Part shown: positions 1 through 64,000 of the stretch, piece after piece
Layout of the letters: each line of letters begins with the position of its first letter
Numbering within the stretch: the stretch's first letter is position 1
Assembly: GCA_021818465.1 (NCBI GenBank)
Contig: JAKAEA010000001.1
Span: forward strand, 454,045 to 518,044
Direction: 5' to 3'
Source of the DNA: a bacterium
Lineage (GTDB): Bacteria; Patescibacteriota; Minisyncoccia; Phycocordibacterales; JAKAEA01
Length of the DNA stretch: 64,000 bases
Made by a program: the position numbers and the translations under genes
The notes under the pieces: generated by a model
Seen by the model: only the letters and a program-made list of their open reading frames with translations
Databases searched by the model: none
Told to the model about the DNA's origin: nothing

Positions 1-798
1 GGTAGACGTGGCCGCACCCGCGGTGCCGACATTTCCGTGGATATCGATCTTTCTTTTAGCGAAGCGGTGTTCGGTGTAACACGCAATATCGTTCTTAATC
101 GAACATCTGTGTGTGCTACCTGTGGTGGCAATGGTGCCGAACCAGGAGCAAAACTTGAAACCTGTAAAATTTGTAATGGCAAAGGTAAAATTCACGAAGC
201 CCGCAGCTCATTTATGGGAACTTTTACCACCGTTCGTAACTGCGACACCTGCCACGGTACTGGTAAAATTCCAAGCCAAAAATGTAAGCAATGCCACGGA
301 CTCGGCGTTACTCGCAAGCAGCAAGAAGTTGGCGTTATTGTGCCCCCAGGTATTAATGACGGTGAAATCATCCGTATCACTGGAGGTGGGGAAGCCGTGC
401 CAGGAGGTGCGACCGCTGGTGCTCCTGGCGATCTATACATCCGCGTCCATCTTAAACCGCACCCAACGCTACACCGCGAAAGCAACAATATCATCACCAC
501 CTTATCCATTAAATTATCTACCGCGCTCTCCGGAGGCGAATATGCTTTAGAAACCCTTGATGGCCCACTCACCTTAAAAATTCCTGCAGGCATAGAATTT
601 GGTGAAATTCTGCGCGTCCGTGGTAAGGGTGTACCAATTGGCGCAGCTGCCAACGAGCGTAATCGCGGTGACGCCACAAGCCCCAGCGCCCATGGTCGTC
701 GCGGCGATTTTCTGGTTAAAATTAACATCGAACTTCCTAAAAAACTCTCTAAAAATGCCGCGAAACTTGTAGAAGAACTCAAGAAAGAAGGTATTTAA
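1..798 (+). CDS. dnaJ: Chaperone DnaJ, C-terminal part (5' partial at window edge)
   Basis: Frame is open from nt 1. It carries four CxxCxGxG zinc-finger repeats (CATCGGNG, CKICNGKG, CDTCHGTG, CKQCHGLG) and a DnaJ C-terminal domain. Confidence 0.85.
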   Translation, partial: GRRGRTRGADISVDIDLSFSEAVFGVTRNIVLNRTSVCATCGGNGAEPGAKLETCKICNGKGKIHEARSSFMGTFTTVRNCDTCHGTGKIPSQKCKQCHGLGVTRKQQEVGVIVPPGINDGEIIRITGGGEAVPGGATAGAPGDLYIRVHLKPHPTLHRESNNIITTLSIKLSTALSGGEYALETLDGPLTLKIPAGIEFGEILRVRGKGVPIGAAANERNRGDATSPSAHGRRGDFLVKINIELPKKLSKNAAKLVEELKKEGI

Positions 799-805
799 AT
801 TTAAC

Positions 806-982
806 ATGAAATGGAATAGTGTCACGTGGTATTCTAAAATTGCCGCCCTCATTCTTTTTGTGGGTATTATTCCCATACTTGGCTTTTATGTCGGAATGCA
901 ATACCAAATCACTCGTCATATGCTCATAGAAGCAGCTTTGGCTCAAAAACAACCAACGTTACTCCCACCGTTTAATCCATAG
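806..982 (+). CDS. Small hypothetical membrane protein (58 aa), below the ORF-track size cutoff
   Basis: ATG at 806 to TAG at 980-982, MKWNSVTWYSKIAALILFVGIIPILGFYVG... One clear hydrophobic helix. It sits directly downstream of dnaJ. Confidence 0.3.
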   Translation: MKWNSVTWYSKIAALILFVGIIPILGFYVGMQYQITRHMLIEAALAQKQPTLLPPFNP

Positions 983-1027
983 TTGGAAAAGCAGTAAAAT
1001 TCTGATAGGATAATTCGGCAATAACCC

Positions 1028-1105
1028 GGCCCTTTCGTCTAGCCCGGTCCAGGACGGCGCCCTCTCACGGCGCAAACACGGGTTCAAATCCCGTAGGGGT
1101 CACCA
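1028..1105 (+). tRNA. tRNA-Glu (anticodon CUC), CCA encoded
   Basis: Cloverleaf folds by hand. The 7-bp acceptor stem is GGCCCTT/AGGGGTC, the anticodon loop is CTCTCAC, the T-arm is ACGGGTTCAAATCCCGT, and the gene ends in CCA. It closely resembles bacterial tRNA-Glu. Confidence 0.85.
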
Positions 1106-1192
1106 CTATTGACACAGTCCGTATTAAACTGGTATAGTATTTTAGAAATACGGCACAGTGCTGTTAATTATAGTTCTTCTAGAGGAGTTAAA

Positions 1193-1498
1193 ATGGGACA
1201 TCTTTCTTCGCAATCTGAGACAGAAACCAATCCTTGGAGTCCGGCAAACGGTCTTATTGACGACACTGCCGCTCTGCTCAACTGCCTCGCCCTTCGGTGT
1301 TGTCACTGTCGGCGCGTAATCGCCAAGCGACACATTGTCATGCGAGACCGTCACGCGTTTTGTCCAGACTGCCAACAAAAGGCATGCGTAACCGATGGTA
1401 GATGCCAGGCAAATATTGGTGCCTTTCTGGAACACAACGACCCACGGCGGCCAACGTTCGGTTATGGCGCGAGTGGAGGGGATGGAGAGGCAGATTGA
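1193..1498 (+). CDS. Hypothetical C4 zinc-finger protein (TraR/DksA-like C-x2-C-x17-C-x2-C spacing) in a GC-rich islet
   Basis: A strong RBS (AGAGGAG) lies 6 nt before ATG 1193. The motif is CHCRRVIAKRHIVMRDRHAFCPDC. Local GC is about 55% against about 43% for the window, and the ORF abuts the tRNA-Glu gene. Confidence 0.35.
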   Translation: MGHLSSQSETETNPWSPANGLIDDTAALLNCLALRCCHCRRVIAKRHIVMRDRHAFCPDCQQKACVTDGRCQANIGAFLEHNDPRRPTFGYGASGGDGEAD

Positions 1499-1601
1499 CC
1501 GTTTTTTAAAGCCAACAAGGTCCCGCGATAACATCAACGGACTTTTTTATTATATAAATACCGTATACAATCACATTACATACAACCCAACCGTTGCACA
1601 C

Positions 1602-2225
1602 ATGTACACGTCTCTTAAAAAACAGTTGTCGACACTCGTAATTTTAGCTGTCGCTTTCATTGGTGTTTCTTTTTTGGCACACACATACCATTCAGAGATA
1701 TCAGTAATTATGCATAGTGGCGGCGTGTGGGGAATAATTTTTTTTATTTTTCTCACAGCAATCTTCGTCATATTTGTTATACCACTCGACATTGTTTTTC
1801 TTATACCTATAGGCGCGGTTGTCTATGGACCTATACCAACAGCTCTCATGTCTATAACCGGATGGACACTGGGAGCGGCCGCGGCCTTCGCTATCGCTCG
1901 TTACTTTGGAAAAGGTTTTGTTGGTAAACTACTAGGACTTGATAGAGTTCGCGCTATCGGTGAACGTATTCCAAAACGAAATATGTTTTGGACTGTTTTT
2001 ATACTCCGCATGCTTATATCGGTAGATATTTTGAGCTATGCACTCGGTTTGTTTAGTGATATGTCGTGGGGAATATATGTGTTCGCCACGATGCTTGGGG
2101 TTGCGCCATTCGGCTTCTATTTTGCCTATGCGGGATCGCTGCCGTTATGGTACCAGCTTGGCGCTGTCATAATCGCTATTATTATAGCCACAATAATAGT
2201 AATGAAATACACACAACGAAGATAA
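1602..2225 (+). CDS. TVP38/TMEM64 (DedA-related) family membrane protein
   Basis: Multi-TM protein with the conserved GxxxGxxxG-type VTT core (GWTLGAAAAFAIARYFGKGF...). ATG 1602 was chosen over the longer upstream extension. Confidence 0.7.
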   Translation: MYTSLKKQLSTLVILAVAFIGVSFLAHTYHSEISVIMHSGGVWGIIFFIFLTAIFVIFVIPLDIVFLIPIGAVVYGPIPTALMSITGWTLGAAAAFAIARYFGKGFVGKLLGLDRVRAIGERIPKRNMFWTVFILRMLISVDILSYALGLFSDMSWGIYVFATMLGVAPFGFYFAYAGSLPLWYQLGAVIIAIIIATIIVMKYTQRR

Positions 2226-2273
2226 AAAATTAGTCAAAAAAAATGCATTTGAAAATTATCCACAGCCTATCTC

Positions 2274-2302
2274 TTGCCTAGTGAACGAGCGTTCACTATA
2301 CT
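2274..2302 (+). promoter_or_regulatory. Promoter (TTGCCT-17-TATACT) with an embedded LexA/Cheo-type SOS box TAGTGAACGAGCGTTCACTA (2279-2298)
   Basis: Perfect 8-nt inverted arms around GAAC-N4-GTTC lie inside the promoter spacer, directly upstream of the small ORF and lexA. Confidence 0.6.
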
Positions 2303-2308
2303 GTAAAT

Positions 2309-2530
2309 GTGTCGTTAAAAATATTAGCAATAAAAAATATTATGCAACAAAAAATTATTGAGAATAGAATCGCTGCTATAAACCGTGTCATAGACCACAA
2401 AATCCTACGCGGTCTTGATTACAGTGATGAAGCTCGTCGTCACAAAATGCTCCGCACTCAAATCAGAAAAGTTCGCCGCCAACGACCGCACATGCTAGGA
2501 ACATTTATACGTTTTGCTTCTTTTTTGTAA
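2309..2530 (+). CDS. Small hypothetical protein co-transcribed with lexA (GTG 2309, or ATG 2342 giving 62 aa)
   Basis: Basic 62-73-aa ORF between the LexA box and lexA. Its start sits about 7 nt downstream of the -10, so the transcript would be leaderless. Confidence 0.4.
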   Translation: MSLKILAIKNIMQQKIIENRIAAINRVIDHKILRGLDYSDEARRHKMLRTQIRKVRRQRPHMLGTFIRFASFL

Positions 2531-2540
2531 TTATCACGCC

Positions 2541-3128
2541 ATGAATGCATATACAGAAAAGCTCATTACGTTTTATAGAAGTCACAAACGAATGCCGACG
2601 TACGCTGAACTAGCAACACTCTGGAGTTTTAAATCAAAAAACGCGGTTTTTCGTGTAGTAGGAAAGATGGTTGCGGCTGGTATTGTTGCAAAAGATCATC
2701 TGGGTCGTCTCGTACCTACAAGCACCTTTCAGGAGACTCCTGTACTAGGTTTAGTAAAAGCTGGTTTACCCTCAGCTATTGATGGCGTAGAGACATACGG
2801 CATTGACGAAAGCGAGATGATTAGTTTTGATGAATTTTTAATAAAAGATAGAGCCAAAACATATATTTTAGAAGTTGATGGTGATTCAATGATAGACGCA
2901 CACATTGCCAAAGGCGATTTAGTGATTGTTGAACGTGCTGAAAAAGCCCGTGATGGCGACATTGTTATTGCTGAAGTTGATGGTGAATGGACAATGAAAT
3001 ATTTTCGTGAACAAAAGCATGATACAGGCCCCTGGCTCGAAGCCGCTAACAAAAACTACGCCCCGATTTATCCGGAGCATAGTCTTCGCATTGCCGCAAT
3101 TGTGCGTGGTGTCGTGCGAAAATATTAA
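2541..3128 (+). CDS. lexA: LexA repressor (S24 peptidase)
   Basis: N-terminal winged HTH and C-terminal S24 domain with the catalytic Ser (GDSM) and Lys. ATG at 2541. Confidence 0.85.
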   Translation: MNAYTEKLITFYRSHKRMPTYAELATLWSFKSKNAVFRVVGKMVAAGIVAKDHLGRLVPTSTFQETPVLGLVKAGLPSAIDGVETYGIDESEMISFDEFLIKDRAKTYILEVDGDSMIDAHIAKGDLVIVERAEKARDGDIVIAEVDGEWTMKYFREQKHDTGPWLEAANKNYAPIYPEHSLRIAAIVRGVVRKY

Positions 3129-3568
3129 CGCGTAGCAGAAATTGAAGTTTGAAGTTCAGGAGTTTGTGCTGCTACTGTGATACGACCATTGGCATCTTGT
3201 GATATTTCGTAACCAGTTTTATATATGCCACCCGCAGGATCGTAGGGAGTACCACCCGAAGGATCAATTGGTAACTCCGACAAATACTCTGGAACCAAGC
3301 AGCTACGAATATCAGCCGCACCGTTATTGATGGGTGTTGGAGTAGTTGTTAGAGTGTACGCGCAATTAAAAGCACCATTATTATCAACCATATTTTGATC
3401 AACGGCATCCAAGATAGACACTACTGCCGCCTTACGTTCTGAATCACGAGCTTGCGCAAATTGTTTTGCAGGATTCACTGCTACCAGTACTACTGCAGCC
3501 AAAATGCCGATAATACCAATGACCACCAACAATTCTATTAATGTGAAGCCTTGTTGAGGAGACCTCAT
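3125..3568 (-). CDS. Type IV pilin (prepilin; leader MRSPQQG, then FTLIELLVVIGIIGILAA)
   Basis: Class III signal with G-1, F+1 and E+5. ATG at 3568 (reverse-complement CAT at 3566-3568). Confidence 0.75.
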   Translation of the reverse strand: MRSPQQGFTLIELLVVIGIIGILAAVVLVAVNPAKQFAQARDSERKAAVVSILDAVDQNMVDNNGAFNCAYTLTTTPTPINNGAADIRSCLVPEYLSELPIDPSGGTPYDPAGGIYKTGYEISQDANGRITVAAQTPELQTSISATR

Positions 3569-3727
3569 CCTCTGTACTATACTTTTTTGTATTTGCATAA
3601 AATAATGCATTATTAATAATCTAGAAGTAAACCAATATGGCATTAAAATTCTCGTCAATATTTTTTAAAAATTTGTTAAAATTCTGCACCGCTCACTATT
3701 GATAATCATCTGTCAACATTCTCCGAG

Positions 3728-4042
3728 CTATGGCACGCAACTGGTAGCAACAATTCTTAGAGCACTGTTGCCTACATCTAATGTATAAAAAGGTAAATCT
3801 ACTAAGGAATTGTGTTGTGGTGAATATAAAGGATCGGCTGTTTGAGTTAGTTGTTGCACGGCTTGACACGAAAACATTTCTGTATCTGAAAGAACATAGT
3901 TTTTTGCCTCTAAAAATTGATCACGCAACGCAGCCAACCGCTGGACACGAATAAAAAGTACAATACTAAAAATCGCACCAAGAAACATTACCCCCATAAG
4001 CGCCATGAATCCTTTTTGATAATTTTTAATTTGGTGTCGCAT
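3728..4042 (-). CDS. Pseudopilin-like minor pilin (leader MRHQIKNYQKG, then FMALMGVMFLG; lacks E+5)
   Basis: Prepilin-type N-terminus followed by a hydrophobic helix. Overlaps the next gene by 17 nt. Confidence 0.5.
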   Translation of the reverse strand: MRHQIKNYQKGFMALMGVMFLGAIFSIVLFIRVQRLAALRDQFLEAKNYVLSDTEMFSCQAVQQLTQTADPLYSPQHNSLVDLPFYTLDVGNSALRIVATSCVP

Positions 4043-4424
4043 GATAGTATTCAAAAAATATCGGCGTACGCGAATCGCCATAAGAAAATGAAAAACGTAG
4101 GTGATGTATTGTTGTTGTAGTAGCAATCGCACCGATACCACGTCCTGACGAGGTGCTGTCCACGCTGGTTTGCGGATTCGATATGGTATGCCATACGGCA
4201 GTATCAAGAATATTTTTTGCCGAAAGGTACGTGGGCGATGCGTATACCTCATCACTTATTTTTTCCGCCACAAACAGTGATTCTTCTTGTTCACGCGCAC
4301 GCTGCTCGAAAGCTATATTAGATCGAGATACTAGTAACCAAACACTGGTCACACTAACTAGTAAAATGGAGAATAGACCAATGTATACACTTAATTCCAC
4401 AAATGTAAATCCTCGACAATACAT
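4026..4424 (-). CDS. Pseudopilin (leader MYCRG, then FTFVELSVYIGLF)
   Basis: Prepilin peptidase motif with E+5. Confidence 0.55.
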   Translation of the reverse strand: MYCRGFTFVELSVYIGLFSILLVSVTSVWLLVSRSNIAFEQRAREQEESLFVAEKISDEVYASPTYLSAKNILDTAVWHTISNPQTSVDSTSSGRGIGAIATTTTIHHLRFSFSYGDSRTPIFFEYYHATPN

Positions 4425-4434
4425 AGTTAAAAAA

Positions 4435-5841
4435 TTACTGAGGTGACGTACACAAAAACAGAGCGGGTGAATTACCATTCGTCACGTTATATATAATGTT
4501 ATTTTCATAGTCTAACCCTACAGTAGGTATTGAAGTGACAAGCTGTGGTCTACTAAAAAAATTTTGCGTTGTAGTTGCTGCATCGGTAGTAAGAGAAAAT
4601 ATACCTGCGTTAGTAGCAACGAGTAGGTGATGAGCAATGGCCCGAATATCATTTACTTGAGCGGCAAGCGAACTCGACGCAATAATAGTGGGGGCACGAG
4701 GGTTAGCAACGTTAAGCGCCACTAATTCAGGGTGACTTGGCGTGCTACCTTTACGTCGACCAGCATAGAGTATAGAACCGAGTAAAAATACTCGATTAGT
4801 ATATTCCGCACCAGTAAACGTCACGCTGGCAACTTTTATCGGATGCACAGGATCGTGCACATCAACAACAATAATATTGCTCGTGTTTCCGGAAGCTGCT
4901 AGATATGCATAGCCCCGAGATACAGCTATGTCGTAAATATTGTGATTTAACCACACCGAACCAAGCCAGCGAGGATTAGTAGGTATCGTTACATCAAAAA
5001 TATGAAATTCGCTTCCTGCCGTCCGATGTGTACCGACATATACTCGACCAGCGTAATAACGAACACTCAAACCTGAAGGATACGAGCCGCTAACACCAGG
5101 TAAAGAACGAGTCGCCACAATACTCGGATGTGTTACATCGTGCACATCAATCACCTGTAATTGACTTGTTGAACCAGTTACTGCCAAATACGCATATCCA
5201 TCCGCCACATCTACACTAGTAACTGGCGGCACTGTTACTCGCCCAATAATTGGGTGCGTGGTATTTTTTGGATCAGCAATAAGAAAATTAAATCCGTCAG
5301 TTGACGATGCGCCAAGATAAGCTTTACCTTCAAAAAAATCAAAGTTGGTTATGAATGCATTTGGAGTGGATGTGCCAAGGTAGATAGGAACGGGAGAAGT
5401 AACGCTCAGCGGGAGAGCGACACTATGAGGATTCATGAAACCCCCGCAGTCATTGCCAAGGGCAATGCTTGCCAATTGATCGGTATACAATGCCGCAATA
5501 ATAAGTGGTCGTACAAAATTCGGATAGGTAGAGCTGGCTGTTACTAGTGCTTCTTTCATGCACGGTTCTACGCTTTCTACTATAGATTGTGTGGTAATTT
5601 CTCTTTCAATATCTGTACTATACTGCGGCATATCGTAGGCCATAGTTTTTTCCAAGGCTGCCCGAGCAACATAGAGCATGCGACCATACACCACAAGTCG
5701 TTCCAAACTTTTTTGTTGCAAATCAAGCGTCGGAATGACAATGCTTGTTATTAGACTACATACGACAATTGCGATAACGATCTCAACCAACACCGCGCCA
5801 CGATGGGTAGTGCAATTAGTATTGTAATTCACCATTTTCAT
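4435..5841 (-). CDS. Large prepilin-type protein with a C-terminal LVIVD-repeat (beta-propeller) domain
   Basis: N-terminus ...THRG, then AVLVEIVIAIVV (G-1, E+5). Downstream are repeated ~40-aa units of the form YAYLA..G....L.V.DV.D...P. Confidence 0.65.
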   Translation of the reverse strand: MKMVNYNTNCTTHRGAVLVEIVIAIVVCSLITSIVIPTLDLQQKSLERLVVYGRMLYVARAALEKTMAYDMPQYSTDIEREITTQSIVESVEPCMKEALVTASSTYPNFVRPLIIAALYTDQLASIALGNDCGGFMNPHSVALPLSVTSPVPIYLGTSTPNAFITNFDFFEGKAYLGASSTDGFNFLIADPKNTTHPIIGRVTVPPVTSVDVADGYAYLAVTGSTSQLQVIDVHDVTHPSIVATRSLPGVSGSYPSGLSVRYYAGRVYVGTHRTAGSEFHIFDVTIPTNPRWLGSVWLNHNIYDIAVSRGYAYLAASGNTSNIIVVDVHDPVHPIKVASVTFTGAEYTNRVFLLGSILYAGRRKGSTPSHPELVALNVANPRAPTIIASSSLAAQVNDIRAIAHHLLVATNAGIFSLTTDAATTTQNFFSRPQLVTSIPTVGLDYENNIIYNVTNGNSPALFLCTSPQ

Positions 5842-6109
5842 AGAGAGTGATCGTTTCCGTAAAAGAACCGATAGAAAAATGTAGAGTGCGTGTTGACGTG
5901 CTCATTGTAGGTGACCGATCTCGTATTAACGCATCGAGCGTTGATTCTCGCTGCGCAAATGCAAGCCATTGATTATATTGATGGAGCGATAATCCAATTC
6001 CCATAGCAACAATCATTGTAAACACAACCATCACCACAATGATTTCTATAAGCGTAAATCCTTTTGTGCGAACATTAATGAATAGCGCTGACTGTTTGCG
6101 AGAGGGCAT
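5816..6109 (-). CDS. Pseudopilin (GspH/FimT-like; leader ...RTKG, then FTLIEIIVVMVV)
   Basis: Prepilin motif with E+5. 97 aa. Confidence 0.6.
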   Translation of the reverse strand: MPSRKQSALFINVRTKGFTLIEIIVVMVVFTMIVAMGIGLSLHQYNQWLAFAQRESTLDALIRDRSPTMSTSTRTLHFSIGSFTETITLYENGELQY

Positions 6110-7166
6110 AAATGGGAAGAATCATTGCGAGAGCAATAAAACCTATAGCACACCCAAGGAGTACCATTAACACTGGTTCGAGCAAACTTGACCATTTTTT
6201 TACCAATTCCTCATATTCACCCTGGAAGTATTCGGATAGGAAAGCGAGCGTTTCAGCGAGCGATCCGCTTGCCTCTGCTGCAGAAACAAGCTGAACCATT
6301 GTCTCAGGAAAGAGATGCGCGTGTGTGGCCAAGGCCTGAGAAACCGTAGTGCCTGATTCAACAGTACTACCGATATGATCCAGAGCTTGTGCGTATACAA
6401 CATTATTAGGATGTGATCGACGTAAACCAACCACTAACGGTATACCACTTGAAACTAAAACGGCCATCGTACCAGTAAAAACACTCAATATTTGTCCCTT
6501 AATTAACGTGTTCACAAATGGCATAGTCAACAATAATCTATCTCGCACACGCGTCGTGAATGTACGAGTAAAAGTATATTTACTGATAAAAATTACACTA
6601 AGAAAAACACTAACGAGAAACACTATGCCCCAAAACCAATGCCTGGCTATTGTGTCAGATACAAATATCAATACTCTGGTTGGAAAGGGTAACGTGGTAT
6701 GCATACTTTCTAAAAGTGGCCTAATTTTAGGAAAAATTCCAAACGTCATACCACCAGTTAACACTACCGATAACAACGCAATAGAAATAGGGTAGGTGAG
6801 AGCCGCCATAGTTTTTTTACGAAGTACATCTTTTTTGACTAGTGTTTGACCACAACGCTCCAACGCTTGCCGTATAGTGCCAGATTCTTCACCAGCTTCG
6901 ATAACGGTTATAAGACCGGGAGGTAACACTATTCGTTTTTGTATAGACTGCCAAAGTGGACAACCTGAGGCCAAATCTTCTTTAACCAGATCCAGAAAAA
7001 TCTTTCTGGGATTCGTACGCGGTACACGAGCAGCACAAAGCGAGATACATTCGTCTATTGTCGCGCCAGACTTTAGAAAAAAACCGAGTTGCTTAAAGAC
7101 AATTATTTGATCCCGTAGTCGTAATCTTATTCTTTTTTTTACCAAATTTTTTTTAAACAAAAGCAT
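6075..7166 (-). CDS. pilC: Type IV pilus assembly platform protein PilC / GspF family
   Basis: Two T2SSF repeats, polytopic. Located between pilB and the pilin genes. Confidence 0.85.
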   Translation of the reverse strand: MLLFKKNLVKKRIRLRLRDQIIVFKQLGFFLKSGATIDECISLCAARVPRTNPRKIFLDLVKEDLASGCPLWQSIQKRIVLPPGLITVIEAGEESGTIRQALERCGQTLVKKDVLRKKTMAALTYPISIALLSVVLTGGMTFGIFPKIRPLLESMHTTLPFPTRVLIFVSDTIARHWFWGIVFLVSVFLSVIFISKYTFTRTFTTRVRDRLLLTMPFVNTLIKGQILSVFTGTMAVLVSSGIPLVVGLRRSHPNNVVYAQALDHIGSTVESGTTVSQALATHAHLFPETMVQLVSAAEASGSLAETLAFLSEYFQGEYEELVKKWSSLLEPVLMVLLGCAIGFIALAMILPIYALSQTVSAIH

Positions 7167-7181
7167 AGTATACGTAGCTTT

Positions 7182-8282
7182 TTATAAAGCACTCAATACT
7201 TCGGCCATATCAACGAGTCCATGTTCTGTTTTTGTCATGCCATCTATCATAAGATTTCGCACGCCTGCACGCTCAGTAATTGTTCTCAGACGAGACAATG
7301 ATGGTTCATTCGTAATAGCTTCACGCAACGCATCAGTTACTGTAATTAGTTCGTATATCGCAATGCGCCCTTGAAAACCGGTATATTTGCACGCCAAACA
7401 ACCGCTCAACACGCGACAGTGCTGACATTTTTTACGAACTAATCGCTGAGCAATAATAGTTTCCACGGTTGCCGCAATAAGATACGGGGCAATGCCCATA
7501 TCAAGAAGACGGATGATTACCGAGATCGCATCATTCGTGTGTACTGTAGAAAAAAGCAAGTGACCAGTTAAAGCGGCGTGAATAGCTATATGCGCTGTTT
7601 CGGCATCACGTATTTCACCAACCATAATAACATCAGGATCTTGACGTAAAACAGAACGTAAACCAGAAGCAAAAGTTAAACCATGATCGGCATCAACCTG
7701 AATTTGTCTCGCGCGTGGCAACATGTACTCAACCGGATCTTCAATCGTGACAATTAATCGGTCGGGTGCAATGAGTTTCAATAAACTATACAGCGTTGTT
7801 GTTTTACCGGAACCAGTCGGACCAGTAACCAAAACCATGCCACGCTTACGACTAACAACAGTCGCCAAATATGAAGCGTCAGCCGTGCTGATACCTAACG
7901 ATTCTAGTTGAGAAAAATCTGGTTTATCTTTTAAAATACGCAATACGACTGCTTCACCGTAATATGTTGGCATCACTGAGACACGAATGTCAGCATGATG
8001 ATGAGGCCTAGTTACACGACCATCTTGTGGTAAATGGTGTAAATCCGTCCGTAGCCTAGCCAATATCTTAATTCGACCAATAAGACCAGCATGGAGCGTT
8101 TTCGGTAGACGACGATGCACCGACAACAAACCGTCTATCCTAAAACGAACGAATACATCACTTTCAAATGGATCAATATGAACATCGGATACGCCAACAC
8201 GGTCAGCTTCTTGTAGGATATTTTCCACAAGCACCGGCAGGTCAACGTTTTCTCCGGTTCCTATTGTATCCATTACTACCAA
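7182..8282 (-). CDS. pilB: Type IV pilus assembly / type II secretion ATPase (PilB/GspE family, short form)
   Basis: Walker A GPTGSGKTTT, Asp/His boxes, and a C-terminal tetracysteine (CQHC...CLAC). Confidence 0.85.
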   Translation of the reverse strand: MVVMDTIGTGENVDLPVLVENILQEADRVGVSDVHIDPFESDVFVRFRIDGLLSVHRRLPKTLHAGLIGRIKILARLRTDLHHLPQDGRVTRPHHHADIRVSVMPTYYGEAVVLRILKDKPDFSQLESLGISTADASYLATVVSRKRGMVLVTGPTGSGKTTTLYSLLKLIAPDRLIVTIEDPVEYMLPRARQIQVDADHGLTFASGLRSVLRQDPDVIMVGEIRDAETAHIAIHAALTGHLLFSTVHTNDAISVIIRLLDMGIAPYLIAATVETIIAQRLVRKKCQHCRVLSGCLACKYTGFQGRIAIYELITVTDALREAITNEPSLSRLRTITERAGVRNLMIDGMTKTEHGLVDMAEVLSAL

Positions 8283-8331
8283 TCGTACGGATTGGCGATA
8301 AAATTTCCGTCAAAAAATTCTAAAGAAATAT

Positions 8332-8784
8332 TCAAAATAAAGACTCCACCACACTTTTTATCTCAGCACCATCAGCTTGTCCTTTTAATTCTTTGGATAT
8401 AGCTCCGATGAGAATACCCATTTTTGCTTTGTCGGAAATATTGAGTTCAGTTTTTTTAATTACAGCCACTTTTTCAATTGCCTCACGTGATAATTGAGGC
8501 GGTAAGAGTGTTTGTAAAACACCTAATTCTGCCTGCTCTTGATCAACTAAATCTTGACGGCCACCCTTCGTAAATTGTTCTATAGAATCCTTACGCTGCT
8601 TTACCAGACGTTTGATTACAATCAGCGCTTCGTCATCCTGAAGTTCTTCTTGCGGTTTTCTACCTTTCGTTACAAGCTCGTTGGTAAATGCGGCTGAAAT
8701 AGAGCGCATCACGCCCGTACGAAGGACATCTCGAGCAAGCATTGCTTTTTTAACTTCTTCTTTTATGTTGGTGTGTATAGACAT
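8332..8784 (-). CDS. GatB/YqeY domain protein
   Basis: Full-length similarity to YqeY proteins. ATG at 8784 preferred over the upstream extension. Confidence 0.7.
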   Translation of the reverse strand: MSIHTNIKEEVKKAMLARDVLRTGVMRSISAAFTNELVTKGRKPQEELQDDEALIVIKRLVKQRKDSIEQFTKGGRQDLVDQEQAELGVLQTLLPPQLSREAIEKVAVIKKTELNISDKAKMGILIGAISKELKGQADGAEIKSVVESLF

Positions 8785-8838
8785 ATCAAGAAAGTATAGC
8801 AGAATTTCCAAAATTTTTATATACTATCCTACATTCCT

Positions 8839-9933
8839 ATGGAAATCCTTTTTATTATTCTTGGTATTGTTATTGCCATAATCGTTGGTGCCGTATGGTA
8901 CACTCTACAAAAAAATACTTCTCAAAAAACATCGACCGATACTTCACCCGACACGTTTAAACTTCTTTTAGAACAATTGCATGATTTAGGTCGTCGTATG
9001 GATCAAAACGTCAGTAACCTCCATAAAACAGTCGATGCAAAAATCGGCGAATCGTCACGAATGATGCAACAATCCGTAACTACTCAACTGTCCGAATCGC
9101 AAAAACTCATTCGCGAAATCACTCGTGAGCTTACCGAGGTCAAAGAAACTGGCAAGCAGGTAGTTGGTTTTGCCGATCAGCTGCAAAACCTGCAGGATAT
9201 TCTAAAAAATCCCAAACAGCGGGGTATTCTTGGTGAATATTATCTTGAAACACTGCTTAAAAACGTCTTACCACCAGAAAGCTACCAAATGCAATACGCA
9301 TTTTCTGATGGTACTATTGTCGACGCTGTCGTATTCGTCAAAGACAAAATTATTCCTGTTGATTCAAAATTCTCTCTTGAAAATTACAATCGCATCAGCG
9401 AAACCCGCGATGCTACCGAACGCGAACGCTTAGAAAAAAATTTCGTCAATGATCTAAAAAACCGCATCGTAGAAACCAGCAAATACATTCAACCCAAAGA
9501 GGGAACAATGGATTTTGCTTTTATGTTTATTCCTCACGAAGCTATCTATTATGATTTACTCGTCAACACAATTGGCGCACAAAAAGAAGAGCCAGAAAAT
9601 CTTATTCAACGAGCAGCAGCAAAATATCATGTCATTATTGTCTCACCAACATCGTTTCTGGCATACCTTCAAACGGTGCTGCAAGGTTTGCGTGAATTAC
9701 ACATTAAAGAATCATTTGAAAATGTTGTTAAAAACGTTAGTGAACTTAGTCGGCATCTGAAAAGCTATGAGGAGTATCATGGTAAATTAGGTAACGCCCT
9801 CGCTACCACCGTTAACCACTACAATGCAACCGGCAAAGAATTCAAAAAAATAGATAAAGATATTTTACGTATTACGGGCAACTCCTTGGAAATAGAAACG
9901 GCATCCTTAGAAAAACCCGATACTGAGATGTAG
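8839..9933 (+). CDS. rmuC: DNA recombination protein RmuC
   Basis: N-terminal TM segment, a coiled coil, and a C-terminal RmuC nuclease-like domain (FAFMFIPHEAIYY). Confidence 0.8.
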   Translation: MEILFIILGIVIAIIVGAVWYTLQKNTSQKTSTDTSPDTFKLLLEQLHDLGRRMDQNVSNLHKTVDAKIGESSRMMQQSVTTQLSESQKLIREITRELTEVKETGKQVVGFADQLQNLQDILKNPKQRGILGEYYLETLLKNVLPPESYQMQYAFSDGTIVDAVVFVKDKIIPVDSKFSLENYNRISETRDATERERLEKNFVNDLKNRIVETSKYIQPKEGTMDFAFMFIPHEAIYYDLLVNTIGAQKEEPENLIQRAAAKYHVIIVSPTSFLAYLQTVLQGLRELHIKESFENVVKNVSELSRHLKSYEEYHGKLGNALATTVNHYNATGKEFKKIDKDILRITGNSLEIETASLEKPDTEM

Positions 9934-9959
9934 TCTGTGGATATCCGCTTGTGTAATAG

Positions 9960-10292
9960 ACAGGTTCGATATACTATATCGTATAGAAGAGAAAATGGTG
10001 TGCAGTCTTCACTGGGAAGGCTATATTTTCTCTAGGCATCTCTAAAAGAAATATGTGGCAGGATGTCGCATATTTCTCGATCGGTACGAAAGGGCCGATC
10101 GCAATTCTTAAGCTGTAACGTAACAATTTTTCTAGTGCGATTTCCGTCCCCTTGGGGAGCGGAAAAAGAAATCATTGTATGATTCATACTGTCCTACGGT
10201 GCATACCATCTTGACGTGGGCAGGATACCACACCAAGGGAAACACACAGGACTCATGGGGCGATACCAACAGGTGTCGCCTTATTTAATATT
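9960..10292 (+). ncRNA. Candidate structured non-coding RNA or long leader ending in an intrinsic-terminator-like hairpin (10259-10290)
   Basis: 333 nt with no credible ORF. Several strong hairpins fold by eye: GAGAAAAT...ATTTTCTC enclosing CAGT..ACTG, CGATCGG..CCGATCG, and GGCGATACC-AACA-GGTGTCGCC followed by a T-rich tract. The strand assignment is tentative. Confidence 0.3.
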
Positions 10293-10343
10293 TATACATA
10301 CCACAGTTGCACTTTTTGGACGATTTGATAGAATGCCAAAACT

Positions 10344-10688
10344 ATGCAATTTGCCGTAATCGAGACTGGGGGTAAACAATATAAAGTTGCCGCCGGCGAT
10401 ACTATTAAAATAGAAAAACTCGCTACCGACGCCAAAGAAGGCGATAGTTTAACGTTCGACAAGGTTTTACTCATCGCCGACGAACAGGTCGCAAAAGTGG
10501 GCACACCCACCGTGGCCGGTGCTACAGTTACTGGCACGCTCATTAAAAATGGCCGTCACGCAAAAGTACTCGTTGTTAAATATAGACAAAAAAATCGCAG
10601 CGGTTACAAACGCAACGGTCACCGCCAACCGTACGCTGAAGTAAAAATAGAATCTATTTCAGAATCTGGCACAGCAACTAAAAAATAA
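10344..10688 (+). CDS. rplU: 50S ribosomal protein L21
   Basis: [15 protein letters not shown]... A promoter-like TTGCAC-16-TAGAAT sits only about 9 nt upstream of the ATG. Confidence 0.9.
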
Positions 10689-11306
10689 CTAACCTCGATT
10701 TTGTAAAGCGAATCGAAGTGTATCGCTATCAGAATATTCTAGTTCACTGCCCGTAGAAACACCACGACCCAATCGTGATATTTTTATACCACCCCCGAGC
10801 ATCGGCACCAAAATCTGTGCAAGATAATCAGCAGTGTGATCACCTTCAGGTGTTACATTCATCGCTAAAATAATCTCTCGTAAACCATTCGCAGCACGTT
10901 GGCGAATCGTTTCCAACAGCTCTTTTTGACGAATTCGTTCTTCGGGTTTTTCAGTCAAAATCGGCACACTGCCACCAAGCACGAAATATAGACCCTTATA
11001 TGCGCCACTTTTTTCCACACTTTCTAAATCTACATCACGGCTAACTACCATAAGCAGTGTCCTGTCACGGTGCGGGTCTCGATCGATATCACACAGCTGG
11101 GTATCGATTCGTCCTTCCATCTCAAAAAAACGGTGACAGGCGGTACATTCGGTCACTGTAGTGCGAAGTAAGCCGATAAGTTTGGCGAGGTCATCATTAT
11201 GCTGCTGCGAGCGAGTCAGGAGATAATAGACAAAACGATGTGCCTGACGCGGACCAATACCAGGAAACTTTTTGAACAATTCGGTTAATTTTTCTATGGT
11301 TGTCAT
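10689..11306 (-). CDS. recR: Recombination protein RecR
   Basis: HhH domain, C4 zinc finger (CTACHRF...C) and Toprim domain. Confidence 0.9.
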   Translation of the reverse strand: MTTIEKLTELFKKFPGIGPRQAHRFVYYLLTRSQQHNDDLAKLIGLLRTTVTECTACHRFFEMEGRIDTQLCDIDRDPHRDRTLLMVVSRDVDLESVEKSGAYKGLYFVLGGSVPILTEKPEERIRQKELLETIRQRAANGLREIILAMNVTPEGDHTADYLAQILVPMLGGGIKISRLGRGVSTGSELEYSDSDTLRFALQNRG

Positions 11307-12710
11307 TTAAAAATCATCGTTGGACGGGGGAGTAAAGGAATTGTCCAACGTGACGAAACTCGTTTTTTTATCGTCAAAGTACAGCTCGGCGCGGCCTGTT
11401 GGACCATTACGGTGTTTTTCAATTAAGATTTCGGCAATATTAGGCCGGCCAGAATCTTGTTTTTGTTTATCTTCACGGTGAATGAACATGACCACGTCAG
11501 CGTCCTGCTCAATAGAGCCGGAATCGCGCAAGTCAGAAAGGCGCGGCCGGCCACCACGTTGTTCTACAGCACGCGAGAGTTGAGAAAGGGCGAGTACTGG
11601 CACGTCAAGCTCGCGAGCCAATTGTTTGAGTGAACGGGAGATTTCAGTAATTTGCTGAACGAGATTGTCGTTAGCCCGGGCATTGGTCGGCTGCATCAGC
11701 TGGAGATAATCAACCACAATAAGACCCAGACCGCGCTCAGATTTCAAACGGCGAGCCGTAGCACGCATCTTCAAAATTGTATTTGCCGGCTGATCATCAA
11801 TAAAAATAGGTGCCTTGGAAAGGCGGCCCATACCTTCTTGGAGAGCGCCAAAATCAGCTTCCACGAAACCGTGGCCGGTACGCAATTTCCATGAATCAAC
11901 GCGAGACTCTGCGGCAAGCATTCTATCTACCAACTGCTGTGAACTCATTTCCAAAGAAAAGATACCGACGGGAATTTGGTAGGTAATAGCGGCGTGTCGA
12001 ACAATATCAAGTGCCAATGACGTTTTACCAACAGAAGGACGTGCCGCTAAAATAATGAGGTCGGATTTTTGTAGACCAGAAAGTTTACTATCCAAATCTT
12101 TGAAGCCAGTCGGCACACCGCGCAATTCGTCGCGTGATTGGTGTAGATGATCGAAACGTTCCCACGCCGCGCCAAGCTCATCACCAAGTACCGTAAAACG
12201 GTGTGCCGTCGGCGCATTAGTCACTTCAAAAACGCGTTTCTCAGCAGCATCCAAGAGCACCTCCAAGTCGTCAGACTCGCTGTATCCAAGACGATTGATA
12301 TCTTCAGCACACTCAATAAGATTACGCATCACAAACTTCTTTTCTACAATTTCAGCGTAGTGTTTAATATTTGCCGCTGAAGGCACACCATTGACCAGTT
12401 CACTCAAGTAACTCGCACCGCCAACATGCTCCAACTCATTGCGTTCGCGTAAACGATTAGAAAGCGATAAAAGATCAATCGGTGTGGACACACCAAAAAG
12501 TTCGAGCATTGTTCTAAAAATAATGCGATGCCGTTCTGCATAAAACGCACCAGGTTTTATTTGATCAATGATCTCATAGATTGCATCAGGTCGCAGCATA
12601 ATTGAACCCAGCAGCGCCATTTCTGCTTCGATACTTTGCGGGGGCACGCGCACATAAGGAGATTTTTGACCAATTTTTGGTTTAGATTCCATTGAGAAAT
12701 ATTTTATCAT
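11307..12710 (-). CDS. dnaB: Replicative DNA helicase DnaB
   Basis: N-terminal DnaB domain plus a RecA-like domain with Walker A ARPSVGKTS. Confidence 0.9.
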   Translation of the reverse strand: MIKYFSMESKPKIGQKSPYVRVPPQSIEAEMALLGSIMLRPDAIYEIIDQIKPGAFYAERHRIIFRTMLELFGVSTPIDLLSLSNRLRERNELEHVGGASYLSELVNGVPSAANIKHYAEIVEKKFVMRNLIECAEDINRLGYSESDDLEVLLDAAEKRVFEVTNAPTAHRFTVLGDELGAAWERFDHLHQSRDELRGVPTGFKDLDSKLSGLQKSDLIILAARPSVGKTSLALDIVRHAAITYQIPVGIFSLEMSSQQLVDRMLAAESRVDSWKLRTGHGFVEADFGALQEGMGRLSKAPIFIDDQPANTILKMRATARRLKSERGLGLIVVDYLQLMQPTNARANDNLVQQITEISRSLKQLARELDVPVLALSQLSRAVEQRGGRPRLSDLRDSGSIEQDADVVMFIHREDKQKQDSGRPNIAEILIEKHRNGPTGRAELYFDDKKTSFVTLDNSFTPPSNDDF

Positions 12711-12860
12711 TTCTTTAAAAAAGAAGAGTAGCCCAAAAGGGTGTTTTATTGTGTATATAGTGTGGATTGCTCACTACAAAATAGTTTTTAAAAAATACAA
12801 GAGCCCCTTTTATATATATTGCACAAAAATTTTACCCACCACTATAGGTGATGCCAGTTT

Positions 12861-14249
12861 TTAGTTTTTTTCTACTATTAACGGGCCGTGTGGCGTATCC
12901 TTCACGTCGAACCCTAAATCATGAATTTGACGACGGAGCATATCAGCATCGTTCCAACGCTTCTCATGGCGAGCTTGTTCACGCTCAGCAGCAAGATTTT
13001 TTACTTTTTCAGGTACAGAAACTTTCGTGAGTACTCGATCTAAACCAAGACCAAGAACGGTGTCAAATTTCAAAAGAAGATCTTTTTTAATGTAAGAACC
13101 AAGACCTGCATCAGCGGCCATATCCCACAGAATAGCCAATGCTTGCGGCGTATTTATATCGTCATTTATTGCTTTCAAAAAAAGGTCTTCGTATGGTTTT
13201 TTTGATCCTATACTTAATCCTGCATGAGAAACTTCACTGCTCCATTCATTTACAAAAGCCTGCAGTCGCTTGTAGGCCTGCGCCGCAGCTTCCAAAGCTT
13301 CCCAACTAAAAGTCATAGGTGTGCGATAGTGACCACCGAGAAGCCAGTAGCGATAGACGAGGGGATTAAAACCACGTTCAACTATAGTGTTGAGAGTAAT
13401 TCCTGTGCCTTCGGACTTTGCCATTTTGCCGCTTTCTACATTAATAAACGCATTGTGGAGCCAATAATTAACGAAGGGGTGACCATGTGCGCATTCTGAT
13501 TGAGCAATTTCATTATTATGATGAATGGGCGCAAGATCAGCGCCGCCGGTATGAATATCAAAATGCGCACCAAGGTAGCGTTCACTCATTGCCGAACATT
13601 CTATGTGCCAACCGGGAAATCCTTGACCCCACGGACTTTCATAACCAATTGACGAATTAAATTTCCATACAGCAAAATCTTTTGGGTTTTTCTTATCACT
13701 TTTAACGCCAATGCGTGAGGTATCACCGCCCGTGCCACCCAATTTGCCGTAGTTTGGGTCTTTTGCTGTGTCAAAATATACGCCGTCAGAAATTGTATAG
13801 ACAAAACCCTTATTTTCCAATTTTTGAATCAATGTAATGTCTTCCGTGATATGTCGACTCGCACGTGGCAATTCGTGAGGTGGCAAAATATTGAGGGCAA
13901 TAAGATTCTCTTTGAATGTGTTCGTGTAAAAATCAGTTAACTCCTTCATTGCTTCTAGGGTGATTGGTTTACCTTCACGCTTGAGTCCACGAATAATTTT
14001 ATCCTCACCCTCGTCATTATCACCACCAATACCAACATCGGTAATATTTATAACCTGGCGCACACGATAGGCATTGTATTCAAAAACTCGCCGCACCATA
14101 TCCGAGAGTAAAAACGCCCGCAAATTACCAATGTGAACATAATCATATACTGTCGGCCCACAAGAATAGAGCCCTACGCTTCCGGGAACAATTGGCGTAA
14201 AAAGCTCTTTCTTTTTTGTAAGTGAGTTGGTGAGATATATCATGACCAT
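12861..14249 (-). CDS. cysS: Cysteine--tRNA ligase
   Basis: HIGN motif (GPTVYDYVHIGN), GWHIECSAM zinc site, and KMAKSEG. Confidence 0.85.
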   Translation of the reverse strand: MVMIYLTNSLTKKKELFTPIVPGSVGLYSCGPTVYDYVHIGNLRAFLLSDMVRRVFEYNAYRVRQVINITDVGIGGDNDEGEDKIIRGLKREGKPITLEAMKELTDFYTNTFKENLIALNILPPHELPRASRHITEDITLIQKLENKGFVYTISDGVYFDTAKDPNYGKLGGTGGDTSRIGVKSDKKNPKDFAVWKFNSSIGYESPWGQGFPGWHIECSAMSERYLGAHFDIHTGGADLAPIHHNNEIAQSECAHGHPFVNYWLHNAFINVESGKMAKSEGTGITLNTIVERGFNPLVYRYWLLGGHYRTPMTFSWEALEAAAQAYKRLQAFVNEWSSEVSHAGLSIGSKKPYEDLFLKAINDDINTPQALAILWDMAADAGLGSYIKKDLLLKFDTVLGLGLDRVLTKVSVPEKVKNLAAEREQARHEKRWNDADMLRRQIHDLGFDVKDTPHGPLIVEKN

Positions 14250-14330
14250 ATGTATGATTTCTTAACTATAGCAAAATTTTTTAGGTTATTCATTGACCGC
14301 TGTAGTAGTTTTTGAGATACTGACGCCTAT

Positions 14331-15629
14331 ATGCACATTAATTGGGATGCATGGAAAAATAAATTAGGAACAGTAACTAACCTTAGTATTGGTATTATTA
14401 TTGTTGGCGCGGCATTTATTATAGGCATATACGTTGGAGGGGGGAATTCAGGATCATTTGTACCCACAACACCACCCGCCAATGTCAGTAATGCTACGGT
14501 TGGACAACCTACATCAGCAGATTTCGCACCTTTCTGGCAAGCCTGGAAAATTTTAAAAAATACTTTCGTTCCAGCGCCTAATCATTCCATACCCACCGCC
14601 CAAGATAAGGTTTGGGGCGCAATACAAGGATTAGCGGCAAGTTATGGCGATCCGTATACCACATTCTTTCCACCGCAAGCAGAAAAAAGTTTTCAAACTG
14701 AAATCACCGGTAATTTTGGTGGGATTGGCATGGAAGTTGGTCAAAAGAACGGTACGCTTGTTGTTATAGCCCCTCTCAAAAATTCTCCTGCTGCTGCCGC
14801 GGGCATTGTTGCTGGTGATTTTATTCTTAAAATTAATGGCACATCAACAGCCGATATGACCATTAATCAGGCGGTTGCTATTATTCGTGGACCAGTTGGT
14901 ACACCCATCACCCTCACAGTCATCGGCCCTAAGGATAAAGAACCACGAACACTCACGCTTACGCGCCAGGTCATCAATATACCTGAAATAAACACCGAAA
15001 AACTTCCTGGTGGTATTTTCGACATTCAACTCTACACATTTACTACCGATTCAGCTACACTTTTCCGAAATGCTTTAGTTAAATTTGCCCAATCAGGAGA
15101 CAATAAACTTATTCTTGATCTGCGCGGTAATCCTGGAGGATATCTTGATGCAGCAGTTGATATGGCCAGTTTCTTCTTACCCAGTAACGATATTGTCGTT
15201 CAAGAAGATGCTGGTCATGGCAATAATCATATTTATTACAGCAAAGGTTACGATGTATTTAATCCACAAAAAAATCCTAACTTCAAGATGGCAATACTTG
15301 TTGATGGGGGATCGGCTTCAGCGGCAGAAATCCTTTCGGCGGCACTACAAGAAAATGGTGTAGCAAAACTCGTGGGCACCCAAACTTTCGGCAAAGGTTC
15401 AGTACAAGAACTCATTCCACTTACAAATACCACAGCCCTTAAAATCACCGTGGCTCAATGGCTCACGCCCAATGGTAGTTCAATTTCTAATGTTGGTATC
15501 ACCCCCAATTACGTCATTCCGCTGACACTGGAAAATACCGCTGGCGGTATTGATCCCCAGTTACAAGCAGCTGAAAATATTCTGCTTGGTAAAGCAGCAA
15601 CATCCACACCTATCGGAGTAAAAAACTAG
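14331..15629 (+). CDS. ctpA: C-terminal processing peptidase (S41) with a PDZ domain
   Basis: PDZ domain (GIGMEVG...GDFILKING) and S41 core (DLRGNPGGYL). Confidence 0.8.
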   Translation: MHINWDAWKNKLGTVTNLSIGIIIVGAAFIIGIYVGGGNSGSFVPTTPPANVSNATVGQPTSADFAPFWQAWKILKNTFVPAPNHSIPTAQDKVWGAIQGLAASYGDPYTTFFPPQAEKSFQTEITGNFGGIGMEVGQKNGTLVVIAPLKNSPAAAAGIVAGDFILKINGTSTADMTINQAVAIIRGPVGTPITLTVIGPKDKEPRTLTLTRQVINIPEINTEKLPGGIFDIQLYTFTTDSATLFRNALVKFAQSGDNKLILDLRGNPGGYLDAAVDMASFFLPSNDIVVQEDAGHGNNHIYYSKGYDVFNPQKNPNFKMAILVDGGSASAAEILSAALQENGVAKLVGTQTFGKGSVQELIPLTNTTALKITVAQWLTPNGSSISNVGITPNYVIPLTLENTAGGIDPQLQAAENILLGKAATSTPIGVKN

Positions 15630-15685
15630 ACAAAATGGCCACACTGGTATAGTATCCTTCGGATACTGTAAAAATTGTTATTACT

Positions 15686-16129
15686 ATGAAAATTATTCTA
15701 TTAAAAGACGTTCCTAATGTTGGCCAGCGTTTTGATGTTAAAGATGTCGCTGATGGCTTTGCTCTCAACTTTTTAATTCCTCAAAAAGTTGCTGAAATAG
15801 CTACCGAAAAGGCTATTAAGAAAATTGCTGCGGCTAAACAAGTTGCCGAAGCTGAACGTAAAATCCAAAATGATCTTCTTGCTAAAAATCTTAAAGAATT
15901 GAGTGGTAAAACCATCACCATCATTACAGAAGCCAATGAGCACGGCCATCTCTTTAAAGGTTTCCACCAAAAAGAGATTGCTACCGCTATCACCGAACAA
16001 ACAAAATTACACGTACCACCCGAATCCATCGCGCTTGAAAAACCACTTAAAGAAATTGGCGATCACAAAGTCACCGTTGAGATTGCCGACAAGAAGGCAA
16101 CTCTGACCGTTTCCATCACCAGCAAGTAA
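15686..16129 (+). CDS. rplI: 50S ribosomal protein L9
   Basis: MKIILLKDVPNVGQRFDVKDV... Confidence 0.9.
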   Translation: MKIILLKDVPNVGQRFDVKDVADGFALNFLIPQKVAEIATEKAIKKIAAAKQVAEAERKIQNDLLAKNLKELSGKTITIITEANEHGHLFKGFHQKEIATAITEQTKLHVPPESIALEKPLKEIGDHKVTVEIADKKATLTVSITSK

Positions 16130-16132
16130 AAA

Positions 16133-16161
16133 AAATACCCCTTGTGGGGGTATTTTTTTTA
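16133..16161. terminator. Bidirectional intrinsic terminator between rplI and rpmA
   Basis: AAAAAATACCCC-TTGTG-GGGGTATTTTTTTT: a perfect 7-bp stem flanked by an A-run and a T-run. Confidence 0.6.
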
Positions 16162-16434
16162 CTTAACTACGTCGATTACCTTTTTAGTGATATTTGAACC
16201 ATCAAAACGTTGAAAACGTTTGTCTTTGAATTTAACCTTGCCGTCAGCAAGAGCAAAAAGAGAATAGTCCTTTGCGGTACCAACATTTTTACCAGCACGA
16301 TAGACACTACCGCGTTGACGGACAATAACATTGCCAGTTTTTATACTTTGGCCATCAGTAACTTTTATCCCGAGATATTGCGGGCCGGAATCACTTAGGT
16401 TTTTAGCTGTACCGCCAGCTTTTTTATGGGCCAT
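16159..16434 (-). CDS. rpmA: 50S ribosomal protein L27
   Basis: MAHKKAGGTAKNLSDSGPQYLGIK... Confidence 0.9.
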   Translation of the reverse strand: MAHKKAGGTAKNLSDSGPQYLGIKVTDGQSIKTGNVIVRQRGSVYRAGKNVGTAKDYSLFALADGKVKFKDKRFQRFDGSNITKKVIDVVK

Positions 16435-16532
16435 ATTGATTACAAATTAAATTGTTGTGTAATGCGTTTTTTAGCTGGATTTTAGAATATTTTAATCGAG
16501 AATTTATCCGCACCAGCTATACTTATTTCGCT

Positions 16533-16901
16533 ATGTCGCGAAGTCGCGTAACTATACTAAAAAACCTTCAAAAAGGCAAGCTTATAAGATGGAAAACCTT
16601 AACGATAGTCATTTCTTTTTTGGTACTTATTATCGAAAGTTCTACACTCTACCAACTGGTAAAAAATCATCCACCTGTTACCATTATTAGCGCACCAACA
16701 ACACCTGACAGATCCTCAAAATCCAACGAACCACCGCTCAAGCTTTTTGTTGCTTCGCGACGAGGTACGGCATATTATTATCCATGGTGTAGTGGTGGCG
16801 CAAACATTTCTGATAGCAATAAGATTTGGTTTACAAGCCAGGCTGCCGCCCAAGAGGCAGGATATACACCGTCAAAGTCTTGTACAGATTTATTCAAATG
16901 A
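16533..16901 (+). CDS. Hypothetical exported protein with a C-terminal Cys-flanked ~40-aa motif (YYYPWC...SKSC)
   Basis: N-terminal TM/signal segment. Its stop overlaps the next start (ATGA). The start is uncertain (ATG 16533 versus an upstream GTG). Confidence 0.4.
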   Translation: MSRSRVTILKNLQKGKLIRWKTLTIVISFLVLIIESSTLYQLVKNHPPVTIISAPTTPDRSSKSNEPPLKLFVASRRGTAYYYPWCSGGANISDSNKIWFTSQAAAQEAGYTPSKSCTDLFK

Positions 16902-17950
16902 CCCCCATATCTTCTCGTATCTGGAACCACATCGCTTCAGCACAACGCATTCTTTTGCATTGTCACCCCAACACTGATGGCGACAGTGTTGGTAGCGTTT
17001 TGGCTATGGCTCACGTGCTTATTGGTTTAGGTAAAACAGTTACTGTTATCGCTGGTGACAATGATCCATTGCCTGACTATTTATCTTTTTTACCTGGATA
17101 CCAAACTATTCTTGCTAAAGATTTTTTCCAAATTAATGTAAATGATTTTGATCTTTTCCTCATTTTAGACACGGGCGCACCAATTCAAATCTCCAGAAAA
17201 GGCGATATTTCGTTTCCTCTTGCTATTCCTACTGTAGTTATTGACCACCATGTTTCTAATACAGCCTTTGGCACTGAAAATCTTATCGATACGGAAGCTC
17301 CAGCAACGGCCCAAATTCTCTACTATCTTTTTAAAGAATGGGGTATAGATATTAATCACAACATTGCATTATGTCTTTTTATTGGCATATATACTGATAC
17401 AGGCGGGTTTAAATTCCTACGAACCTCTGAAAAAACGTTCCGGATGGCGGCGGCGTTAGCGAATAAAGTACCAGAATTTACAGAATATATTTTTACTCTA
17501 GAAAACAGTAATTCACCAGGATGGACTGTGTTTATGAAGATTGCATACGCTAATATAAGGGTTTTATATAACGCCGTAGCGATAAGCTCAATTTCATACG
17601 AAGAAATAACTCATAATAATATAAATCGAAATGAATTAAATACCAGTATGTTTGCTGGTATTTTAAAATCTATCAGAGGATGGAATATTGGAATAATGTG
17701 CACTGAAGAAAAGCCGGGGGAGACAAAAATTAGTTTTAGAACCCGAGACGCCGTGCAATACGATGTAACAAAATTAGCGGCTGCTCTTGGCGGCGGCGGC
17801 CATCCGGCCGCCGCCGCTACATACCTCAAAGCACCCTTAGACATTGTTTTTAAACAAATTCAAGAAATACTACCTAGAATTTATCCCACATTGACTCTGA
17901 CCACACAACCCATTTTTGAAAAAACAACATATTTGAAAAAAAGTCAATAA
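16898..17950 (+). CDS. nrnA: DHH/DHHA1 family phosphoesterase (NrnA-like)
   Basis: DHH motifs (HCHPNTDGDS, DHH) and a C-terminal DHHA1 glycine-rich GGGGH motif. Confidence 0.8.
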   Translation: MTPISSRIWNHIASAQRILLHCHPNTDGDSVGSVLAMAHVLIGLGKTVTVIAGDNDPLPDYLSFLPGYQTILAKDFFQINVNDFDLFLILDTGAPIQISRKGDISFPLAIPTVVIDHHVSNTAFGTENLIDTEAPATAQILYYLFKEWGIDINHNIALCLFIGIYTDTGGFKFLRTSEKTFRMAAALANKVPEFTEYIFTLENSNSPGWTVFMKIAYANIRVLYNAVAISSISYEEITHNNINRNELNTSMFAGILKSIRGWNIGIMCTEEKPGETKISFRTRDAVQYDVTKLAAALGGGGHPAAAATYLKAPLDIVFKQIQEILPRIYPTLTLTTQPIFEKTTYLKKSQ

Positions 17951-18034
17951 TCTAGCCTAACTATTTTTACTAAATAAACGCTTTACTTGGCCATTTTTTT
18001 ACTCTTGCCATTAATAAAAATTCATTGTCTTCTA

Positions 18035-18063
18035 TTGACAGGGCAAAACAAGTTTGTTATAAT
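18035..18063 (+). promoter_or_regulatory. Consensus sigma-70 promoter TTGACA-17 nt-TATAAT
   Basis: Exact match to the consensus hexamers with optimal spacing. A GC hairpin plus U-tract (18073-18097) follows immediately. Confidence 0.55.
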
Positions 18064-18104
18064 AGAGCCATTCAGAGCTCGGCTCTGATTTTTATTTCTG
18101 AAAG

Positions 18105-18658
18105 ATGCGTTTCGGTTTGGTCGCCGAAATGCCTCCCAGGTTTATTACCATAAACAGTCACGTATTATACCTTTTACGACTGCTGTAGCCCTACTTCTCT
18201 CGACAACTCTTGCTCCTTCAAATAGCATTCTGGCATATCAAAATCCAATCTCTACGCCTGTTATTGATGCCGCATCAACGACGATTTCATCGACAAGTGA
18301 CACCCTTACTTCTGCAACACCTTTAGCGACAACTTCTTCCAATACCGCCGCTACCGATCCTATTAACGTTCGCGAATACGTTGAACACTACTTTGCCAAA
18401 ACACCGATTCTTATTAAGATCGCCGGCTGTGAGTCGCAGTTTCGTCAATATGATAAAAATGGCAATGTTCTTCGTGGTGCTATCGTGCACCAAGACATTG
18501 GCGTTATGCAAATCAACGAAACGTACCAAGGCGCACTTGCTTCAGCTCTTGGATACAACATCTACACCCTACAAGGCAACGTAGCGTATGCACAATGGCT
18601 ATATAATCAGGAGGGAGCACAACCTTGGTCATCTTCAAGTGCTTGCTGGAATCGCTAA
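18105..18658 (+). CDS. Secreted Rpf/transglycosylase-like domain protein; long frame (18089-18658) has no in-frame ATG/GTG/TTG until 18485 (GTG, too late to cover the signal peptide and domain); probable frameshift relative to ATG 18105/18129 or a non-canonical start
   Basis: The stop-to-stop frame 18089-18658 encodes a signal peptide (KQSRIIPFTTAVALLLSTTLAPSNSILA), an S/T linker, and a C-terminal domain (IAGCESQFRQYDKNG...GVMQIN...LQGNVAYAQW..QPW...C) matching the Rpf/transglycosylase-like fold. The only upstream ATGs (18105, 18129) are in the +1 frame and end after 27 and 19 codons. Confidence 0.5.
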
Positions 18659-18757
18659 AAATTGTAATTATTTGTAGGCTAGTATATCTACAATACTGGA
18701 TAGTCGAAAATTGCTTCACCTATAATGAAGCAATTTTCGTATACGTATCTGCCGTAT

Positions 18758-19576
18758 TTACATATGTTCTAAGTTCGTAGCAACTAAAAGATTTTTGAGT
18801 ACCTGTATAGTTTCTTCGGGCCCTTGTACTGCTACACATAAAGCACCAACAGTGAGTGCGGGCGCATCATTGCCGTCAGGAAAAAGTTCATCACCAACAT
18901 ATACCATTCGTTGCGGTGTTATAGAAAATGTTGTTAAAAGTTTTCGAAGACCATACGCTTTATCAATACCAGCACGAGTAATATCAATAGATGTTGCGCC
19001 GCCAATATGAATAGAGAATCCTGGCAATAAAGGCTTGAGGGCGGCTACCATAGCAGATCGTTTACGATGCTCAGGATCCCACGTTTTTTTTATATCCAAA
19101 GGCGCTTCCATACCATAGGCTGAAAAAGTAATTTGTGTGGAGCGATCTTCAATAATCGGGCCATAGGTCGTCGGTGGTTGCACAAAACCAACAGTAGTAA
19201 ACGCGTGTGCAAAAGCTTCTCTGATCTTTTGTTTTTCTTCGTCAGTAAACGGCTGATCCTGTGTACATTGCCATTTATTAGTATGAGCATCATAGCGACA
19301 CAGCTCACCACCATCAGTCGGCAAAATAGAGAGATTGGCTAACAAAGAAATGGGGCAGGGGAGATTATGTAAAAATTGACTCTGAAACTGCGCAAACGAT
19401 GCGCCAGAAATAACTGCAACTTTCCAATGTTGTAAAATTTTAATCAGTACTGCTGCCATTTCTGGTTGAAGAGGTGATTTACTTGGTGCTAAAGTCCCAT
19501 CCAGATCAAAAGCAATAATATCAATATTTTTAGGTACTATTTGGGCTATATTTTTAAGCGAAATTAGAGCACACAT
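18758..19576 (-). CDS. Eukaryotic-type phosphomannomutase-like HAD-IIB hydrolase
   Basis: FDLDGTL motif, and the C-terminal GGATSIDI..GIDKAYGL....VYVGDELFPDGNDAPAL pattern parallels PMM (GG.ISFDV..GWDK.Y.L....FFGNETSPGGNDFEI). Confidence 0.6.
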   Translation of the reverse strand: MCALISLKNIAQIVPKNIDIIAFDLDGTLAPSKSPLQPEMAAVLIKILQHWKVAVISGASFAQFQSQFLHNLPCPISLLANLSILPTDGGELCRYDAHTNKWQCTQDQPFTDEEKQKIREAFAHAFTTVGFVQPPTTYGPIIEDRSTQITFSAYGMEAPLDIKKTWDPEHRKRSAMVAALKPLLPGFSIHIGGATSIDITRAGIDKAYGLRKLLTTFSITPQRMVYVGDELFPDGNDAPALTVGALCVAVQGPEETIQVLKNLLVATNLEHM

Positions 19577-19682
19577 ATCAACACCTCTACTATACCAAAA
19601 ACACCAAGAAAATCGTATACTTATATTGTTACAAACCGCCCACAAGACCGTAGTATTTGTAGGGCGATTTGGTTTAAAAACC

Positions 19683-20234
19683 ATGCGCCAATTAGATAAT
19701 GAAAAAGAAATTATAGCCCACTGTCAAAATGGCGAAACCGCTTTTTTTGGAGCGTTATATGATCGCTACGTAAGAACCATATATAGTTTTATTTACTATA
19801 AAACATTCCACAAAGAAACAGCGGAAGATCTTACCAGCGAAACTTTTTTCAAGGCCCTAAACCACATCAAAGCCGTTGATCCTAATCGATCATTCCAGTC
19901 ATGGCTTTACAAAATTGCACAAAATTGTGTAATTGATCATTTTCGTCGCGAACGAAAAACAGAAAATGTTGATGATGTGTGGGATATTGCCGACAACACC
20001 AATCTTGAAATTGACGCTAATGTTTCTTTACAAATTAGTGCCTTACGTAAAGAACTTGGCCAACTCTCACATCTACAACGCGATATTATCATTATGCGCG
20101 TATGGCAAGAGTTGTCATATCGAGAAATAGCTGAGATAGTGGGGAAGAGTGAAGCGAGTTGCAAAATGAATTATTCACGAGCAGTTAAACACTTAAAAAA
20201 AGTCGTCCCTATCACCATAGGTATTACTGATTAA
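19683..20234 (+). CDS. ECF-type RNA polymerase sigma factor
   Basis: Sigma-70 region 2 and region 4 HTH (SYREIAEIVGKSEASCK). About 184 aa. Confidence 0.8.
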   Translation: MRQLDNEKEIIAHCQNGETAFFGALYDRYVRTIYSFIYYKTFHKETAEDLTSETFFKALNHIKAVDPNRSFQSWLYKIAQNCVIDHFRRERKTENVDDVWDIADNTNLEIDANVSLQISALRKELGQLSHLQRDIIIMRVWQELSYREIAEIVGKSEASCKMNYSRAVKHLKKVVPITIGITD

Positions 20235-20238
20235 ACCA

Positions 20239-21573
20239 ATGAACTCAATAGAAGAAATTTTAGCCGAACTATACGCTATTGATTCTAGCTTCAAACGCCA
20301 TGAGGTAGATTTGCGATTACTTATTAAGCGCTTACGCCTTACTAAGCCAGATTTTTCTATTGATGACGCATTCGTGCGGCGCTTGCGTTCCGATATTCTC
20401 CATGGTGGCAAACCTAAACCAATTGGCTTTTTAGTTCGCTCTTATTTTATTCAAACAGGTAAAAATCTTTTTCGCTCAAGTGCTTTTGGCACCGCTGTCG
20501 CTCTCGTATTACTTGTACCTTTAGCTTATGCCGCCCAAATTTATCATAAAAATCAGTCCGGATCGTATCAAGTAGATAACGCTTTTGTATCTCTTGGTCA
20601 ACAGCAAGAAATTTCTTATAAACCACAAAACGCTTTTGGCCCTGTCGCGCTGACTACTGTTTCCGCAACAACCGCGGCGACAAACACACCACCTTTGCCA
20701 AGTTCTTCTATTTTTGCCACCATTGCAAGTTCGAGCGCCAGCACAACTGAAATGGCTTCAGTAACAGCCACAGGAACCCCTCCTGCATATATTTTTACTG
20801 GTATAGCACCCTCATTACAAACAACCACGGCAAATGTTATAGAGACTGACACTAGCAGCGATGCTCGTTCTGAACTCCTAGATAACATTCAAAACCTCGG
20901 TTTTGAATTAACAAACATAACGTCTATTGCTAATGCTAATAACAGTGTGGGGGGAATTGAGGTTCAAGAATCTCAACCATTTGGATATATTGTTTCTATG
21001 AATTTAAACAAAATGAGTATTGCAATATCTAAAAATTCAGCAGTGTGGCCAGACGAAACATACCTACCTCTCTCTTCCGACACAAGCGCCACCGACACGA
21101 TCACGGTAGCTTTAAACTTTTTACGATCTCACAATATTGACACATCGAACTACGGACCAGCCACTCTTCTTTCAGAAAATAGTGCTAGCTCTACAGCAAC
21201 TGTTCTCTTGCCACTTATTATTCATAAACAAAATGTGTACAATCCTGATGGAAGTTTGTATGGTATGCTCGTTTCCGTTGACCAAAAATTAGAAAAAGTA
21301 ACGGGAGTAACCGGTATCTCACTTCAAAAATATACGGCGTCACCATATCCAGTTGAAAATAATTTTACAAACATTTTGAACGAACTCAACGCCACTTCAA
21401 CACTCGCAACCAGTACCGCAACTGACACACCACAACTTGAAACACCACTCGCTGGTCTTATTCGCTATACCACCAACAATTACGAATTCTTTGTACCTGG
21501 TCTTATATTCCCCGTTGCTTCCTCTACAAATTCTATTACCATATCACTCTTGAAAGACTCTGCTGGAAAATAA
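20239..21573 (+). CDS. Putative anti-sigma factor / single-pass membrane protein with an S/T-rich extracytoplasmic domain
   Basis: Immediately downstream of the ECF sigma gene (4-nt gap). It has an ~80-aa cytoplasmic N-terminus, one TM segment, and a large exported domain. Confidence 0.45.
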   Translation: MNSIEEILAELYAIDSSFKRHEVDLRLLIKRLRLTKPDFSIDDAFVRRLRSDILHGGKPKPIGFLVRSYFIQTGKNLFRSSAFGTAVALVLLVPLAYAAQIYHKNQSGSYQVDNAFVSLGQQQEISYKPQNAFGPVALTTVSATTAATNTPPLPSSSIFATIASSSASTTEMASVTATGTPPAYIFTGIAPSLQTTTANVIETDTSSDARSELLDNIQNLGFELTNITSIANANNSVGGIEVQESQPFGYIVSMNLNKMSIAISKNSAVWPDETYLPLSSDTSATDTITVALNFLRSHNIDTSNYGPATLLSENSASSTATVLLPLIIHKQNVYNPDGSLYGMLVSVDQKLEKVTGVTGISLQKYTASPYPVENNFTNILNELNATSTLATSTATDTPQLETPLAGLIRYTTNNYEFFVPGLIFPVASSTNSITISLLKDSAGK

Positions 21574-21600
21574 CATAACACTACGGTATACTACAAAAAA

Positions 21601-23058
21601 ATGAAAAAGAACTTAATTGCTATTGCGGCGTGCATCTTTGTGGCTGCAGCTATGGTGGTGTATGCCTTTTATTTTATTCCTCAACCAAACATACAAGCTT
21701 TTCACACCGTTGCAGTACAAAAAATGAACTTACAACATGTTGTGACTGCATACGGTACAGTAACTGCTGCTACGGAAGATAGTTTAGCTTTTCAGAAAAA
21801 CGGTACACTCAGTTCGGTCAATGTCGCCGTTGGTGATCACGTCACCGCAGGAGAAGTGCTTGCGACACTCGATACCGCTTCCGATGCCGCAGCAGTTGCC
21901 GCTGCCCAAGCTACGTTAGCTGAACTCTCGCGCAATCTTACCCCCCAACAACAAGCAGTTGCTAGCTCAACTCTAGAAACCGCACAAAAAAGCGCTATTT
22001 CTGCCGTCGCTGGAGCATATACCACCATCCAAAACGCTATTACAAACGATTCCAACAGTCTCTTTACTAGTCCACAATCAGCGAATCCGACATTCATCGT
22101 ACAAACACAAACATTTAATCAACAACAACAAATTGAAGCAGAACAAGTGAAAACAATTCTCGATCTTCAGGCGTGGAGTGCAGAAATAGCTGCTGGTACC
22201 ACATCAGCCGAAAAACTTTTGAGCGATGCAAAACATTACACGAGTACTATTGCTGCGTTTATTAATACTATTTCTACAGCTATTACTGCATTCGCTCAAA
22301 TAAGTTCTCCGGCACAAACTAACGTAGCTACATATCTCGCCACCATTAATACCGCCAATACTGCCATAGTAAACGCACAAAATGAAATTACTAGCGCTCA
22401 AACAGCGTTGGCTGTTGCTCAATCAAATTACAATCTGCAACAAGCTGGCAATACAGCACAAACCATTGCCGCTCAAGCAGCAAAAGTGCAGCAGGCCCAA
22501 GCGACTCTCGCTGAAGATTCACTTATTGCACCTGTCGATGGCACAGTAACAGAATCGAGTGGCAATATTGGCGAAACCGTAAACGCAAACACGCCATTCA
22601 TCCACATTATTTCTGACACACCGTACCAAGTTGATACATATTTACCAGAGGATTCTATCGGTCTTATTGCCCTCAACCAAGACGCAACAGTGACATTAGA
22701 TGCGTACGGTCCCTCCGTTATGTTTCCTGCAAAAGTAGTAACTATTGATCCTGGTCAAACGCTGATACATGGCGTAGGAATGTATAAAGTTACACTTCAA
22801 TTTCTCCATAATGATTCGCGTATTAAAGATGGCATGACAGCTAACGCTACCATTGTTGTCGGCGAAAACGATGGTGTACTCGCAGTACCCCAAAGCGCCG
22901 TGCTAGCTAATGCTGGATCGCCACTGGTACTTGTGGCCACATCGTCCGTTCTCAAAACCAAAAACGTCACCGTAGGCATTACCGGCGCCAATGGTTGGGT
23001 TGAAATTGATCAAGGCCTTTCAGAAGGCGAGCGAGTAGTAACATTCGGTAATCAATAA
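21601..23058 (+). CDS. HlyD-family periplasmic adaptor (membrane fusion protein) with a long coiled coil
   Basis: N-terminal TM segment, biotinyl/lipoyl-like hairpin, an extended Q/A/T-rich helical hairpin, and a beta-barrel. Confidence 0.7.
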   Translation: MKKNLIAIAACIFVAAAMVVYAFYFIPQPNIQAFHTVAVQKMNLQHVVTAYGTVTAATEDSLAFQKNGTLSSVNVAVGDHVTAGEVLATLDTASDAAAVAAAQATLAELSRNLTPQQQAVASSTLETAQKSAISAVAGAYTTIQNAITNDSNSLFTSPQSANPTFIVQTQTFNQQQQIEAEQVKTILDLQAWSAEIAAGTTSAEKLLSDAKHYTSTIAAFINTISTAITAFAQISSPAQTNVATYLATINTANTAIVNAQNEITSAQTALAVAQSNYNLQQAGNTAQTIAAQAAKVQQAQATLAEDSLIAPVDGTVTESSGNIGETVNANTPFIHIISDTPYQVDTYLPEDSIGLIALNQDATVTLDAYGPSVMFPAKVVTIDPGQTLIHGVGMYKVTLQFLHNDSRIKDGMTANATIVVGENDGVLAVPQSAVLANAGSPLVLVATSSVLKTKNVTVGITGANGWVEIDQGLSEGERVVTFGNQ

Positions 23059-23063
23059 AACAT

Positions 23064-23750
23064 ATGAGCGAAACAACATCAACACACCAAGATCAGGAGC
23101 GCGAAACCGCCCACCACAAACAACCAGTTTTACTCGTTCGTATTCTTAAGAGCTCATGGTTTTATACCGTGCTTTTATGTTTGGCAATTCTCGGCACAGC
23201 TGGCGGATTTCTATATATGCGTATTACCAACTCTCGCGTATATACTGATACAGCAACAATCTCTGCACCGGAAATCGCTCTCGCACCCGATGTTTCAGGT
23301 ACTTTAGAAGCAGTATATGTGCAAGATGGTGATTTTGTTAAAGCTAATACTCCGGTCGCTCGCGTTGGCAACGAAATTATTAAAACGACTGTTGATTCTT
23401 TGGTCATTTCAGAAAATAACGATATTGGCGCGCTCTTTAACCCTGGTCAGTCAGTCGTCACTGTTATCGATCCTTCACAGTTACGCGTACACGCCCAAGT
23501 TGAGGAAGATAAGGGTTTGGATAGAATTAAAGTGGGCGACCGAGTTATTTTTACCGTTGACGCATTCGGTTCAAAAGAATTTGTTGGTGTTGTTTCAAGT
23601 ATTAGTCCAACCGCCACAGCTAGTGACGTTGTATTTAATATTTCTAACTCCCGCCAAGAACAAAATTTTGACGTCAAAATCCGTTTTGACACGAGCGCGT
23701 ATCCGGAATTAAAAAACGGTATGTCAGCACGTGCCTGGATTTATCAATAA
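23064..23750 (+). CDS. Short HlyD-like membrane fusion protein (no helical hairpin)
   Basis: TM segment plus lipoyl-like and beta-barrel domains. Second adaptor of the same module. Confidence 0.6.
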   Translation: MSETTSTHQDQERETAHHKQPVLLVRILKSSWFYTVLLCLAILGTAGGFLYMRITNSRVYTDTATISAPEIALAPDVSGTLEAVYVQDGDFVKANTPVARVGNEIIKTTVDSLVISENNDIGALFNPGQSVVTVIDPSQLRVHAQVEEDKGLDRIKVGDRVIFTVDAFGSKEFVGVVSSISPTATASDVVFNISNSRQEQNFDVKIRFDTSAYPELKNGMSARAWIYQ

Positions 23751-23768
23751 AACAAATGGGCGTCGCGA

Positions 23769-25349
23769 ATGGCTACAGCCACAACAACACTACGAGATAG
23801 GGCAGGGGGCATCACGGCAGCCGGCGGTACTCTGAAGTGGATTATTCTTCTCACGGTTATCATTGGCACATTTCTTGGTCGTCTTGATCAGACCATTGTT
23901 AATCTGGCCCTACCTAAAATCATTAGCGACTTTCATATTACCGTCAGCGCTTCAAGCTGGATTGCTACGGCATATATCATCGCCAACGCTATTTTCGTGC
24001 CAATTTGGGGCAAATTAGGCGATACAACAGGTCGAAAACGCGTGTACCTTTGGGGATTTGGTATTTTTATCGCTGGCTCCATACTTGCCGCTCTTTCTTG
24101 GAACCTTAGTTCTTTAATCGTATTTCGTATCATTCAAGCCGTTGCGAGTTCGGCGGATTATCCAACGGCAATGGCTATTCTTGTTTTTACATTTCCTGAA
24201 AATAGAGAGCGGGCACAAGCCTTGGGTATTTGGTCGGCATCATTTGCTGCCGCTTCAGTTTTTGGGCCGCTTATTGGTGGCCCGCTCATTGACGCATTCG
24301 GTTGGCGTTCGGTTTTTTGGGTAAACGTGCCAGTCGGTATTGTTGGTGTGGTAATGGCTTGGAGTTTTATTCACGAATCACATTCGATACGCCGACGTGT
24401 TGTTAAATTTGATTGGTGGGGAGCAACTATTCTCGGCATAGCTGTAGCCACACTTTCACTTGTCCTTGATCAAGGACAAAGTTGGGGATGGCTTTCGGCC
24501 GCAAGTAACGCGTGCTACGCAGTCACCCTACTAGCGCTTCTTATTTTTATTGCTATTGAATATGATCATCCTGAACCACTCGTTGATTTGAAATTTTTCA
24601 AAAATAATCTTTTTGTGAGTGTGCTACTTAATAACATTATTATTTTTATGGCTCTTATGGGTGGTATTTTCCTTGTTCCTATTTTTGCCCAAACATTTCT
24701 TGGTTACAGTGCCACCCAGGCTGGATATTTGTTTATCCCGATGGCATTCATGTTTGTTATTTCCGCACCACTGGGCGGCTCCCTTGTTGGTAGAGTAGAA
24801 ATGCGATGGGTGATTATGGTAAGCACATTTGTTGGTAGTATTGGAATATTTCTCCTCGCCGGCATTGATCCACGCTCAACAGCGTGGGATATTATTTGGC
24901 CACTTATGATAATGGCATTCGGAATGGGATTTGGTATGGCCCAACGAACCAACGCTATTGCAGTAGCCGTACCACCCGAAGAAATTGGTATGGCTTCTTC
25001 TATTTTAATGCTCGGTCGCAATATTGCTGGCGCTTTTGGTATCTCTGTATTTGCCACACTTCTTAATAATTTTATCAACAGCAATGTGTTAACGTTTGCA
25101 AAATTTAGCCATCTGAATCTTAACAATATTGGCAATCAACTTTCCAACGTCTTGCCAACAACTACTATTGCCACACCCGCCAACGCTCACGCTACTTTTA
25201 TTCAACTCATTATTCTTAAAGCTGAAGTATCTGGCTATGGTGATGTGTTCTTTTGGGCAGCAATTGTTATGTGTACTGGTGCCGTGCTCGCATATTGGAT
25301 TAAAGGTGGCAAACTCGACAAAAATAAAAAAGTTCATGTAGAAGGGTAG
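23769..25349 (+). CDS. MFS transporter, DHA2 (EmrB/QacA) family, 14 TMS
   Basis: DHA2 signature (LDQTIVNLALP..., GKLGDTTGRKR), about 14 hydrophobic segments, 526 aa. Confidence 0.85.
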   Translation: MATATTTLRDRAGGITAAGGTLKWIILLTVIIGTFLGRLDQTIVNLALPKIISDFHITVSASSWIATAYIIANAIFVPIWGKLGDTTGRKRVYLWGFGIFIAGSILAALSWNLSSLIVFRIIQAVASSADYPTAMAILVFTFPENRERAQALGIWSASFAAASVFGPLIGGPLIDAFGWRSVFWVNVPVGIVGVVMAWSFIHESHSIRRRVVKFDWWGATILGIAVATLSLVLDQGQSWGWLSAASNACYAVTLLALLIFIAIEYDHPEPLVDLKFFKNNLFVSVLLNNIIIFMALMGGIFLVPIFAQTFLGYSATQAGYLFIPMAFMFVISAPLGGSLVGRVEMRWVIMVSTFVGSIGIFLLAGIDPRSTAWDIIWPLMIMAFGMGFGMAQRTNAIAVAVPPEEIGMASSILMLGRNIAGAFGISVFATLLNNFINSNVLTFAKFSHLNLNNIGNQLSNVLPTTTIATPANAHATFIQLIILKAEVSGYGDVFFWAAIVMCTGAVLAYWIKGGKLDKNKKVHVEG

Positions 25350-25443
25350 GTGCCTCTTGCTTTTTACATACACACGAGTACTATACCTAATCAGATTCGT
25401 GGTAGCATAATTTTTTCTTGATACGAAAGAAAGGAGTTCTTGT

Positions 25444-25752
25444 ATGTTAAAGTTACAGCGCCATCCGGAACACCGTGGAATTCTTGCTCAGGTTGCAAAC
25501 ATAACCGACCAACCAGAATATGAAGTTCTTGTACATGCCATTTTGTCTGTTGACACAGAAACAACAAACAGAACAGATGCCGAAAAAAAAGCTCTCTTGC
25601 TTTTAGCGCACGTTAAAAGAACAGGTCGATTACCTGACAGCATCGTCGATCATTTTCTCCTACCAATACTGATAGGAGAAATAAAAATTCTTGATACCTA
25701 TGGCAAAGCTATTGATATCAAAAAGAAATTAGCGATGTTAAATCATGCCTGA
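25444..25752 (+). CDS. Hypothetical protein (102 aa)
   Basis: RBS AAAGGAG 7 nt upstream. No recognisable domain. Confidence 0.45.
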   Translation: MLKLQRHPEHRGILAQVANITDQPEYEVLVHAILSVDTETTNRTDAEKKALLLLAHVKRTGRLPDSIVDHFLLPILIGEIKILDTYGKAIDIKKKLAMLNHA

Positions 25753-25772
25753 CACATTTCATGGAGGTATGT

Positions 25773-26084
25773 ATGGCAAATTCAGAAGAAGCAGCCAGAG
25801 AATGGCACGTAACAGAATTTGTAAAAGATGTTGTTCGGCTTATAAAAGGAAATGAGAAAAAGGACGGAACAGCAAGTATTTATCACACTACTGTTCCAGG
25901 CGGTCTACTAACCATCGAGAGGGCATTACAACAAGGTCTTTTAATTATCAAAAGGGATCACGGAACATTTAATGACTATCAGATAACTTTTAAAGGCCTT
26001 ATGCTTTATTGGGAGGAAAGTGGTGAAGTTTTTTTGGTAAGTTGCCCAGTTGCTGACACCATAGCTGATACGCCGCCTTCGTAA
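25773..26084 (+). CDS. Hypothetical protein (103 aa)
   Basis: RBS GGAGG 6 nt before ATG 25773. No recognisable domain. An intrinsic terminator overlaps its 3' end (see 26072..26105). Confidence 0.45.
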   Translation: MANSEEAAREWHVTEFVKDVVRLIKGNEKKDGTASIYHTTVPGGLLTIERALQQGLLIIKRDHGTFNDYQITFKGLMLYWEESGEVFLVSCPVADTIADTPPS

Positions 26085-26105
26085 AACCGTTGGCGGCTTT
26101 TTTTA
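26072..26105 (+). terminator. Intrinsic terminator (GCCGCC...GGCGGC then TTTTTTTAT)
   Basis: GC stem followed by a T8 run at the end of the two-gene unit. Confidence 0.5.
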
Positions 26106-26271
26106 TCTTTTTTTTATCAGACCCATCATTCTCAAAGGGAAAGTTGTCGGCTATACCAACGTCTTTTTTGTGGAAAATTCATTAGCAGCACGACCTGTTT
26201 TTAGATATACTACAGGAAGAAAAAGACTGGTTTCTATATTTTTTTTAAAACCAGACCGTCATAGTTCAGAT

Positions 26272-26300
26272 ATGAGCAGCACTTGCGGGGCTGCTCTTTT
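26272..26300 (+). terminator. Orphan intrinsic terminator GAGCAGC-ACTTGCGGG-GCTGCTC-TTTTT
   Basis: A 7-bp perfect stem plus U-tract, about 190 nt after the previous terminator, with no credible ORF between them. Confidence 0.45.
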
Positions 26301-26427
26301 TAGTTTTATCAATTCTGCCGAAATCTGCCCAAAAACTATCCTTACCTGTAGGGAAGCACCTGACGCAAAAGTATAGATGCGTCGCACAATATATCTTTTA
26401 CGACATTGTCTTATTTTAAAAGGCCTT

Positions 26428-28353
26428 TTAAGAAAGAACTTTTAAAATCTTTTTTATGGAGCCTGTTGCCACACCACACACCGTATCAGCACCACCGTAG
26501 TAAACATATAAAGTATCGTCGCGAATCACTGCCCCGCATGGAAATACAACATTTGCGACTTGGCCTTCTTTCTCATACTTCATATGTGGTTCTAAAACCC
26601 AATCAGTAGTGCGCGCCACCACTTTTGTAGGATTCGTTGCGTCAAGAAGTGCTAAGCCAAGACGGTATTCAGAAGAATCCTCGGCAATACCATGGTACAC
26701 GAACAAATACGCTGACGTACCATCTTCCCTTTTGACGAGCATCGGTGGGGTATTGAGACCAATTTTTTTAGCATCCCACATACCGTGACGCGGTTCTAAC
26801 ATGACCGCATAGTCAGTGACCGGTTTTGGTTGCTCTATAGTAATTGAACTAACACATATAGCGTTATTGATGCGATGGAAAAAAAGTGTGCCATGATGAG
26901 CAGTGTGCATAATACACGCATCTTTATCGTCCACACCCACCGGCGAAATAAGCACTGGTTTTTCCCACGACCACTTCCCTTTTGTATTTTCCAAAAAATC
27001 AGAAACGGGAGCAGATGTCAACGCCACCGCCGGCGCTTGTGTGCCGTTAAACGCGGTGTAGCACATATACACCCTATCACCAATTCGCGTCACCCGCGGA
27101 TCTTCACAACCAGAATTTCCATTAGGAATATTTTTTAATTCAAAAGGTTCACGCGGTTCATATAGTGGCATAGTATCACGCGTTATGATACGCACACCGT
27201 CACGTGTCGTCGCATGACCAATACGTGATGTATTATCAGCAGACATGGCGCGATACAATATATGTGTTGTGCCATCTATTTCAAAAGCTGCTGGATTAAA
27301 TACTGCTTTTTTTTCCCACGCATTGTTGGTAGGTGTCAGAATAGGATTTTTAGAAAAACGAGTCAGCACCGATTCCCCCATCATTGTTGCAAGTAAATCT
27401 GCAAGACGCACTTCAGCAGCAGCACATACCGTGTCAGCAGCACCATAATAAATACGAACCATATCGCCCACCAGAAGCGCGCTCGACGGAAATACCACAT
27501 CGGGCACTGTTCCATACCGCTCGTACACCTCCTCTGGTACCAAGAGTGGCCCACGTGTTCGACCAATAATTTTTCGTGGATTTTTGAGATCAAGAAGAAT
27601 AGCTTCTACGCCAAAAATTTTTTGATGTTGACTGTAATAGTGGCGAATGTGCGAATAAAAGATGAGCCAACCGGCTGGAGTTTTCAGAGGCGTTGAACCA
27701 ATCTCAATACGTTCATCCTCAGCACGTTTAAGATTAAACGACCACTCGTCAATGTGCGTCAACCATTCACGCCAATATGTTTCTGACCACATTTGTTCTG
27801 GTGAATCAAATTGTATAAGAGCGGTTTTTGAGGGCGGTGTATCGGTATGCACGGTAAGAACGGCTGTTAATTTTCCACCGATTTTTTCAGGAAAAAGCGT
27901 CATTGCTTTAGCGTTAAACGGTGTTACGAGATGTCGTTCTTGAATTGTTTTTAAATCCTTACTCAACGCGACAGCTACACGAATACCATCAGCAGAAAAA
28001 GGAAAATGCGACAAAGCTGTATAAAAAATATAATGCGTACCGTTGAGGTACGTTACCCGCGGATCTTCACAACCATACCGTTCCCACATTTCTTGCGGCG
28101 TTATAAACGGCGTTATATCAGAAAAATGTAAGCCATCAGGACTCGCGGCTCGGCCAATTGTTGAGAGAAAAAATTGGCCACGAGCACCTGAAGTTTCAGC
28201 AAGCGGTCGTGGCTCAGCAACCGCCCGAAACACCATATCAACACGCTTCCCTATCGCAACGAGCGAAGGATTAAACGTAGCATACGATCGCCACACATCA
28301 TCTGTAGTGGGACGTACAAGTGGATTTTTCTCATAACGACGAACAACAAACAT
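26428..28353 (-). CDS. Fused tandem GH130-family protein (two complete mannoside-phosphorylase-like domains)
   Basis: Both halves carry GH130 hallmarks (FNPS/FNPAA, GCEDPRVT, YYGAADT). Confidence 0.75.
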   Translation of the reverse strand: MFVVRRYEKNPLVRPTTDDVWRSYATFNPSLVAIGKRVDMVFRAVAEPRPLAETSGARGQFFLSTIGRAASPDGLHFSDITPFITPQEMWERYGCEDPRVTYLNGTHYIFYTALSHFPFSADGIRVAVALSKDLKTIQERHLVTPFNAKAMTLFPEKIGGKLTAVLTVHTDTPPSKTALIQFDSPEQMWSETYWREWLTHIDEWSFNLKRAEDERIEIGSTPLKTPAGWLIFYSHIRHYYSQHQKIFGVEAILLDLKNPRKIIGRTRGPLLVPEEVYERYGTVPDVVFPSSALLVGDMVRIYYGAADTVCAAAEVRLADLLATMMGESVLTRFSKNPILTPTNNAWEKKAVFNPAAFEIDGTTHILYRAMSADNTSRIGHATTRDGVRIITRDTMPLYEPREPFELKNIPNGNSGCEDPRVTRIGDRVYMCYTAFNGTQAPAVALTSAPVSDFLENTKGKWSWEKPVLISPVGVDDKDACIMHTAHHGTLFFHRINNAICVSSITIEQPKPVTDYAVMLEPRHGMWDAKKIGLNTPPMLVKREDGTSAYLFVYHGIAEDSSEYRLGLALLDATNPTKVVARTTDWVLEPHMKYEKEGQVANVVFPCGAVIRDDTLYVYYGGADTVCGVATGSIKKILKVLS

Positions 28354-28358
28354 ATATA

Positions 28359-30281
28359 TTATTTTAAAATAATTGCATGGTCCTGCGTACCGCTCGATTT
28401 TCGACGATGTTTAATTTTTTCTAAAAGTTCTGCGAGTGGTGCTGTGGCTACACACACATGTCGATCTGCGCCACCATAATAAATGGAAATGTTTCCATTG
28501 TGCACAATAGAACCGCATGCATATATAACACCAGGCTTACCACTGTTTTCGTACCACATATCTGGAGCTAAAATTGGATATGCTGAACGAGCAATAACTT
28601 TTTCAGGGTGGTGCGCATCAAGTAATAAAGCACCGAGTTTGTATTTACCTGGTTCAGATTTTTCGTGACCATGATATAACACCAACCAACCAGCTGGAGT
28701 TTTTATGGGAGGCGGACCAGCACCGCGCACTCGAGCATCCCATCGACCTGATATTTCCGGTATAGTAATAGGATCAACGCTATGTATCTGCCGATGCCCC
28801 TTAGCGAGCTCCTCGAGTGTGTGCACATATTCAATGCGTACCGTTGGTGTGACGCTATGCAAAATAGCAAATTTTCCGTCAATTTTTTCAGGAAAAAGTA
28901 CCCAGTTTTTATGGCGCTGACCAGGTGGCGAAATGAGAATCGGCTCAGTCCAACGCCAACGTTTATTGAGAAAATCTTCACGATTAATTGAACTCGCACC
29001 CATGCGAATAGAATTCCAATCATCAAAAGCGGTAAAAGTTAGATATATTTTATCTTCAATTTTTACTAAACGAGGATCTTCTACGCCGCCCCAACTGCCC
29101 CCCGAAGGATAGATTGTGGGACCATATTGTCGCTCTGCAATATCAGCAATTGATCGCAAACGTGGTAAAGCAAAAACCGGCTCCGTAGATCGATCGTCAA
29201 AATTAAATCCGTCGGCACTAGACGCATACCCGAGCACTGAGAGGCCGTGCGCACCGACAGCTCGATACAATACATGCACACGACCGTTGTCATAGATAGC
29301 CGCCGGATTAAACACTGCCTCATTTTCCCATTCATAATGAGGTCGGGCTTGCAATATCGGATTCGCGTGGTGTCTATTTAAAAAACGTCGTTCGGGTGGG
29401 GTGGCAAGTAATGGTACTGATTGCGGCAGCGGAATGGTAGCACGAATAATAGAGTTGTCCGCAGCAATCCAGTAGAGTGTCATCACACGTTCTCCATTTG
29501 GTTTTTCTGCATCCGTAAATGCAACGCCGAGGGGCAGTACCGCTCCTTTCTCGCTATACACAAGACTTTCCCATACCGGCACCGGAGACCGCCAGAGTAT
29601 TTTTTTAGGATTATCCGCAGCAAAAAGTATTGCACCTGCAGCTACACGCGTGAGTATACCCTCTGTACGTGAAGCATCATATATCACCAAAATACCTTCT
29701 GGTACCCGTCGTGTGCCAATAGGTACAAGAGGGCCACTATCAAATGCATTGTGTCGTGATGTGTATAATAAATCTGGCTCTTGTTTCCAATGTCGTAGGT
29801 CGCTAGAAAACAGTGCTGTGGTAAACAATCCGGAACGATATAGCCAATGATGACGTGGTGTTGAGGTAGCAAACACAAAATCAGGTATTGCTGTAGTGGC
29901 TAACACTTCTTTTTCTAAAGGGATTTCGCTTCGTACTAACCACGAATACACATCGTGCGCGGTAGCCACAACCAGCGAACGTGTATCATGTACTTCTTTG
30001 ACATACACAAGAACCCACGAATCACCGTCAACAAAAAAACGAAATTTTGAACAGAAGCGTGGATTTTCTTTAACGCCATTAGAATAGCGAATAGAAACTT
30101 CTTTACCAAGAAGACCAAAATAGCCCGTCACCTCTTCCCAAAGAATAGTGAGGGTCACTCGCACACCGCTTTCGCGGCGAACAAAGAGACCTTGTGTAGC
30201 GTTATACGTTAAGACACCGAGTGGTTGGCAATCCTTAAAACGAGGGAGCGTATGAGAACGAGTAATTTTAGTGCGAACCAT
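28359..30281 (-). CDS. Fused double GH130-family protein (divergent N-terminal half, canonical C-terminal half)
   Basis: C-terminal half has FNPAA, GVEDPRLV and YYGGAD. The N-terminal ~300 aa is propeller-like and more diverged. Paralog of the adjacent gene. Confidence 0.7.
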   Translation of the reverse strand: MVRTKITRSHTLPRFKDCQPLGVLTYNATQGLFVRRESGVRVTLTILWEEVTGYFGLLGKEVSIRYSNGVKENPRFCSKFRFFVDGDSWVLVYVKEVHDTRSLVVATAHDVYSWLVRSEIPLEKEVLATTAIPDFVFATSTPRHHWLYRSGLFTTALFSSDLRHWKQEPDLLYTSRHNAFDSGPLVPIGTRRVPEGILVIYDASRTEGILTRVAAGAILFAADNPKKILWRSPVPVWESLVYSEKGAVLPLGVAFTDAEKPNGERVMTLYWIAADNSIIRATIPLPQSVPLLATPPERRFLNRHHANPILQARPHYEWENEAVFNPAAIYDNGRVHVLYRAVGAHGLSVLGYASSADGFNFDDRSTEPVFALPRLRSIADIAERQYGPTIYPSGGSWGGVEDPRLVKIEDKIYLTFTAFDDWNSIRMGASSINREDFLNKRWRWTEPILISPPGQRHKNWVLFPEKIDGKFAILHSVTPTVRIEYVHTLEELAKGHRQIHSVDPITIPEISGRWDARVRGAGPPPIKTPAGWLVLYHGHEKSEPGKYKLGALLLDAHHPEKVIARSAYPILAPDMWYENSGKPGVIYACGSIVHNGNISIYYGGADRHVCVATAPLAELLEKIKHRRKSSGTQDHAIILK

Positions 30282-30298
30282 TACTCGTAATCTCCTTC

Positions 30299-30646
30299 TT
30301 ATACTCGACCATATTTATCTTCAATTCTTGTAATATCATGTTCGTCAAAAAAACCGAATGAGACTTCAAGCACCTGACAATCCTCCTGCTGTCCAGCAAG
30401 ACGATGGTTCGTTTGACGGGGAATAAAAAATTCATCACCCGGCTTAGCCGTTGTTTCTTTCTCATCAATAGTGACGAGAGGTTCTCCCGAAAGCACTCGC
30501 CAAAATTCACTGCGGCCTTCGTGACGCTGCAAACTAATTGCCTCGCCCGCCTTCACCACAATGATCTTTACCGTACACGGTTCGTTAAACGCAAACTGTC
30601 GAAACGAGCCCCACGGTTTCCTGACGGTCACCGGCTCACGCATCAT
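30299..30646 (-). CDS. Standalone type II mannose-6-phosphate isomerase-like cupin
   Basis: KPWGSFRQF...ISLQRHEGRSEFWRVLSG...GDEFFIP..NHRL matches the PMI/GMP C-terminal cupin. Confidence 0.7.
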   Translation of the reverse strand: MMREPVTVRKPWGSFRQFAFNEPCTVKIIVVKAGEAISLQRHEGRSEFWRVLSGEPLVTIDEKETTAKPGDEFFIPRQTNHRLAGQQEDCQVLEVSFGFFDEHDITRIEDKYGRV

Positions 30647-30782
30647 ATATGCATTATAGTGTATTTACTCTAACAACAATAACCTGTGTCTGTGGATAAT
30701 ACCTATTGATTTTTTATAAAAATAAAAAGCCCCGCTCATACGAACGAGGCAAAAATACAAACATGCTATGTAGGGCTACCAT

Positions 30783-31487
30783 TTATTCACATTTTACAAG
30801 CACACCATCGGCAACTGATTGATTCTCAACGCGAGAACCTATGTCAACAATCGCATTCATGATTTGTTCTGAAACAGTCCGAACATAGTCTCTGTTTAAC
30901 TTGCCAGATTGTCTAGAAAATAACAATGGCTCACCAAAATGTACCTGAACGTTTCCCCGTCTTAAAAAATCTCCGATGGTAGAACGGTGCGGTGGTGTAC
31001 CGCGGATATATACTGGAATTACCGGAGCACCTGATAGCAGTGCGAGTACGGCCGCTCCTTTTTTCGGAAATTTCAGGGCGCAATCAAGATCGGGAGGGCC
31101 TTCTGGAAAGATTCCTACAAGATCTCCTTCTTGCAAAGCACGAATAGCTGGTAAAAGACTAGCCAAACTTTTCACCGAAAGATCTACGGGAATCGCTCCG
31201 TCCAATTTGCAAGACCATTGTATCAAACCGCCAATAAAAGGGCGCTTGAATAAACGTCGAGCAGCAACAAAACGAATCAATCTAGAAGGACTGGCTATCA
31301 AGAGTATTGGAGGGTCAAGATCGCCCGTATGATTAGCGACAATAATTGCCGGGCCAGTTGCAGGAATTCGACATGCCCCCACAATTCGCCAACGATGCCA
31401 GAATCGGAGATATATACTGAATGCTGACAATAACACTGTTTGCAACGACGACAGAGATTTCGTGTGGTGGTTAGATGTAGTACACAT
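30783..31487 (-). CDS. Lysophospholipid acyltransferase (PlsC/LPLAT family)
   Basis: NHxxxxD box (ANHTGDLD) and FPEG box. RBS GGAGG 5 nt before ATG 31487. Confidence 0.7.
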   Translation of the reverse strand: MCTTSNHHTKSLSSLQTVLLSAFSIYLRFWHRWRIVGACRIPATGPAIIVANHTGDLDPPILLIASPSRLIRFVAARRLFKRPFIGGLIQWSCKLDGAIPVDLSVKSLASLLPAIRALQEGDLVGIFPEGPPDLDCALKFPKKGAAVLALLSGAPVIPVYIRGTPPHRSTIGDFLRRGNVQVHFGEPLLFSRQSGKLNRDYVRTVSEQIMNAIVDIGSRVENQSVADGVLVKCE

Positions 31488-31597
31488 CGTAGCCTCCTTT
31501 CTTGTAAAGAACAAAAATAACAGAATAAATATACCTAGTTATTGACAATGTGTCAATAATCTTAAATACTATATTTACTGTAACCTATCATACACAT

Positions 31598-32737
31598 ATG
31601 CGAGAATATGCGAGAAAAACACGTAATTCAAACCGAGATATATATAAAGGTATTTTTCTGTGGTGCGCGTTGCCGTTGCAAATTTTTTTTTATAACCTTT
31701 TTCATAGGCGCCGCTCTCTACACACTACCCCTAAAATTCTCATCATACACACCTGTCTTATAGGTGAATTTGCCGCTTCACTACCAGCGTTAGCAACTTT
31801 TCTGGAAAAAAATCCTGGAGCAATAGTGGACATAATGGTCTCCCCTCCTCTTAAACCGTTGGTTGAAAAAATACATGGTATTAGAAACGTATTCTGTGCT
31901 ACATCGATGTTTAATCGAACCTACGAGCACGATACGCACACGAATCAAAATTTCGATGTATATACAAAAATTATTATTCTTATTATCGGGCCAGAAGCTC
32001 AGGCCCTCTTATCAAAAATAAAAACGAATCGCATAGAACTTCGTTTTCTTGTGCTTATTCGCTATGGTCTTCACCTTGGAATTTGTTTGTTATTTCGGAG
32101 ACGTCCACGACCGTGGTCATATACTACATTTCAACTTTTAGGTCTCACACCTCAAGATTCTCTGACTATTAATTTTCATTCCTTTTTCCATTTTACTCAA
32201 TCGGATGAAGCCCGCATCCAGAGTCTACAACCTCTGCAAACTAATGAAATAAAAGTCATTATTCATACTGGCGGTGGCTGGGCAAAGTGTTGGAACAATG
32301 ATAAATGGATCGAGCTTCTAAAACAGTTGCATCATGTGCACGCTCTACGTTTTATTTTTATTGGTAATAGCAATCACGAAGAGGCTGATTATCAATATAT
32401 TGCCACTCGATTATCATTCCCAGTCTATTCACTCATAGGCAAAACAAACGTCGCTGAATCATTGCTTGTATTACGCATGAGTAATTACTTTATCGGTGTC
32501 GATAGTGGACCGAGGAATCTTGCTCACGTAGTTAACTTACCCAGTATTGTTCTCATGGGACCCGGGCCACACATTTTTACTCCTCCGAATCCTCGCGATA
32601 TTACTATTGATCGTTCCGGCGAACGTGGCCTTTATCAGATGTTTTTTCGTTCTCGCCATCCATTCATTGAAAAAATTAAACCAGCCGATGTTCTTGCCGC
32701 TTTCCGTGCGCGTATTTCTAGTGTACAAAATAATTGA
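31598..32737 (+). CDS. Glycosyltransferase family 9 (heptosyltransferase-like)
   Basis: C-terminal GT9 signature VDSGPRNLAHVVNLPSIVLMGPG. The N-terminal core starts near KILIIHTCLIG. The start is ambiguous (see findings). Confidence 0.65.
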   Translation: MREYARKTRNSNRDIYKGIFLWCALPLQIFFYNLFHRRRSLHTTPKILIIHTCLIGEFAASLPALATFLEKNPGAIVDIMVSPPLKPLVEKIHGIRNVFCATSMFNRTYEHDTHTNQNFDVYTKIIILIIGPEAQALLSKIKTNRIELRFLVLIRYGLHLGICLLFRRRPRPWSYTTFQLLGLTPQDSLTINFHSFFHFTQSDEARIQSLQPLQTNEIKVIIHTGGGWAKCWNNDKWIELLKQLHHVHALRFIFIGNSNHEEADYQYIATRLSFPVYSLIGKTNVAESLLVLRMSNYFIGVDSGPRNLAHVVNLPSIVLMGPGPHIFTPPNPRDITIDRSGERGLYQMFFRSRHPFIEKIKPADVLAAFRARISSVQNN

Positions 32738-33293
32738 GTACAATTTTATACACCCCAAATGCTAGTAGGGCCGCAAGTACCACTATAGTAATAGCTAAAT
32801 TAAAATTGTGAAGTATATTATTTATAGTTATATAAAATCGTCCAAAATAGTATCCAATGACAGTAAATACTGCCGCCTTACCAAGAGCCGCAACACTAAT
32901 AACTTGCAGATACTTCTTCATATCTGTTTTAGTCACCCCAGCAGTAAGTAGTATCGGTAGATTGGTTACATCTACGATTTTTCCCAAAAAAACAGTCGAG
33001 GCAAGATGTTTTTTATAATGTTCCTCTGCAAATTTTAAACGTTCATTTGTTACGCCCACATAATGTCCGTATCGGGGAATAATGGTGTTCCGTCCCAAAC
33101 GACCGATCCAATACAATCCTAAATCACCGATAATATCGCCGAGCACAGCAAAACCATACACAATAAAAACATTCAGAAATCCGAGCGAAGCTAAAAAAGA
33201 AGCAATGACTGTTGTGATTGGCCCTTCAATAATATCAACGGGCAAAAGAATAAAATATTTGTATGTTTCTAATAGATGAATAAATAAACTCAT
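32718..33293 (-). CDS. DedA family membrane protein
   Basis: VTT/DedA core (GDIIGDLGLYWIGR). Translationally coupled to the upstream oxidase (1-nt gap). Confidence 0.7.
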   Translation of the reverse strand: MSLFIHLLETYKYFILLPVDIIEGPITTVIASFLASLGFLNVFIVYGFAVLGDIIGDLGLYWIGRLGRNTIIPRYGHYVGVTNERLKFAEEHYKKHLASTVFLGKIVDVTNLPILLTAGVTKTDMKKYLQVISVAALGKAAVFTVIGYYFGRFYITINNILHNFNLAITIVVLAALLAFGVYKIVLNYFVH

Positions 33294-33294
33294 A

Positions 33295-35049
33295 TCAGAG
33301 TGCTTGGGACGTATCGACGTGCGTGAGCGCCTGTTCCCAAGTAACACCAACTTTTTTGTGTGGATTAAAGATTCCATCAGGATCAAAAACGTGCTTAGTT
33401 TTCTCAAACAGCGCGTACACCTCCGGGCCATACATTTCTTTCAAAAAACCAGAACGAACGAGACCGTCATTGTGTTCGCCTGTGATGGAACCGTGATACT
33501 GGAAAATAAGTTCGTTAACCTTAGGGGCCAATTCAGCAATCATCTGCGTTGATTTCGGATTGTGGAGATCCATAAGCGGAATGATGTGAAAATTACCGTC
33601 GCCAACATGGCCAGCAATGGTGTAGGTCATCGGATATTTGTCCAAGATAGCATAGAGCTTCGGTAAAAATTCTGGCAAATATTTTGGCGCCACCACAAAG
33701 TCATCAATAAACGGTGCGGTACGCAAACCTTTAACATGTTGACGGAGCATATTGAAGCTCTCACGTCGAATGGTCCAGAATTTTTGCACTTCACGCGGCG
33801 ACTGAGTGATACGCGACGGTGCACTAAACTCTTGCTTGGCAAATTCATGCACACTGGCTTGGGCTTTTTGAGCCGCAGCAAGTGCTGCCGCATCATTGTC
33901 AGCAGTAAACTCAGCCATTAAAACAAGTTTGGGCATACCGCCAGTGAGCACCGCCCAAAATTCAGGTAAAAATTGAATTGCCAAATTTATAAGATTCCCC
34001 TTCATTCGGTGAATCATGATTGGAAAAAACTTTACTGCAAGTTTAAAAGTATGATCGTCGTACGATTCCAAACTTTCTGGTTTAAATTGCAAAAGATGGT
34101 TGGTGATATCACCGAGACGATTCATATCTTTTAAGAACAGGACGAGTAAGCGCGAATGCGTACGCGGTCGAATCAAGCGAACCTTAATTTTTGTGACAAA
34201 ACCAAGCGTGCCTTGGGAACCAACGAGTAATTTGGTGATATCAAAAACGCCCCGCTTTGTGTCGAGTACATTCCACAGATAATAGCCAGCAGAATTTTTA
34301 CTCACTGGCGGCTTGGCCTTTTTCAAAAGTACATCGTTTTTTTCCACCAGCTCACTCATTTGTCGATACACTTCCCCTTCCAAGGTTTGAAGTTTTTTCT
34401 TCTCCTCTAACTCGACAAGCGAGAGCGGTTTAAACACGTACTCATTACCATCGCGTAAAACCATATGTAGTTCCAATACATAATCTTCTGTTTTTCCATA
34501 GAGTAAGGTCTTCTCACCACCGGAATTATTTGAAACCATACCACCAATCGTGCACAGTTCTCGTGATGCTGGATACGACGGTAAAATCATATCCCATTTG
34601 AGCGTAGCCTTATCGAAATCACGAAAATACACCCCGGGTTCAGTAATGGCCCAACCAGCAGTCGTCACGTCGCTCGTCACGCCATCATGAGCTCCCTCAG
34701 TGGTCAATTTTCCTAACTCTTCATGGATTTCGCCAATATGATTAAAGTACCGTGTAAAATCAACGGAAATTGATGATGTAAGTGGCCCACCGCTCATATC
34801 CGTTCCTGCCGAGCGCGCCGTGAGGGAGACGTCGACACCGGCTTTCTTTTGGGTCTCGGCCCACCGTACCAACCGCTTCACATCGTCGGTATGTTTAGGA
34901 AACACTACTAATGTTGGTTTTATAATAAAAAGACTAGCATCTTTACTGTGGCTCGTTAAGGTTTTTTCATCGCTGGCAATATCTCCTTCAAAACCTGTAT
35001 CCTTGATAGCTTCAGTAAAGCGAGCGGACATATCGTCGGAAGAGTTCAT
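33295..35049 (-). CDS. FAD-linked oxidase (PCMH-type FAD-binding domain plus C-terminal oxidase domain), 584 aa
   Basis: FAD-binding segment ...VVFPKHTDDVKRLVRWAETQKKAGVDVSLTARSAGTDMSGGPL... Confidence 0.75.
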   Translation of the reverse strand: MNSSDDMSARFTEAIKDTGFEGDIASDEKTLTSHSKDASLFIIKPTLVVFPKHTDDVKRLVRWAETQKKAGVDVSLTARSAGTDMSGGPLTSSISVDFTRYFNHIGEIHEELGKLTTEGAHDGVTSDVTTAGWAITEPGVYFRDFDKATLKWDMILPSYPASRELCTIGGMVSNNSGGEKTLLYGKTEDYVLELHMVLRDGNEYVFKPLSLVELEEKKKLQTLEGEVYRQMSELVEKNDVLLKKAKPPVSKNSAGYYLWNVLDTKRGVFDITKLLVGSQGTLGFVTKIKVRLIRPRTHSRLLVLFLKDMNRLGDITNHLLQFKPESLESYDDHTFKLAVKFFPIMIHRMKGNLINLAIQFLPEFWAVLTGGMPKLVLMAEFTADNDAAALAAAQKAQASVHEFAKQEFSAPSRITQSPREVQKFWTIRRESFNMLRQHVKGLRTAPFIDDFVVAPKYLPEFLPKLYAILDKYPMTYTIAGHVGDGNFHIIPLMDLHNPKSTQMIAELAPKVNELIFQYHGSITGEHNDGLVRSGFLKEMYGPEVYALFEKTKHVFDPDGIFNPHKKVGVTWEQALTHVDTSQAL

Positions 35050-35068
35050 ATGCTAGTATTATAGCACA
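35050..35068. promoter_or_regulatory. 19-nt divergent region with face-to-face -10 boxes (TATTAT on plus; TGnTATAAT on minus), implying two leaderless transcripts
   Basis: Sequence CATATGCTAGTATTATAGCACAATG: the plus-strand -10 ends 7 nt before ATG 35069, and the minus-strand extended -10 ends 8 nt before ATG 35049. Confidence 0.4.
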
Positions 35069-35680
35069 ATGTCTGTTTCGTTTCTTTTTTCGATTTTCAA
35101 CTTTGTGCCGGCAATTAAATATCCTCTTATTATGCTCGGCGCTCTTTTAGTTGGGCCACTTATGACGATGATAAGTGGCATTTTTGTTCGGCTAAATTTT
35201 GTTGACTTGATCCCTGTTTACTTTACTCTCATTGTTGCTGATATCATCGGCGACATCGGTTGGTATTGGATTGGCCGACGCTGGGGGCGACCATTTATTG
35301 CAAAATTCGGACGTTTTTTTTCTATTACCGAACAACACGTGGTAACACTGGAGAAATTTTTTCATCGATACCATGAGCGTATTTTAATCATTTCAAAACT
35401 AACGATGGGTTTCGGTTTTGCTGCAGTAACACTATTTACTGCTGGTTTCAGCCGTGTTCCCTTCTCTCGTTATATTCTCATTAATGCTATTGGTGAATTT
35501 TTCTGGACAGCAATCTGGCTTGCTATAGGTTTTTTCTTTACCGATCTCTTTATACGTTTAAACAATATTTTGAGTCAAATTACCGTTGTCGTCGCTGCAC
35601 TCATTTTTTTCGCTGCACTCATTGGGGTCGGCAACTATCTTCGCCATCGTTTTATTGATCATAATCATAGTATCGCTTAA
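35069..35680 (+). CDS. DedA family membrane protein (tandem paralog 1)
   Basis: GDIGWYWIGRRWGRPFIAKFGRFFSITE... Highly similar to the next gene. Confidence 0.7.
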   Translation: MSVSFLFSIFNFVPAIKYPLIMLGALLVGPLMTMISGIFVRLNFVDLIPVYFTLIVADIIGDIGWYWIGRRWGRPFIAKFGRFFSITEQHVVTLEKFFHRYHERILIISKLTMGFGFAAVTLFTAGFSRVPFSRYILINAIGEFFWTAIWLAIGFFFTDLFIRLNNILSQITVVVAALIFFAALIGVGNYLRHRFIDHNHSIA

Positions 35681-35682
35681 TC

Positions 35683-36282
35683 ATGTCACCTGCTATTCTT
35701 TTTGGTCTTGTACCAATTATTAAATACCCACTGATTATTCTCGGGGCTATGTTTGAGGGACCAATTATTATGATGCTTGCGGGTGTTTTTATACGACTTA
35801 ATTTTATTGATCTTATCCCCGCTTTTTTTGCCCTTATGGTTGGCGATCTTATCGGCGACATCGGCTGGTACTGGATTGGTCGACGCTGGGGACGACCGTT
35901 CATCGCGAAATTCGGACGGTTTTTTTCTATCACTGAAAAACATGTGATAACGTTGGAGAAATTTTTCCACTTATATCATGAAAAAATTCTTATTGTCTCA
36001 AAACTAACGACCGGCTTTGGTTTCGCTCCTTTGGTGTTATTTACTGCCGGACTCTCCAACACTCCCTTCCGCCGATACCTACTTATCAATTCCATTGGAG
36101 AACTATTTTGGACAGGATTATTGGTAAGTATTGGTTTTTTCTTTACAGATTTATATGTACACGTTAACAATCTTCTTGGCCGAGTGGCAATGTTTGCTGG
36201 AATTGTTATTATAGCGATAATAATATTCGGTTTTGGAAAATATATTCGTTCAAAAATTCTTAAAAAATATGAAGGAGACTAA
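35683..36282 (+). CDS. DedA family membrane protein (tandem paralog 2)
   Basis: Near-duplicate of 35069..35680, with collinear identity along the whole length. Confidence 0.7.
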   Translation: MSPAILFGLVPIIKYPLIILGAMFEGPIIMMLAGVFIRLNFIDLIPAFFALMVGDLIGDIGWYWIGRRWGRPFIAKFGRFFSITEKHVITLEKFFHLYHEKILIVSKLTTGFGFAPLVLFTAGLSNTPFRRYLLINSIGELFWTGLLVSIGFFFTDLYVHVNNLLGRVAMFAGIVIIAIIIFGFGKYIRSKILKKYEGD

Positions 36283-37063
36283 TGTACACAGCCCCTCTGT
36301 TTCTATAATCATAGCTGCATATAATGAAGAAAAGTATATTGGCGCCACTATTGAAGCGGTACTAGCATTAGCATATCCAAATTTTAACGTGATTGTTGTT
36401 GATAATAATTCGCACGATGGCACGGCAGCTATTATTAAAAAGTATCCTGCCGTTACGTACATTTTAGAAAAGAAACCGGGAGTACAATTTGCCCGGGAAG
36501 CTGGCCAAGAAGCCACCGAGAGCGACATTATCGCCTTTTTAGACGCTGACTGCTTACCGCCACGTGATTGGTTAACACGTTGTGTTGCGCATTTACACAC
36601 TGGCGCAGTGGCGGTAGCGGGACCATACTATTATTACGATAATGGTAAAATTTTTGGAGCAATAAGTCTTTTTATTCAACAAATATGCTACACTCCAACC
36701 CACTACCTCCTACAGTGGTTGCACATTGGTGGTACTATGGCCTTTGGTAATGTTGTGGTAACAAAAAAAGCTCTGCGCGCTATCGGCGGTATTAACACAG
36801 AAATTGTTTTTTATGGAGACGACACTAATTTTGCCAAGCAACTTACGACTGTTGGCCATATTATTTATGATCCGCACCTCATCGTATATAGTTCCGCTCG
36901 CCGTTTTAAAGAATTAGGTATCCTGCGAACATTGAGTTTATACTGGTGGTTTTTTGTTCGAGAGGCAATCTTGAAAAGTTTTTTTAAGAAATCAGCATCA
37001 GTGAATAAACGTGCCGGCGAGCGCAAGCAGGTAACTCCAACCGCTCCGGACACCTTCAACTAA
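36269..37063 (+). CDS. Glycosyltransferase family 2 (polyprenyl-phosphate sugar synthase-like)
   Basis: VSIIIAAYNEE...VVDNNSHDGT...DAD (DxD motif). RBS AAGGAGA upstream. Overlaps the preceding DedA gene by 14 nt. Confidence 0.75.
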   Translation: MKETNVHSPSVSIIIAAYNEEKYIGATIEAVLALAYPNFNVIVVDNNSHDGTAAIIKKYPAVTYILEKKPGVQFAREAGQEATESDIIAFLDADCLPPRDWLTRCVAHLHTGAVAVAGPYYYYDNGKIFGAISLFIQQICYTPTHYLLQWLHIGGTMAFGNVVVTKKALRAIGGINTEIVFYGDDTNFAKQLTTVGHIIYDPHLIVYSSARRFKELGILRTLSLYWWFFVREAILKSFFKKSASVNKRAGERKQVTPTAPDTFN

Positions 37064-37207
37064 AAGTTGCCACGCGTACTGTAGATTGGCCTGCACTGTG
37101 GGAGATTCTACAATAGTTTGAATATTAATTTTAAAGTAACCAAGAATAACAAGAGCAGCCACAATAAGAAGTACCGCCGTAATGAAACCAGAACGAGCAT
37201 TGAGCAT
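36998..37207 (-). CDS. Possible small membrane protein (69 aa) downstream of gltX
   Basis: Single TM segment (GFITAVLLIVAALVILGYF). Convergently overlaps the GT2 3' end by 66 nt, so the call is uncertain. Confidence 0.25.
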   Translation of the reverse strand: MLNARSGFITAVLLIVAALVILGYFKINIQTIVESPTVQANLQYAWQLLVEGVRSGWSYLLALAGTFIH

Positions 37208-37219
37208 AGCCCTATAGTA

Positions 37220-38566
37220 TCACGAAATTGCGACCAAAGCCGCCTTCAGTCGCTTAATAGTTTCTTCCTTACCCAAAATAGCCGCCAATGTAAAAGGATC
37301 TGGTGATTTTTCCCGACCGGAGAGTGCATAGCGCATTGGCCACAATACCGCTCCCCGACCCTGATGTTCAGCGTAGGGCCACAAAACCATTTTGGCCTTT
37401 TCGGCATCAAAATCAGACGTAAGGGTAGTAACAAAAGAAATTATTTTTTCAAGGTGCGCCCGTGTTGTTTCAGTACTGGTATCTTTCCAAATAATTTTTT
37501 TAGCATCTAGCACAGGTGTTTCAAAAAAATATGAGAATTCACCCGCATCCATCATTGTTTCGACATCGCTTGTCACACTTACTCGCTCACGAATACTAGA
37601 CACAATTTTAGGAGCCAAAGTCTCCACAGCACCTGCAAAGTAGCGCTTGCTCAGCACCTTGACAATGTCTTGTAGGAGTAATTCTGGCGGTTGCGTGCGC
37701 ATATATTCTCGATTAAACCATCGCAATTTTTCTTCATTAAAAATTGCACCGGCTTTTTGAATGTGTGCTATATCAAAAAGATGAATGAGCTCGTCAAGAG
37801 AAAAAATTTCTCGTTCGTTTTGGTTGGGGTTCCAGCCAAGCAACGCAATATAATTAATGAGCGCGGCGCGTAAAAAACCGGCCTGTTTATAGTAGCTAAG
37901 TGCGACGCGCTCGCCATGTTTTCGTTTAGAAAGCTTAGAGCGATCGGCGGCCAAAATAAGGGGTAAATGGGCATAGATAGGTCGCGGTGCGCCAAGTGCT
38001 TCTTGAATAAGAATTTGACGTGGCGTATTGGAAATATGGTCTTCACCACGAATAACGTGCGTGATGCCCATTAAAAAATCGTCAACAACCACACTGAAAT
38101 GGAACAATGGTTCTGTTGGACTGCGAGCAATAATAAAATCACCGAGATCGGTAGTATCCACACTAATATCGCCCCGAATTTCATCATGGAACGTTACTAT
38201 GGTGCCAGGGTTACGCAAACGAATAACCTCTCCCCGATCTCCTTCTTTTTCAACTTTTTCTTTGGAAACATAGGCTGCGCCACTGGCGAGCAACTTTTGC
38301 AGTTCGGTGGCGTGAATGTCTGCTCGTTCAGATTGTCGTGCAAATACATCCCATTCCAAACCAAGCCAGCGCATATTTTCAAGAATATTATCTTCATATT
38401 CTTTTTTGCTGCGAGCCACATCCGTATCTTCAATGCGCAATACAAACTGGCCACCATAATGACGGGCGAATAAAAAATTGAAGAGTGCAGTGCGCACACT
38501 GCCAATGTGAAAGAAACCGGTCGGACTCGGAGCAAAACGAACAGCAACGGGAGAATTATTTTTCAT
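37220..38566 (-). CDS. gltX: Glutamate--tRNA ligase
   Basis: PSPTGFFHIGS (HIGH) and KLSKRK (KMSKS). Confidence 0.9.
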   Translation of the reverse strand: MKNNSPVAVRFAPSPTGFFHIGSVRTALFNFLFARHYGGQFVLRIEDTDVARSKKEYEDNILENMRWLGLEWDVFARQSERADIHATELQKLLASGAAYVSKEKVEKEGDRGEVIRLRNPGTIVTFHDEIRGDISVDTTDLGDFIIARSPTEPLFHFSVVVDDFLMGITHVIRGEDHISNTPRQILIQEALGAPRPIYAHLPLILAADRSKLSKRKHGERVALSYYKQAGFLRAALINYIALLGWNPNQNEREIFSLDELIHLFDIAHIQKAGAIFNEEKLRWFNREYMRTQPPELLLQDIVKVLSKRYFAGAVETLAPKIVSSIRERVSVTSDVETMMDAGEFSYFFETPVLDAKKIIWKDTSTETTRAHLEKIISFVTTLTSDFDAEKAKMVLWPYAEHQGRGAVLWPMRYALSGREKSPDPFTLAAILGKEETIKRLKAALVAIS

Positions 38567-39683
38567 GTTTAAGAGCTAGACCAATAATTTCTCGAGCAAT
38601 AATATCCGCGGCATCAGCGCGAGCAAAACCAAGGGCTGCCTTTTTCATTACATCACGTTCTGCTGGCTGACTCATCAACCGGTCAATTTCTGAAACTAAA
38701 ATTGCGGTTGAGAGATTACTCTCTTCAATAACTACCGCCGCGCCAGAACGAGCGTAGTTATAGGCATTTTGACGCTGATGGTCACCGTTAGAATCCGTAA
38801 TAGGAATGATAATAGCAGGCACCCCCCATGCAGCAATTTCAAAAAGCGTAGAACCAGCTCGAGTAATCACTACATCAGCCGCGCCAGCAGCCATGCGCAA
38901 AGCCAACACCTCAAGTGAGGCAAAGGGTTTGTAACGATCTTTATGGGAACTTCCACTTAAAACAACATTTGCTAAACCGCGCACTTTATTAAAATTAGCA
39001 TCGCCGGTTTGGTGAATAATTTGATATTTTTCCACAAGACGTGGTAGCGCATCCACGAGAAATTCGTTGATACGCTCAGCGCCCTGAGAACCACCTAATA
39101 CAAGAATAACAGGCAGCGCTGGTGCTAATTCCAAAAAATCACGTGCTCCTTCATGCACTGGTCGCAATAATTCTTGGCGAATAGGATTACCAGTGACCGC
39201 TACCTTTTCTGCTGGAAAAAATTTTGCCGCTTCCTGATACGAAACTGCCACACGTATAGCAAACTTCCCTGCCCACCTATTCATACGACCCGGCACACTA
39301 TCAGACTCATGAATCACAACAGGAATTCCAAAAAAACGCGCTGCACACAAAACAGGAAAACTAACGTATCCACCTTTACCAAAAACCACATCAGGAAAAA
39401 TAAAATACAGAGACCACAACGCCGTAACAATTCCCCAGGCTGTGCGAAACACATCAAAAAAATTTGCTATAGAAAAATATCGTCGAAGTTTGCCCGCAGT
39501 ATTGCGAACAAATACAACACGATTATCAAAAAGCACTTGGCGGTCGTATGGTTGCGGCGCCATATAATACAGCTGCACGTCTACCAGTTTCGTTTCAGCC
39601 GCCACTTTACGCAGGGCTTGAGCCACGGCAATAACCGGGTAAAAATGACCGCCTGTTCCACCACCTGTCAATAAAATTTTCAT
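38556..39683 (-). CDS. murG: Undecaprenyldiphospho-muramoylpentapeptide beta-N-acetylglucosaminyltransferase
   Basis: GGTGGHFYP N-terminus, GT28 fold. Confidence 0.9.
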   Translation of the reverse strand: MKILLTGGGTGGHFYPVIAVAQALRKVAAETKLVDVQLYYMAPQPYDRQVLFDNRVVFVRNTAGKLRRYFSIANFFDVFRTAWGIVTALWSLYFIFPDVVFGKGGYVSFPVLCAARFFGIPVVIHESDSVPGRMNRWAGKFAIRVAVSYQEAAKFFPAEKVAVTGNPIRQELLRPVHEGARDFLELAPALPVILVLGGSQGAERINEFLVDALPRLVEKYQIIHQTGDANFNKVRGLANVVLSGSSHKDRYKPFASLEVLALRMAAGAADVVITRAGSTLFEIAAWGVPAIIIPITDSNGDHQRQNAYNYARSGAAVVIEESNLSTAILVSEIDRLMSQPAERDVMKKAALGFARADAADIIAREIIGLALKHEK

Positions 39684-39692
39684 ACGACGATT

Positions 39693-40793
39693 CTACACTT
39701 TTTTTCCGTTTTTAGAAATATTGAGAATAATACCAACTTCGGATAAGGCAAAAAGCATTGCCGTCCCACCCTGACTCACGAATACTAGAGGAATACCAGT
39801 TAAGGGCAAAACTGCTAACATGGAACCAATATTGACAAATGATTGCACAACAATAATTGTAACGAATCCAACGACGAGCGATCCTCCAAATGTTTCCGAC
39901 GTTTGCACAGCGATACGATAGCCGCGTATAGCAAAAAAAATAACGAGACTAATGAGAATGAGCGAACCAATAAAACCAAACTCCTCAGCAGCGACGGCGA
40001 AAATAGAGTCGCCAGCCGGCTCTGGTAAAAAATTAAATTTTTGAATTCCCTGACCAAAACCACGGCCAAACACCTCGCCAGAACCTTCCGCAATGAGGGC
40101 TTGCTGAATCTGATATCCGGAACTAAGCGAATTTTGAGACGGATTTAAAAACGTTAAAAAACGCTGCATCACATACGGTCGAGCAATTGCTAATACACCC
40201 ACAGCAAGTATGGCCACTAAAAAAATAATACCTACATGTCGCCACTTTCCTCCCGCAGTAATAAACATTGCCAACAGTGCGGTAACTAAAACAATTGTCG
40301 TGCCTGTATCCGGTTCTTTAATAAGCAATCCTCCAACGAGCGCCATAATGATAAGTAGCGGAACAAGTCCGTGGCGCACCGTGGTAATTCCTTTTTTAAC
40401 TTTTGCAATCCAGGCGGCAAAATAAATAATGGAGGCAAATTTCAAAAGTTCCGATGGTTGAAAACTCAACGGTCCCAAATTAAGCCAGCGGTGTGAACCA
40501 TTGTACGAGAATCCAATTTTCGGAAGAAATACTGCCACACACGCCAACAAACCAACAATAAAAAGCCACAATGCCCAGTTTCGCCATCGACGATACGACA
40601 TACTGGTAAACGATATGAGAAGTATTGCCCCTCCCACAATACCAACTGCGAATTGTTTAGCAATAACCACAACGTAGCTAATATTTTGTCGCGCCGCTAA
40701 TCCCAATGCGGCCGACATAAAAATGGCAAAACCAACTATAACCAAGAGTACAGTTGCCAGCAAAAAAGTTCTGTCGATGGAACGCAAATGCAT
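39693..40793 (-). CDS. ftsW: SEDS-family peptidoglycan glycosyltransferase FtsW/RodA
   Basis: 10-TMS SEDS protein. Position between mraY and murG supports FtsW. Confidence 0.85.
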   Translation of the reverse strand: MHLRSIDRTFLLATVLLVIVGFAIFMSAALGLAARQNISYVVVIAKQFAVGIVGGAILLISFTSMSYRRWRNWALWLFIVGLLACVAVFLPKIGFSYNGSHRWLNLGPLSFQPSELLKFASIIYFAAWIAKVKKGITTVRHGLVPLLIIMALVGGLLIKEPDTGTTIVLVTALLAMFITAGGKWRHVGIIFLVAILAVGVLAIARPYVMQRFLTFLNPSQNSLSSGYQIQQALIAEGSGEVFGRGFGQGIQKFNFLPEPAGDSIFAVAAEEFGFIGSLILISLVIFFAIRGYRIAVQTSETFGGSLVVGFVTIIVVQSFVNIGSMLAVLPLTGIPLVFVSQGGTAMLFALSEVGIILNISKNGKKV

Positions 40794-40837
40794 TATGTGT
40801 ATTATCGCACTAGTTAACGATTATGCCATCCCCAATT

Positions 40838-41929
40838 TTAGTGGATAGCAGTTGTTTGAATAACTGCCAAAAGCATGCCGAGCATCGCCAACACAACTGC
40901 CAAAATCCAGTAGCGCATTGTCACTTTAGCTGCCGGCCAACCTTTTGCTTCAAAATGATGGTGCAGTGGTGCGACTAAAAATATTTTTTTACCACCGCGC
41001 ATTTTTTTGGAAATTACTTGTATGATAACTGAAGCAACTGTTACCACGAGTAAAAAACCAATAATTGGTAACACGAGAATACCGTAGCCATGCCCTAGAG
41101 AATCTGTCATAAAAGCTACCGTGGTTAAACATAGTGTCAAAGCCATACTGCCTGTTTCAGCCATATAAAAGCGGGCGGGCGGTACGTTAAACCACAAAAA
41201 AGCAAGAATGGCACCTACGAGTACCGAACAAAGTGCGGCAAGATCGTATTGATGTTGGAAAAAAGCAATACCACCATATGCGGTAAAAGCAGCAGCAAAA
41301 ATACCACCTGCCAAACCATCGAGCCCGTCAATAACTCCACCGGCATACACCGCCATCGCCACAATCATAAAAAACACCGGGAAAAATGGTCCGAGCGGCA
41401 AACTCTGACCAAACGGCAAACCGATCGTAGAAATATCAAGCTTCACAAAAAACCATAAGCCGCACAGTAAACCAATAACTGCCACTACCACCAATCGTTT
41501 CTTGAGCGACAAACCGCCCGCTTTGTGATCTTTCGAACCAGATACATCCAAATAATCATCATACAAACCAACGAGCGCACCGAGCAAAAGAACCGCCATA
41601 GGAATAAAAGTTTGACTGCGACTCAAAAAATTAAATCGCTCAGCTAAACTATCTGGGCTTAGGTGTGCAATAAACCAAAAACCAGCAACAGTGACAAAAA
41701 CGCTGGCCCAAATTACTACTCCACCCATTTTGGGCGTACCCACCTCTTTATCTTTATGTAAACTATTAAAAATTGGCGTGTCGTTTCCTTGAAAATCTAC
41801 CTTTCCTGCTTTTTTCTTCCAGAGTTTATGCCGATACAAATACGAGCTAATGAATGGGGTAAGTAAAATGCCAATAATAAATGCCGTAGTACCGGGCAAA
41901 AAAAGCTTCAGTAAATCAGCGTTAATCAT
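40838..41929 (-). CDS. mraY: Phospho-N-acetylmuramoyl-pentapeptide transferase
   Basis: MraY family polytopic protein (GT4 family of PNPT). Confidence 0.9.
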   Translation of the reverse strand: MINADLLKLFLPGTTAFIIGILLTPFISSYLYRHKLWKKKAGKVDFQGNDTPIFNSLHKDKEVGTPKMGGVVIWASVFVTVAGFWFIAHLSPDSLAERFNFLSRSQTFIPMAVLLLGALVGLYDDYLDVSGSKDHKAGGLSLKKRLVVVAVIGLLCGLWFFVKLDISTIGLPFGQSLPLGPFFPVFFMIVAMAVYAGGVIDGLDGLAGGIFAAAFTAYGGIAFFQHQYDLAALCSVLVGAILAFLWFNVPPARFYMAETGSMALTLCLTTVAFMTDSLGHGYGILVLPIIGFLLVVTVASVIIQVISKKMRGGKKIFLVAPLHHHFEAKGWPAAKVTMRYWILAVVLAMLGMLLAVIQTTAIH

Positions 41930-41964
41930 AAAAATCGAACAATGTTTTGGTGATTATACCTTTG

Positions 41965-43047
41965 CTAGCCGCCAGCAGCAACAACAGCGGCGGACGTTGA
42001 TGCAAGAGCGGCCACATCAGCAAAACGACCGCTTTCTGTAGAACCAAGCACTACAATAACGATTGGGTGGCCAGCAATATTAACAATCACAGCAAGATTG
42101 CCACCAGCAATATCAGTATACCCTGTTTTGCTGGCAACAATATTCAATCCCCCCAAAGTCAAAAGGTCAGTGTTTTTGCCAGTATGTACAATGTTGTTTA
42201 ATGACGTTTCCGTAACCGTTGGAAAACGGGTTGCATCAATAATATTTGGATAGCGTGCCGCATCGTATGTTATGAGCTTCGCCACGTCTTCAGCAGAAGC
42301 GTAGGCGCCAGAAGTAGTTGTGCTCAAATCAAGACCGCTCGGATCAAGAAAACGCGCATGTGTAAGTCCAATTTGACTCGCAAGCGTGTTCATTTTACTG
42401 ACAAAAGCAGCTTGATAATTTTTAAGCACAGTCGTTGAAGCCGACCATACTAAAGCAGAAGCATTGGGAATGGGTAGTTCTGCTGTATGTGCCGTGGTGA
42501 TATGTTCTTGCGTTGCAATAGTAGTAGGATTTTCTAAAAGTGCGCCAATATTTTGCGCTATAGAAGTCGCGCCATCATTAGAAGAAACTACTAATGTAAA
42601 TCGTAATAAATCACCAAGACGCCATCGCTCTTGTACATACAAACCACTATCACCTCCCCACCCTTCTAGTAAGGAGAGGCGGGTAATAGCAACGACAGTT
42701 GTAGTGGGAGCGCTATCAAGCGCCGTTGCTGTCGTCATTAACTTTGTGAGCGATGCTAGTGCAAGTGGTTCTGAAGCGTTTTTTGCAAATAATGTCTGCC
42801 CGGTACTCAGGTCGGCAACGTAGGCAGCTTTGCCGACTAAAGTCGTCGTAGCAAAATACGTACTCCAATTTTGACGCACTACCGGAAGTGGTGCGGGAGT
42901 TGATTTTTGAGAAACAATTTTCTTTTCACCAACTGGATGAGTTATTGAAAATGCAATGAGAGCAATAATGATAATGCATACGAGGCCTATACCAAGCCAC
43001 ATAAAGCGTGTACGCCAGGATTGGCGATAATAAGGATAATGCATCAT
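41965..43047 (-). CDS. D-alanyl-D-alanine carboxypeptidase (S11, PBP5-like)
   Basis: N-terminal TM segment, SxxK (SLTKLMT), 360 aa. Confidence 0.8.
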   Translation of the reverse strand: MMHYPYYRQSWRTRFMWLGIGLVCIIIIALIAFSITHPVGEKKIVSQKSTPAPLPVVRQNWSTYFATTTLVGKAAYVADLSTGQTLFAKNASEPLALASLTKLMTTATALDSAPTTTVVAITRLSLLEGWGGDSGLYVQERWRLGDLLRFTLVVSSNDGATSIAQNIGALLENPTTIATQEHITTAHTAELPIPNASALVWSASTTVLKNYQAAFVSKMNTLASQIGLTHARFLDPSGLDLSTTTSGAYASAEDVAKLITYDAARYPNIIDATRFPTVTETSLNNIVHTGKNTDLLTLGGLNIVASKTGYTDIAGGNLAVIVNIAGHPIVIVVLGSTESGRFADVAALASTSAAVVAAGG

Positions 43048-43053
43048 AAAATG

Positions 43054-43644
43054 TTATTGTATGGTTTCGCCTTCAGTCTGTTCTGTTACCGCTTTTTGTT
43101 GTTCTCGTATCTCATCTTGCACTGTAGCGTATTCTGGTAAATCACTGACACGAGCGACGCCGAGATATCCCAAGAGCGCCGTAGTTGGTTGATATATCGC
43201 TCCCCGCTCACCTTTTTTCTCTACTCGTTCCACTAAACCACGAACTAGTAAGTTGCGAATAATATAGGAGCAATTAACACCACGAATATATTCAATATCG
43301 CGACGACCCACCGGTCCGCGATATAAAATAATAGCCAGAGTTTCTAAGCCGGCCTTACCAAGATCTTTGACCAGCTCTTCTTTAACTAAACGTTCAATGA
43401 AAGGACCTGCTACGGCAGCGGTACCTAAAAAAATTTCATCGCCATTAAAAATGAGTTGCACTCCTCTGCCCTGTAAATTTTTCTCCAATTCCACAAGGGC
43501 CGTTTCAATATCTGCCATAGGAGCACCAGCTAATTCTGCCAACCGATCTTTTTTAACAGGCTCACCTTTCCAAAATAAAATAGCTTCCAGAGTAACCACC
43601 AAAGAAAGTTGCGCTTCGTGCATAGTCAAATAATCATACAGCAA
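43054..43644 (-). CDS. scpB: Segregation and condensation protein B
   Basis: Two winged-helix ScpB repeats. Downstream of scpA. Confidence 0.8.
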   Translation of the reverse strand: MLYDYLTMHEAQLSLVVTLEAILFWKGEPVKKDRLAELAGAPMADIETALVELEKNLQGRGVQLIFNGDEIFLGTAAVAGPFIERLVKEELVKDLGKAGLETLAIILYRGPVGRRDIEYIRGVNCSYIIRNLLVRGLVERVEKKGERGAIYQPTTALLGYLGVARVSDLPEYATVQDEIREQQKAVTEQTEGETIQ

Positions 43645-43658
43645 CCCTGTTGTATTTT

Positions 43659-44396
43659 CTAGTAGCGTGGCGTGGCCACGCTTTGTGTTTCCATTTCAAT
43701 ATCACCGAAATCGTTCTCTTGACGCACCGCCAATGCACCACGCTTCACTAATTCCAACATTGCCAAAAAACTGACAATAACATGCACTCTGCGTTCGCGT
43801 CCGTCACCAGGTGCGTGGCCGCTTGAAAACTCGCGAAAACTCATTTTGAGCGTGCCGGCAATACGTTCAGAAAGATTACCAATCATTTCTTCCAGAGAAA
43901 TAACTTTTTTAACAACCGCTGCTGGTAAACGCTCCTTGATCGGCATGGCCGCAAGCACTGCGTGGATAGCGGCAGCGAGCGCCGGCAACGTCATCGAAGC
44001 ATCGGGCGAAAACACCGGAGTAATTGTTCGCGGTGCATTTTTTTCAAAAATAATGTGTTGGCCCCAGCGATTTTTAAGCCCACCTGCCAACTCACGAATA
44101 CGCCGGTACAGCTCCAAACGCCGTTCCAAATCGTGAATATTTTCTTCTTCTTCTGGCGAAAGCGAGAGTGTCGGTAAAAGCGATTTTGACTTAATGAGCA
44201 ACAGTGTCGAAGCAACAAGGATAAACTGCGCGCTTTCCGCCACTGGAAAATGTTCTAGTTGATTAAGGTAGGTAATAAAATCATCAGCCACCGCCGAGAG
44301 CGACACGTCATTAACAAAGAGCTTACGTTTCTCAATGAGTTCCAACAGTACCTCCAACGGCCCTTCAAAATGTTCTGATTTTACCTGCCACGTCAT
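43659..44396 (-). CDS. scpA: Segregation and condensation protein A
   Basis: ScpA family. ATG 44396 chosen (MTWQVKSEHFEGPLEVLL...). Confidence 0.8.
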   Translation of the reverse strand: MTWQVKSEHFEGPLEVLLELIEKRKLFVNDVSLSAVADDFITYLNQLEHFPVAESAQFILVASTLLLIKSKSLLPTLSLSPEEEENIHDLERRLELYRRIRELAGGLKNRWGQHIIFEKNAPRTITPVFSPDASMTLPALAAAIHAVLAAMPIKERLPAAVVKKVISLEEMIGNLSERIAGTLKMSFREFSSGHAPGDGRERRVHVIVSFLAMLELVKRGALAVRQENDFGDIEMETQSVATPRY

Positions 44397-44406
44397 ATAC
44401 GTCTCG

Positions 44407-45738
44407 TTACTTGGACAATAAAATATCGATGCGATTGAGATCGCGCGGAAAAAGCGTCGCTTCTTTAACATTTTCCAACCCTAGCAGTTTGGCGGTTAAT
44501 CGTTCTAAACCAAGACCGATGCCGCCATGTGGTGGCATACCATATTTAAAGGCCTGCAAATAAAAAGAAAACTTTTGAGGATCAAGTCCTTTACGCTCTA
44601 GGGCAGCGACGAGTGTGTCGTAGTCGTGAATACGCTGAGCGCCGGTAGTAATCTCCACACCGCGAAAAAGCAAATCAAACCCTTTGGCATAGCCAGGGTC
44701 AGCATCATCTTCCATGGTATAGAACGGTCGCTTGGCAAGCGGATAGTGGGTGATAAAAATAAAATCCGAGTCAAATTTTTTCGCGGCATACTCACAGAGC
44801 CACCGCTCGTGCTGCGGCTCCAAATCAGGTTCTTCAGTGCAGTCAACGCCATATTCGGCTTTGATAATTTTCTGCGCTTCGCGTAATTTCAGTGTCGGAA
44901 TTTTTTCCGGCACCACAGGAATCTCACTGGCAAGCAACGAAAATTCCGCGGCACACGTCTCACGCAAACGCTTCGCCATACACTGCAAAAAACCATTTTC
45001 CATGTTCATTACATCAGTGTGATCAGTAATGAATCCCATCTCAAAATCCAATGAGGTGTACTCGTTCAGATGACGTGACGTGCTGTGCTTCTCAGCACGA
45101 TACACATTACCTGTACTAAAAACTCGTTCAAACACACCAACCATCACCTGCTTATAGAGTTGCGGACTTGTTCCCAAGTGCGCGGTTGTGCCAAAATATT
45201 CCACGTTAAAAGTGTTAGCACCACCTTCAGCATCTTCGCCAATAAGTTTGGGCGACTGAAATTCAGTAAATCCGTGCCGCATTAAAAATTCGCGAAAGGC
45301 GGTAATGATTGTCGCTTGCACTTTGAAAATAGCTCGCGAGCGGGGCGTGCGTAATGTCAGTGGCAAATAATCAAGATAGGTGTCTAAATTAAGCTCGGCA
45401 CTCTGTTCAAACGGTAATTCTTTAGCTGCAGCACATACTCGCACCTCCAACGCTTCCAACTCAATAGTGCCGTTGACTTCATCTTTGTTGACCATTTTTT
45501 CTGGTCGACTATTGACTATACCCTTCACTTCCAAAACCCATTCCGCTCGGCTTTCTACCGCAACGTTATGAGCCTCAGCGTGATTCGGTAATGCCACTAC
45601 TTGCACCGTACCACTACGGTCGCGTAGGTCAAAAAAAATTAATTTGCCGTGATCGCGTCGCACATTCACCCAGCCAGCAATAGTTACCTCTTTCCCAATG
45701 TGGTTTTTTAACTCATTAATAAGCATTCGTTCGGTCAT
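44407..45738 (-). CDS. aspS: Aspartate--tRNA ligase, archaeal/eukaryotic type (443 aa; likely non-discriminating)
   Basis: Class IIb anticodon-binding OB fold plus catalytic core. QSPQLYKQ motif is characteristic of AspRS rather than AsnRS. Lacks the bacterial GAD insertion. Confidence 0.8.
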   Translation of the reverse strand: MTERMLINELKNHIGKEVTIAGWVNVRRDHGKLIFFDLRDRSGTVQVVALPNHAEAHNVAVESRAEWVLEVKGIVNSRPEKMVNKDEVNGTIELEALEVRVCAAAKELPFEQSAELNLDTYLDYLPLTLRTPRSRAIFKVQATIITAFREFLMRHGFTEFQSPKLIGEDAEGGANTFNVEYFGTTAHLGTSPQLYKQVMVGVFERVFSTGNVYRAEKHSTSRHLNEYTSLDFEMGFITDHTDVMNMENGFLQCMAKRLRETCAAEFSLLASEIPVVPEKIPTLKLREAQKIIKAEYGVDCTEEPDLEPQHERWLCEYAAKKFDSDFIFITHYPLAKRPFYTMEDDADPGYAKGFDLLFRGVEITTGAQRIHDYDTLVAALERKGLDPQKFSFYLQAFKYGMPPHGGIGLGLERLTAKLLGLENVKEATLFPRDLNRIDILLSK

Positions 45739-45898
45739 AGTATTGAAATAATAGCAAATTCATGCTGAAAAGCGAATTTTTTAGTCTCCAACAAGTATGG
45801 TACAGTATGAGTACGGCCAATTTAAAAACATGCACTTCCATCTCGGTCTCAAACACAAACACCTACGTCACGAAAAAGAAGCTCAGGGAGAGCCAAGT

Positions 45899-46180
45899 AT
45901 GCCCACCGAAGCAAATCCGCGATACATCCACTTTCTTGACCGTGTCACGTTTATTGCTGGCGTTGTTGGACCATTCACTGTATTGCCCCAGATTTACCAA
46001 ATTTTTAGCACCCACCAAGCCGCCGGTGTTTCCGTCATCGCGTGGCTATTGATGTTTATTGTTACCTTTCCTTGGATTTTCTATGGTGTCGCGCATCGTG
46101 ACAAAACTATCATCATTAGTTTTATTCTCTGGGAAATCGCCAACGCTCTCGTAGTCGTGGGCGCTATGATGTATCACTAA
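45899..46180 (+). CDS. SemiSWEET-like PQ-loop sugar transporter (93 aa, 3 TMS)
   Basis: PQ motif (VLPQIYQIF) in TM1 with a W/P-containing TM2. RBS GGGAGAG 6 nt before ATG 45899. Confidence 0.6.
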   Translation: MPTEANPRYIHFLDRVTFIAGVVGPFTVLPQIYQIFSTHQAAGVSVIAWLLMFIVTFPWIFYGVAHRDKTIIISFILWEIANALVVVGAMMYH

Positions 46181-46183
46181 AAA

Positions 46184-47281
46184 TTACACATTCACCCCAA
46201 TCGCTTCACGCACCGTTTTCATCTTCGCATCAGCAACAGCACGCGCCTGTTCCCCACCACGAGCAAGAATTTCCCGTACTACATCTGGTTTTTTTTCTAA
46301 TACAGCACGCCGTTCCCGCAATGGCGCGCTAAACGCCGAAATTTTTTCTATTAATAATTCTTTTGACTCTTTGTAACTAATAGTCCCCGTACGATATCGC
46401 TTTGCTAACGCTTCGAGCTCAACAGCGGCAGTAAAAAGTTTATGTAAGGCAAAAATATTATCTTGCTCTGGATCTTTAGGGTCATGCGGACTCTTGGAAT
46501 CGGTCACGATACTCATCACCGCTTTCTTGATCGTTTCCTCATCAGCAAAAAGTGGAATAGTATTGCCATAGCTTTTAGACATTTTGCGACCGTCGATGCC
46601 CGGCACTGTCGCTACGTCCTCTACCATCAAAGCATTCGGTAATGTAAACAGATCACTAAAAGTGCCATTGAACTTTTGAGCTATATCACGAGTGTATTCT
46701 ATATGCTGTTTCTGATCTTGACCCACCGGCACTACCTGAGCATCGTAGAGCAAAATATCCGCGGCCATAAGAACAGGATAATTAAATGTGCCAACGTTTC
46801 CCGTATCTTCCATAAGTTCACCTTCTCCAATAAGCTTTTTTTTAATCTCATACCCCATTTGATCAAAAGATTTCCCTTGTGGAATAGTAAAATTTTCAGG
46901 CGAGGCAATTGATTTTATTTTTTTATCTACTGTTTCTTTATAGGCATGAGCTCGTTGCAGAAATGATACCGTTACCAATGTATCAAAAATCCAAGTCAAC
47001 TCCGTGTGCGCAGAAACGTCAGATTGTTTGAATATAATGGCCTTTTTTGGGTCCAAACCAATAGCAAGATAATCAAGGGCTAGATCAATAATGTATTGTC
47101 GCATTTTCTCTGCATCTTTAATCGTGGTAAGTGCGTGGTAGTCGGCAATCATAAAATAGCAGGTATATTCACCCGAATTCAAAAGATTAACAAACTGCCG
47201 CATAGCGCCAAAGTAGTTACCGATATGAGGGCGACCAGTCGGTTTAACGCCGGAAAGCAAAATTTTTTGCGAAGCAGACAT
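46184..47281 (-). CDS. trpS: Tryptophan--tRNA ligase
   Basis: HIGN (TGRPHIGN) and KMSKS. Confidence 0.9.
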   Translation of the reverse strand: MSASQKILLSGVKPTGRPHIGNYFGAMRQFVNLLNSGEYTCYFMIADYHALTTIKDAEKMRQYIIDLALDYLAIGLDPKKAIIFKQSDVSAHTELTWIFDTLVTVSFLQRAHAYKETVDKKIKSIASPENFTIPQGKSFDQMGYEIKKKLIGEGELMEDTGNVGTFNYPVLMAADILLYDAQVVPVGQDQKQHIEYTRDIAQKFNGTFSDLFTLPNALMVEDVATVPGIDGRKMSKSYGNTIPLFADEETIKKAVMSIVTDSKSPHDPKDPEQDNIFALHKLFTAAVELEALAKRYRTGTISYKESKELLIEKISAFSAPLRERRAVLEKKPDVVREILARGGEQARAVADAKMKTVREAIGVNV

Positions 47282-47426
47282 ATATGTTTATAATAACAGG
47301 AGCTGTAATAAAAAGCAGCGGATATCGTATACATAGTATCAAACGCCATTACAAAGTAAAATTACTAGTATTATTTTTTATACGTATATGAATACTTTAT
47401 ATTCAAAAAAACATACCGGGAGCGTA

Positions 47427-47969
47427 ATGGGGTGGATTGTTATTATTATTTTTATTCTTATAATCGTAGGAGGAATATTGTATTATCTCTCAACACAAAA
47501 TGGCGCAATTCCCCCGGGAGTTTTGAATAACAATGGGAATAGCTCTGCAACATCAACTCCCACACCGACCCAACAAACCGCAACCACCACCGCGCTAGCA
47601 AGCACCACCTCCGCAGGCGTACCAATGATTCCCTATTACACGCTAGCGATAAAAACGAGTCCGACACTTGGTCAATATTTAACCGCCGCGGATGGTATGA
47701 CACTCTATGTATACGCCCATGACTCAAATAATAAAAGTGCATGTACGGGCACCTGCAGCGTGATATGGCCACCATACACCGTTCTTTCAACTAACGCACT
47801 CACCGTGGGCCCTCACCTGGCTGGAAAAATTGGTTTTATAACTCGCGCTAATGGCACAAAACAAGTAACGTATAATGGCGCACCTCTCTACTTTTACGAA
47901 AAGGACATTAAGCCAGGAGAAACTCTAGGTAATGGAATCTTAGGATTGTGGTCAGTGGCCAAGCCGTAA
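47427..47969 (+). CDS. Secreted protein of the COG4315/'secreted repeat' family
   Basis: Signal/TM segment, S/T linker, then GxTLYxYxxDxxxxSxCTGxCxxxWPP repeats. RBS GGGAG before ATG 47427. Confidence 0.6.
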   Translation: MGWIVIIIFILIIVGGILYYLSTQNGAIPPGVLNNNGNSSATSTPTPTQQTATTTALASTTSAGVPMIPYYTLAIKTSPTLGQYLTAADGMTLYVYAHDSNNKSACTGTCSVIWPPYTVLSTNALTVGPHLAGKIGFITRANGTKQVTYNGAPLYFYEKDIKPGETLGNGILGLWSVAKP

Positions 47970-47972
47970 AAC

Positions 47973-49394
47973 TTACTTTTTTTTCTTCCAAACGCTATCC
48001 TGACGAACGAGCAGATTCTGAGCTTGCTCTCGATGCTCCATAAGTTCTTCGGTAACGCGCTCCATACGCATACTTTGAGAGCCTTTAACAAAAATAATAT
48101 CGCCTGGCTGCAATTCTTCGGCAAGGTAGCGGCCAGCTTCACGACTAGTGTCAAATTGCAAAACAGCCGATTCATCCATACCGGCGTTTAAAGCACTTTC
48201 AGCAGCAGCTCGCATTCGTACTCCCACCGCTACCAAAAGCACAGAAACATTGTTGGGAATTTTTTGTTGCGCATCTGTAGGTAATGGCACTGCTTTTGCT
48301 GCAATGGCCGCGACATGTTCCCCCACCTTACGATGTTCAGCCGATGAATAATCGCCAAGCTCAAGCATATCACCCAGTACAGCAATTTTGCGACCAGGAG
48401 CTTGTATCGCTTCAAGGACATGTAAACCTGCAGCCACAGCAATTGGCGAAGCATTATAACTATCATCAATAATAGTCGTTCCCCGCATACCCGGCACGAG
48501 ACGCATTCGCCCTGGAGTCGGCGCATATTCCGCCAACCCTTCCGCCACCTTAAGCGGATTAAACCGTATATCACTATGCTCTTTGCGCTTGATATCTTCC
48601 GTAACTGCCAAAGCCGTAGCAAAAGCAGCAATAACCGGGTACACGTGCTGACGGCCGAGCACATTGGAAATAGCTACTGGTAAACTAGCACCGCCACCAT
48701 ATTCCAAACGAAAACGCATCCCCGTGGGCACCGCGAAATCTGAAAATTCTCTCGGTGCATAGATAATTTCTTCGTTCGATACCCGCACCATAGCACCCGC
48801 AGAAAAACCGTAGGTAATTTTTTTACCAGCTATGGTATTAGCAAGAGCTACAATACGATCATCATCGGCATTAACGACCAACACACCTTCAGGTCGTAGT
48901 GCTGCCACTAATTGACCCTTTTCGCTCACCAGAGCGTCAATTGATGGAAAAAACTCAACATGTACAGGCACATCAGGAATACGTGTCAACGTCACAATAT
49001 CCGGCTTGATCCATTTTGTCACTCGGCCAATATCACCTGGCCGATCGGCACCAATCTCTAACACCAGCCAACGTGGATATTGAAACGTAAACACAGCAAG
49101 CAAAAATCCCTCTACAAAATTAACGAGCCAACGAAAAGGATTGTACCAGCCATTTGGCAAACCGAGTACCGAAAGGGCTACACCAATATCACTATTGAAA
49201 CTTTTCTCGCTCATACGAACATCGGCAGCACCACCGGCAAATATGCCGGCCAGCGCCGTTCCTATAGCATCTTTGGTTGAGGTTTTTCCTACGGAACCAG
49301 TGATAGCCACAATACCTGGTTTGTATTTTTTAAGTACCAACTGCGCTTCCCAAACTATAATTTTTTCAACAATATATTTAAAAATGTGTTTCAT
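47973..49394 (-). CDS. murF: UDP-N-acetylmuramoyl-tripeptide--D-alanyl-D-alanine ligase
   Basis: Mur ligase P-loop ITGSVGKTSTK and Mur ligase C-terminal domain. Confidence 0.85.
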   Translation of the reverse strand: MKHIFKYIVEKIIVWEAQLVLKKYKPGIVAITGSVGKTSTKDAIGTALAGIFAGGAADVRMSEKSFNSDIGVALSVLGLPNGWYNPFRWLVNFVEGFLLAVFTFQYPRWLVLEIGADRPGDIGRVTKWIKPDIVTLTRIPDVPVHVEFFPSIDALVSEKGQLVAALRPEGVLVVNADDDRIVALANTIAGKKITYGFSAGAMVRVSNEEIIYAPREFSDFAVPTGMRFRLEYGGGASLPVAISNVLGRQHVYPVIAAFATALAVTEDIKRKEHSDIRFNPLKVAEGLAEYAPTPGRMRLVPGMRGTTIIDDSYNASPIAVAAGLHVLEAIQAPGRKIAVLGDMLELGDYSSAEHRKVGEHVAAIAAKAVPLPTDAQQKIPNNVSVLLVAVGVRMRAAAESALNAGMDESAVLQFDTSREAGRYLAEELQPGDIIFVKGSQSMRMERVTEELMEHREQAQNLLVRQDSVWKKKK

Positions 49395-49419
49395 ACTATA
49401 TCCATAAAGCTACTAAACC

Positions 49420-51138
49420 CTATCGGTCAGGCGGAACATCGTAATAGCTTATCAGATATTTTACGATATTAACAAATGCCGGTGTTAAGCTTTGCGAAGC
49501 AAACTCGACACCTTGTGGTTTATAGGTATAGAGAAATACAAGAAACCGCGCATGTGAGCCAATAGAAGGGAAAAAGCCGCAAAATGAGTTGAGATATTGA
49601 TTAGGCAAGTAGCCACCGCCTGGTATAGCGATTTGCGCAGTACCATCTTTCGAGGCAACGGAGTAATGTTTGAAATATACTGCACCAACACGATCATTCA
49701 CGAGAGCAACTTGGTACACGTGCGTCAACATCTGAGCAATGGTAACTGCCGTAGATGTCGCAATAACTCTCGGCCCCGGACCATAGGAAATATTTTTAAC
49801 CGTGCCATTCGTATACATAATCTGACTAACAACATGCGGCGTAGGAAGCGTGCCCCCATTAGCTAGTGCACTCCATGCTCGCACAGTAGAAATTGGAGAA
49901 AGTGCAATACCTTGACCAAATGCTGCTGTAGCCAAATCAATATTTTTGGAACTATTTAAGGTACGTAACAGATTGGTTGCCTCATTGGGTAAATCGATAC
50001 CTGTACTTGAAGCAAGACCGAAACGGTCCATGTATTCTTGAAAACGTTGATGCCCGAGTTCTAAAGCTACGGTGGCTGCACCAGTATTGAGCGACTGGTC
50101 GAGAACAGTTTGCATTGTTGTGTATGGCCCCCGACCACGGTGGTCGTAATTCCAAATAGTAGAACCATCGACTTTTAAAAAACCCTTATCGTTGTATGTG
50201 GTTGTTGGGGTAACAAGTCCCGTATCAACACCAGCTGCCATGGTAAGCGCTTTAATGATGGATCCCATCTCATATACATTTTCTACTAGTGGATTTTTAT
50301 ACACCGCTATATTAGAAACCGTGGCATACGTATTGGGATTAAAACTTGGTGTTGCTCCCATAGCATAAATAGCGCCGGTTTCTGGATTAATAATAATGCC
50401 ACCCGTAATACCTGCGTGATATTTATTTTGAACCGCTTGAAGTTGCTGTTCTAAATATTGCTGCACATTTGGATCAATAGTGGTCACAATACTACCCTCT
50501 TGTTGACCACCTGTCGCGGTTTGAATATTAGAAAAAATTTGTGCAAAAAGATTGACGTACATTCCCGCATTACTGCGATTCAGTACGTTATTGTAATATT
50601 TCTCTAAACCATACAAACCAGTAGTTGACGTGCCATCATAACCAACAAAACCCACCACCTGCGAAGCCAGCGAACCTTCAGGATAATACCGCCAACGATC
50701 TTGGTATACACCAACTGCCGAAAGTTTCAGAGCCTTAATGGCATCAGCTTCGTTTTGCGGCACCTGTTTTGCTATTTCTTGATAGACACTGTTTGTATTC
50801 GTCGCATCAGCAAGAAATGTTTGTTCATTCAGAGGTATAATTGCTGCTAATTTTTTATAAAGCGCACTTGGCGACGTCGTGCCAGCGGCAATAACATTAG
50901 GATTAATAGCTACCGTATAGCCACTTTTTAAATCCGCTGCTGGAATAAGAGTGCCAGATTTATCTTGAAAATAAATTGTACCTCGATCATATAAACCACT
51001 TGCCGGCTGTACATACTGCTGATCAGCCCGATCAGAAAAAGCGGCTCCTTGCACAATTTGTACAAAGTAGAGCCGCGCAACTAAAATCAAAGCGAAGCCG
51101 ATAAGTACACCGGAAATGAATCTGATACGGCCACGCAT
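49420..51138 (-). CDS. ftsI: Penicillin-binding protein (FtsI-type class B transpeptidase)
   Basis: N-terminal TM segment, dimerisation domain, transpeptidase SxxK (GSIIK). Position between ftsL and murF. Confidence 0.85.
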   Translation of the reverse strand: MRGRIRFISGVLIGFALILVARLYFVQIVQGAAFSDRADQQYVQPASGLYDRGTIYFQDKSGTLIPAADLKSGYTVAINPNVIAAGTTSPSALYKKLAAIIPLNEQTFLADATNTNSVYQEIAKQVPQNEADAIKALKLSAVGVYQDRWRYYPEGSLASQVVGFVGYDGTSTTGLYGLEKYYNNVLNRSNAGMYVNLFAQIFSNIQTATGGQQEGSIVTTIDPNVQQYLEQQLQAVQNKYHAGITGGIIINPETGAIYAMGATPSFNPNTYATVSNIAVYKNPLVENVYEMGSIIKALTMAAGVDTGLVTPTTTYNDKGFLKVDGSTIWNYDHRGRGPYTTMQTVLDQSLNTGAATVALELGHQRFQEYMDRFGLASSTGIDLPNEATNLLRTLNSSKNIDLATAAFGQGIALSPISTVRAWSALANGGTLPTPHVVSQIMYTNGTVKNISYGPGPRVIATSTAVTIAQMLTHVYQVALVNDRVGAVYFKHYSVASKDGTAQIAIPGGGYLPNQYLNSFCGFFPSIGSHARFLVFLYTYKPQGVEFASQSLTPAFVNIVKYLISYYDVPPDR

Positions 51139-51144
51139 ATTTCT

Positions 51145-51504
51145 TTACGGATATTTTACCGCAAAAGCCGCTCCTGGAATAGGTGCTGCGGAGGCAGAAA
51201 TAAACTGTGGTGACGCCACGTTTTGATATCCGTCTTGATGTGCCAACGCCAGTGAAATTGCACTTTCTTGACTGATATAGGTTGATTGCATTGCATCTAC
51301 ATTGAGCGTCAATTGAGCATTTTGATTTTGTAATCTACCGTACTGTACTACGTTGTATACCGTAGCGTTAATAAGATAGAGGTACGCGAACGCGAGAAAC
51401 AGGAGCGCGCCGACGAGCATAAAGAACAGTCGGCGCGCGGTAAAACGATGTAACCACGATTGCCAAAGCGGAAGTGTTGAATTGTATGTTGCTATGTACT
51501 GCAT
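51145..51504 (-). CDS. ftsL: Cell division protein FtsL-like
   Basis: Small bitopic protein between rsmH and ftsI. Confidence 0.55.
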   Translation of the reverse strand: MQYIATYNSTLPLWQSWLHRFTARRLFFMLVGALLFLAFAYLYLINATVYNVVQYGRLQNQNAQLTLNVDAMQSTYISQESAISLALAHQDGYQNVASPQFISASAAPIPGAAFAVKYP

Positions 51505-51510
51505 GAAAAA

Positions 51511-52449
51511 TTATTTTTTAATAATGATACGTAATTTTGCGGAACGAGCGCGCGGGTTTGTGTTAATTTCTTGCGATGTCGACGTAATTGGTTTTTTAGT
51601 AACAAGGATCGCGCGGTCAGCCTTGTATTCGCGCTGAAAGAAACGCTTCACGACACGATCTTCCAAGCTATGAAAAGAAATGACGGCAATGCGACCACCA
51701 GAGCATAAAACACGCCAACCGTCATCGAGAACCTGCTGCAATGCGCCAAGCTCATCATTGACCGCAATGCGCAGTGCTTGAAATGTCTTTGTGGCGGGAT
51801 GAACACGACGATGATGATAGCTATGCGGTGTTGCTGTCATGATGAGCTCTACTAACTGGCCGACCGTACGAAATGGTGCATGTAGACGAGCGGCAACAAT
51901 TGCTGCAGCAATTTTTTTAGCGTAGCGCTCCTCACCATAACCGTATAAAATCGTTGCGAGCGTCTCTTCGCTCCACGTGTTCAGGATAATTTCGGCGGTC
52001 AGAAGTGGTTGCTCACGCGTTGGATCAGCAAATGTCATCAGTAACGGCTCATCGGGTTTTTGAAAACTAAATCCCCTACCCGATGTCGCCAATTCATCAG
52101 AACTTAGCCCCAAATCCAGTAAGAGTTTATTGATTGCATGAACACCCAGATCATCAAGCACGAGTGCTAATCGGCGAAAATTGCTTTCCACAAAGGAAAT
52201 GTGTGTTTGATCAAACCCTGCGAGTCGTGCTCGGGCACGCTCAAGTGCGCTACGATCAGCATCAAGACACACGAGCTGTACCTGGCCATTCCAACGTTTT
52301 AAAATTTCTACGCTGTGACCACCACCACCTGTTGTGCCATCAACAACTACGTCATTCGCCGCAATGGCTAAGCCATCAATCGTTTCTTGTAAAAGAACTG
52401 GAATATGGATGGTGTCGGTATCGTTCGACATAGTCGCAATTGTCGCCAC
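51511..52449 (-). CDS. rsmH: 16S rRNA (cytosine1402-N4)-methyltransferase
   Basis: RsmH/MraW family, TTGGGGHS SAM motif. Confidence 0.9.
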   Translation of the reverse strand: MATIATMSNDTDTIHIPVLLQETIDGLAIAANDVVVDGTTGGGGHSVEILKRWNGQVQLVCLDADRSALERARARLAGFDQTHISFVESNFRRLALVLDDLGVHAINKLLLDLGLSSDELATSGRGFSFQKPDEPLLMTFADPTREQPLLTAEIILNTWSEETLATILYGYGEERYAKKIAAAIVAARLHAPFRTVGQLVELIMTATPHSYHHRRVHPATKTFQALRIAVNDELGALQQVLDDGWRVLCSGGRIAVISFHSLEDRVVKRFFQREYKADRAILVTKKPITSTSQEINTNPRARSAKLRIIIKK

Positions 52450-52452
52450 ACA

Positions 52453-52887
52453 CTAGAAAGCGCCGATCTCACCAAGCTTTTGTGCCAACTCGTCAGCGCG
52501 ACTACTGATACCTTTCTTGTAATTCGCCCAGCGTGTCTCGTTCCAGATTTCTAAGCGATTACCGACGCCGGCAAACACAATCTTGCCACCAAGCTTGGCG
52601 AATTCCCGCAGATGCTCAGGAATGAGCAATCTACCGGCACCGTCAACCTCCGTATCAGTAGCACCAGAGAGCATCAAACGATTAAAACCGCGGCTGTCAG
52701 CCTGGCCAGTAGAAAGATTGGCAAGCTTTGTAGCAATCGTTTGCCATTCCGCCTGCGAATACAGAGCCAGACACTGATCTAAACCGTAGGTAATAACCAC
52801 CGTCGTACCTAGGTCACGGCGGAATTTCGCGGGCAATGCAACGCGATTTTTATCATCAACAGTATGTTTAAATTCGCCGATTAACAT
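52453..52887 (-). CDS. mraZ: Transcriptional regulator MraZ
   Basis: MLIGEFKHTVDDKNRVALP... Two MraZ repeats. ATG 52887 with GGAGG upstream is preferred to GTG 52905. Confidence 0.85.
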   Translation of the reverse strand: MLIGEFKHTVDDKNRVALPAKFRRDLGTTVVITYGLDQCLALYSQAEWQTIATKLANLSTGQADSRGFNRLMLSGATDTEVDGAGRLLIPEHLREFAKLGGKIVFAGVGNRLEIWNETRWANYKKGISSRADELAQKLGEIGAF

Positions 52888-52900
52888 AGGGTGTGTATCC

Positions 52901-52937
52901 TCCACTTTTTCCCACTATATACCATTTTATACCACTT
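52901..52937 (-). promoter_or_regulatory. MraZ operator-like array: four GTGG(G/T)-type direct repeats at 10-nt periodicity upstream of mraZ
   Basis: Minus strand reads AGTGGTATAAA-ATGGTATATA-GTGGGAAAAA-GTGGAGG immediately 5' of the mraZ RBS. Confidence 0.5.
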
Positions 52938-53098
52938 TTAGCTACTGACAACCATAGTTATCCACACTTACACCAGGATATTTTGATATCTAGAACACGC
53001 CACACACTAATAATAGTGCGCTAGCGTAATTATCATATATGTACCTATAAGCCCAATGAATATGAGTAAATCAACACCGCTAGACTATATATCTATAT

Positions 53099-54700
53099 CT
53101 ATACACTCGCTTCCTTGAGACGCTGCACAACAAAATCACGATCAAGAACACTCAGAAACCAACCTGCTTTAGGGCCACTAGCACGATCAAGAAAAGAAAT
53201 GTAAATTGCCGAGAAAAAATCTTTAGGATGTATACCCATTTCATTTTTTATATCATGAAGCGCTGTGTGCAACTCTAAACCACTAATGGAATCGGCACCG
53301 AACGACATAATTTTTTCTAAAACCTTTTTGAGTGCCGTTTTTTGTTCAGTAGAAAAATTTTTAGCCGCCTGAGGAAGTGTCTGCTGGAGAAAAAATTGAT
53401 ATTCTGGCGGTGCGTAGGTATCAAGCCAGCGACGCGCATAAGTTTCGCGTAATTCAATTTCTTGCACATCTTCAATAGTCAGCGTACTTCCCTTTTCTTT
53501 TTCGACATGGGCCGTTATAGAAATATGCGGCATTTGCACAAGATAGGTAATGTATGAAAATCGCGGCAAAAAATGAGCCGAGAGTAATGGACGATCGCTG
53601 GGACGATGCATCAAAAAAAAGGTGCGCGAAAAATCACTGAGCTGATTTTGGGTGGCACGATCGGCAAAATATTTTTCCGCGTAACTGTCGTACGCGTCAT
53701 AGAGCAGAGGTACTGTGTCACCCTCTGGATTAAAATCGATAACGCGTTGTGGCTCACGTTGTAACAAGAGAAGCCGAACTAATTCCGGTGGAAACACGTC
53801 TGCCACTTCACGCGACGATGAACCACGACCTTTTGAGGACGACATTTTTTTACCACCAATATTGAAAAATTCGTACGGAATATTAAAAGGCGGCTCATGA
53901 TTAAAAACCCGCCGCGAAATTGCCTCGGCCACCTGACGTGAGCCGCCACGTGTAGAATGATCTTTTCCCGCTCCTTCTATGTCTACATCGAGTATTTTAA
54001 ATTTTGCCGCCCACTCAACCTTCCACGGCAATTTCGCTCGTCCGTTAAACGGCGAGACTGTTCCCTGATAACCGCAACCGTTAGTAAAGGCGACATCCTT
54101 ACAGGTATAACTGACTCGTTCACCATCAAAACTCGTAGCCACCGTAGTACTTACCTTGCCGCACTGTTCGCAGACGACATTAATGGGTAACCGGTCAGCC
54201 GAGCGTTCAGAGCCCGACACTTCCCTATTGATTTTTCCTATTTCTTCCGCGTGTTCAAGAGCTAACCGAATAGCTTCATTAAATTTTCCACTCCTATAAA
54301 GATCGCTGACGCGATAAAACTCTGGCGAAAATCCTAGTTCTTTAATAACGCCAATAAATTCGGCGGCATAATATTCGGCAAAATTCACCGCCACACCATC
54401 GGGAGACGGTACGGTATTGAGCGGTTTACCAAGGTATGGCTCATAGGTTTTTCTATCGAGTGTCGCGGGAATATCATCCATCGGATCATGGTCATTAATT
54501 TCAAAGAGATACGTATTGTTGATATTTCGCTCAGACAAAATCTCTGAAAGAAGACCGTGAATAGCTACTCCGCGCAACGACCCAACGTGCACCCGCCCTG
54601 ATGCGGTTTTTTCATCACGAATAATAAGCGGCCGACCGCTTTTTATTTTTTCTTGAAATTTTTGCTCGATATCATGACCGAGTCGATCAGCCCAAAACAT
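53099..54700 (-). CDS. lysK: Lysine--tRNA ligase, class I (archaeal-type LysK)
   Basis: Class I core (ASGRVHVGSLRG, HIGH-like), KMSSSKG, zinc-binding insertion CEQCGK...C..C. 533 aa. Confidence 0.6.
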   Translation of the reverse strand: MFWADRLGHDIEQKFQEKIKSGRPLIIRDEKTASGRVHVGSLRGVAIHGLLSEILSERNINNTYLFEINDHDPMDDIPATLDRKTYEPYLGKPLNTVPSPDGVAVNFAEYYAAEFIGVIKELGFSPEFYRVSDLYRSGKFNEAIRLALEHAEEIGKINREVSGSERSADRLPINVVCEQCGKVSTTVATSFDGERVSYTCKDVAFTNGCGYQGTVSPFNGRAKLPWKVEWAAKFKILDVDIEGAGKDHSTRGGSRQVAEAISRRVFNHEPPFNIPYEFFNIGGKKMSSSKGRGSSSREVADVFPPELVRLLLLQREPQRVIDFNPEGDTVPLLYDAYDSYAEKYFADRATQNQLSDFSRTFFLMHRPSDRPLLSAHFLPRFSYITYLVQMPHISITAHVEKEKGSTLTIEDVQEIELRETYARRWLDTYAPPEYQFFLQQTLPQAAKNFSTEQKTALKKVLEKIMSFGADSISGLELHTALHDIKNEMGIHPKDFFSAIYISFLDRASGPKAGWFLSVLDRDFVVQRLKEASV

Positions 54701-54735
54701 AGCGCTATTGTAACGACAGAAACAGGAAAGAGCAA

Positions 54736-55215
54736 TTAAGAAATCTTAACGATCGTGTACGCAACATCACCAGAGGGTGTTTTTACAGAAATGCTTTCGC
54801 CTTTTTTCTTACCCAATACGGCGGCACCAAGCGGCGAGGAAGCGGAAATCTTTCGAGCGAGCATATCAGCTTCTTCACTGCCCACAACCGTGTAATCGAT
54901 ATTTTCTTTTTTTCCTTCGCGGCGCAATTCAACTTTTGATCCAACAGTTACCACACCACTCTGTTTTCCAGCAGCGTCAGCGTCAACAATCGTAGCACCC
55001 TTAAGTAAGGTATCGAGTTTGCTAATACGATCCTCGAGCATTGCTTGTTCCTCACGAGCTTGATGATACTCGGCATTTTCCGACAAATCACCGAGCTGTT
55101 TAGCATATTCCAATTCTTCAGCAACTTCTTTGCGTTTGGTATTACGTAAATGCTCAAGTTCTTCGGTCAGTTGAACAAATTTTTCCTTTGTTAAATATTC
55201 TTTATTTTCAGCCAT
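54736..55215 (-). CDS. greA: Transcription elongation factor GreA
   Basis: N-terminal coiled coil plus C-terminal FKBP-like domain. Confidence 0.85.
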   Translation of the reverse strand: MAENKEYLTKEKFVQLTEELEHLRNTKRKEVAEELEYAKQLGDLSENAEYHQAREEQAMLEDRISKLDTLLKGATIVDADAAGKQSGVVTVGSKVELRREGKKENIDYTVVGSEEADMLARKISASSPLGAAVLGKKKGESISVKTPSGDVAYTIVKIS

Positions 55216-55284
55216 AATGAGGTTTTAAAGTGGCCGTAAGTATACACAGTGGCCAAACAAAAGTCAATACTATCGGCAGCACAA

Positions 55285-56991
55285 CTACTGCGCTGTTGTA
55301 GAAGCCACAGCAAAATATTCTGGTGTATGTTGATCCATCCAATCAAAAAGTTCCCGAGCCGCATCAAAAGAACCGAGTACATATTTTCTTGGTCGCCGTT
55401 CTAACATCATCACAAAAGCATATTGAGGATTTTGATATGGCCAAAACCCGCCAGTCCAAGAATTAGACATATCATTATGTACACCGAGTTGTGCTGTGCC
55501 AGTTTTAGTAGCGAATTGCACATATCCAACATTAAGCGCATTACCAGTACCAATGGTCGCCGAAAGACGCATACCGTAGTGGATCGCATTATAGTAACTC
55601 TGGGGAAAATTAAGATGCACCGCCGTACTCAATGCGTTTGTATCATGAGCGAGAATAGTCGGCGTTAAAAGTGTGCCGTCGTTAGCAATAGCGGTAATAG
55701 CACGGAGCACTTGCACGGGTGTTACTTGCCAACCAAATTGACCAATAACACTATGGTAGGTATCGCCAATTGACCAAGGATCATTTTTAAAAGCCGTTGC
55801 CTTCCATGCTGGCGATGGCACAATACCAGACGGCCCCTTAAAAAAACCTGGCACAGATGAACCGTAACCAAATAAATGAGCATATTTATCTATATTAGCA
55901 ATACCCATTCCCTTCTGATTTTGATAACCACCACCTACTATATAGAAATATGCGTCTGACGAATAACCAATAGCGTGCGCCAAATCAAGTGCGCCATTAT
56001 TTCGCCAATCATTGAATCTATAAATAATTGATGGATTATAGGGATCAGGAACGGTAATATAGCCATGCGTATCTATAATGGTACTGGCAGCGATAGTGCC
56101 AGTATCAAGAGCACCCATTGCCATAACCGGCTTTACGATTGATCCGGGAGCATATAAACCATTCGTGAGTCGATCCAAAAGCGGCGTGGCTGGATCATTT
56201 AAATACGTACTGATTGCCGCAGTATTAGTGCCGTCAGCCATAATTTGCGGATTGTATGTAGGAAAACTAACGGCGGCCAATACCTCGCCAGTGTGTATAT
56301 TCATAATAATACCCGCGCCACCCGGTGATTGAATTTTGGCGGCAATATCTCCCAAAGCTTTATACATTTCCGCTTGAACACGACTATCGATAGAAAGTGT
56401 AATATTTTGTCCGGGTTGCGGCGGTTGAACTACGTTTCGCGAAACAATAGCACCACGAGCCGTTTCTTCTGCTAACTCACTACCATTTTTGCCAGTCAAC
56501 TCACTATTAAAATATTTTTCAGCCCCCGTAATACCGACATAATCTTGGCGGTAGTAAAATCCACTCGTATCTTGCGTTGGATATTTTACGTACCCAATCA
56601 AAGAACCCAGACCAGTTGAAGTTGCGTATTCACGCAAAGGCACTGCTGGATTATTGGGATTCACATTATTCCAAGCAAGCGGTACTCCGTTACGATCAAA
56701 AATGACACCGCGCGGCGCAAATAAAATAGATGAGTGTAAACTATTGTTTTGAGCGAGCTGTTTAAATTGAGCACCCTGCACCACTTGCAAATTCCACAAC
56801 TGACCCAAAAACGAAATACCGACCAATGCGGCAAACCCACCAACGATCCACGCAACTTTTTTATTAATGGGTTTTTCTAAACGCCCTTCAAATTGGTGAC
56901 GATCGAAGTGCGGCAAATTTGAAGCATCAAGAAAAATTTGATCGGGATCAATATCGTGTATCGGAGGTGGTGGCTGCTTAAAAAAACGCAT
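55285..56991 (-). CDS. mrdA: Penicillin-binding protein 2 (class B, elongasome)
   Basis: SxxK (GSIVKP), KTGTA. Adjacent to mreD/mreC/mreB. Confidence 0.8.
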   Translation of the reverse strand: MRFFKQPPPPIHDIDPDQIFLDASNLPHFDRHQFEGRLEKPINKKVAWIVGGFAALVGISFLGQLWNLQVVQGAQFKQLAQNNSLHSSILFAPRGVIFDRNGVPLAWNNVNPNNPAVPLREYATSTGLGSLIGYVKYPTQDTSGFYYRQDYVGITGAEKYFNSELTGKNGSELAEETARGAIVSRNVVQPPQPGQNITLSIDSRVQAEMYKALGDIAAKIQSPGGAGIIMNIHTGEVLAAVSFPTYNPQIMADGTNTAAISTYLNDPATPLLDRLTNGLYAPGSIVKPVMAMGALDTGTIAASTIIDTHGYITVPDPYNPSIIYRFNDWRNNGALDLAHAIGYSSDAYFYIVGGGYQNQKGMGIANIDKYAHLFGYGSSVPGFFKGPSGIVPSPAWKATAFKNDPWSIGDTYHSVIGQFGWQVTPVQVLRAITAIANDGTLLTPTILAHDTNALSTAVHLNFPQSYYNAIHYGMRLSATIGTGNALNVGYVQFATKTGTAQLGVHNDMSNSWTGGFWPYQNPQYAFVMMLERRPRKYVLGSFDAARELFDWMDQHTPEYFAVASTTAQ

Positions 56992-56993
56992 AG

Positions 56994-57275
56994 TTATAGA
57001 GTGCTACGAAGAAATGGTTTGAGATAGTGTATGACGAGAAACGCAACAAATGTACAGAGCGTTACAGCATATGGAAACTGCATAAACCAAATCGCCGGTC
57101 CATTATAAAGAGAATCAATGATAATGCCAAGAATGACGAGCTCTATGTATCGTCGAAAGAAAAATGCAGCACCCAAGGCAACAATACACGGCAACCACCA
57201 GGGTGCGATGAATGCTAATACGAAAACGACGCAATCTACCCACCAACGCTTATTTTTTAACAGTGGTATGAACAT
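56994..57275 (-). CDS. mreD: Rod shape-determining protein MreD-like
   Basis: Small polytopic membrane protein between mreC and PBP2. Confidence 0.5.
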   Translation of the reverse strand: MFIPLLKNKRWWVDCVVFVLAFIAPWWLPCIVALGAAFFFRRYIELVILGIIIDSLYNGPAIWFMQFPYAVTLCTFVAFLVIHYLKPFLRSTL

Positions 57276-58122
57276 TCGTGGTATCTTTTTTTATAAGCAC
57301 AGACGAAAGATCAAAAATATCTACCGGTGCGGTAAAAAGAATGCGTTCATATGGATCAGCTGGGGCAGCCGTTGCTACTTCTATCCGACCAAGAATATCA
57401 TTGACCGGCATACCAGCAGCTGTAACAATATCGCCAATAGCCACCGGTGAATTACGCGGCAAGCGCACTTCAAGCGTGCCACCGCCCAAACCTTCGGCCG
57501 CCGCTTCCAAAGACGATGAGCCTAATAAAACATTAATCGTTTGACCGGGTGTGGAATACGCAGTAACCGTGGCGGCCGTAGCCGACACAGAACTGACGTA
57601 TCCAATAAGCGTATATGGATCGGCAAACACGAGATCGCCAGTGGCAACACCTTGATCACTACCAGCCGCGACGAGCATCGTGTCATAAGGTGAAAAATCT
57701 GGTTTTGAAAAAACGGCCGCGGTCACAAATGCACTTGGTGACGATGAACCAAATTCCCCCAACAGCGTTTGCAGTTGATACGCTTTGGTAGCGAAATAAT
57801 CTCGCTCAGCTACAACAGCAGCATAGAGCGCAGCGTCTTTTTTAAGAGTAGTATTTTGCGCCTGCAAACTTTCTTTACTTTGAAAAAAAGTACTCAATCC
57901 CTCTACACTCGTACTAAGAGCATTGCGGATTGCCGCAAAAGGTTGGGCAATGGCCTGCACAGGTGTCGCCATAATATGCGGCGCAAAACGAGCGGCTATA
58001 AGCACCAGCAACAAAAAACCCACAATACCGAAGATTCCGTAGCGCATTACAAAACTAGATCGCCGGCCAAAATAACCCGAACTCGGTCGACGAAAATTAG
58101 AGCTTGGCAGACGGAAGCGCAT
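57250..58122 (-). CDS. mreC: Rod shape-determining protein MreC
   Basis: N-terminal TM segment, coiled coil, and C-terminal beta domain. The start is uncertain (58122 versus 58047). Confidence 0.7.
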   Translation of the reverse strand: MRFRLPSSNFRRPSSGYFGRRSSFVMRYGIFGIVGFLLLVLIAARFAPHIMATPVQAIAQPFAAIRNALSTSVEGLSTFFQSKESLQAQNTTLKKDAALYAAVVAERDYFATKAYQLQTLLGEFGSSSPSAFVTAAVFSKPDFSPYDTMLVAAGSDQGVATGDLVFADPYTLIGYVSSVSATAATVTAYSTPGQTINVLLGSSSLEAAAEGLGGGTLEVRLPRNSPVAIGDIVTAAGMPVNDILGRIEVATAAPADPYERILFTAPVDIFDLSSVLIKKDTTNVHTTVKK

Positions 58123-59185
58123 CGTCGTTTTTAATAAGCACATCAGCAAAACGTGGCAAATCTTCCAAAACAACACCGGTGCCACGAGCAACGGCGGTCA
58201 ATGGATCATCGGCAACAATTACAGGAATTTTAAGGTGCTCATGAAGCAAATCAGCTAGACCTCCGAACAGTGCGCCGCCACCGGCGAGGTGCACACCGCG
58301 ATGCATAACATCAGCAATAATTTCCGGCGGTGTAGTTTCTAAAGCTTCCTTAGCCGCTTCAACGAGTGTTGCGACTGATTGACGCGTGGCTTCGCGAATA
58401 TCCGCATCAGTTACTACCACCTCGCGCGGCAAACCAGTTACCAAATCACGACCACGAATCACGGCTTCCGGCGACGGAGCCGACTCAGCGGTGTGAGCAA
58501 CTGATTCTAGTTCGGTCACCGAGCCAATAGCTACTTTAATATATTCCGCAGTCTTTTCGCCGACAAGAATTTTAAATTCATTACGAATGTAATTGATAAT
58601 GTCGTTATTGAGACGATCACCAGCAATTTTAAGATTTTTTGAAACCACAATACCACCAAGCGATATAATAGCGATATCAGTAGTACCGCCACCAATGTCT
58701 ATAATCATATTACCGACTGGTTCTAAAACCGGTAAACGAATACCGATAGCCGCGGCCATTGGTTCTTCTATTATATGCACGTCGCGAGCGCCGGCGGATA
58801 TTGTAGCATCACGAACCGCGCGCGTTTCTACGTTCGTGATACCTGCTGGCACACCAACAACCACACGCGGTCCAAAAAATTTCTTTGTATCATGTTGCGC
58901 TCGATTCAAAAGGTAACGCATCATTTCCTCAGTGACTTCAAAATCAGAAATAACACCGTCAACAATTGGCTTGACGGCAGTAATGTGTTGCGGTGTCCGA
59001 CCAAGCATATTTTTTGCTTGTGTGCCCACAGCCACTACCGTACCTGTTTTTTGATTAACAGCTACCACCGATGGTTCATTCACAACAATACCTTTTCCAC
59101 GCACATATACTAGAGTGTTAGCTGTTCCCAGATCGATACCAATATCGTTGGAAAGCATAGAGCGAATGTTACGACGAAGAGGCAT
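58097..59185 (-). CDS. mreB: Rod shape-determining protein MreB
   Basis: MPLRRNIRSMLSNDIGIDLGTANTLVYV... Actin-like ATPase. Confidence 0.9.
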   Translation of the reverse strand: MPLRRNIRSMLSNDIGIDLGTANTLVYVRGKGIVVNEPSVVAVNQKTGTVVAVGTQAKNMLGRTPQHITAVKPIVDGVISDFEVTEEMMRYLLNRAQHDTKKFFGPRVVVGVPAGITNVETRAVRDATISAGARDVHIIEEPMAAAIGIRLPVLEPVGNMIIDIGGGTTDIAIISLGGIVVSKNLKIAGDRLNNDIINYIRNEFKILVGEKTAEYIKVAIGSVTELESVAHTAESAPSPEAVIRGRDLVTGLPREVVVTDADIREATRQSVATLVEAAKEALETTPPEIIADVMHRGVHLAGGGALFGGLADLLHEHLKIPVIVADDPLTAVARGTGVVLEDLPRFADVLIKNDDALPSAKL

Positions 59186-59240
59186 AATGGTGTGGGTTTA
59201 GTGGCTCAACTGTAAGGCAAAATACTACACTCGTCAACTA

Positions 59241-59266
59241 AAAAATTCCCTGTAGGGAATTTTTTA
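59241..59266. terminator. Bidirectional intrinsic terminator AAAAATTCCC-TGTA-GGGAATTTTT
   Basis: Perfect 10-bp palindromic stem with A/T runs on both sides. Lies between the small basic ORF and mreB. Confidence 0.6.
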
Positions 59267-59315
59267 GAAAAAGTCAATATGGTTCGTCGTACTTCCACAA
59301 TGACCTTATATTCGT

Positions 59316-59411
59316 CTATCGGCGACTGGTACGGCGGCGGGTTGTCGTCTTCTTACTTTTCTTGGAGGCGCTTTTCTTTGAATGTTTCTTTGCGCGTTTC
59401 TTAGTTGCCAT
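59316..59411 (-). CDS. Hypothetical 31-aa polybasic protein MATKKRAKKHSKKSASKKSKKTTTRRRTSRR
   Basis: ATG to TAG ORF downstream of proS and followed 50 nt later by a strong terminator. 18 of 31 residues are K/R, with no acidic or hydrophobic residues. No clear SD. Confidence 0.3.
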   Translation of the reverse strand: MATKKRAKKHSKKSASKKSKKTTTRRRTSRR

Positions 59412-59510
59412 ATATTCCAACGAGATTAAAGATTAAAGACTCTCGGAGGGACGAGCTCCTGTGGCCTGTATGTATTGTAAAAAAATACACTGCCTTCTGT
59501 AAAGAAAAAA

Positions 59511-60767
59511 TTAGAATAAAGTGTGGATTTCTTTTTCGTCAATCATTTTTTTCTCGCCGCCGCTACGTGTACTGACTTCAATTTTTTTCTGAGCCAATGT
59601 TTTTGCACTCACAACGATACGAAGTGGAATACCAATGAGATCAGCGTCAGCAAATTTTTCTCCTGCTTGTACATCACGATCGTCATAGAGCACAGCAATG
59701 TCACGCTGACGCAAATTTTCATAGAGGGTATCAGTCGCTTCACGCACCATCACCGCATCCGTACCTTTTCCCGTAAGAGCCACAAGATGAGCAGCAAAGG
59801 GCGCGACTGATTTCGGCCAGACAATACCTCGCTCATCCGAAAGTGTTTCCACAATAGTACCTAGCACTCGCCCCGGTCCGATACCATAACTACCCATCAC
59901 TACCGGCTGGGCTACGCCACGTTCATCAAGATACTGCAAACCGAACACGTCCGAAAATTTTGTACCTAGGTTAAAAATATTACCAACTTCTACAGCCGTT
60001 TCTGTACGCAAATCTCGTGAACCACACTGTGGGCAGGTATGCATACACTCATCAATAATTTCATCATTCACGGCACTATGACATGTATCGCATACATATA
60101 TAGTATCCTCACCCGCAGCACATAGTGTTTGAAATTCGTGTGAATATTTTGAAAAAGTGCCACCGGAAGCGTAGGTTATATATGTTCGTTCACCCAAACC
60201 GACACGATTAAAAACACGTGTGTATGCCTGCTTGGCTCGCTCGTAAAATTTTTCGTGTTCGGCATTGTCGCGCGAAAATGAATATAAATCTTTCATGACA
60301 AACTCACGACCACGCATAATACCACTCTTAGCTCGTGTCTCATTGCGAAACTTTGTTTGAAATTGATATACCGCGCGTGGCAAGTCGCGGTAGGAGTGTA
60401 TGTATTCCACCATCAACGACGTGAGCGGCTCTTCGTGCGTAAATCCCAAACCGAGTTCTGTGCCACTTTTAAGCATTGTTTTAAACCACACATCCACCAC
60501 ATCATCTGACCAGCGACCCGACTTCTGCCACACAGCTTTGTCTTGAAGCGCCGAGAGAGCCACTTCTTGCCCGCCAATAGCATTCATTTCTTCACGAATA
60601 ATACTGATGATTTTTTCCATTACTCGTAACCCTAGTGGCAACAACGAATACACACCAGCCATCTCTTTATGAATGTAGCCGGCACGAATCAATAGTTGCG
60701 CATTACGTGCAACCTCGTCGGTCGGAGCTTCGCGGCGTGTCGTGGTAAAAAGTTCAGATTGGCGCAT
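59511..60767 (-). CDS. proS: Proline--tRNA ligase (bacterial-like N-terminus, no INS editing domain, Cys4 zinc-ribbon insertion)
   Basis: Class II motifs and anticodon-binding domain. CDTCH...CPQCGS insertion. Confidence 0.85.
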   Translation of the reverse strand: MRQSELFTTTRREAPTDEVARNAQLLIRAGYIHKEMAGVYSLLPLGLRVMEKIISIIREEMNAIGGQEVALSALQDKAVWQKSGRWSDDVVDVWFKTMLKSGTELGLGFTHEEPLTSLMVEYIHSYRDLPRAVYQFQTKFRNETRAKSGIMRGREFVMKDLYSFSRDNAEHEKFYERAKQAYTRVFNRVGLGERTYITYASGGTFSKYSHEFQTLCAAGEDTIYVCDTCHSAVNDEIIDECMHTCPQCGSRDLRTETAVEVGNIFNLGTKFSDVFGLQYLDERGVAQPVVMGSYGIGPGRVLGTIVETLSDERGIVWPKSVAPFAAHLVALTGKGTDAVMVREATDTLYENLRQRDIAVLYDDRDVQAGEKFADADLIGIPLRIVVSAKTLAQKKIEVSTRSGGEKKMIDEKEIHTLF

Positions 60768-60801
60768 AGATTATAGTGTAGCAAACGTGAATATTTTTTT
60801 A

Positions 60802-61908
60802 TTACACCAGCTTCAGAATATCGTGGTACGTTACAAATAACATAAGTAAAATAAGTATCGCAAAACCAACCGTGTTCACCGTGTTTGCTACCGCTGGACG
60901 AATTGGTGAACCTTTTATTTTTTCAATAATAACAAACAGGATGCGACCGCCATCAAGAGCAGGAAATGGAATAAGATTAATGAGTGCTAAATTAATAGAA
61001 ATAAGAGCTGTAAAAGAGATAACATACACCGCACCGAGAGCGGTAGCTTGGCCGACGAGACCAGCAATACCTACTGGCCCAGCAACGTCAGAAAGATTGG
61101 CATGGCCCACAAAAATTTGACCGAAAAATTGACTTAACCCTACAGCAGTTTCCGTGATAAGCGACCACGTGAGCGTTGCTCCATGCCCTAATGCCGCGAA
61201 GAAACCGAGCCGCAACAAACCAATACGCTCCAATGACACTCCGATAGCGGCACGATTAATACTTTTATCAAACACTGGTTGCAGTGTGACATTGCCCAGT
61301 GTTTGTCCGCGACGATACGACACCGTGATAGATTCGCCAGGATGATCGGCGGTAAATTTTTGAATGTCGCTAATAGTTATACCACTTTGTGTTGCGCCGG
61401 CTGAAATTCCAACAATCTGATCCCCTGTCTGCAAACCAGCTTTCGCTGCCGGCGATCCAGCATCAACTGAAACAATAGTTGTTTGAATATTTGAAAGATG
61501 AGCAGACGGATCATAGTCGGTCGGCACCGGTAAACCAACCATAAAACCAGTCGCCACCAACAACCACGCAAACAATAAATTAAAAACAATTCCCGCTGCG
61601 AGAACAGCGATTTGAATGTACGCTGGTTTGACAACAAAGCTCCGTGCCTGGTCGGGCGTTCCTACCGCACCTTCCTCTCCACTTTCGCCAAAAATTTTAA
61701 CGAAACCGCCAAAGGGCAACGCATTCAACGAGTATGTGGTTTCGCCACCCGGCAAACGCCAGTGCGCCAATCGTGGTGGAAAGCCTAAACCAAATTCATC
61801 CACGCGAATACCAGACCATTTTGCCACTAAAAAATGACCGAGCTCGTGCACCAACACCAAAGCCGCTAAAATAATAATGAAAACAATAATGGTTACAAAA
61901 ATACTCAT
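60802..61908 (-). CDS. rseP: Site-2 protease RseP (M50) with a PDZ domain
   Basis: HELGHFLVAKW (HExxH) in TM1, PDZ domain, C-terminal LDGG. Confidence 0.85.
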   Translation of the reverse strand: MSIFVTIIVFIIILAALVLVHELGHFLVAKWSGIRVDEFGLGFPPRLAHWRLPGGETTYSLNALPFGGFVKIFGESGEEGAVGTPDQARSFVVKPAYIQIAVLAAGIVFNLLFAWLLVATGFMVGLPVPTDYDPSAHLSNIQTTIVSVDAGSPAAKAGLQTGDQIVGISAGATQSGITISDIQKFTADHPGESITVSYRRGQTLGNVTLQPVFDKSINRAAIGVSLERIGLLRLGFFAALGHGATLTWSLITETAVGLSQFFGQIFVGHANLSDVAGPVGIAGLVGQATALGAVYVISFTALISINLALINLIPFPALDGGRILFVIIEKIKGSPIRPAVANTVNTVGFAILILLMLFVTYHDILKLV

Positions 61909-61929
61909 ACGTTCGCAGAAAAAATTTAT

Positions 61930-62481
61930 TTATGTTTGTATGTCTCGTTCTTTCTTTTCAAATTGCGCCTCTATCATTTTACCAGCCTCTTGAATAATTT
62001 TTTCCATTTCATTCTTAAATCGGAATTTATCATCTTCCCCCATTCCTCCTGCTTTTTCGCGATTTTGAATATCTGTCCATGTTTCATCACGTACTTTGCG
62101 TAACGACACACGAGCTTGCTCAAGTCGTTCTTTGGCAATTTTTATAACTTGCTGACGGCGCTCGCTCGTTAATTCAGGAAACGTCACACGCACACCGCGC
62201 TCATCAACCGCCACCCCCACACCCAAGTTAGCCGCGCCAATCGCTTTTTCCACCGCTTTAATTTGTCCACTATCCCACACCGTAACACGTAGCATTCGAG
62301 GGCCCTCTACAGCAATACTTGCCAGTTGCTGTAAGGGTGTTTTTGCTCCATACACATCAGCACTGACACCATCAAGCAACGCCGGAGTCGCACGGCCAGT
62401 ACGCACTTGCGCTAACTCTTTTGTAAGCCACTCTTCAACATCACGCACTTTCTTTTTAAGTCCATTGAAATCGTAGTTCAT
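61930..62481 (-). CDS. frr: Ribosome recycling factor
   Basis: Full-length RRF similarity. Confidence 0.9.
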   Translation of the reverse strand: MNYDFNGLKKKVRDVEEWLTKELAQVRTGRATPALLDGVSADVYGAKTPLQQLASIAVEGPRMLRVTVWDSGQIKAVEKAIGAANLGVGVAVDERGVRVTFPELTSERRQQVIKIAKERLEQARVSLRKVRDETWTDIQNREKAGGMGEDDKFRFKNEMEKIIQEAGKMIEAQFEKKERDIQT

Positions 62482-62491
62482 AGTACGTTCA

Positions 62492-63196
62492 TTATAACAG
62501 AGGCGGGATAGAGAGCGCCAGGTGTTCTAAAATAAGTTTTAACGAAGCAGCGCGATCCATAAGATACCCGCGGGCATGCAGTAATTCTTGCAACGCTACA
62601 TACTTTTGAGAACCAGGTGTTTGGTGAGCATACCGAATAAGACTATCAATAAAAACGAGAGCCTCCTTTTTATCTTTTTTTTCCAAAAGCGGCTCGATAT
62701 GTTTTAAACGTTCAGCTGGCGTTGCTGCCCAAAAAACTTCCGCAGAAACAGAAGCACGCTCTTCAATACCACTAGTCATCTGCACGACGTGCAATCGCGA
62801 AAGCACGGTTGGCAACAAGAGCCAGCGTGACGGTAGTATGAGAAAAAAAAGAGTAGACGCTGTAGGTTCTTCGAGAGTTTTGAGTAAAGCATTTTGGGCT
62901 TCAACAGTAATTGCTGTTGTTTCAATAAGAAAAATTTTATACGGTGAGGCACTCAATGCTTTTGTTGCTTGTGCTTCACCCACACGGCGCGCGTCATCAA
63001 TGGTCAACACCTCGGTATGTATGTGCAAAAAATCAGGATTGTTGTGCACGTCAACACCAAGCTTGTGTGCAATGCGATTTTTGAGCTCGGTACCAACTGA
63101 AATTTTTCCTTCAATAAGATACGCGTGATGCAACCGAGAGCCGGAAAAAATGGTATCTAATTCTTGCAGATATTGGTTCTGATTTTGTATCACCAC
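62492..63196 (-). CDS. holB: DNA polymerase III delta' subunit-like (short; no intact Walker A)
   Basis: HAYLIEG, NALLKTLEEP, and the sensor motif LPTVLSRL. Confidence 0.55.
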   Translation of the reverse strand: MVIQNQNQYLQELDTIFSGSRLHHAYLIEGKISVGTELKNRIAHKLGVDVHNNPDFLHIHTEVLTIDDARRVGEAQATKALSASPYKIFLIETTAITVEAQNALLKTLEEPTASTLFFLILPSRWLLLPTVLSRLHVVQMTSGIEERASVSAEVFWAATPAERLKHIEPLLEKKDKKEALVFIDSLIRYAHQTPGSQKYVALQELLHARGYLMDRAASLKLILEHLALSIPPLL

Positions 63197-63237
63197 ACTA
63201 TAATATACAAAAGTACACCCTCAGACAAAGACCGTCT

Positions 63238-64000
63238 CTATCGTTTGGCAATAATACTCTTTTTATAGACGTCTAGATGTTCAAGCGCTAAACCAGTACC
63301 CTTTGCTACACAAAAAAGCGCTTCATCGGCAAGCACTGCCTTGACGCCAGTGCGTCGAAAAACCAGCTCCGGTAAATGTCGTAATTGCGATGAACCGCCG
63401 GTCATAATAATGCCATTGTCTATAATATCTGATGCCAATTCTGGTGGTGTTTCTTGCAAAACTGTTTTAATAGCCCCTATCATTTCTACTAATTCTTTAT
63501 CTATTGCTTTTACTATCTCATTTGTTTTGATCTCAACAGAACGTGGCAAACCTGTAACAAAATCGCGACCTTTAACCGTCATTGTTAATTCTTCTTCTAT
63601 AGGAATAGCTGAACCGATATGCACTTTCACGTCTTCAGCAGTTTTATCACCAATAGCGAGATTAAAATTTTTCTTAAGATAATCAACGATAGCCGTATCT
63701 ATTTTTGTACCAGCCACTTTAACTGACGTACACGCAACAATACCGCCCAGAGAGATAACGGCCACATCGGTGGTACCACCACCAATATCTACAATCATTT
63801 GGCCCATTGGCTCCTGAATGGGAATACCGGCACCAATAGCTGCAAGAATAGGTTCCTTAACAACGTACGCATTTTTTGCTCCAGCTTTAATTGCCGCTTC
63901 CACGACCGCTCGTCGCTCGGTAGAGGTAATACCCGCAGGTACACTCACTAAAACATCTGGCCGCACAAATCCCCAACGTCCTAAGGTTTTACCAATAAAG
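63238..64000 (-). CDS. Second MreB/Mbl-like actin homolog (5' partial, runs off the window)
   Basis: Paralog of mreB at 58097..59185 (DIGGGTTDVAVISLGGIV...). The frame is open to nt 64000. Confidence 0.8.
   Translation of the reverse strand, partial: FIGKTLGRWGFVRPDVLVSVPAGITSTERRAVVEAAIKAGAKNAYVVKEPILAAIGAGIPIQEPMGQMIVDIGGGTTDVAVISLGGIVACTSVKVAGTKIDTAIVDYLKKNFNLAIGDKTAEDVKVHIGSAIPIEEELTMTVKGRDFVTGLPRSVEIKTNEIVKAIDKELVEMIGAIKTVLQETPPELASDIIDNGIIMTGGSSQLRHLPELVFRRTGVKAVLADEALFCVAKGTGLALEHLDVYKKSIIAKR

Follow-up and report, generated by a model that had tools for sequence, protein, structure and literature searches.

A DedA-GT2 gene module, probably for lipid-carrier-linked sugar assembly, within a probably mosaic locus of a Patescibacteria genome

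UptA (YngC) from Bacillus subtilis is an Und-P flippase among the DedA proteins of COG0586. Published work bases a role of DedA in Und-P recycling on the adjacency or fusion of DedA and PAP2 and on the shared regulation of UptA and a GT2/GT-C glycosylation pathway (bioRxiv 10.1101/2022.02.03.479048; PMC10127716). An arginine pair is needed in UptA (R112/R118, equivalent to YghB R130/R136). The B. subtilis yngABC/ykcBC regulon comprises the GT2 enzyme YkcC, the GtrA-like YngA, the GT-C enzyme YkcB and UptA, and thus ties a DedA protein to a polyprenyl-phosphate-carrier GT2 by co-regulation. Und-PP-glycan operons for O-antigen, capsule or protein glycosylation are initiated by WbaP or PglC, and a DedA gene in first position is unusual for them. 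Among the flavoenzymes related to GlcD, LDHD and D2HGDH, YdiJ from Escherichia coli carries Fe-S/CCG domains in its C-terminal half of about 480 amino acids. YdiJ is a D-2-hydroxyglutarate dehydrogenase (PMC9504171).

A 64-kb stretch of Patescibacteria DNA (the window) contains a locus that combines genes reminiscent of these systems. Seven open reading frames between 30783 and 37063 were confirmed by Pfam matches with the domains first ascribed to them, within 6.3 kb rather than the 10 kb given earlier. Their coordinates were refined with public gene calls (NCBI GCA_027341405.1). A further VTT-domain gene, noted before at 1602, is real.

30783-31487, (-) strand: PlsC-like acyltransferase, 234 aa (PF01553, 67 bits)
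31598-32737, (+) strand: GT9-family GT-B glycosyltransferase, 379 aa (PF01075, 61.7 bits)
32718-33293, (-) strand: DedA1, 191 aa (PF09335 VTT/DedA, 37 bits)
33295-35049, (-) strand: FAD-linked oxidase, 584 aa (PF01565 and PF02913, 87 and 149 bits)
35069-35680, (+) strand: DedA2, 203 aa, opens the dedA2-dedA3-GT2 operon (PF09335, 47.6 bits)
35683-36282, (+) strand: DedA3, 199 aa (PF09335, 52.1 bits)
36269-37063, (+) strand: GT2 glycosyltransferase, 264 aa (PF00535, 110 bits)
1602-2225, (+) strand: fourth VTT-domain protein (PF09335, 56 bits)

The locus is interpreted, with somewhat better than even confidence, as a mosaic and not as one pathway. Its functional unit would be dedA2-dedA3-GT2 (35069-37063), a lipid-carrier glycan module next to a resident oxidase and accessory PlsC and GT9 genes. 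The junctions were read from the sequence. A 2-nt gap lies between DedA2 and DedA3, and the end of DedA3 overlaps the GT2 gene by 14 nt, in agreement with the overlap reported earlier. The oxidase and DedA2 genes diverge, their start codons lying 19 nt apart. On its other side, the oxidase gene ends in a stop codon 1 nt ahead of the DedA1 start (TGA-t-ATG), which makes the previously suggested translational coupling plausible.

The pairing of DedA and GT2 recurs outside the window. We examined 64 metagenomic loci that carry a DedA of the DedA2/3 subfamily, with genes called by a simple longest-ORF heuristic. According to Pfam, a GT2 gene lies directly downstream of DedA in 53 of them, and the same 53 downstream genes match a hidden Markov model of the window's GT2 family. 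After clustering of the DedA proteins at 70% identity, the pairing is kept in 35 of 38 clusters. The two genes overlap at 36 of 50 junctions, usually by 4 nt, and lie within 20 nt at 45 of 50. For comparison, of the 150 genes directly flanking the oxidase, taken as an unrelated reference, only 3 encode a GT2. A second GT2 occupies position +2 or +3 of DedA loci in 22 of 127 cases and a Bac_transf gene in 8 of 127; of 65 loci, 12-16 have a PAP2_C/PAP2 gene upstream of DedA. We confirmed the order PAP2, DedA-GT2-GT2-Bac_transf. Among the 29 loci whose downstream DNA extends for 3.5 kb or more, 9 resemble WbaP/PglC-initiated operons in that DedA-GT2 is followed by GT2 and Bac_transf. The PAP2 phosphatase of these extended loci is transcribed divergently, and the Bac_transf enzyme is of the WbaP type (445-465 aa). 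Twelve Bac_transf genes were counted in 0.45 Mb of DedA loci versus one in 1.34 Mb of oxidase loci. Unlike such operons, the 64-kb window harbors no Bac_transf gene, and neither a PAP2 gene of the associated type nor a second GT2; Wzx, Wzy and ligase genes were not found within three genes on either side of DedA.

The recurrence of the DedA-GT2 pair with a WbaP-type enzyme, a second GT2 and PAP2 indicates a polyprenyl-phosphate-linked glycan module. Therefore, dedA2-dedA3-GT2 probably functions in lipid-carrier-linked sugar assembly. It would exemplify a module found throughout Patescibacteria, with a DedA gene of one subfamily preceding a gene for a small soluble GT-A glycosyltransferase. Additional members in some other genomes are a second GT2, a polyprenyl-phosphate phosphoglycosyltransferase of the WbaP type and a PAP2 lipid phosphatase that is transcribed divergently. 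The co-translated DedA may translocate the lipid carrier, be it the free form on its return or the loaded form going outward. We observe which genes are present, the families they belong to, how often they are neighbours and the state of their motifs; the lipid substrate, the transport direction and the sugar are inferred. The lipid-linked glycan pathway of the first-pass annotation thus stays plausible for DedA2-DedA3-GT2, while a single pathway of all seven genes is not supported.

The GT2 enzyme is modelled as a soluble GT-A protein that ends in an amphipathic helix (mean pLDDT 91.7), and no transmembrane helices were predicted. Its matches by fold and by profile are those of GT-A enzymes in general (TM-scores of about 0.6 to WrtF, PcManGT, K4CP and ArnC) and lend no specific support to the former label "polyprenyl-phosphate-sugar-synthase-like". 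As in the yngABC/ykcBC regulon, DedA is genetically tied to GT2, but here by an overlapping gene pair instead of co-regulation; GtrA-like or GT-C genes were absent from the DedA and window neighbours examined, and the window's GT2 is predicted to be free of membrane spans.

DedA2 and DedA3 are tandem paralogues with 62% amino acid identity and a 300-nt stretch of 75% DNA identity, less than the "near-duplicate" pair described at first. DedA1 shares only 27-29% identity with them and is a divergent DedA paralogue. The 1602-2225 protein groups with E. coli YdjX/YdjZ (TVP38-like) in the alignment; its gene adjoins no GT2, and the downstream gene encodes an S24 peptidase. DedA3 belongs to a Patescibacteria DedA subfamily, matched by 168 clusters (50% identity) at E<=1e-30, whose alignment reveals the motifs EGP, GDxxGD and SK(L/I)TxGFGF. 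DedA2 has Val in place of the consensus Glu of EGP. In the structure model of DedA3 (mean pLDDT 86.8), helix breaks occur at E25 and residues 110-114, which is consistent with E25 and K107 at or near the re-entrant tips.

The window DedAs resemble UptA in the VTT/DedA fold with two re-entrant helices. The location of the DedA2/3 subfamily near PAP2 phosphatases and glycosylation genes repeats the genomic argument made for UptA. In NCBIfam, each of the three DedAs also matches UptA best, at 52-66 bits against an equivalog cut-off of 250 bits, and no TVP38/PetA-type model ranks ahead. In contrast to UptA, the subfamily carries Lys and a GFGF loop instead of the essential arginine pair: in an alignment with YghB/YqjA, at 17-19% identity only, R130 corresponds to Lys, whereas R136 has no basic counterpart. 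Of the acidic pair, a single Glu is left, and DedA2 is devoid even of that. Therefore, Und-P flipping is not assured. A further difference is the almost invariable translational coupling of the DedA2/3-type gene to GT2, which is undescribed for UptA.

The lack of the phosphate-binding arginine pair fits a different function, in which DedA-GT2 makes and translocates a non-polyprenyl glycolipid, e.g. a glycosyl-diacylglycerol built on host-scavenged lipids, and DedA is a glycolipid or phospholipid scramblase instead of a carrier recycler. Of 64 members of the GT2 family, 23 also match PF13506 (GT21, ceramide glucosyltransferase type), a PlsC-like lysolipid acyltransferase is encoded in the locus, and DedA1-like proteins fused to alpha/beta-hydrolases exist. 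Phospholipid transport has been reported for some DedA members (PetA, PMC10193950). However, the recurrence of the module with a WbaP-type enzyme and PAP2 and the NCBIfam ranking of UptA above TVP38/PetA-type models make this function unlikely, and assembly on a polyprenyl-phosphate carrier is preferred.

The oxidase was assigned by profile searches, a check proposed with the first-pass annotation, and falls into the glycolate/D-lactate/D-2-hydroxyglutarate dehydrogenase group. PDB profiles of GlcD, LctD, LDHD and D2HGDH gave E-values of 1e-35 to 1e-23 over three stretches including the catalytic C-terminus. Residues 11-565 align with residues 18-538 of E. coli YdiJ (25% identity, E 4e-57, BLASTP), and the NCBIfam YdiJ model scores 277 bits over residues 5-580, while every NCBIfam equivalog cut-off is missed. 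Like YdiJ, GlcD, LDHD and D2HGDH, the protein combines PF01565 with a PF02913 C-terminal domain of D-hydroxyacid type and an intact His-His-Glu-His motif; the invariant H481, H488, E525 and H526 correspond in the alignment to the motifs HxGDGNxH and GEH in glycolate oxidase. On sequence evidence, it is a member of the GlcD/LDHD/D2HGDH/YdiJ group of D-2-hydroxyacid dehydrogenases, and D-lactate, D-2-hydroxyglutarate or glycolate is probably the substrate. The 584-aa flavoenzyme would be soluble and FAD-dependent. In architecture it corresponds to the N-terminal half of YdiJ; the C-terminal half is absent, and the protein has no Fe-S domain.

An alkyl-DHAP-synthase-like ether-lipid enzyme, partnered with the PlsC-like acyltransferase 1.8 kb away, had been offered as alternative. 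AGPS shares the PF01565 and PF02913 architecture and matches at E 5e-13, yet this match is strongest within the FAD-binding domain (profile positions 31-171), the dehydrogenase profiles rank far ahead, and HxGDGNxH and GEH are dehydrogenase-type motifs. No PlsC homologue was present near the oxidase in any of 85 oxidase loci. An AGPS-like identity was rejected, and the ether-lipid pairing is extremely improbable.

All seven genes might also serve one envelope glycoconjugate pathway, with the oxidase acting in the manner of DprE1 on a lipid-linked sugar and GT9 and PlsC working on the same product. The tight packing with 1-nt, 19-nt, 2-nt and overlapping junctions suggests it, and a second contig (L086) repeats the order GT9-DedA1-oxidase-DedA-GT2. 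The oxidase is followed by a DedA1-type gene there and in two distant species (L011, L045). However, DprE1 matches at E 1e-3 in the FAD-binding domain only and was rejected in view of the dehydrogenase-type C-terminus. The oxidase has matches in no fewer than 592 species-level Patescibacteria genomes, and in about 75 other species DedA and GT2 each made up 3 of its 150 immediate neighbours, against the linkage assumed earlier; it has no conserved neighbour. In L005, a close relative, no DedA or GT2 adjoins it and the nearest GT2 is about 7.5 kb off. PlsC and GT9 are missing from the closest relative (oxidase 90% identical). Gene content on this side varies among close relatives: L001 has GT2-DedA where the window has PlsC-GT9-DedA1, L003 has no genes of the locus on that side, and both are devoid of GT9. 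Among 165 fetched loci, GT9 occurred in the window and L086 only, and no PlsC homologue was found near oxidase or DedA. A seven-gene pathway is thus very unlikely. Separation from DedA and GT2 in nearly all other species and membership in the dehydrogenase group, both named beforehand as arguments against the original proposal, were found for the oxidase.

In the mosaic interpretation, the oxidase looks like a resident housekeeping gene outside the glycan module, around which glycan genes would have been inserted in the window clade. In that clade, DedA genes lie close to it on either side; this packing and the recurring order in L011 and L045 may reflect a weak functional link between oxidase and DedA. 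The PlsC-like protein contains the HX4D (HTGDLD) and FPEG motifs and aligns with E. coli PlsC at 25% identity (E 1e-7), and all heptosyltransferase equivalog scores of the GT9 protein are under the cut-off. Both look like strain-variable accessory genes and incidental neighbours, with which DedA1 appears to vary. The DedA-GT2 pairing would be the unit conserved across Patescibacteria, and the oxidase, PlsC and GT9 genes its incidental neighbours.

The locus holds seven genes and sits between the cupin and two GH130 genes on one side and gltX on the other. Gene coordinates were taken from the public gene calls of the 540-kb contig that contains the window (DAIEME010000001.1 of the Patescibacteria MAG NCBI GCA_027341405.1).

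Genes of the locus in window coordinates (public gene calls)
30783-31487, minus strand, PlsC-like acyltransferase
31598-32737, plus strand, GT9 glycosyltransferase
32718-33293, minus strand, DedA1
33295-35049, minus strand, FAD oxidase
35069-35680, plus strand, DedA2
35683-36282, plus strand, DedA3
36269-37063, plus strand, GT2 glycosyltransferase

Pfam and NCBIfam assignments confirmed the seven genes and the domains listed for them in the first-pass annotation. Its locus size of 10 kb is corrected to a measured span of 6.3 kb, and its description of DedA2 and DedA3 as near-duplicates was overstated, the two proteins being 62% identical. DedA1 shares 27-29% identity with either. All three exceed the PF09335 cut-off of 33.9 bits (DedA1 37.0, DedA2 47.6, DedA3 52.1 bits). 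The fourth DedA-superfamily gene announced at 1602 is real; it spans 1602-2225 and encodes a VTT protein (56 bits) that can be aligned with E. coli proteins of the YdjX/YdjZ type. The gene junctions were read from the sequence. Oxidase stop and DedA1 start form the junction TGA-t-ATG, the oxidase and DedA2 start divergently 19 nt apart, DedA2 and DedA3 are spaced by 2 nt, and DedA3 and GT2 overlap by 14 nt. Divergent start codons of oxidase and DedA genes, 19-45 nt apart, were observed in the window (35049-35069) and in the oxidase-centred loci L001, L003 and L008 of relatives. Owing to this short gap, the promoters must either overlap each other or fall inside the neighbouring coding sequence. 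A promoter and terminator scan yielded counts not above those of shuffled sequence, and only the pair in the PlsC/GT9 intergenic region was near consensus. The surroundings are typical of Patescibacteria and comprise a dcw-type cluster (MraY, FtsW, MurG, PBPs, Mur ligase), type IV pilus genes and aminoacyl-tRNA synthetases. Two further ORFs of the window, 20239-21573 (444 aa) and 3728-4255 (175 aa), had no Pfam match at E<=1e-3.

The pairing of DedA and GT2 is conserved in metagenomic relatives. Eighty loci centred on DedA2/3-type genes were fetched. The next gene downstream was identified by Pfam as GT2 in 53 of 64 cases, and the same 53 genes match the HMM of the window's GT2 family. The pairing holds in 35 of 38 DedA clusters formed at 70% identity. 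Most junctions overlap (36/50), mostly by 4 nt, and 45/50 lie within 20 nt. Upstream, PAP2_C or PAP2 genes were found in 12-16 of 65 cases, mostly in divergent orientation, and the oxidase in only two of 65. A second GT2 gene occupied positions ±2/+3 in 22 of 127 cases, and Bac_transf, PAP2_C and DsbA genes did so in eight each. A divergent PAP2 gene followed by DedA, GT2, GT2 and a Bac_transf gene (445-465 aa), in this order, was verified in several loci. Bac_transf of the WbaP type was present in 9 of the 29 DedA loci with enough downstream DNA; its frequency was 12 in 0.45 Mb of DedA loci versus one in 1.34 Mb of oxidase loci. This gene content, DedA-GT2-GT2-Bac_transf plus PAP2, corresponds to that of a minimal glycan pathway linked to polyprenyl-(pyro)phosphate.

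The compact form of this operon was seen in the DedA-centred loci L104-L107, L117, L121, L141, L156 and L157, within ~1.2-3.7 kb downstream of DedA; in L107 both GT2 enzymes are fused into a single protein of 531 aa. Wzx- or Wzy-like genes were absent within three genes on either side of the DedA gene in the compact operons, and Wzx/GtrA flippase genes were not seen beside the minimal DedA-GT2 operons. The window carries only the core of the module, with the DedA gene duplicated (DedA, DedA, GT2); no GT-C gene, PAP2 gene of the associated type, Bac_transf gene or second GT2 gene was found in the 64 kb. Among 150 representatives of the subfamily, no DedA-GT2 fusion was detected; in the long proteins, DedA is instead joined to an alpha/beta-hydrolase or to a metallo-beta-lactamase fold. 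In the proteins P0442 and P0447 (477-479 aa), a DedA1-like VTT domain precedes a C-terminal alpha/beta-hydrolase domain; in P0448, the partner of the VTT domain is a metallo-beta-lactamase-fold domain. Such fused proteins hint at a cooperation of some DedA subfamilies with enzymes that hydrolyse lipids. Outside Patescibacteria, a GT2 homologue of Flavisolibacter nicotianae, a single case, had no adjoining DedA gene.

Published neighbourhood arguments for DedA proteins as undecaprenyl phosphate (Und-P) recyclers are the adjacency to or fusion with PAP2 and the co-regulation of UptA, the Und-P flippase of Bacillus subtilis, with a GT2/GT-C pathway (bioRxiv 10.1101/2022.02.03.479048; PMC10127716). 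At the level of the subfamily, the DedA2/3 loci match these arguments in PAP2 adjacency and glycosylation genes, whereas the window itself does not. The data support the view that DedA2/3-type proteins and their GT2 act in the manner of a carrier-lipid glycosylation module. A literature search on DedA in the Candidate Phyla Radiation gave nothing relevant.

The proteins themselves differ from UptA. UptA is the best-scoring NCBIfam model (NF052604) of all three DedA proteins, yet the scores of 65.9, 52.3 and 58.9 bits compare with a cut-off of 250. In UptA, R112 and R118 correspond to R130 and R136 of E. coli YghB, an arginine pair at the second re-entrant helix which is required for function (PMC10127716). 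Alignment with YghB and YqjA, at 17-19% identity, places a lysine (K107 in DedA3) opposite R130, and Gly/Phe in DedA2/3 or Thr/Asn in DedA1 opposite R136. The motif SK(L/I)TxGFGF is kept across the DedA2/3 subfamily and puts a lysine and a GFGF loop at the site of the arginine pair. Of the acidic pair in the first re-entrant helix of YghB (E39, D51), the E39 site is occupied by Tyr/Lys in the DedA proteins of the window. A single glutamate, part of 'EGP' and two residues away from the site of D51, occurs in DedA1 and DedA3 and is replaced by valine in DedA2. [quoted passage not shown] Both defining pairs, the arginines and the acidic residues, are absent from the DedA proteins of the window in this alignment, which counts against DedA2/3 being UptA-type flippases, subject to the 17-19% identity on which the alignment rests. 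With 168 clusters (50% identity) that match at E<=1e-30, the subfamily is small. DedA proteins of the general kind are known; new is a Patescibacteria-specific subfamily without the arginine pair and firmly tied to GT2.

The GT2 model (mean pLDDT 91.7) displays a soluble GT-A fold with a DAD motif; a single amphipathic helix (residues 218-238) lies at the C-terminus, and a transmembrane pair is absent. Matches to the models of polyprenyl-phosphate sugar synthases, namely ArnC (E 1e-5), PpgS (1e-3) and Halo DPH transferase (9e-5), were all far under the cut-off. In Foldseek searches of the PDB, the fold matched WrtF, PcManGT, K4CP and ArnC equally well with TM-scores of ~0.6. Regarding the acceptor, Foldseek and a PDB profile search returned only generic GT-A matches, none of which names one.

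The oxidase, for which the first-pass annotation had weighed a GlcD/Dld-like, a DprE1-like or an AGPS-like identity, is of the GlcD/Dld/D2HGDH type. It contains a PCMH-type FAD-binding domain (PF01565, 87 bits) and a FAD-oxidase C-terminal domain (PF02913, 149 bits). The top NCBIfam model is the D-2-hydroxyglutarate dehydrogenase YdiJ with 277 bits (residues 5-580 on model positions 12-554 of 1018), below the equivalog cut-off of 1350. By BLASTP, residues 11-565 align with residues 18-538 of E. coli YdiJ (E 4e-57). The common part covers the N-terminal half of YdiJ and the His/Glu motifs; the oxidase ends at the position aligned with residue 538 of 1018 and lacks the C-terminal extension of ~480 aa, the Fe-S/CCG half of YdiJ. 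H481, H488, E525 and H526 do not vary among 27 homologues and lie within the motifs HxGDGNxH and GEH, which align with those of YdiJ and of glycolate oxidase 9qgz. By analogy with D2HGDH and LDHD structures, these residues are presumably the metal-binding His, His and Glu and the catalytic His.

PDB chains were ranked with a profile of the 27 homologues. Glycolate oxidase (E 1.9e-35), LctD (2e-33), LDHD (1e-31) and D2HGDH (9e-23) each matched over three stretches including the catalytic C-terminus. An AGPS-like ether-lipid enzyme, the alternative offered earlier, was rejected: AGPS chains reached E 5e-13, ranked under all D-hydroxyacid dehydrogenases and had their best stretch in the FAD-binding domain (profile positions 31-171). 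AGPS was also missing from the single-sequence PDB matches of the oxidase at E<=1e-5. A DprE1-like enzyme was likewise rejected, the similarity (E 1e-3) being confined to the FAD-binding domain (profile positions 47-178) and the C-terminal domain being PF02913. The homologue search gave at least 8000 matches, and at least 592 species-level genomes of Patescibacteria were matched, so that the family is very common there. The conspicuous FAD oxidase is thus a common enzyme of the D-2-hydroxyacid dehydrogenase type and not an envelope enzyme like DprE1 or AGPS, which removes a misleading lead.

Linkage of the oxidase to its neighbours was followed in 80 species-level oxidase-centred loci, and 150 immediate neighbours (L006-L085) were scanned with Pfam. 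DedA and GT2 each accounted for 3/150, and it was wrong to include the oxidase in a lipid-linked glycan pathway. No conserved partner emerged across 75-78 species, the commonest neighbour, a HAD hydrolase, reaching only 9/150. Some of these HAD/Cof-type hydrolases had weak PMM matches, and cupredoxin-like and AIG2/GGACT proteins recurred beside the oxidase (4-5/150). Close relatives differ in the flanking genes. L001 (oxidase 90% identical) carries GT2-DedA where the window has PlsC-GT9-DedA1; L003 (81%) has none of these genes there but DedA-GT2-GT2 on the other side; in L005 (65%), neither DedA nor GT2 adjoins the oxidase, a GT2 gene follows ~7.5 kb downstream, and the order MraY-FtsW-MurG-GltX-…-oxidase is kept. 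The order GT9-DedA1-oxidase-DedA-GT2 was repeated in only one other contig (L086). Because of these differences and the few DedA/GT2 neighbours elsewhere, the oxidase is regarded as resident, with variable glyco/lipid genes having gathered about it in one clade. In L011 and L045, too, the oxidase is followed directly by a DedA1-type gene; two cases against a rough chance estimate of ~0.3-1 are too weak to claim a link. In the Andersenbacteria-type loci L041, L051 and L053, an ORF of ~1060 aa lies on the opposite strand and immediately adjoins the 3' end of the oxidase.

The PlsC-like protein scores 67 bits with PF01553 (cut-off 23), and its translation holds the motifs HX4D ('NHTGDLD') and FPEG ('IFPEG'), aligned with E. 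coli PlsC. It matches domains of lysophospholipid acyltransferases best, and such an enzyme would be in keeping with lipid salvage by Patescibacteria. The 1.87 Mb of related loci contained no PlsC homologue. GT9 belongs to PF01075 (61.7 bits, cut-off 22) and reaches 28-50 bits against the heptosyltransferase equivalogs RfaC/RfaF/RfaQ, with cut-offs of 135-569. The two genes diverge from a common intergenic region (31515-31597), in which two promoter-like sites stand back to back, TTGACA-17-TATATT on the minus strand (11/12 matches) and TTGACA-17-AATACT on the plus strand (10/12); a terminator-like hairpin follows PlsC (30750-30729). The flanking GH130/cupin genes are connected with the module by nothing more than their synteny in close relatives. 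They encode two tandem GH130 proteins of ~640 aa (26428-28353 and 28359-30281), about twice the GH130 profile of 320 positions, and a cupin of 115 aa related to the C-terminal domain of mannose-6-phosphate isomerase (region 26428-30646); the GH130-GH130-cupin trio is kept beside the locus in L001 and L003. The lipid-linked glycan pathway proposed in the first-pass annotation for the whole locus is retained for DedA and GT2, given their 53/64 pairing and the Bac_transf/PAP2 context. It is dropped for the oxidase and probably also for PlsC and GT9.

The arginine pair, which presumably binds the carrier lipid at its phosphate, appears to be lost in the SK(L/I)TxGFGF subfamily, whose genes are nearly always coupled in translation to that of a small GT2. 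A speculative and rather improbable reading is that these proteins are not recyclers of free Und-P but dedicated exporters of the glycosylated lipid intermediate made by the partner GT2. If so, DedA would replace Wzx or GtrA flippases in the minimal operons and would act on a new substrate class for DedA proteins; DedA2 and DedA3, in which the tip glutamate is absent and present, respectively, could then act as a heterodimer. DedA proteins have been recognised as lipid-carrier flippases only recently, and bacteria keep several paralogues of them. A GT2-coupled DedA subfamily without the canonical arginine pair offers a compact two-gene system for testing the substrate choice of DedA proteins. 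Patescibacteria are epibionts whose genomes are very small and whose envelopes are largely uncharacterised, and the DedA-GT2 pair suggests that they have a surface glycan pathway.
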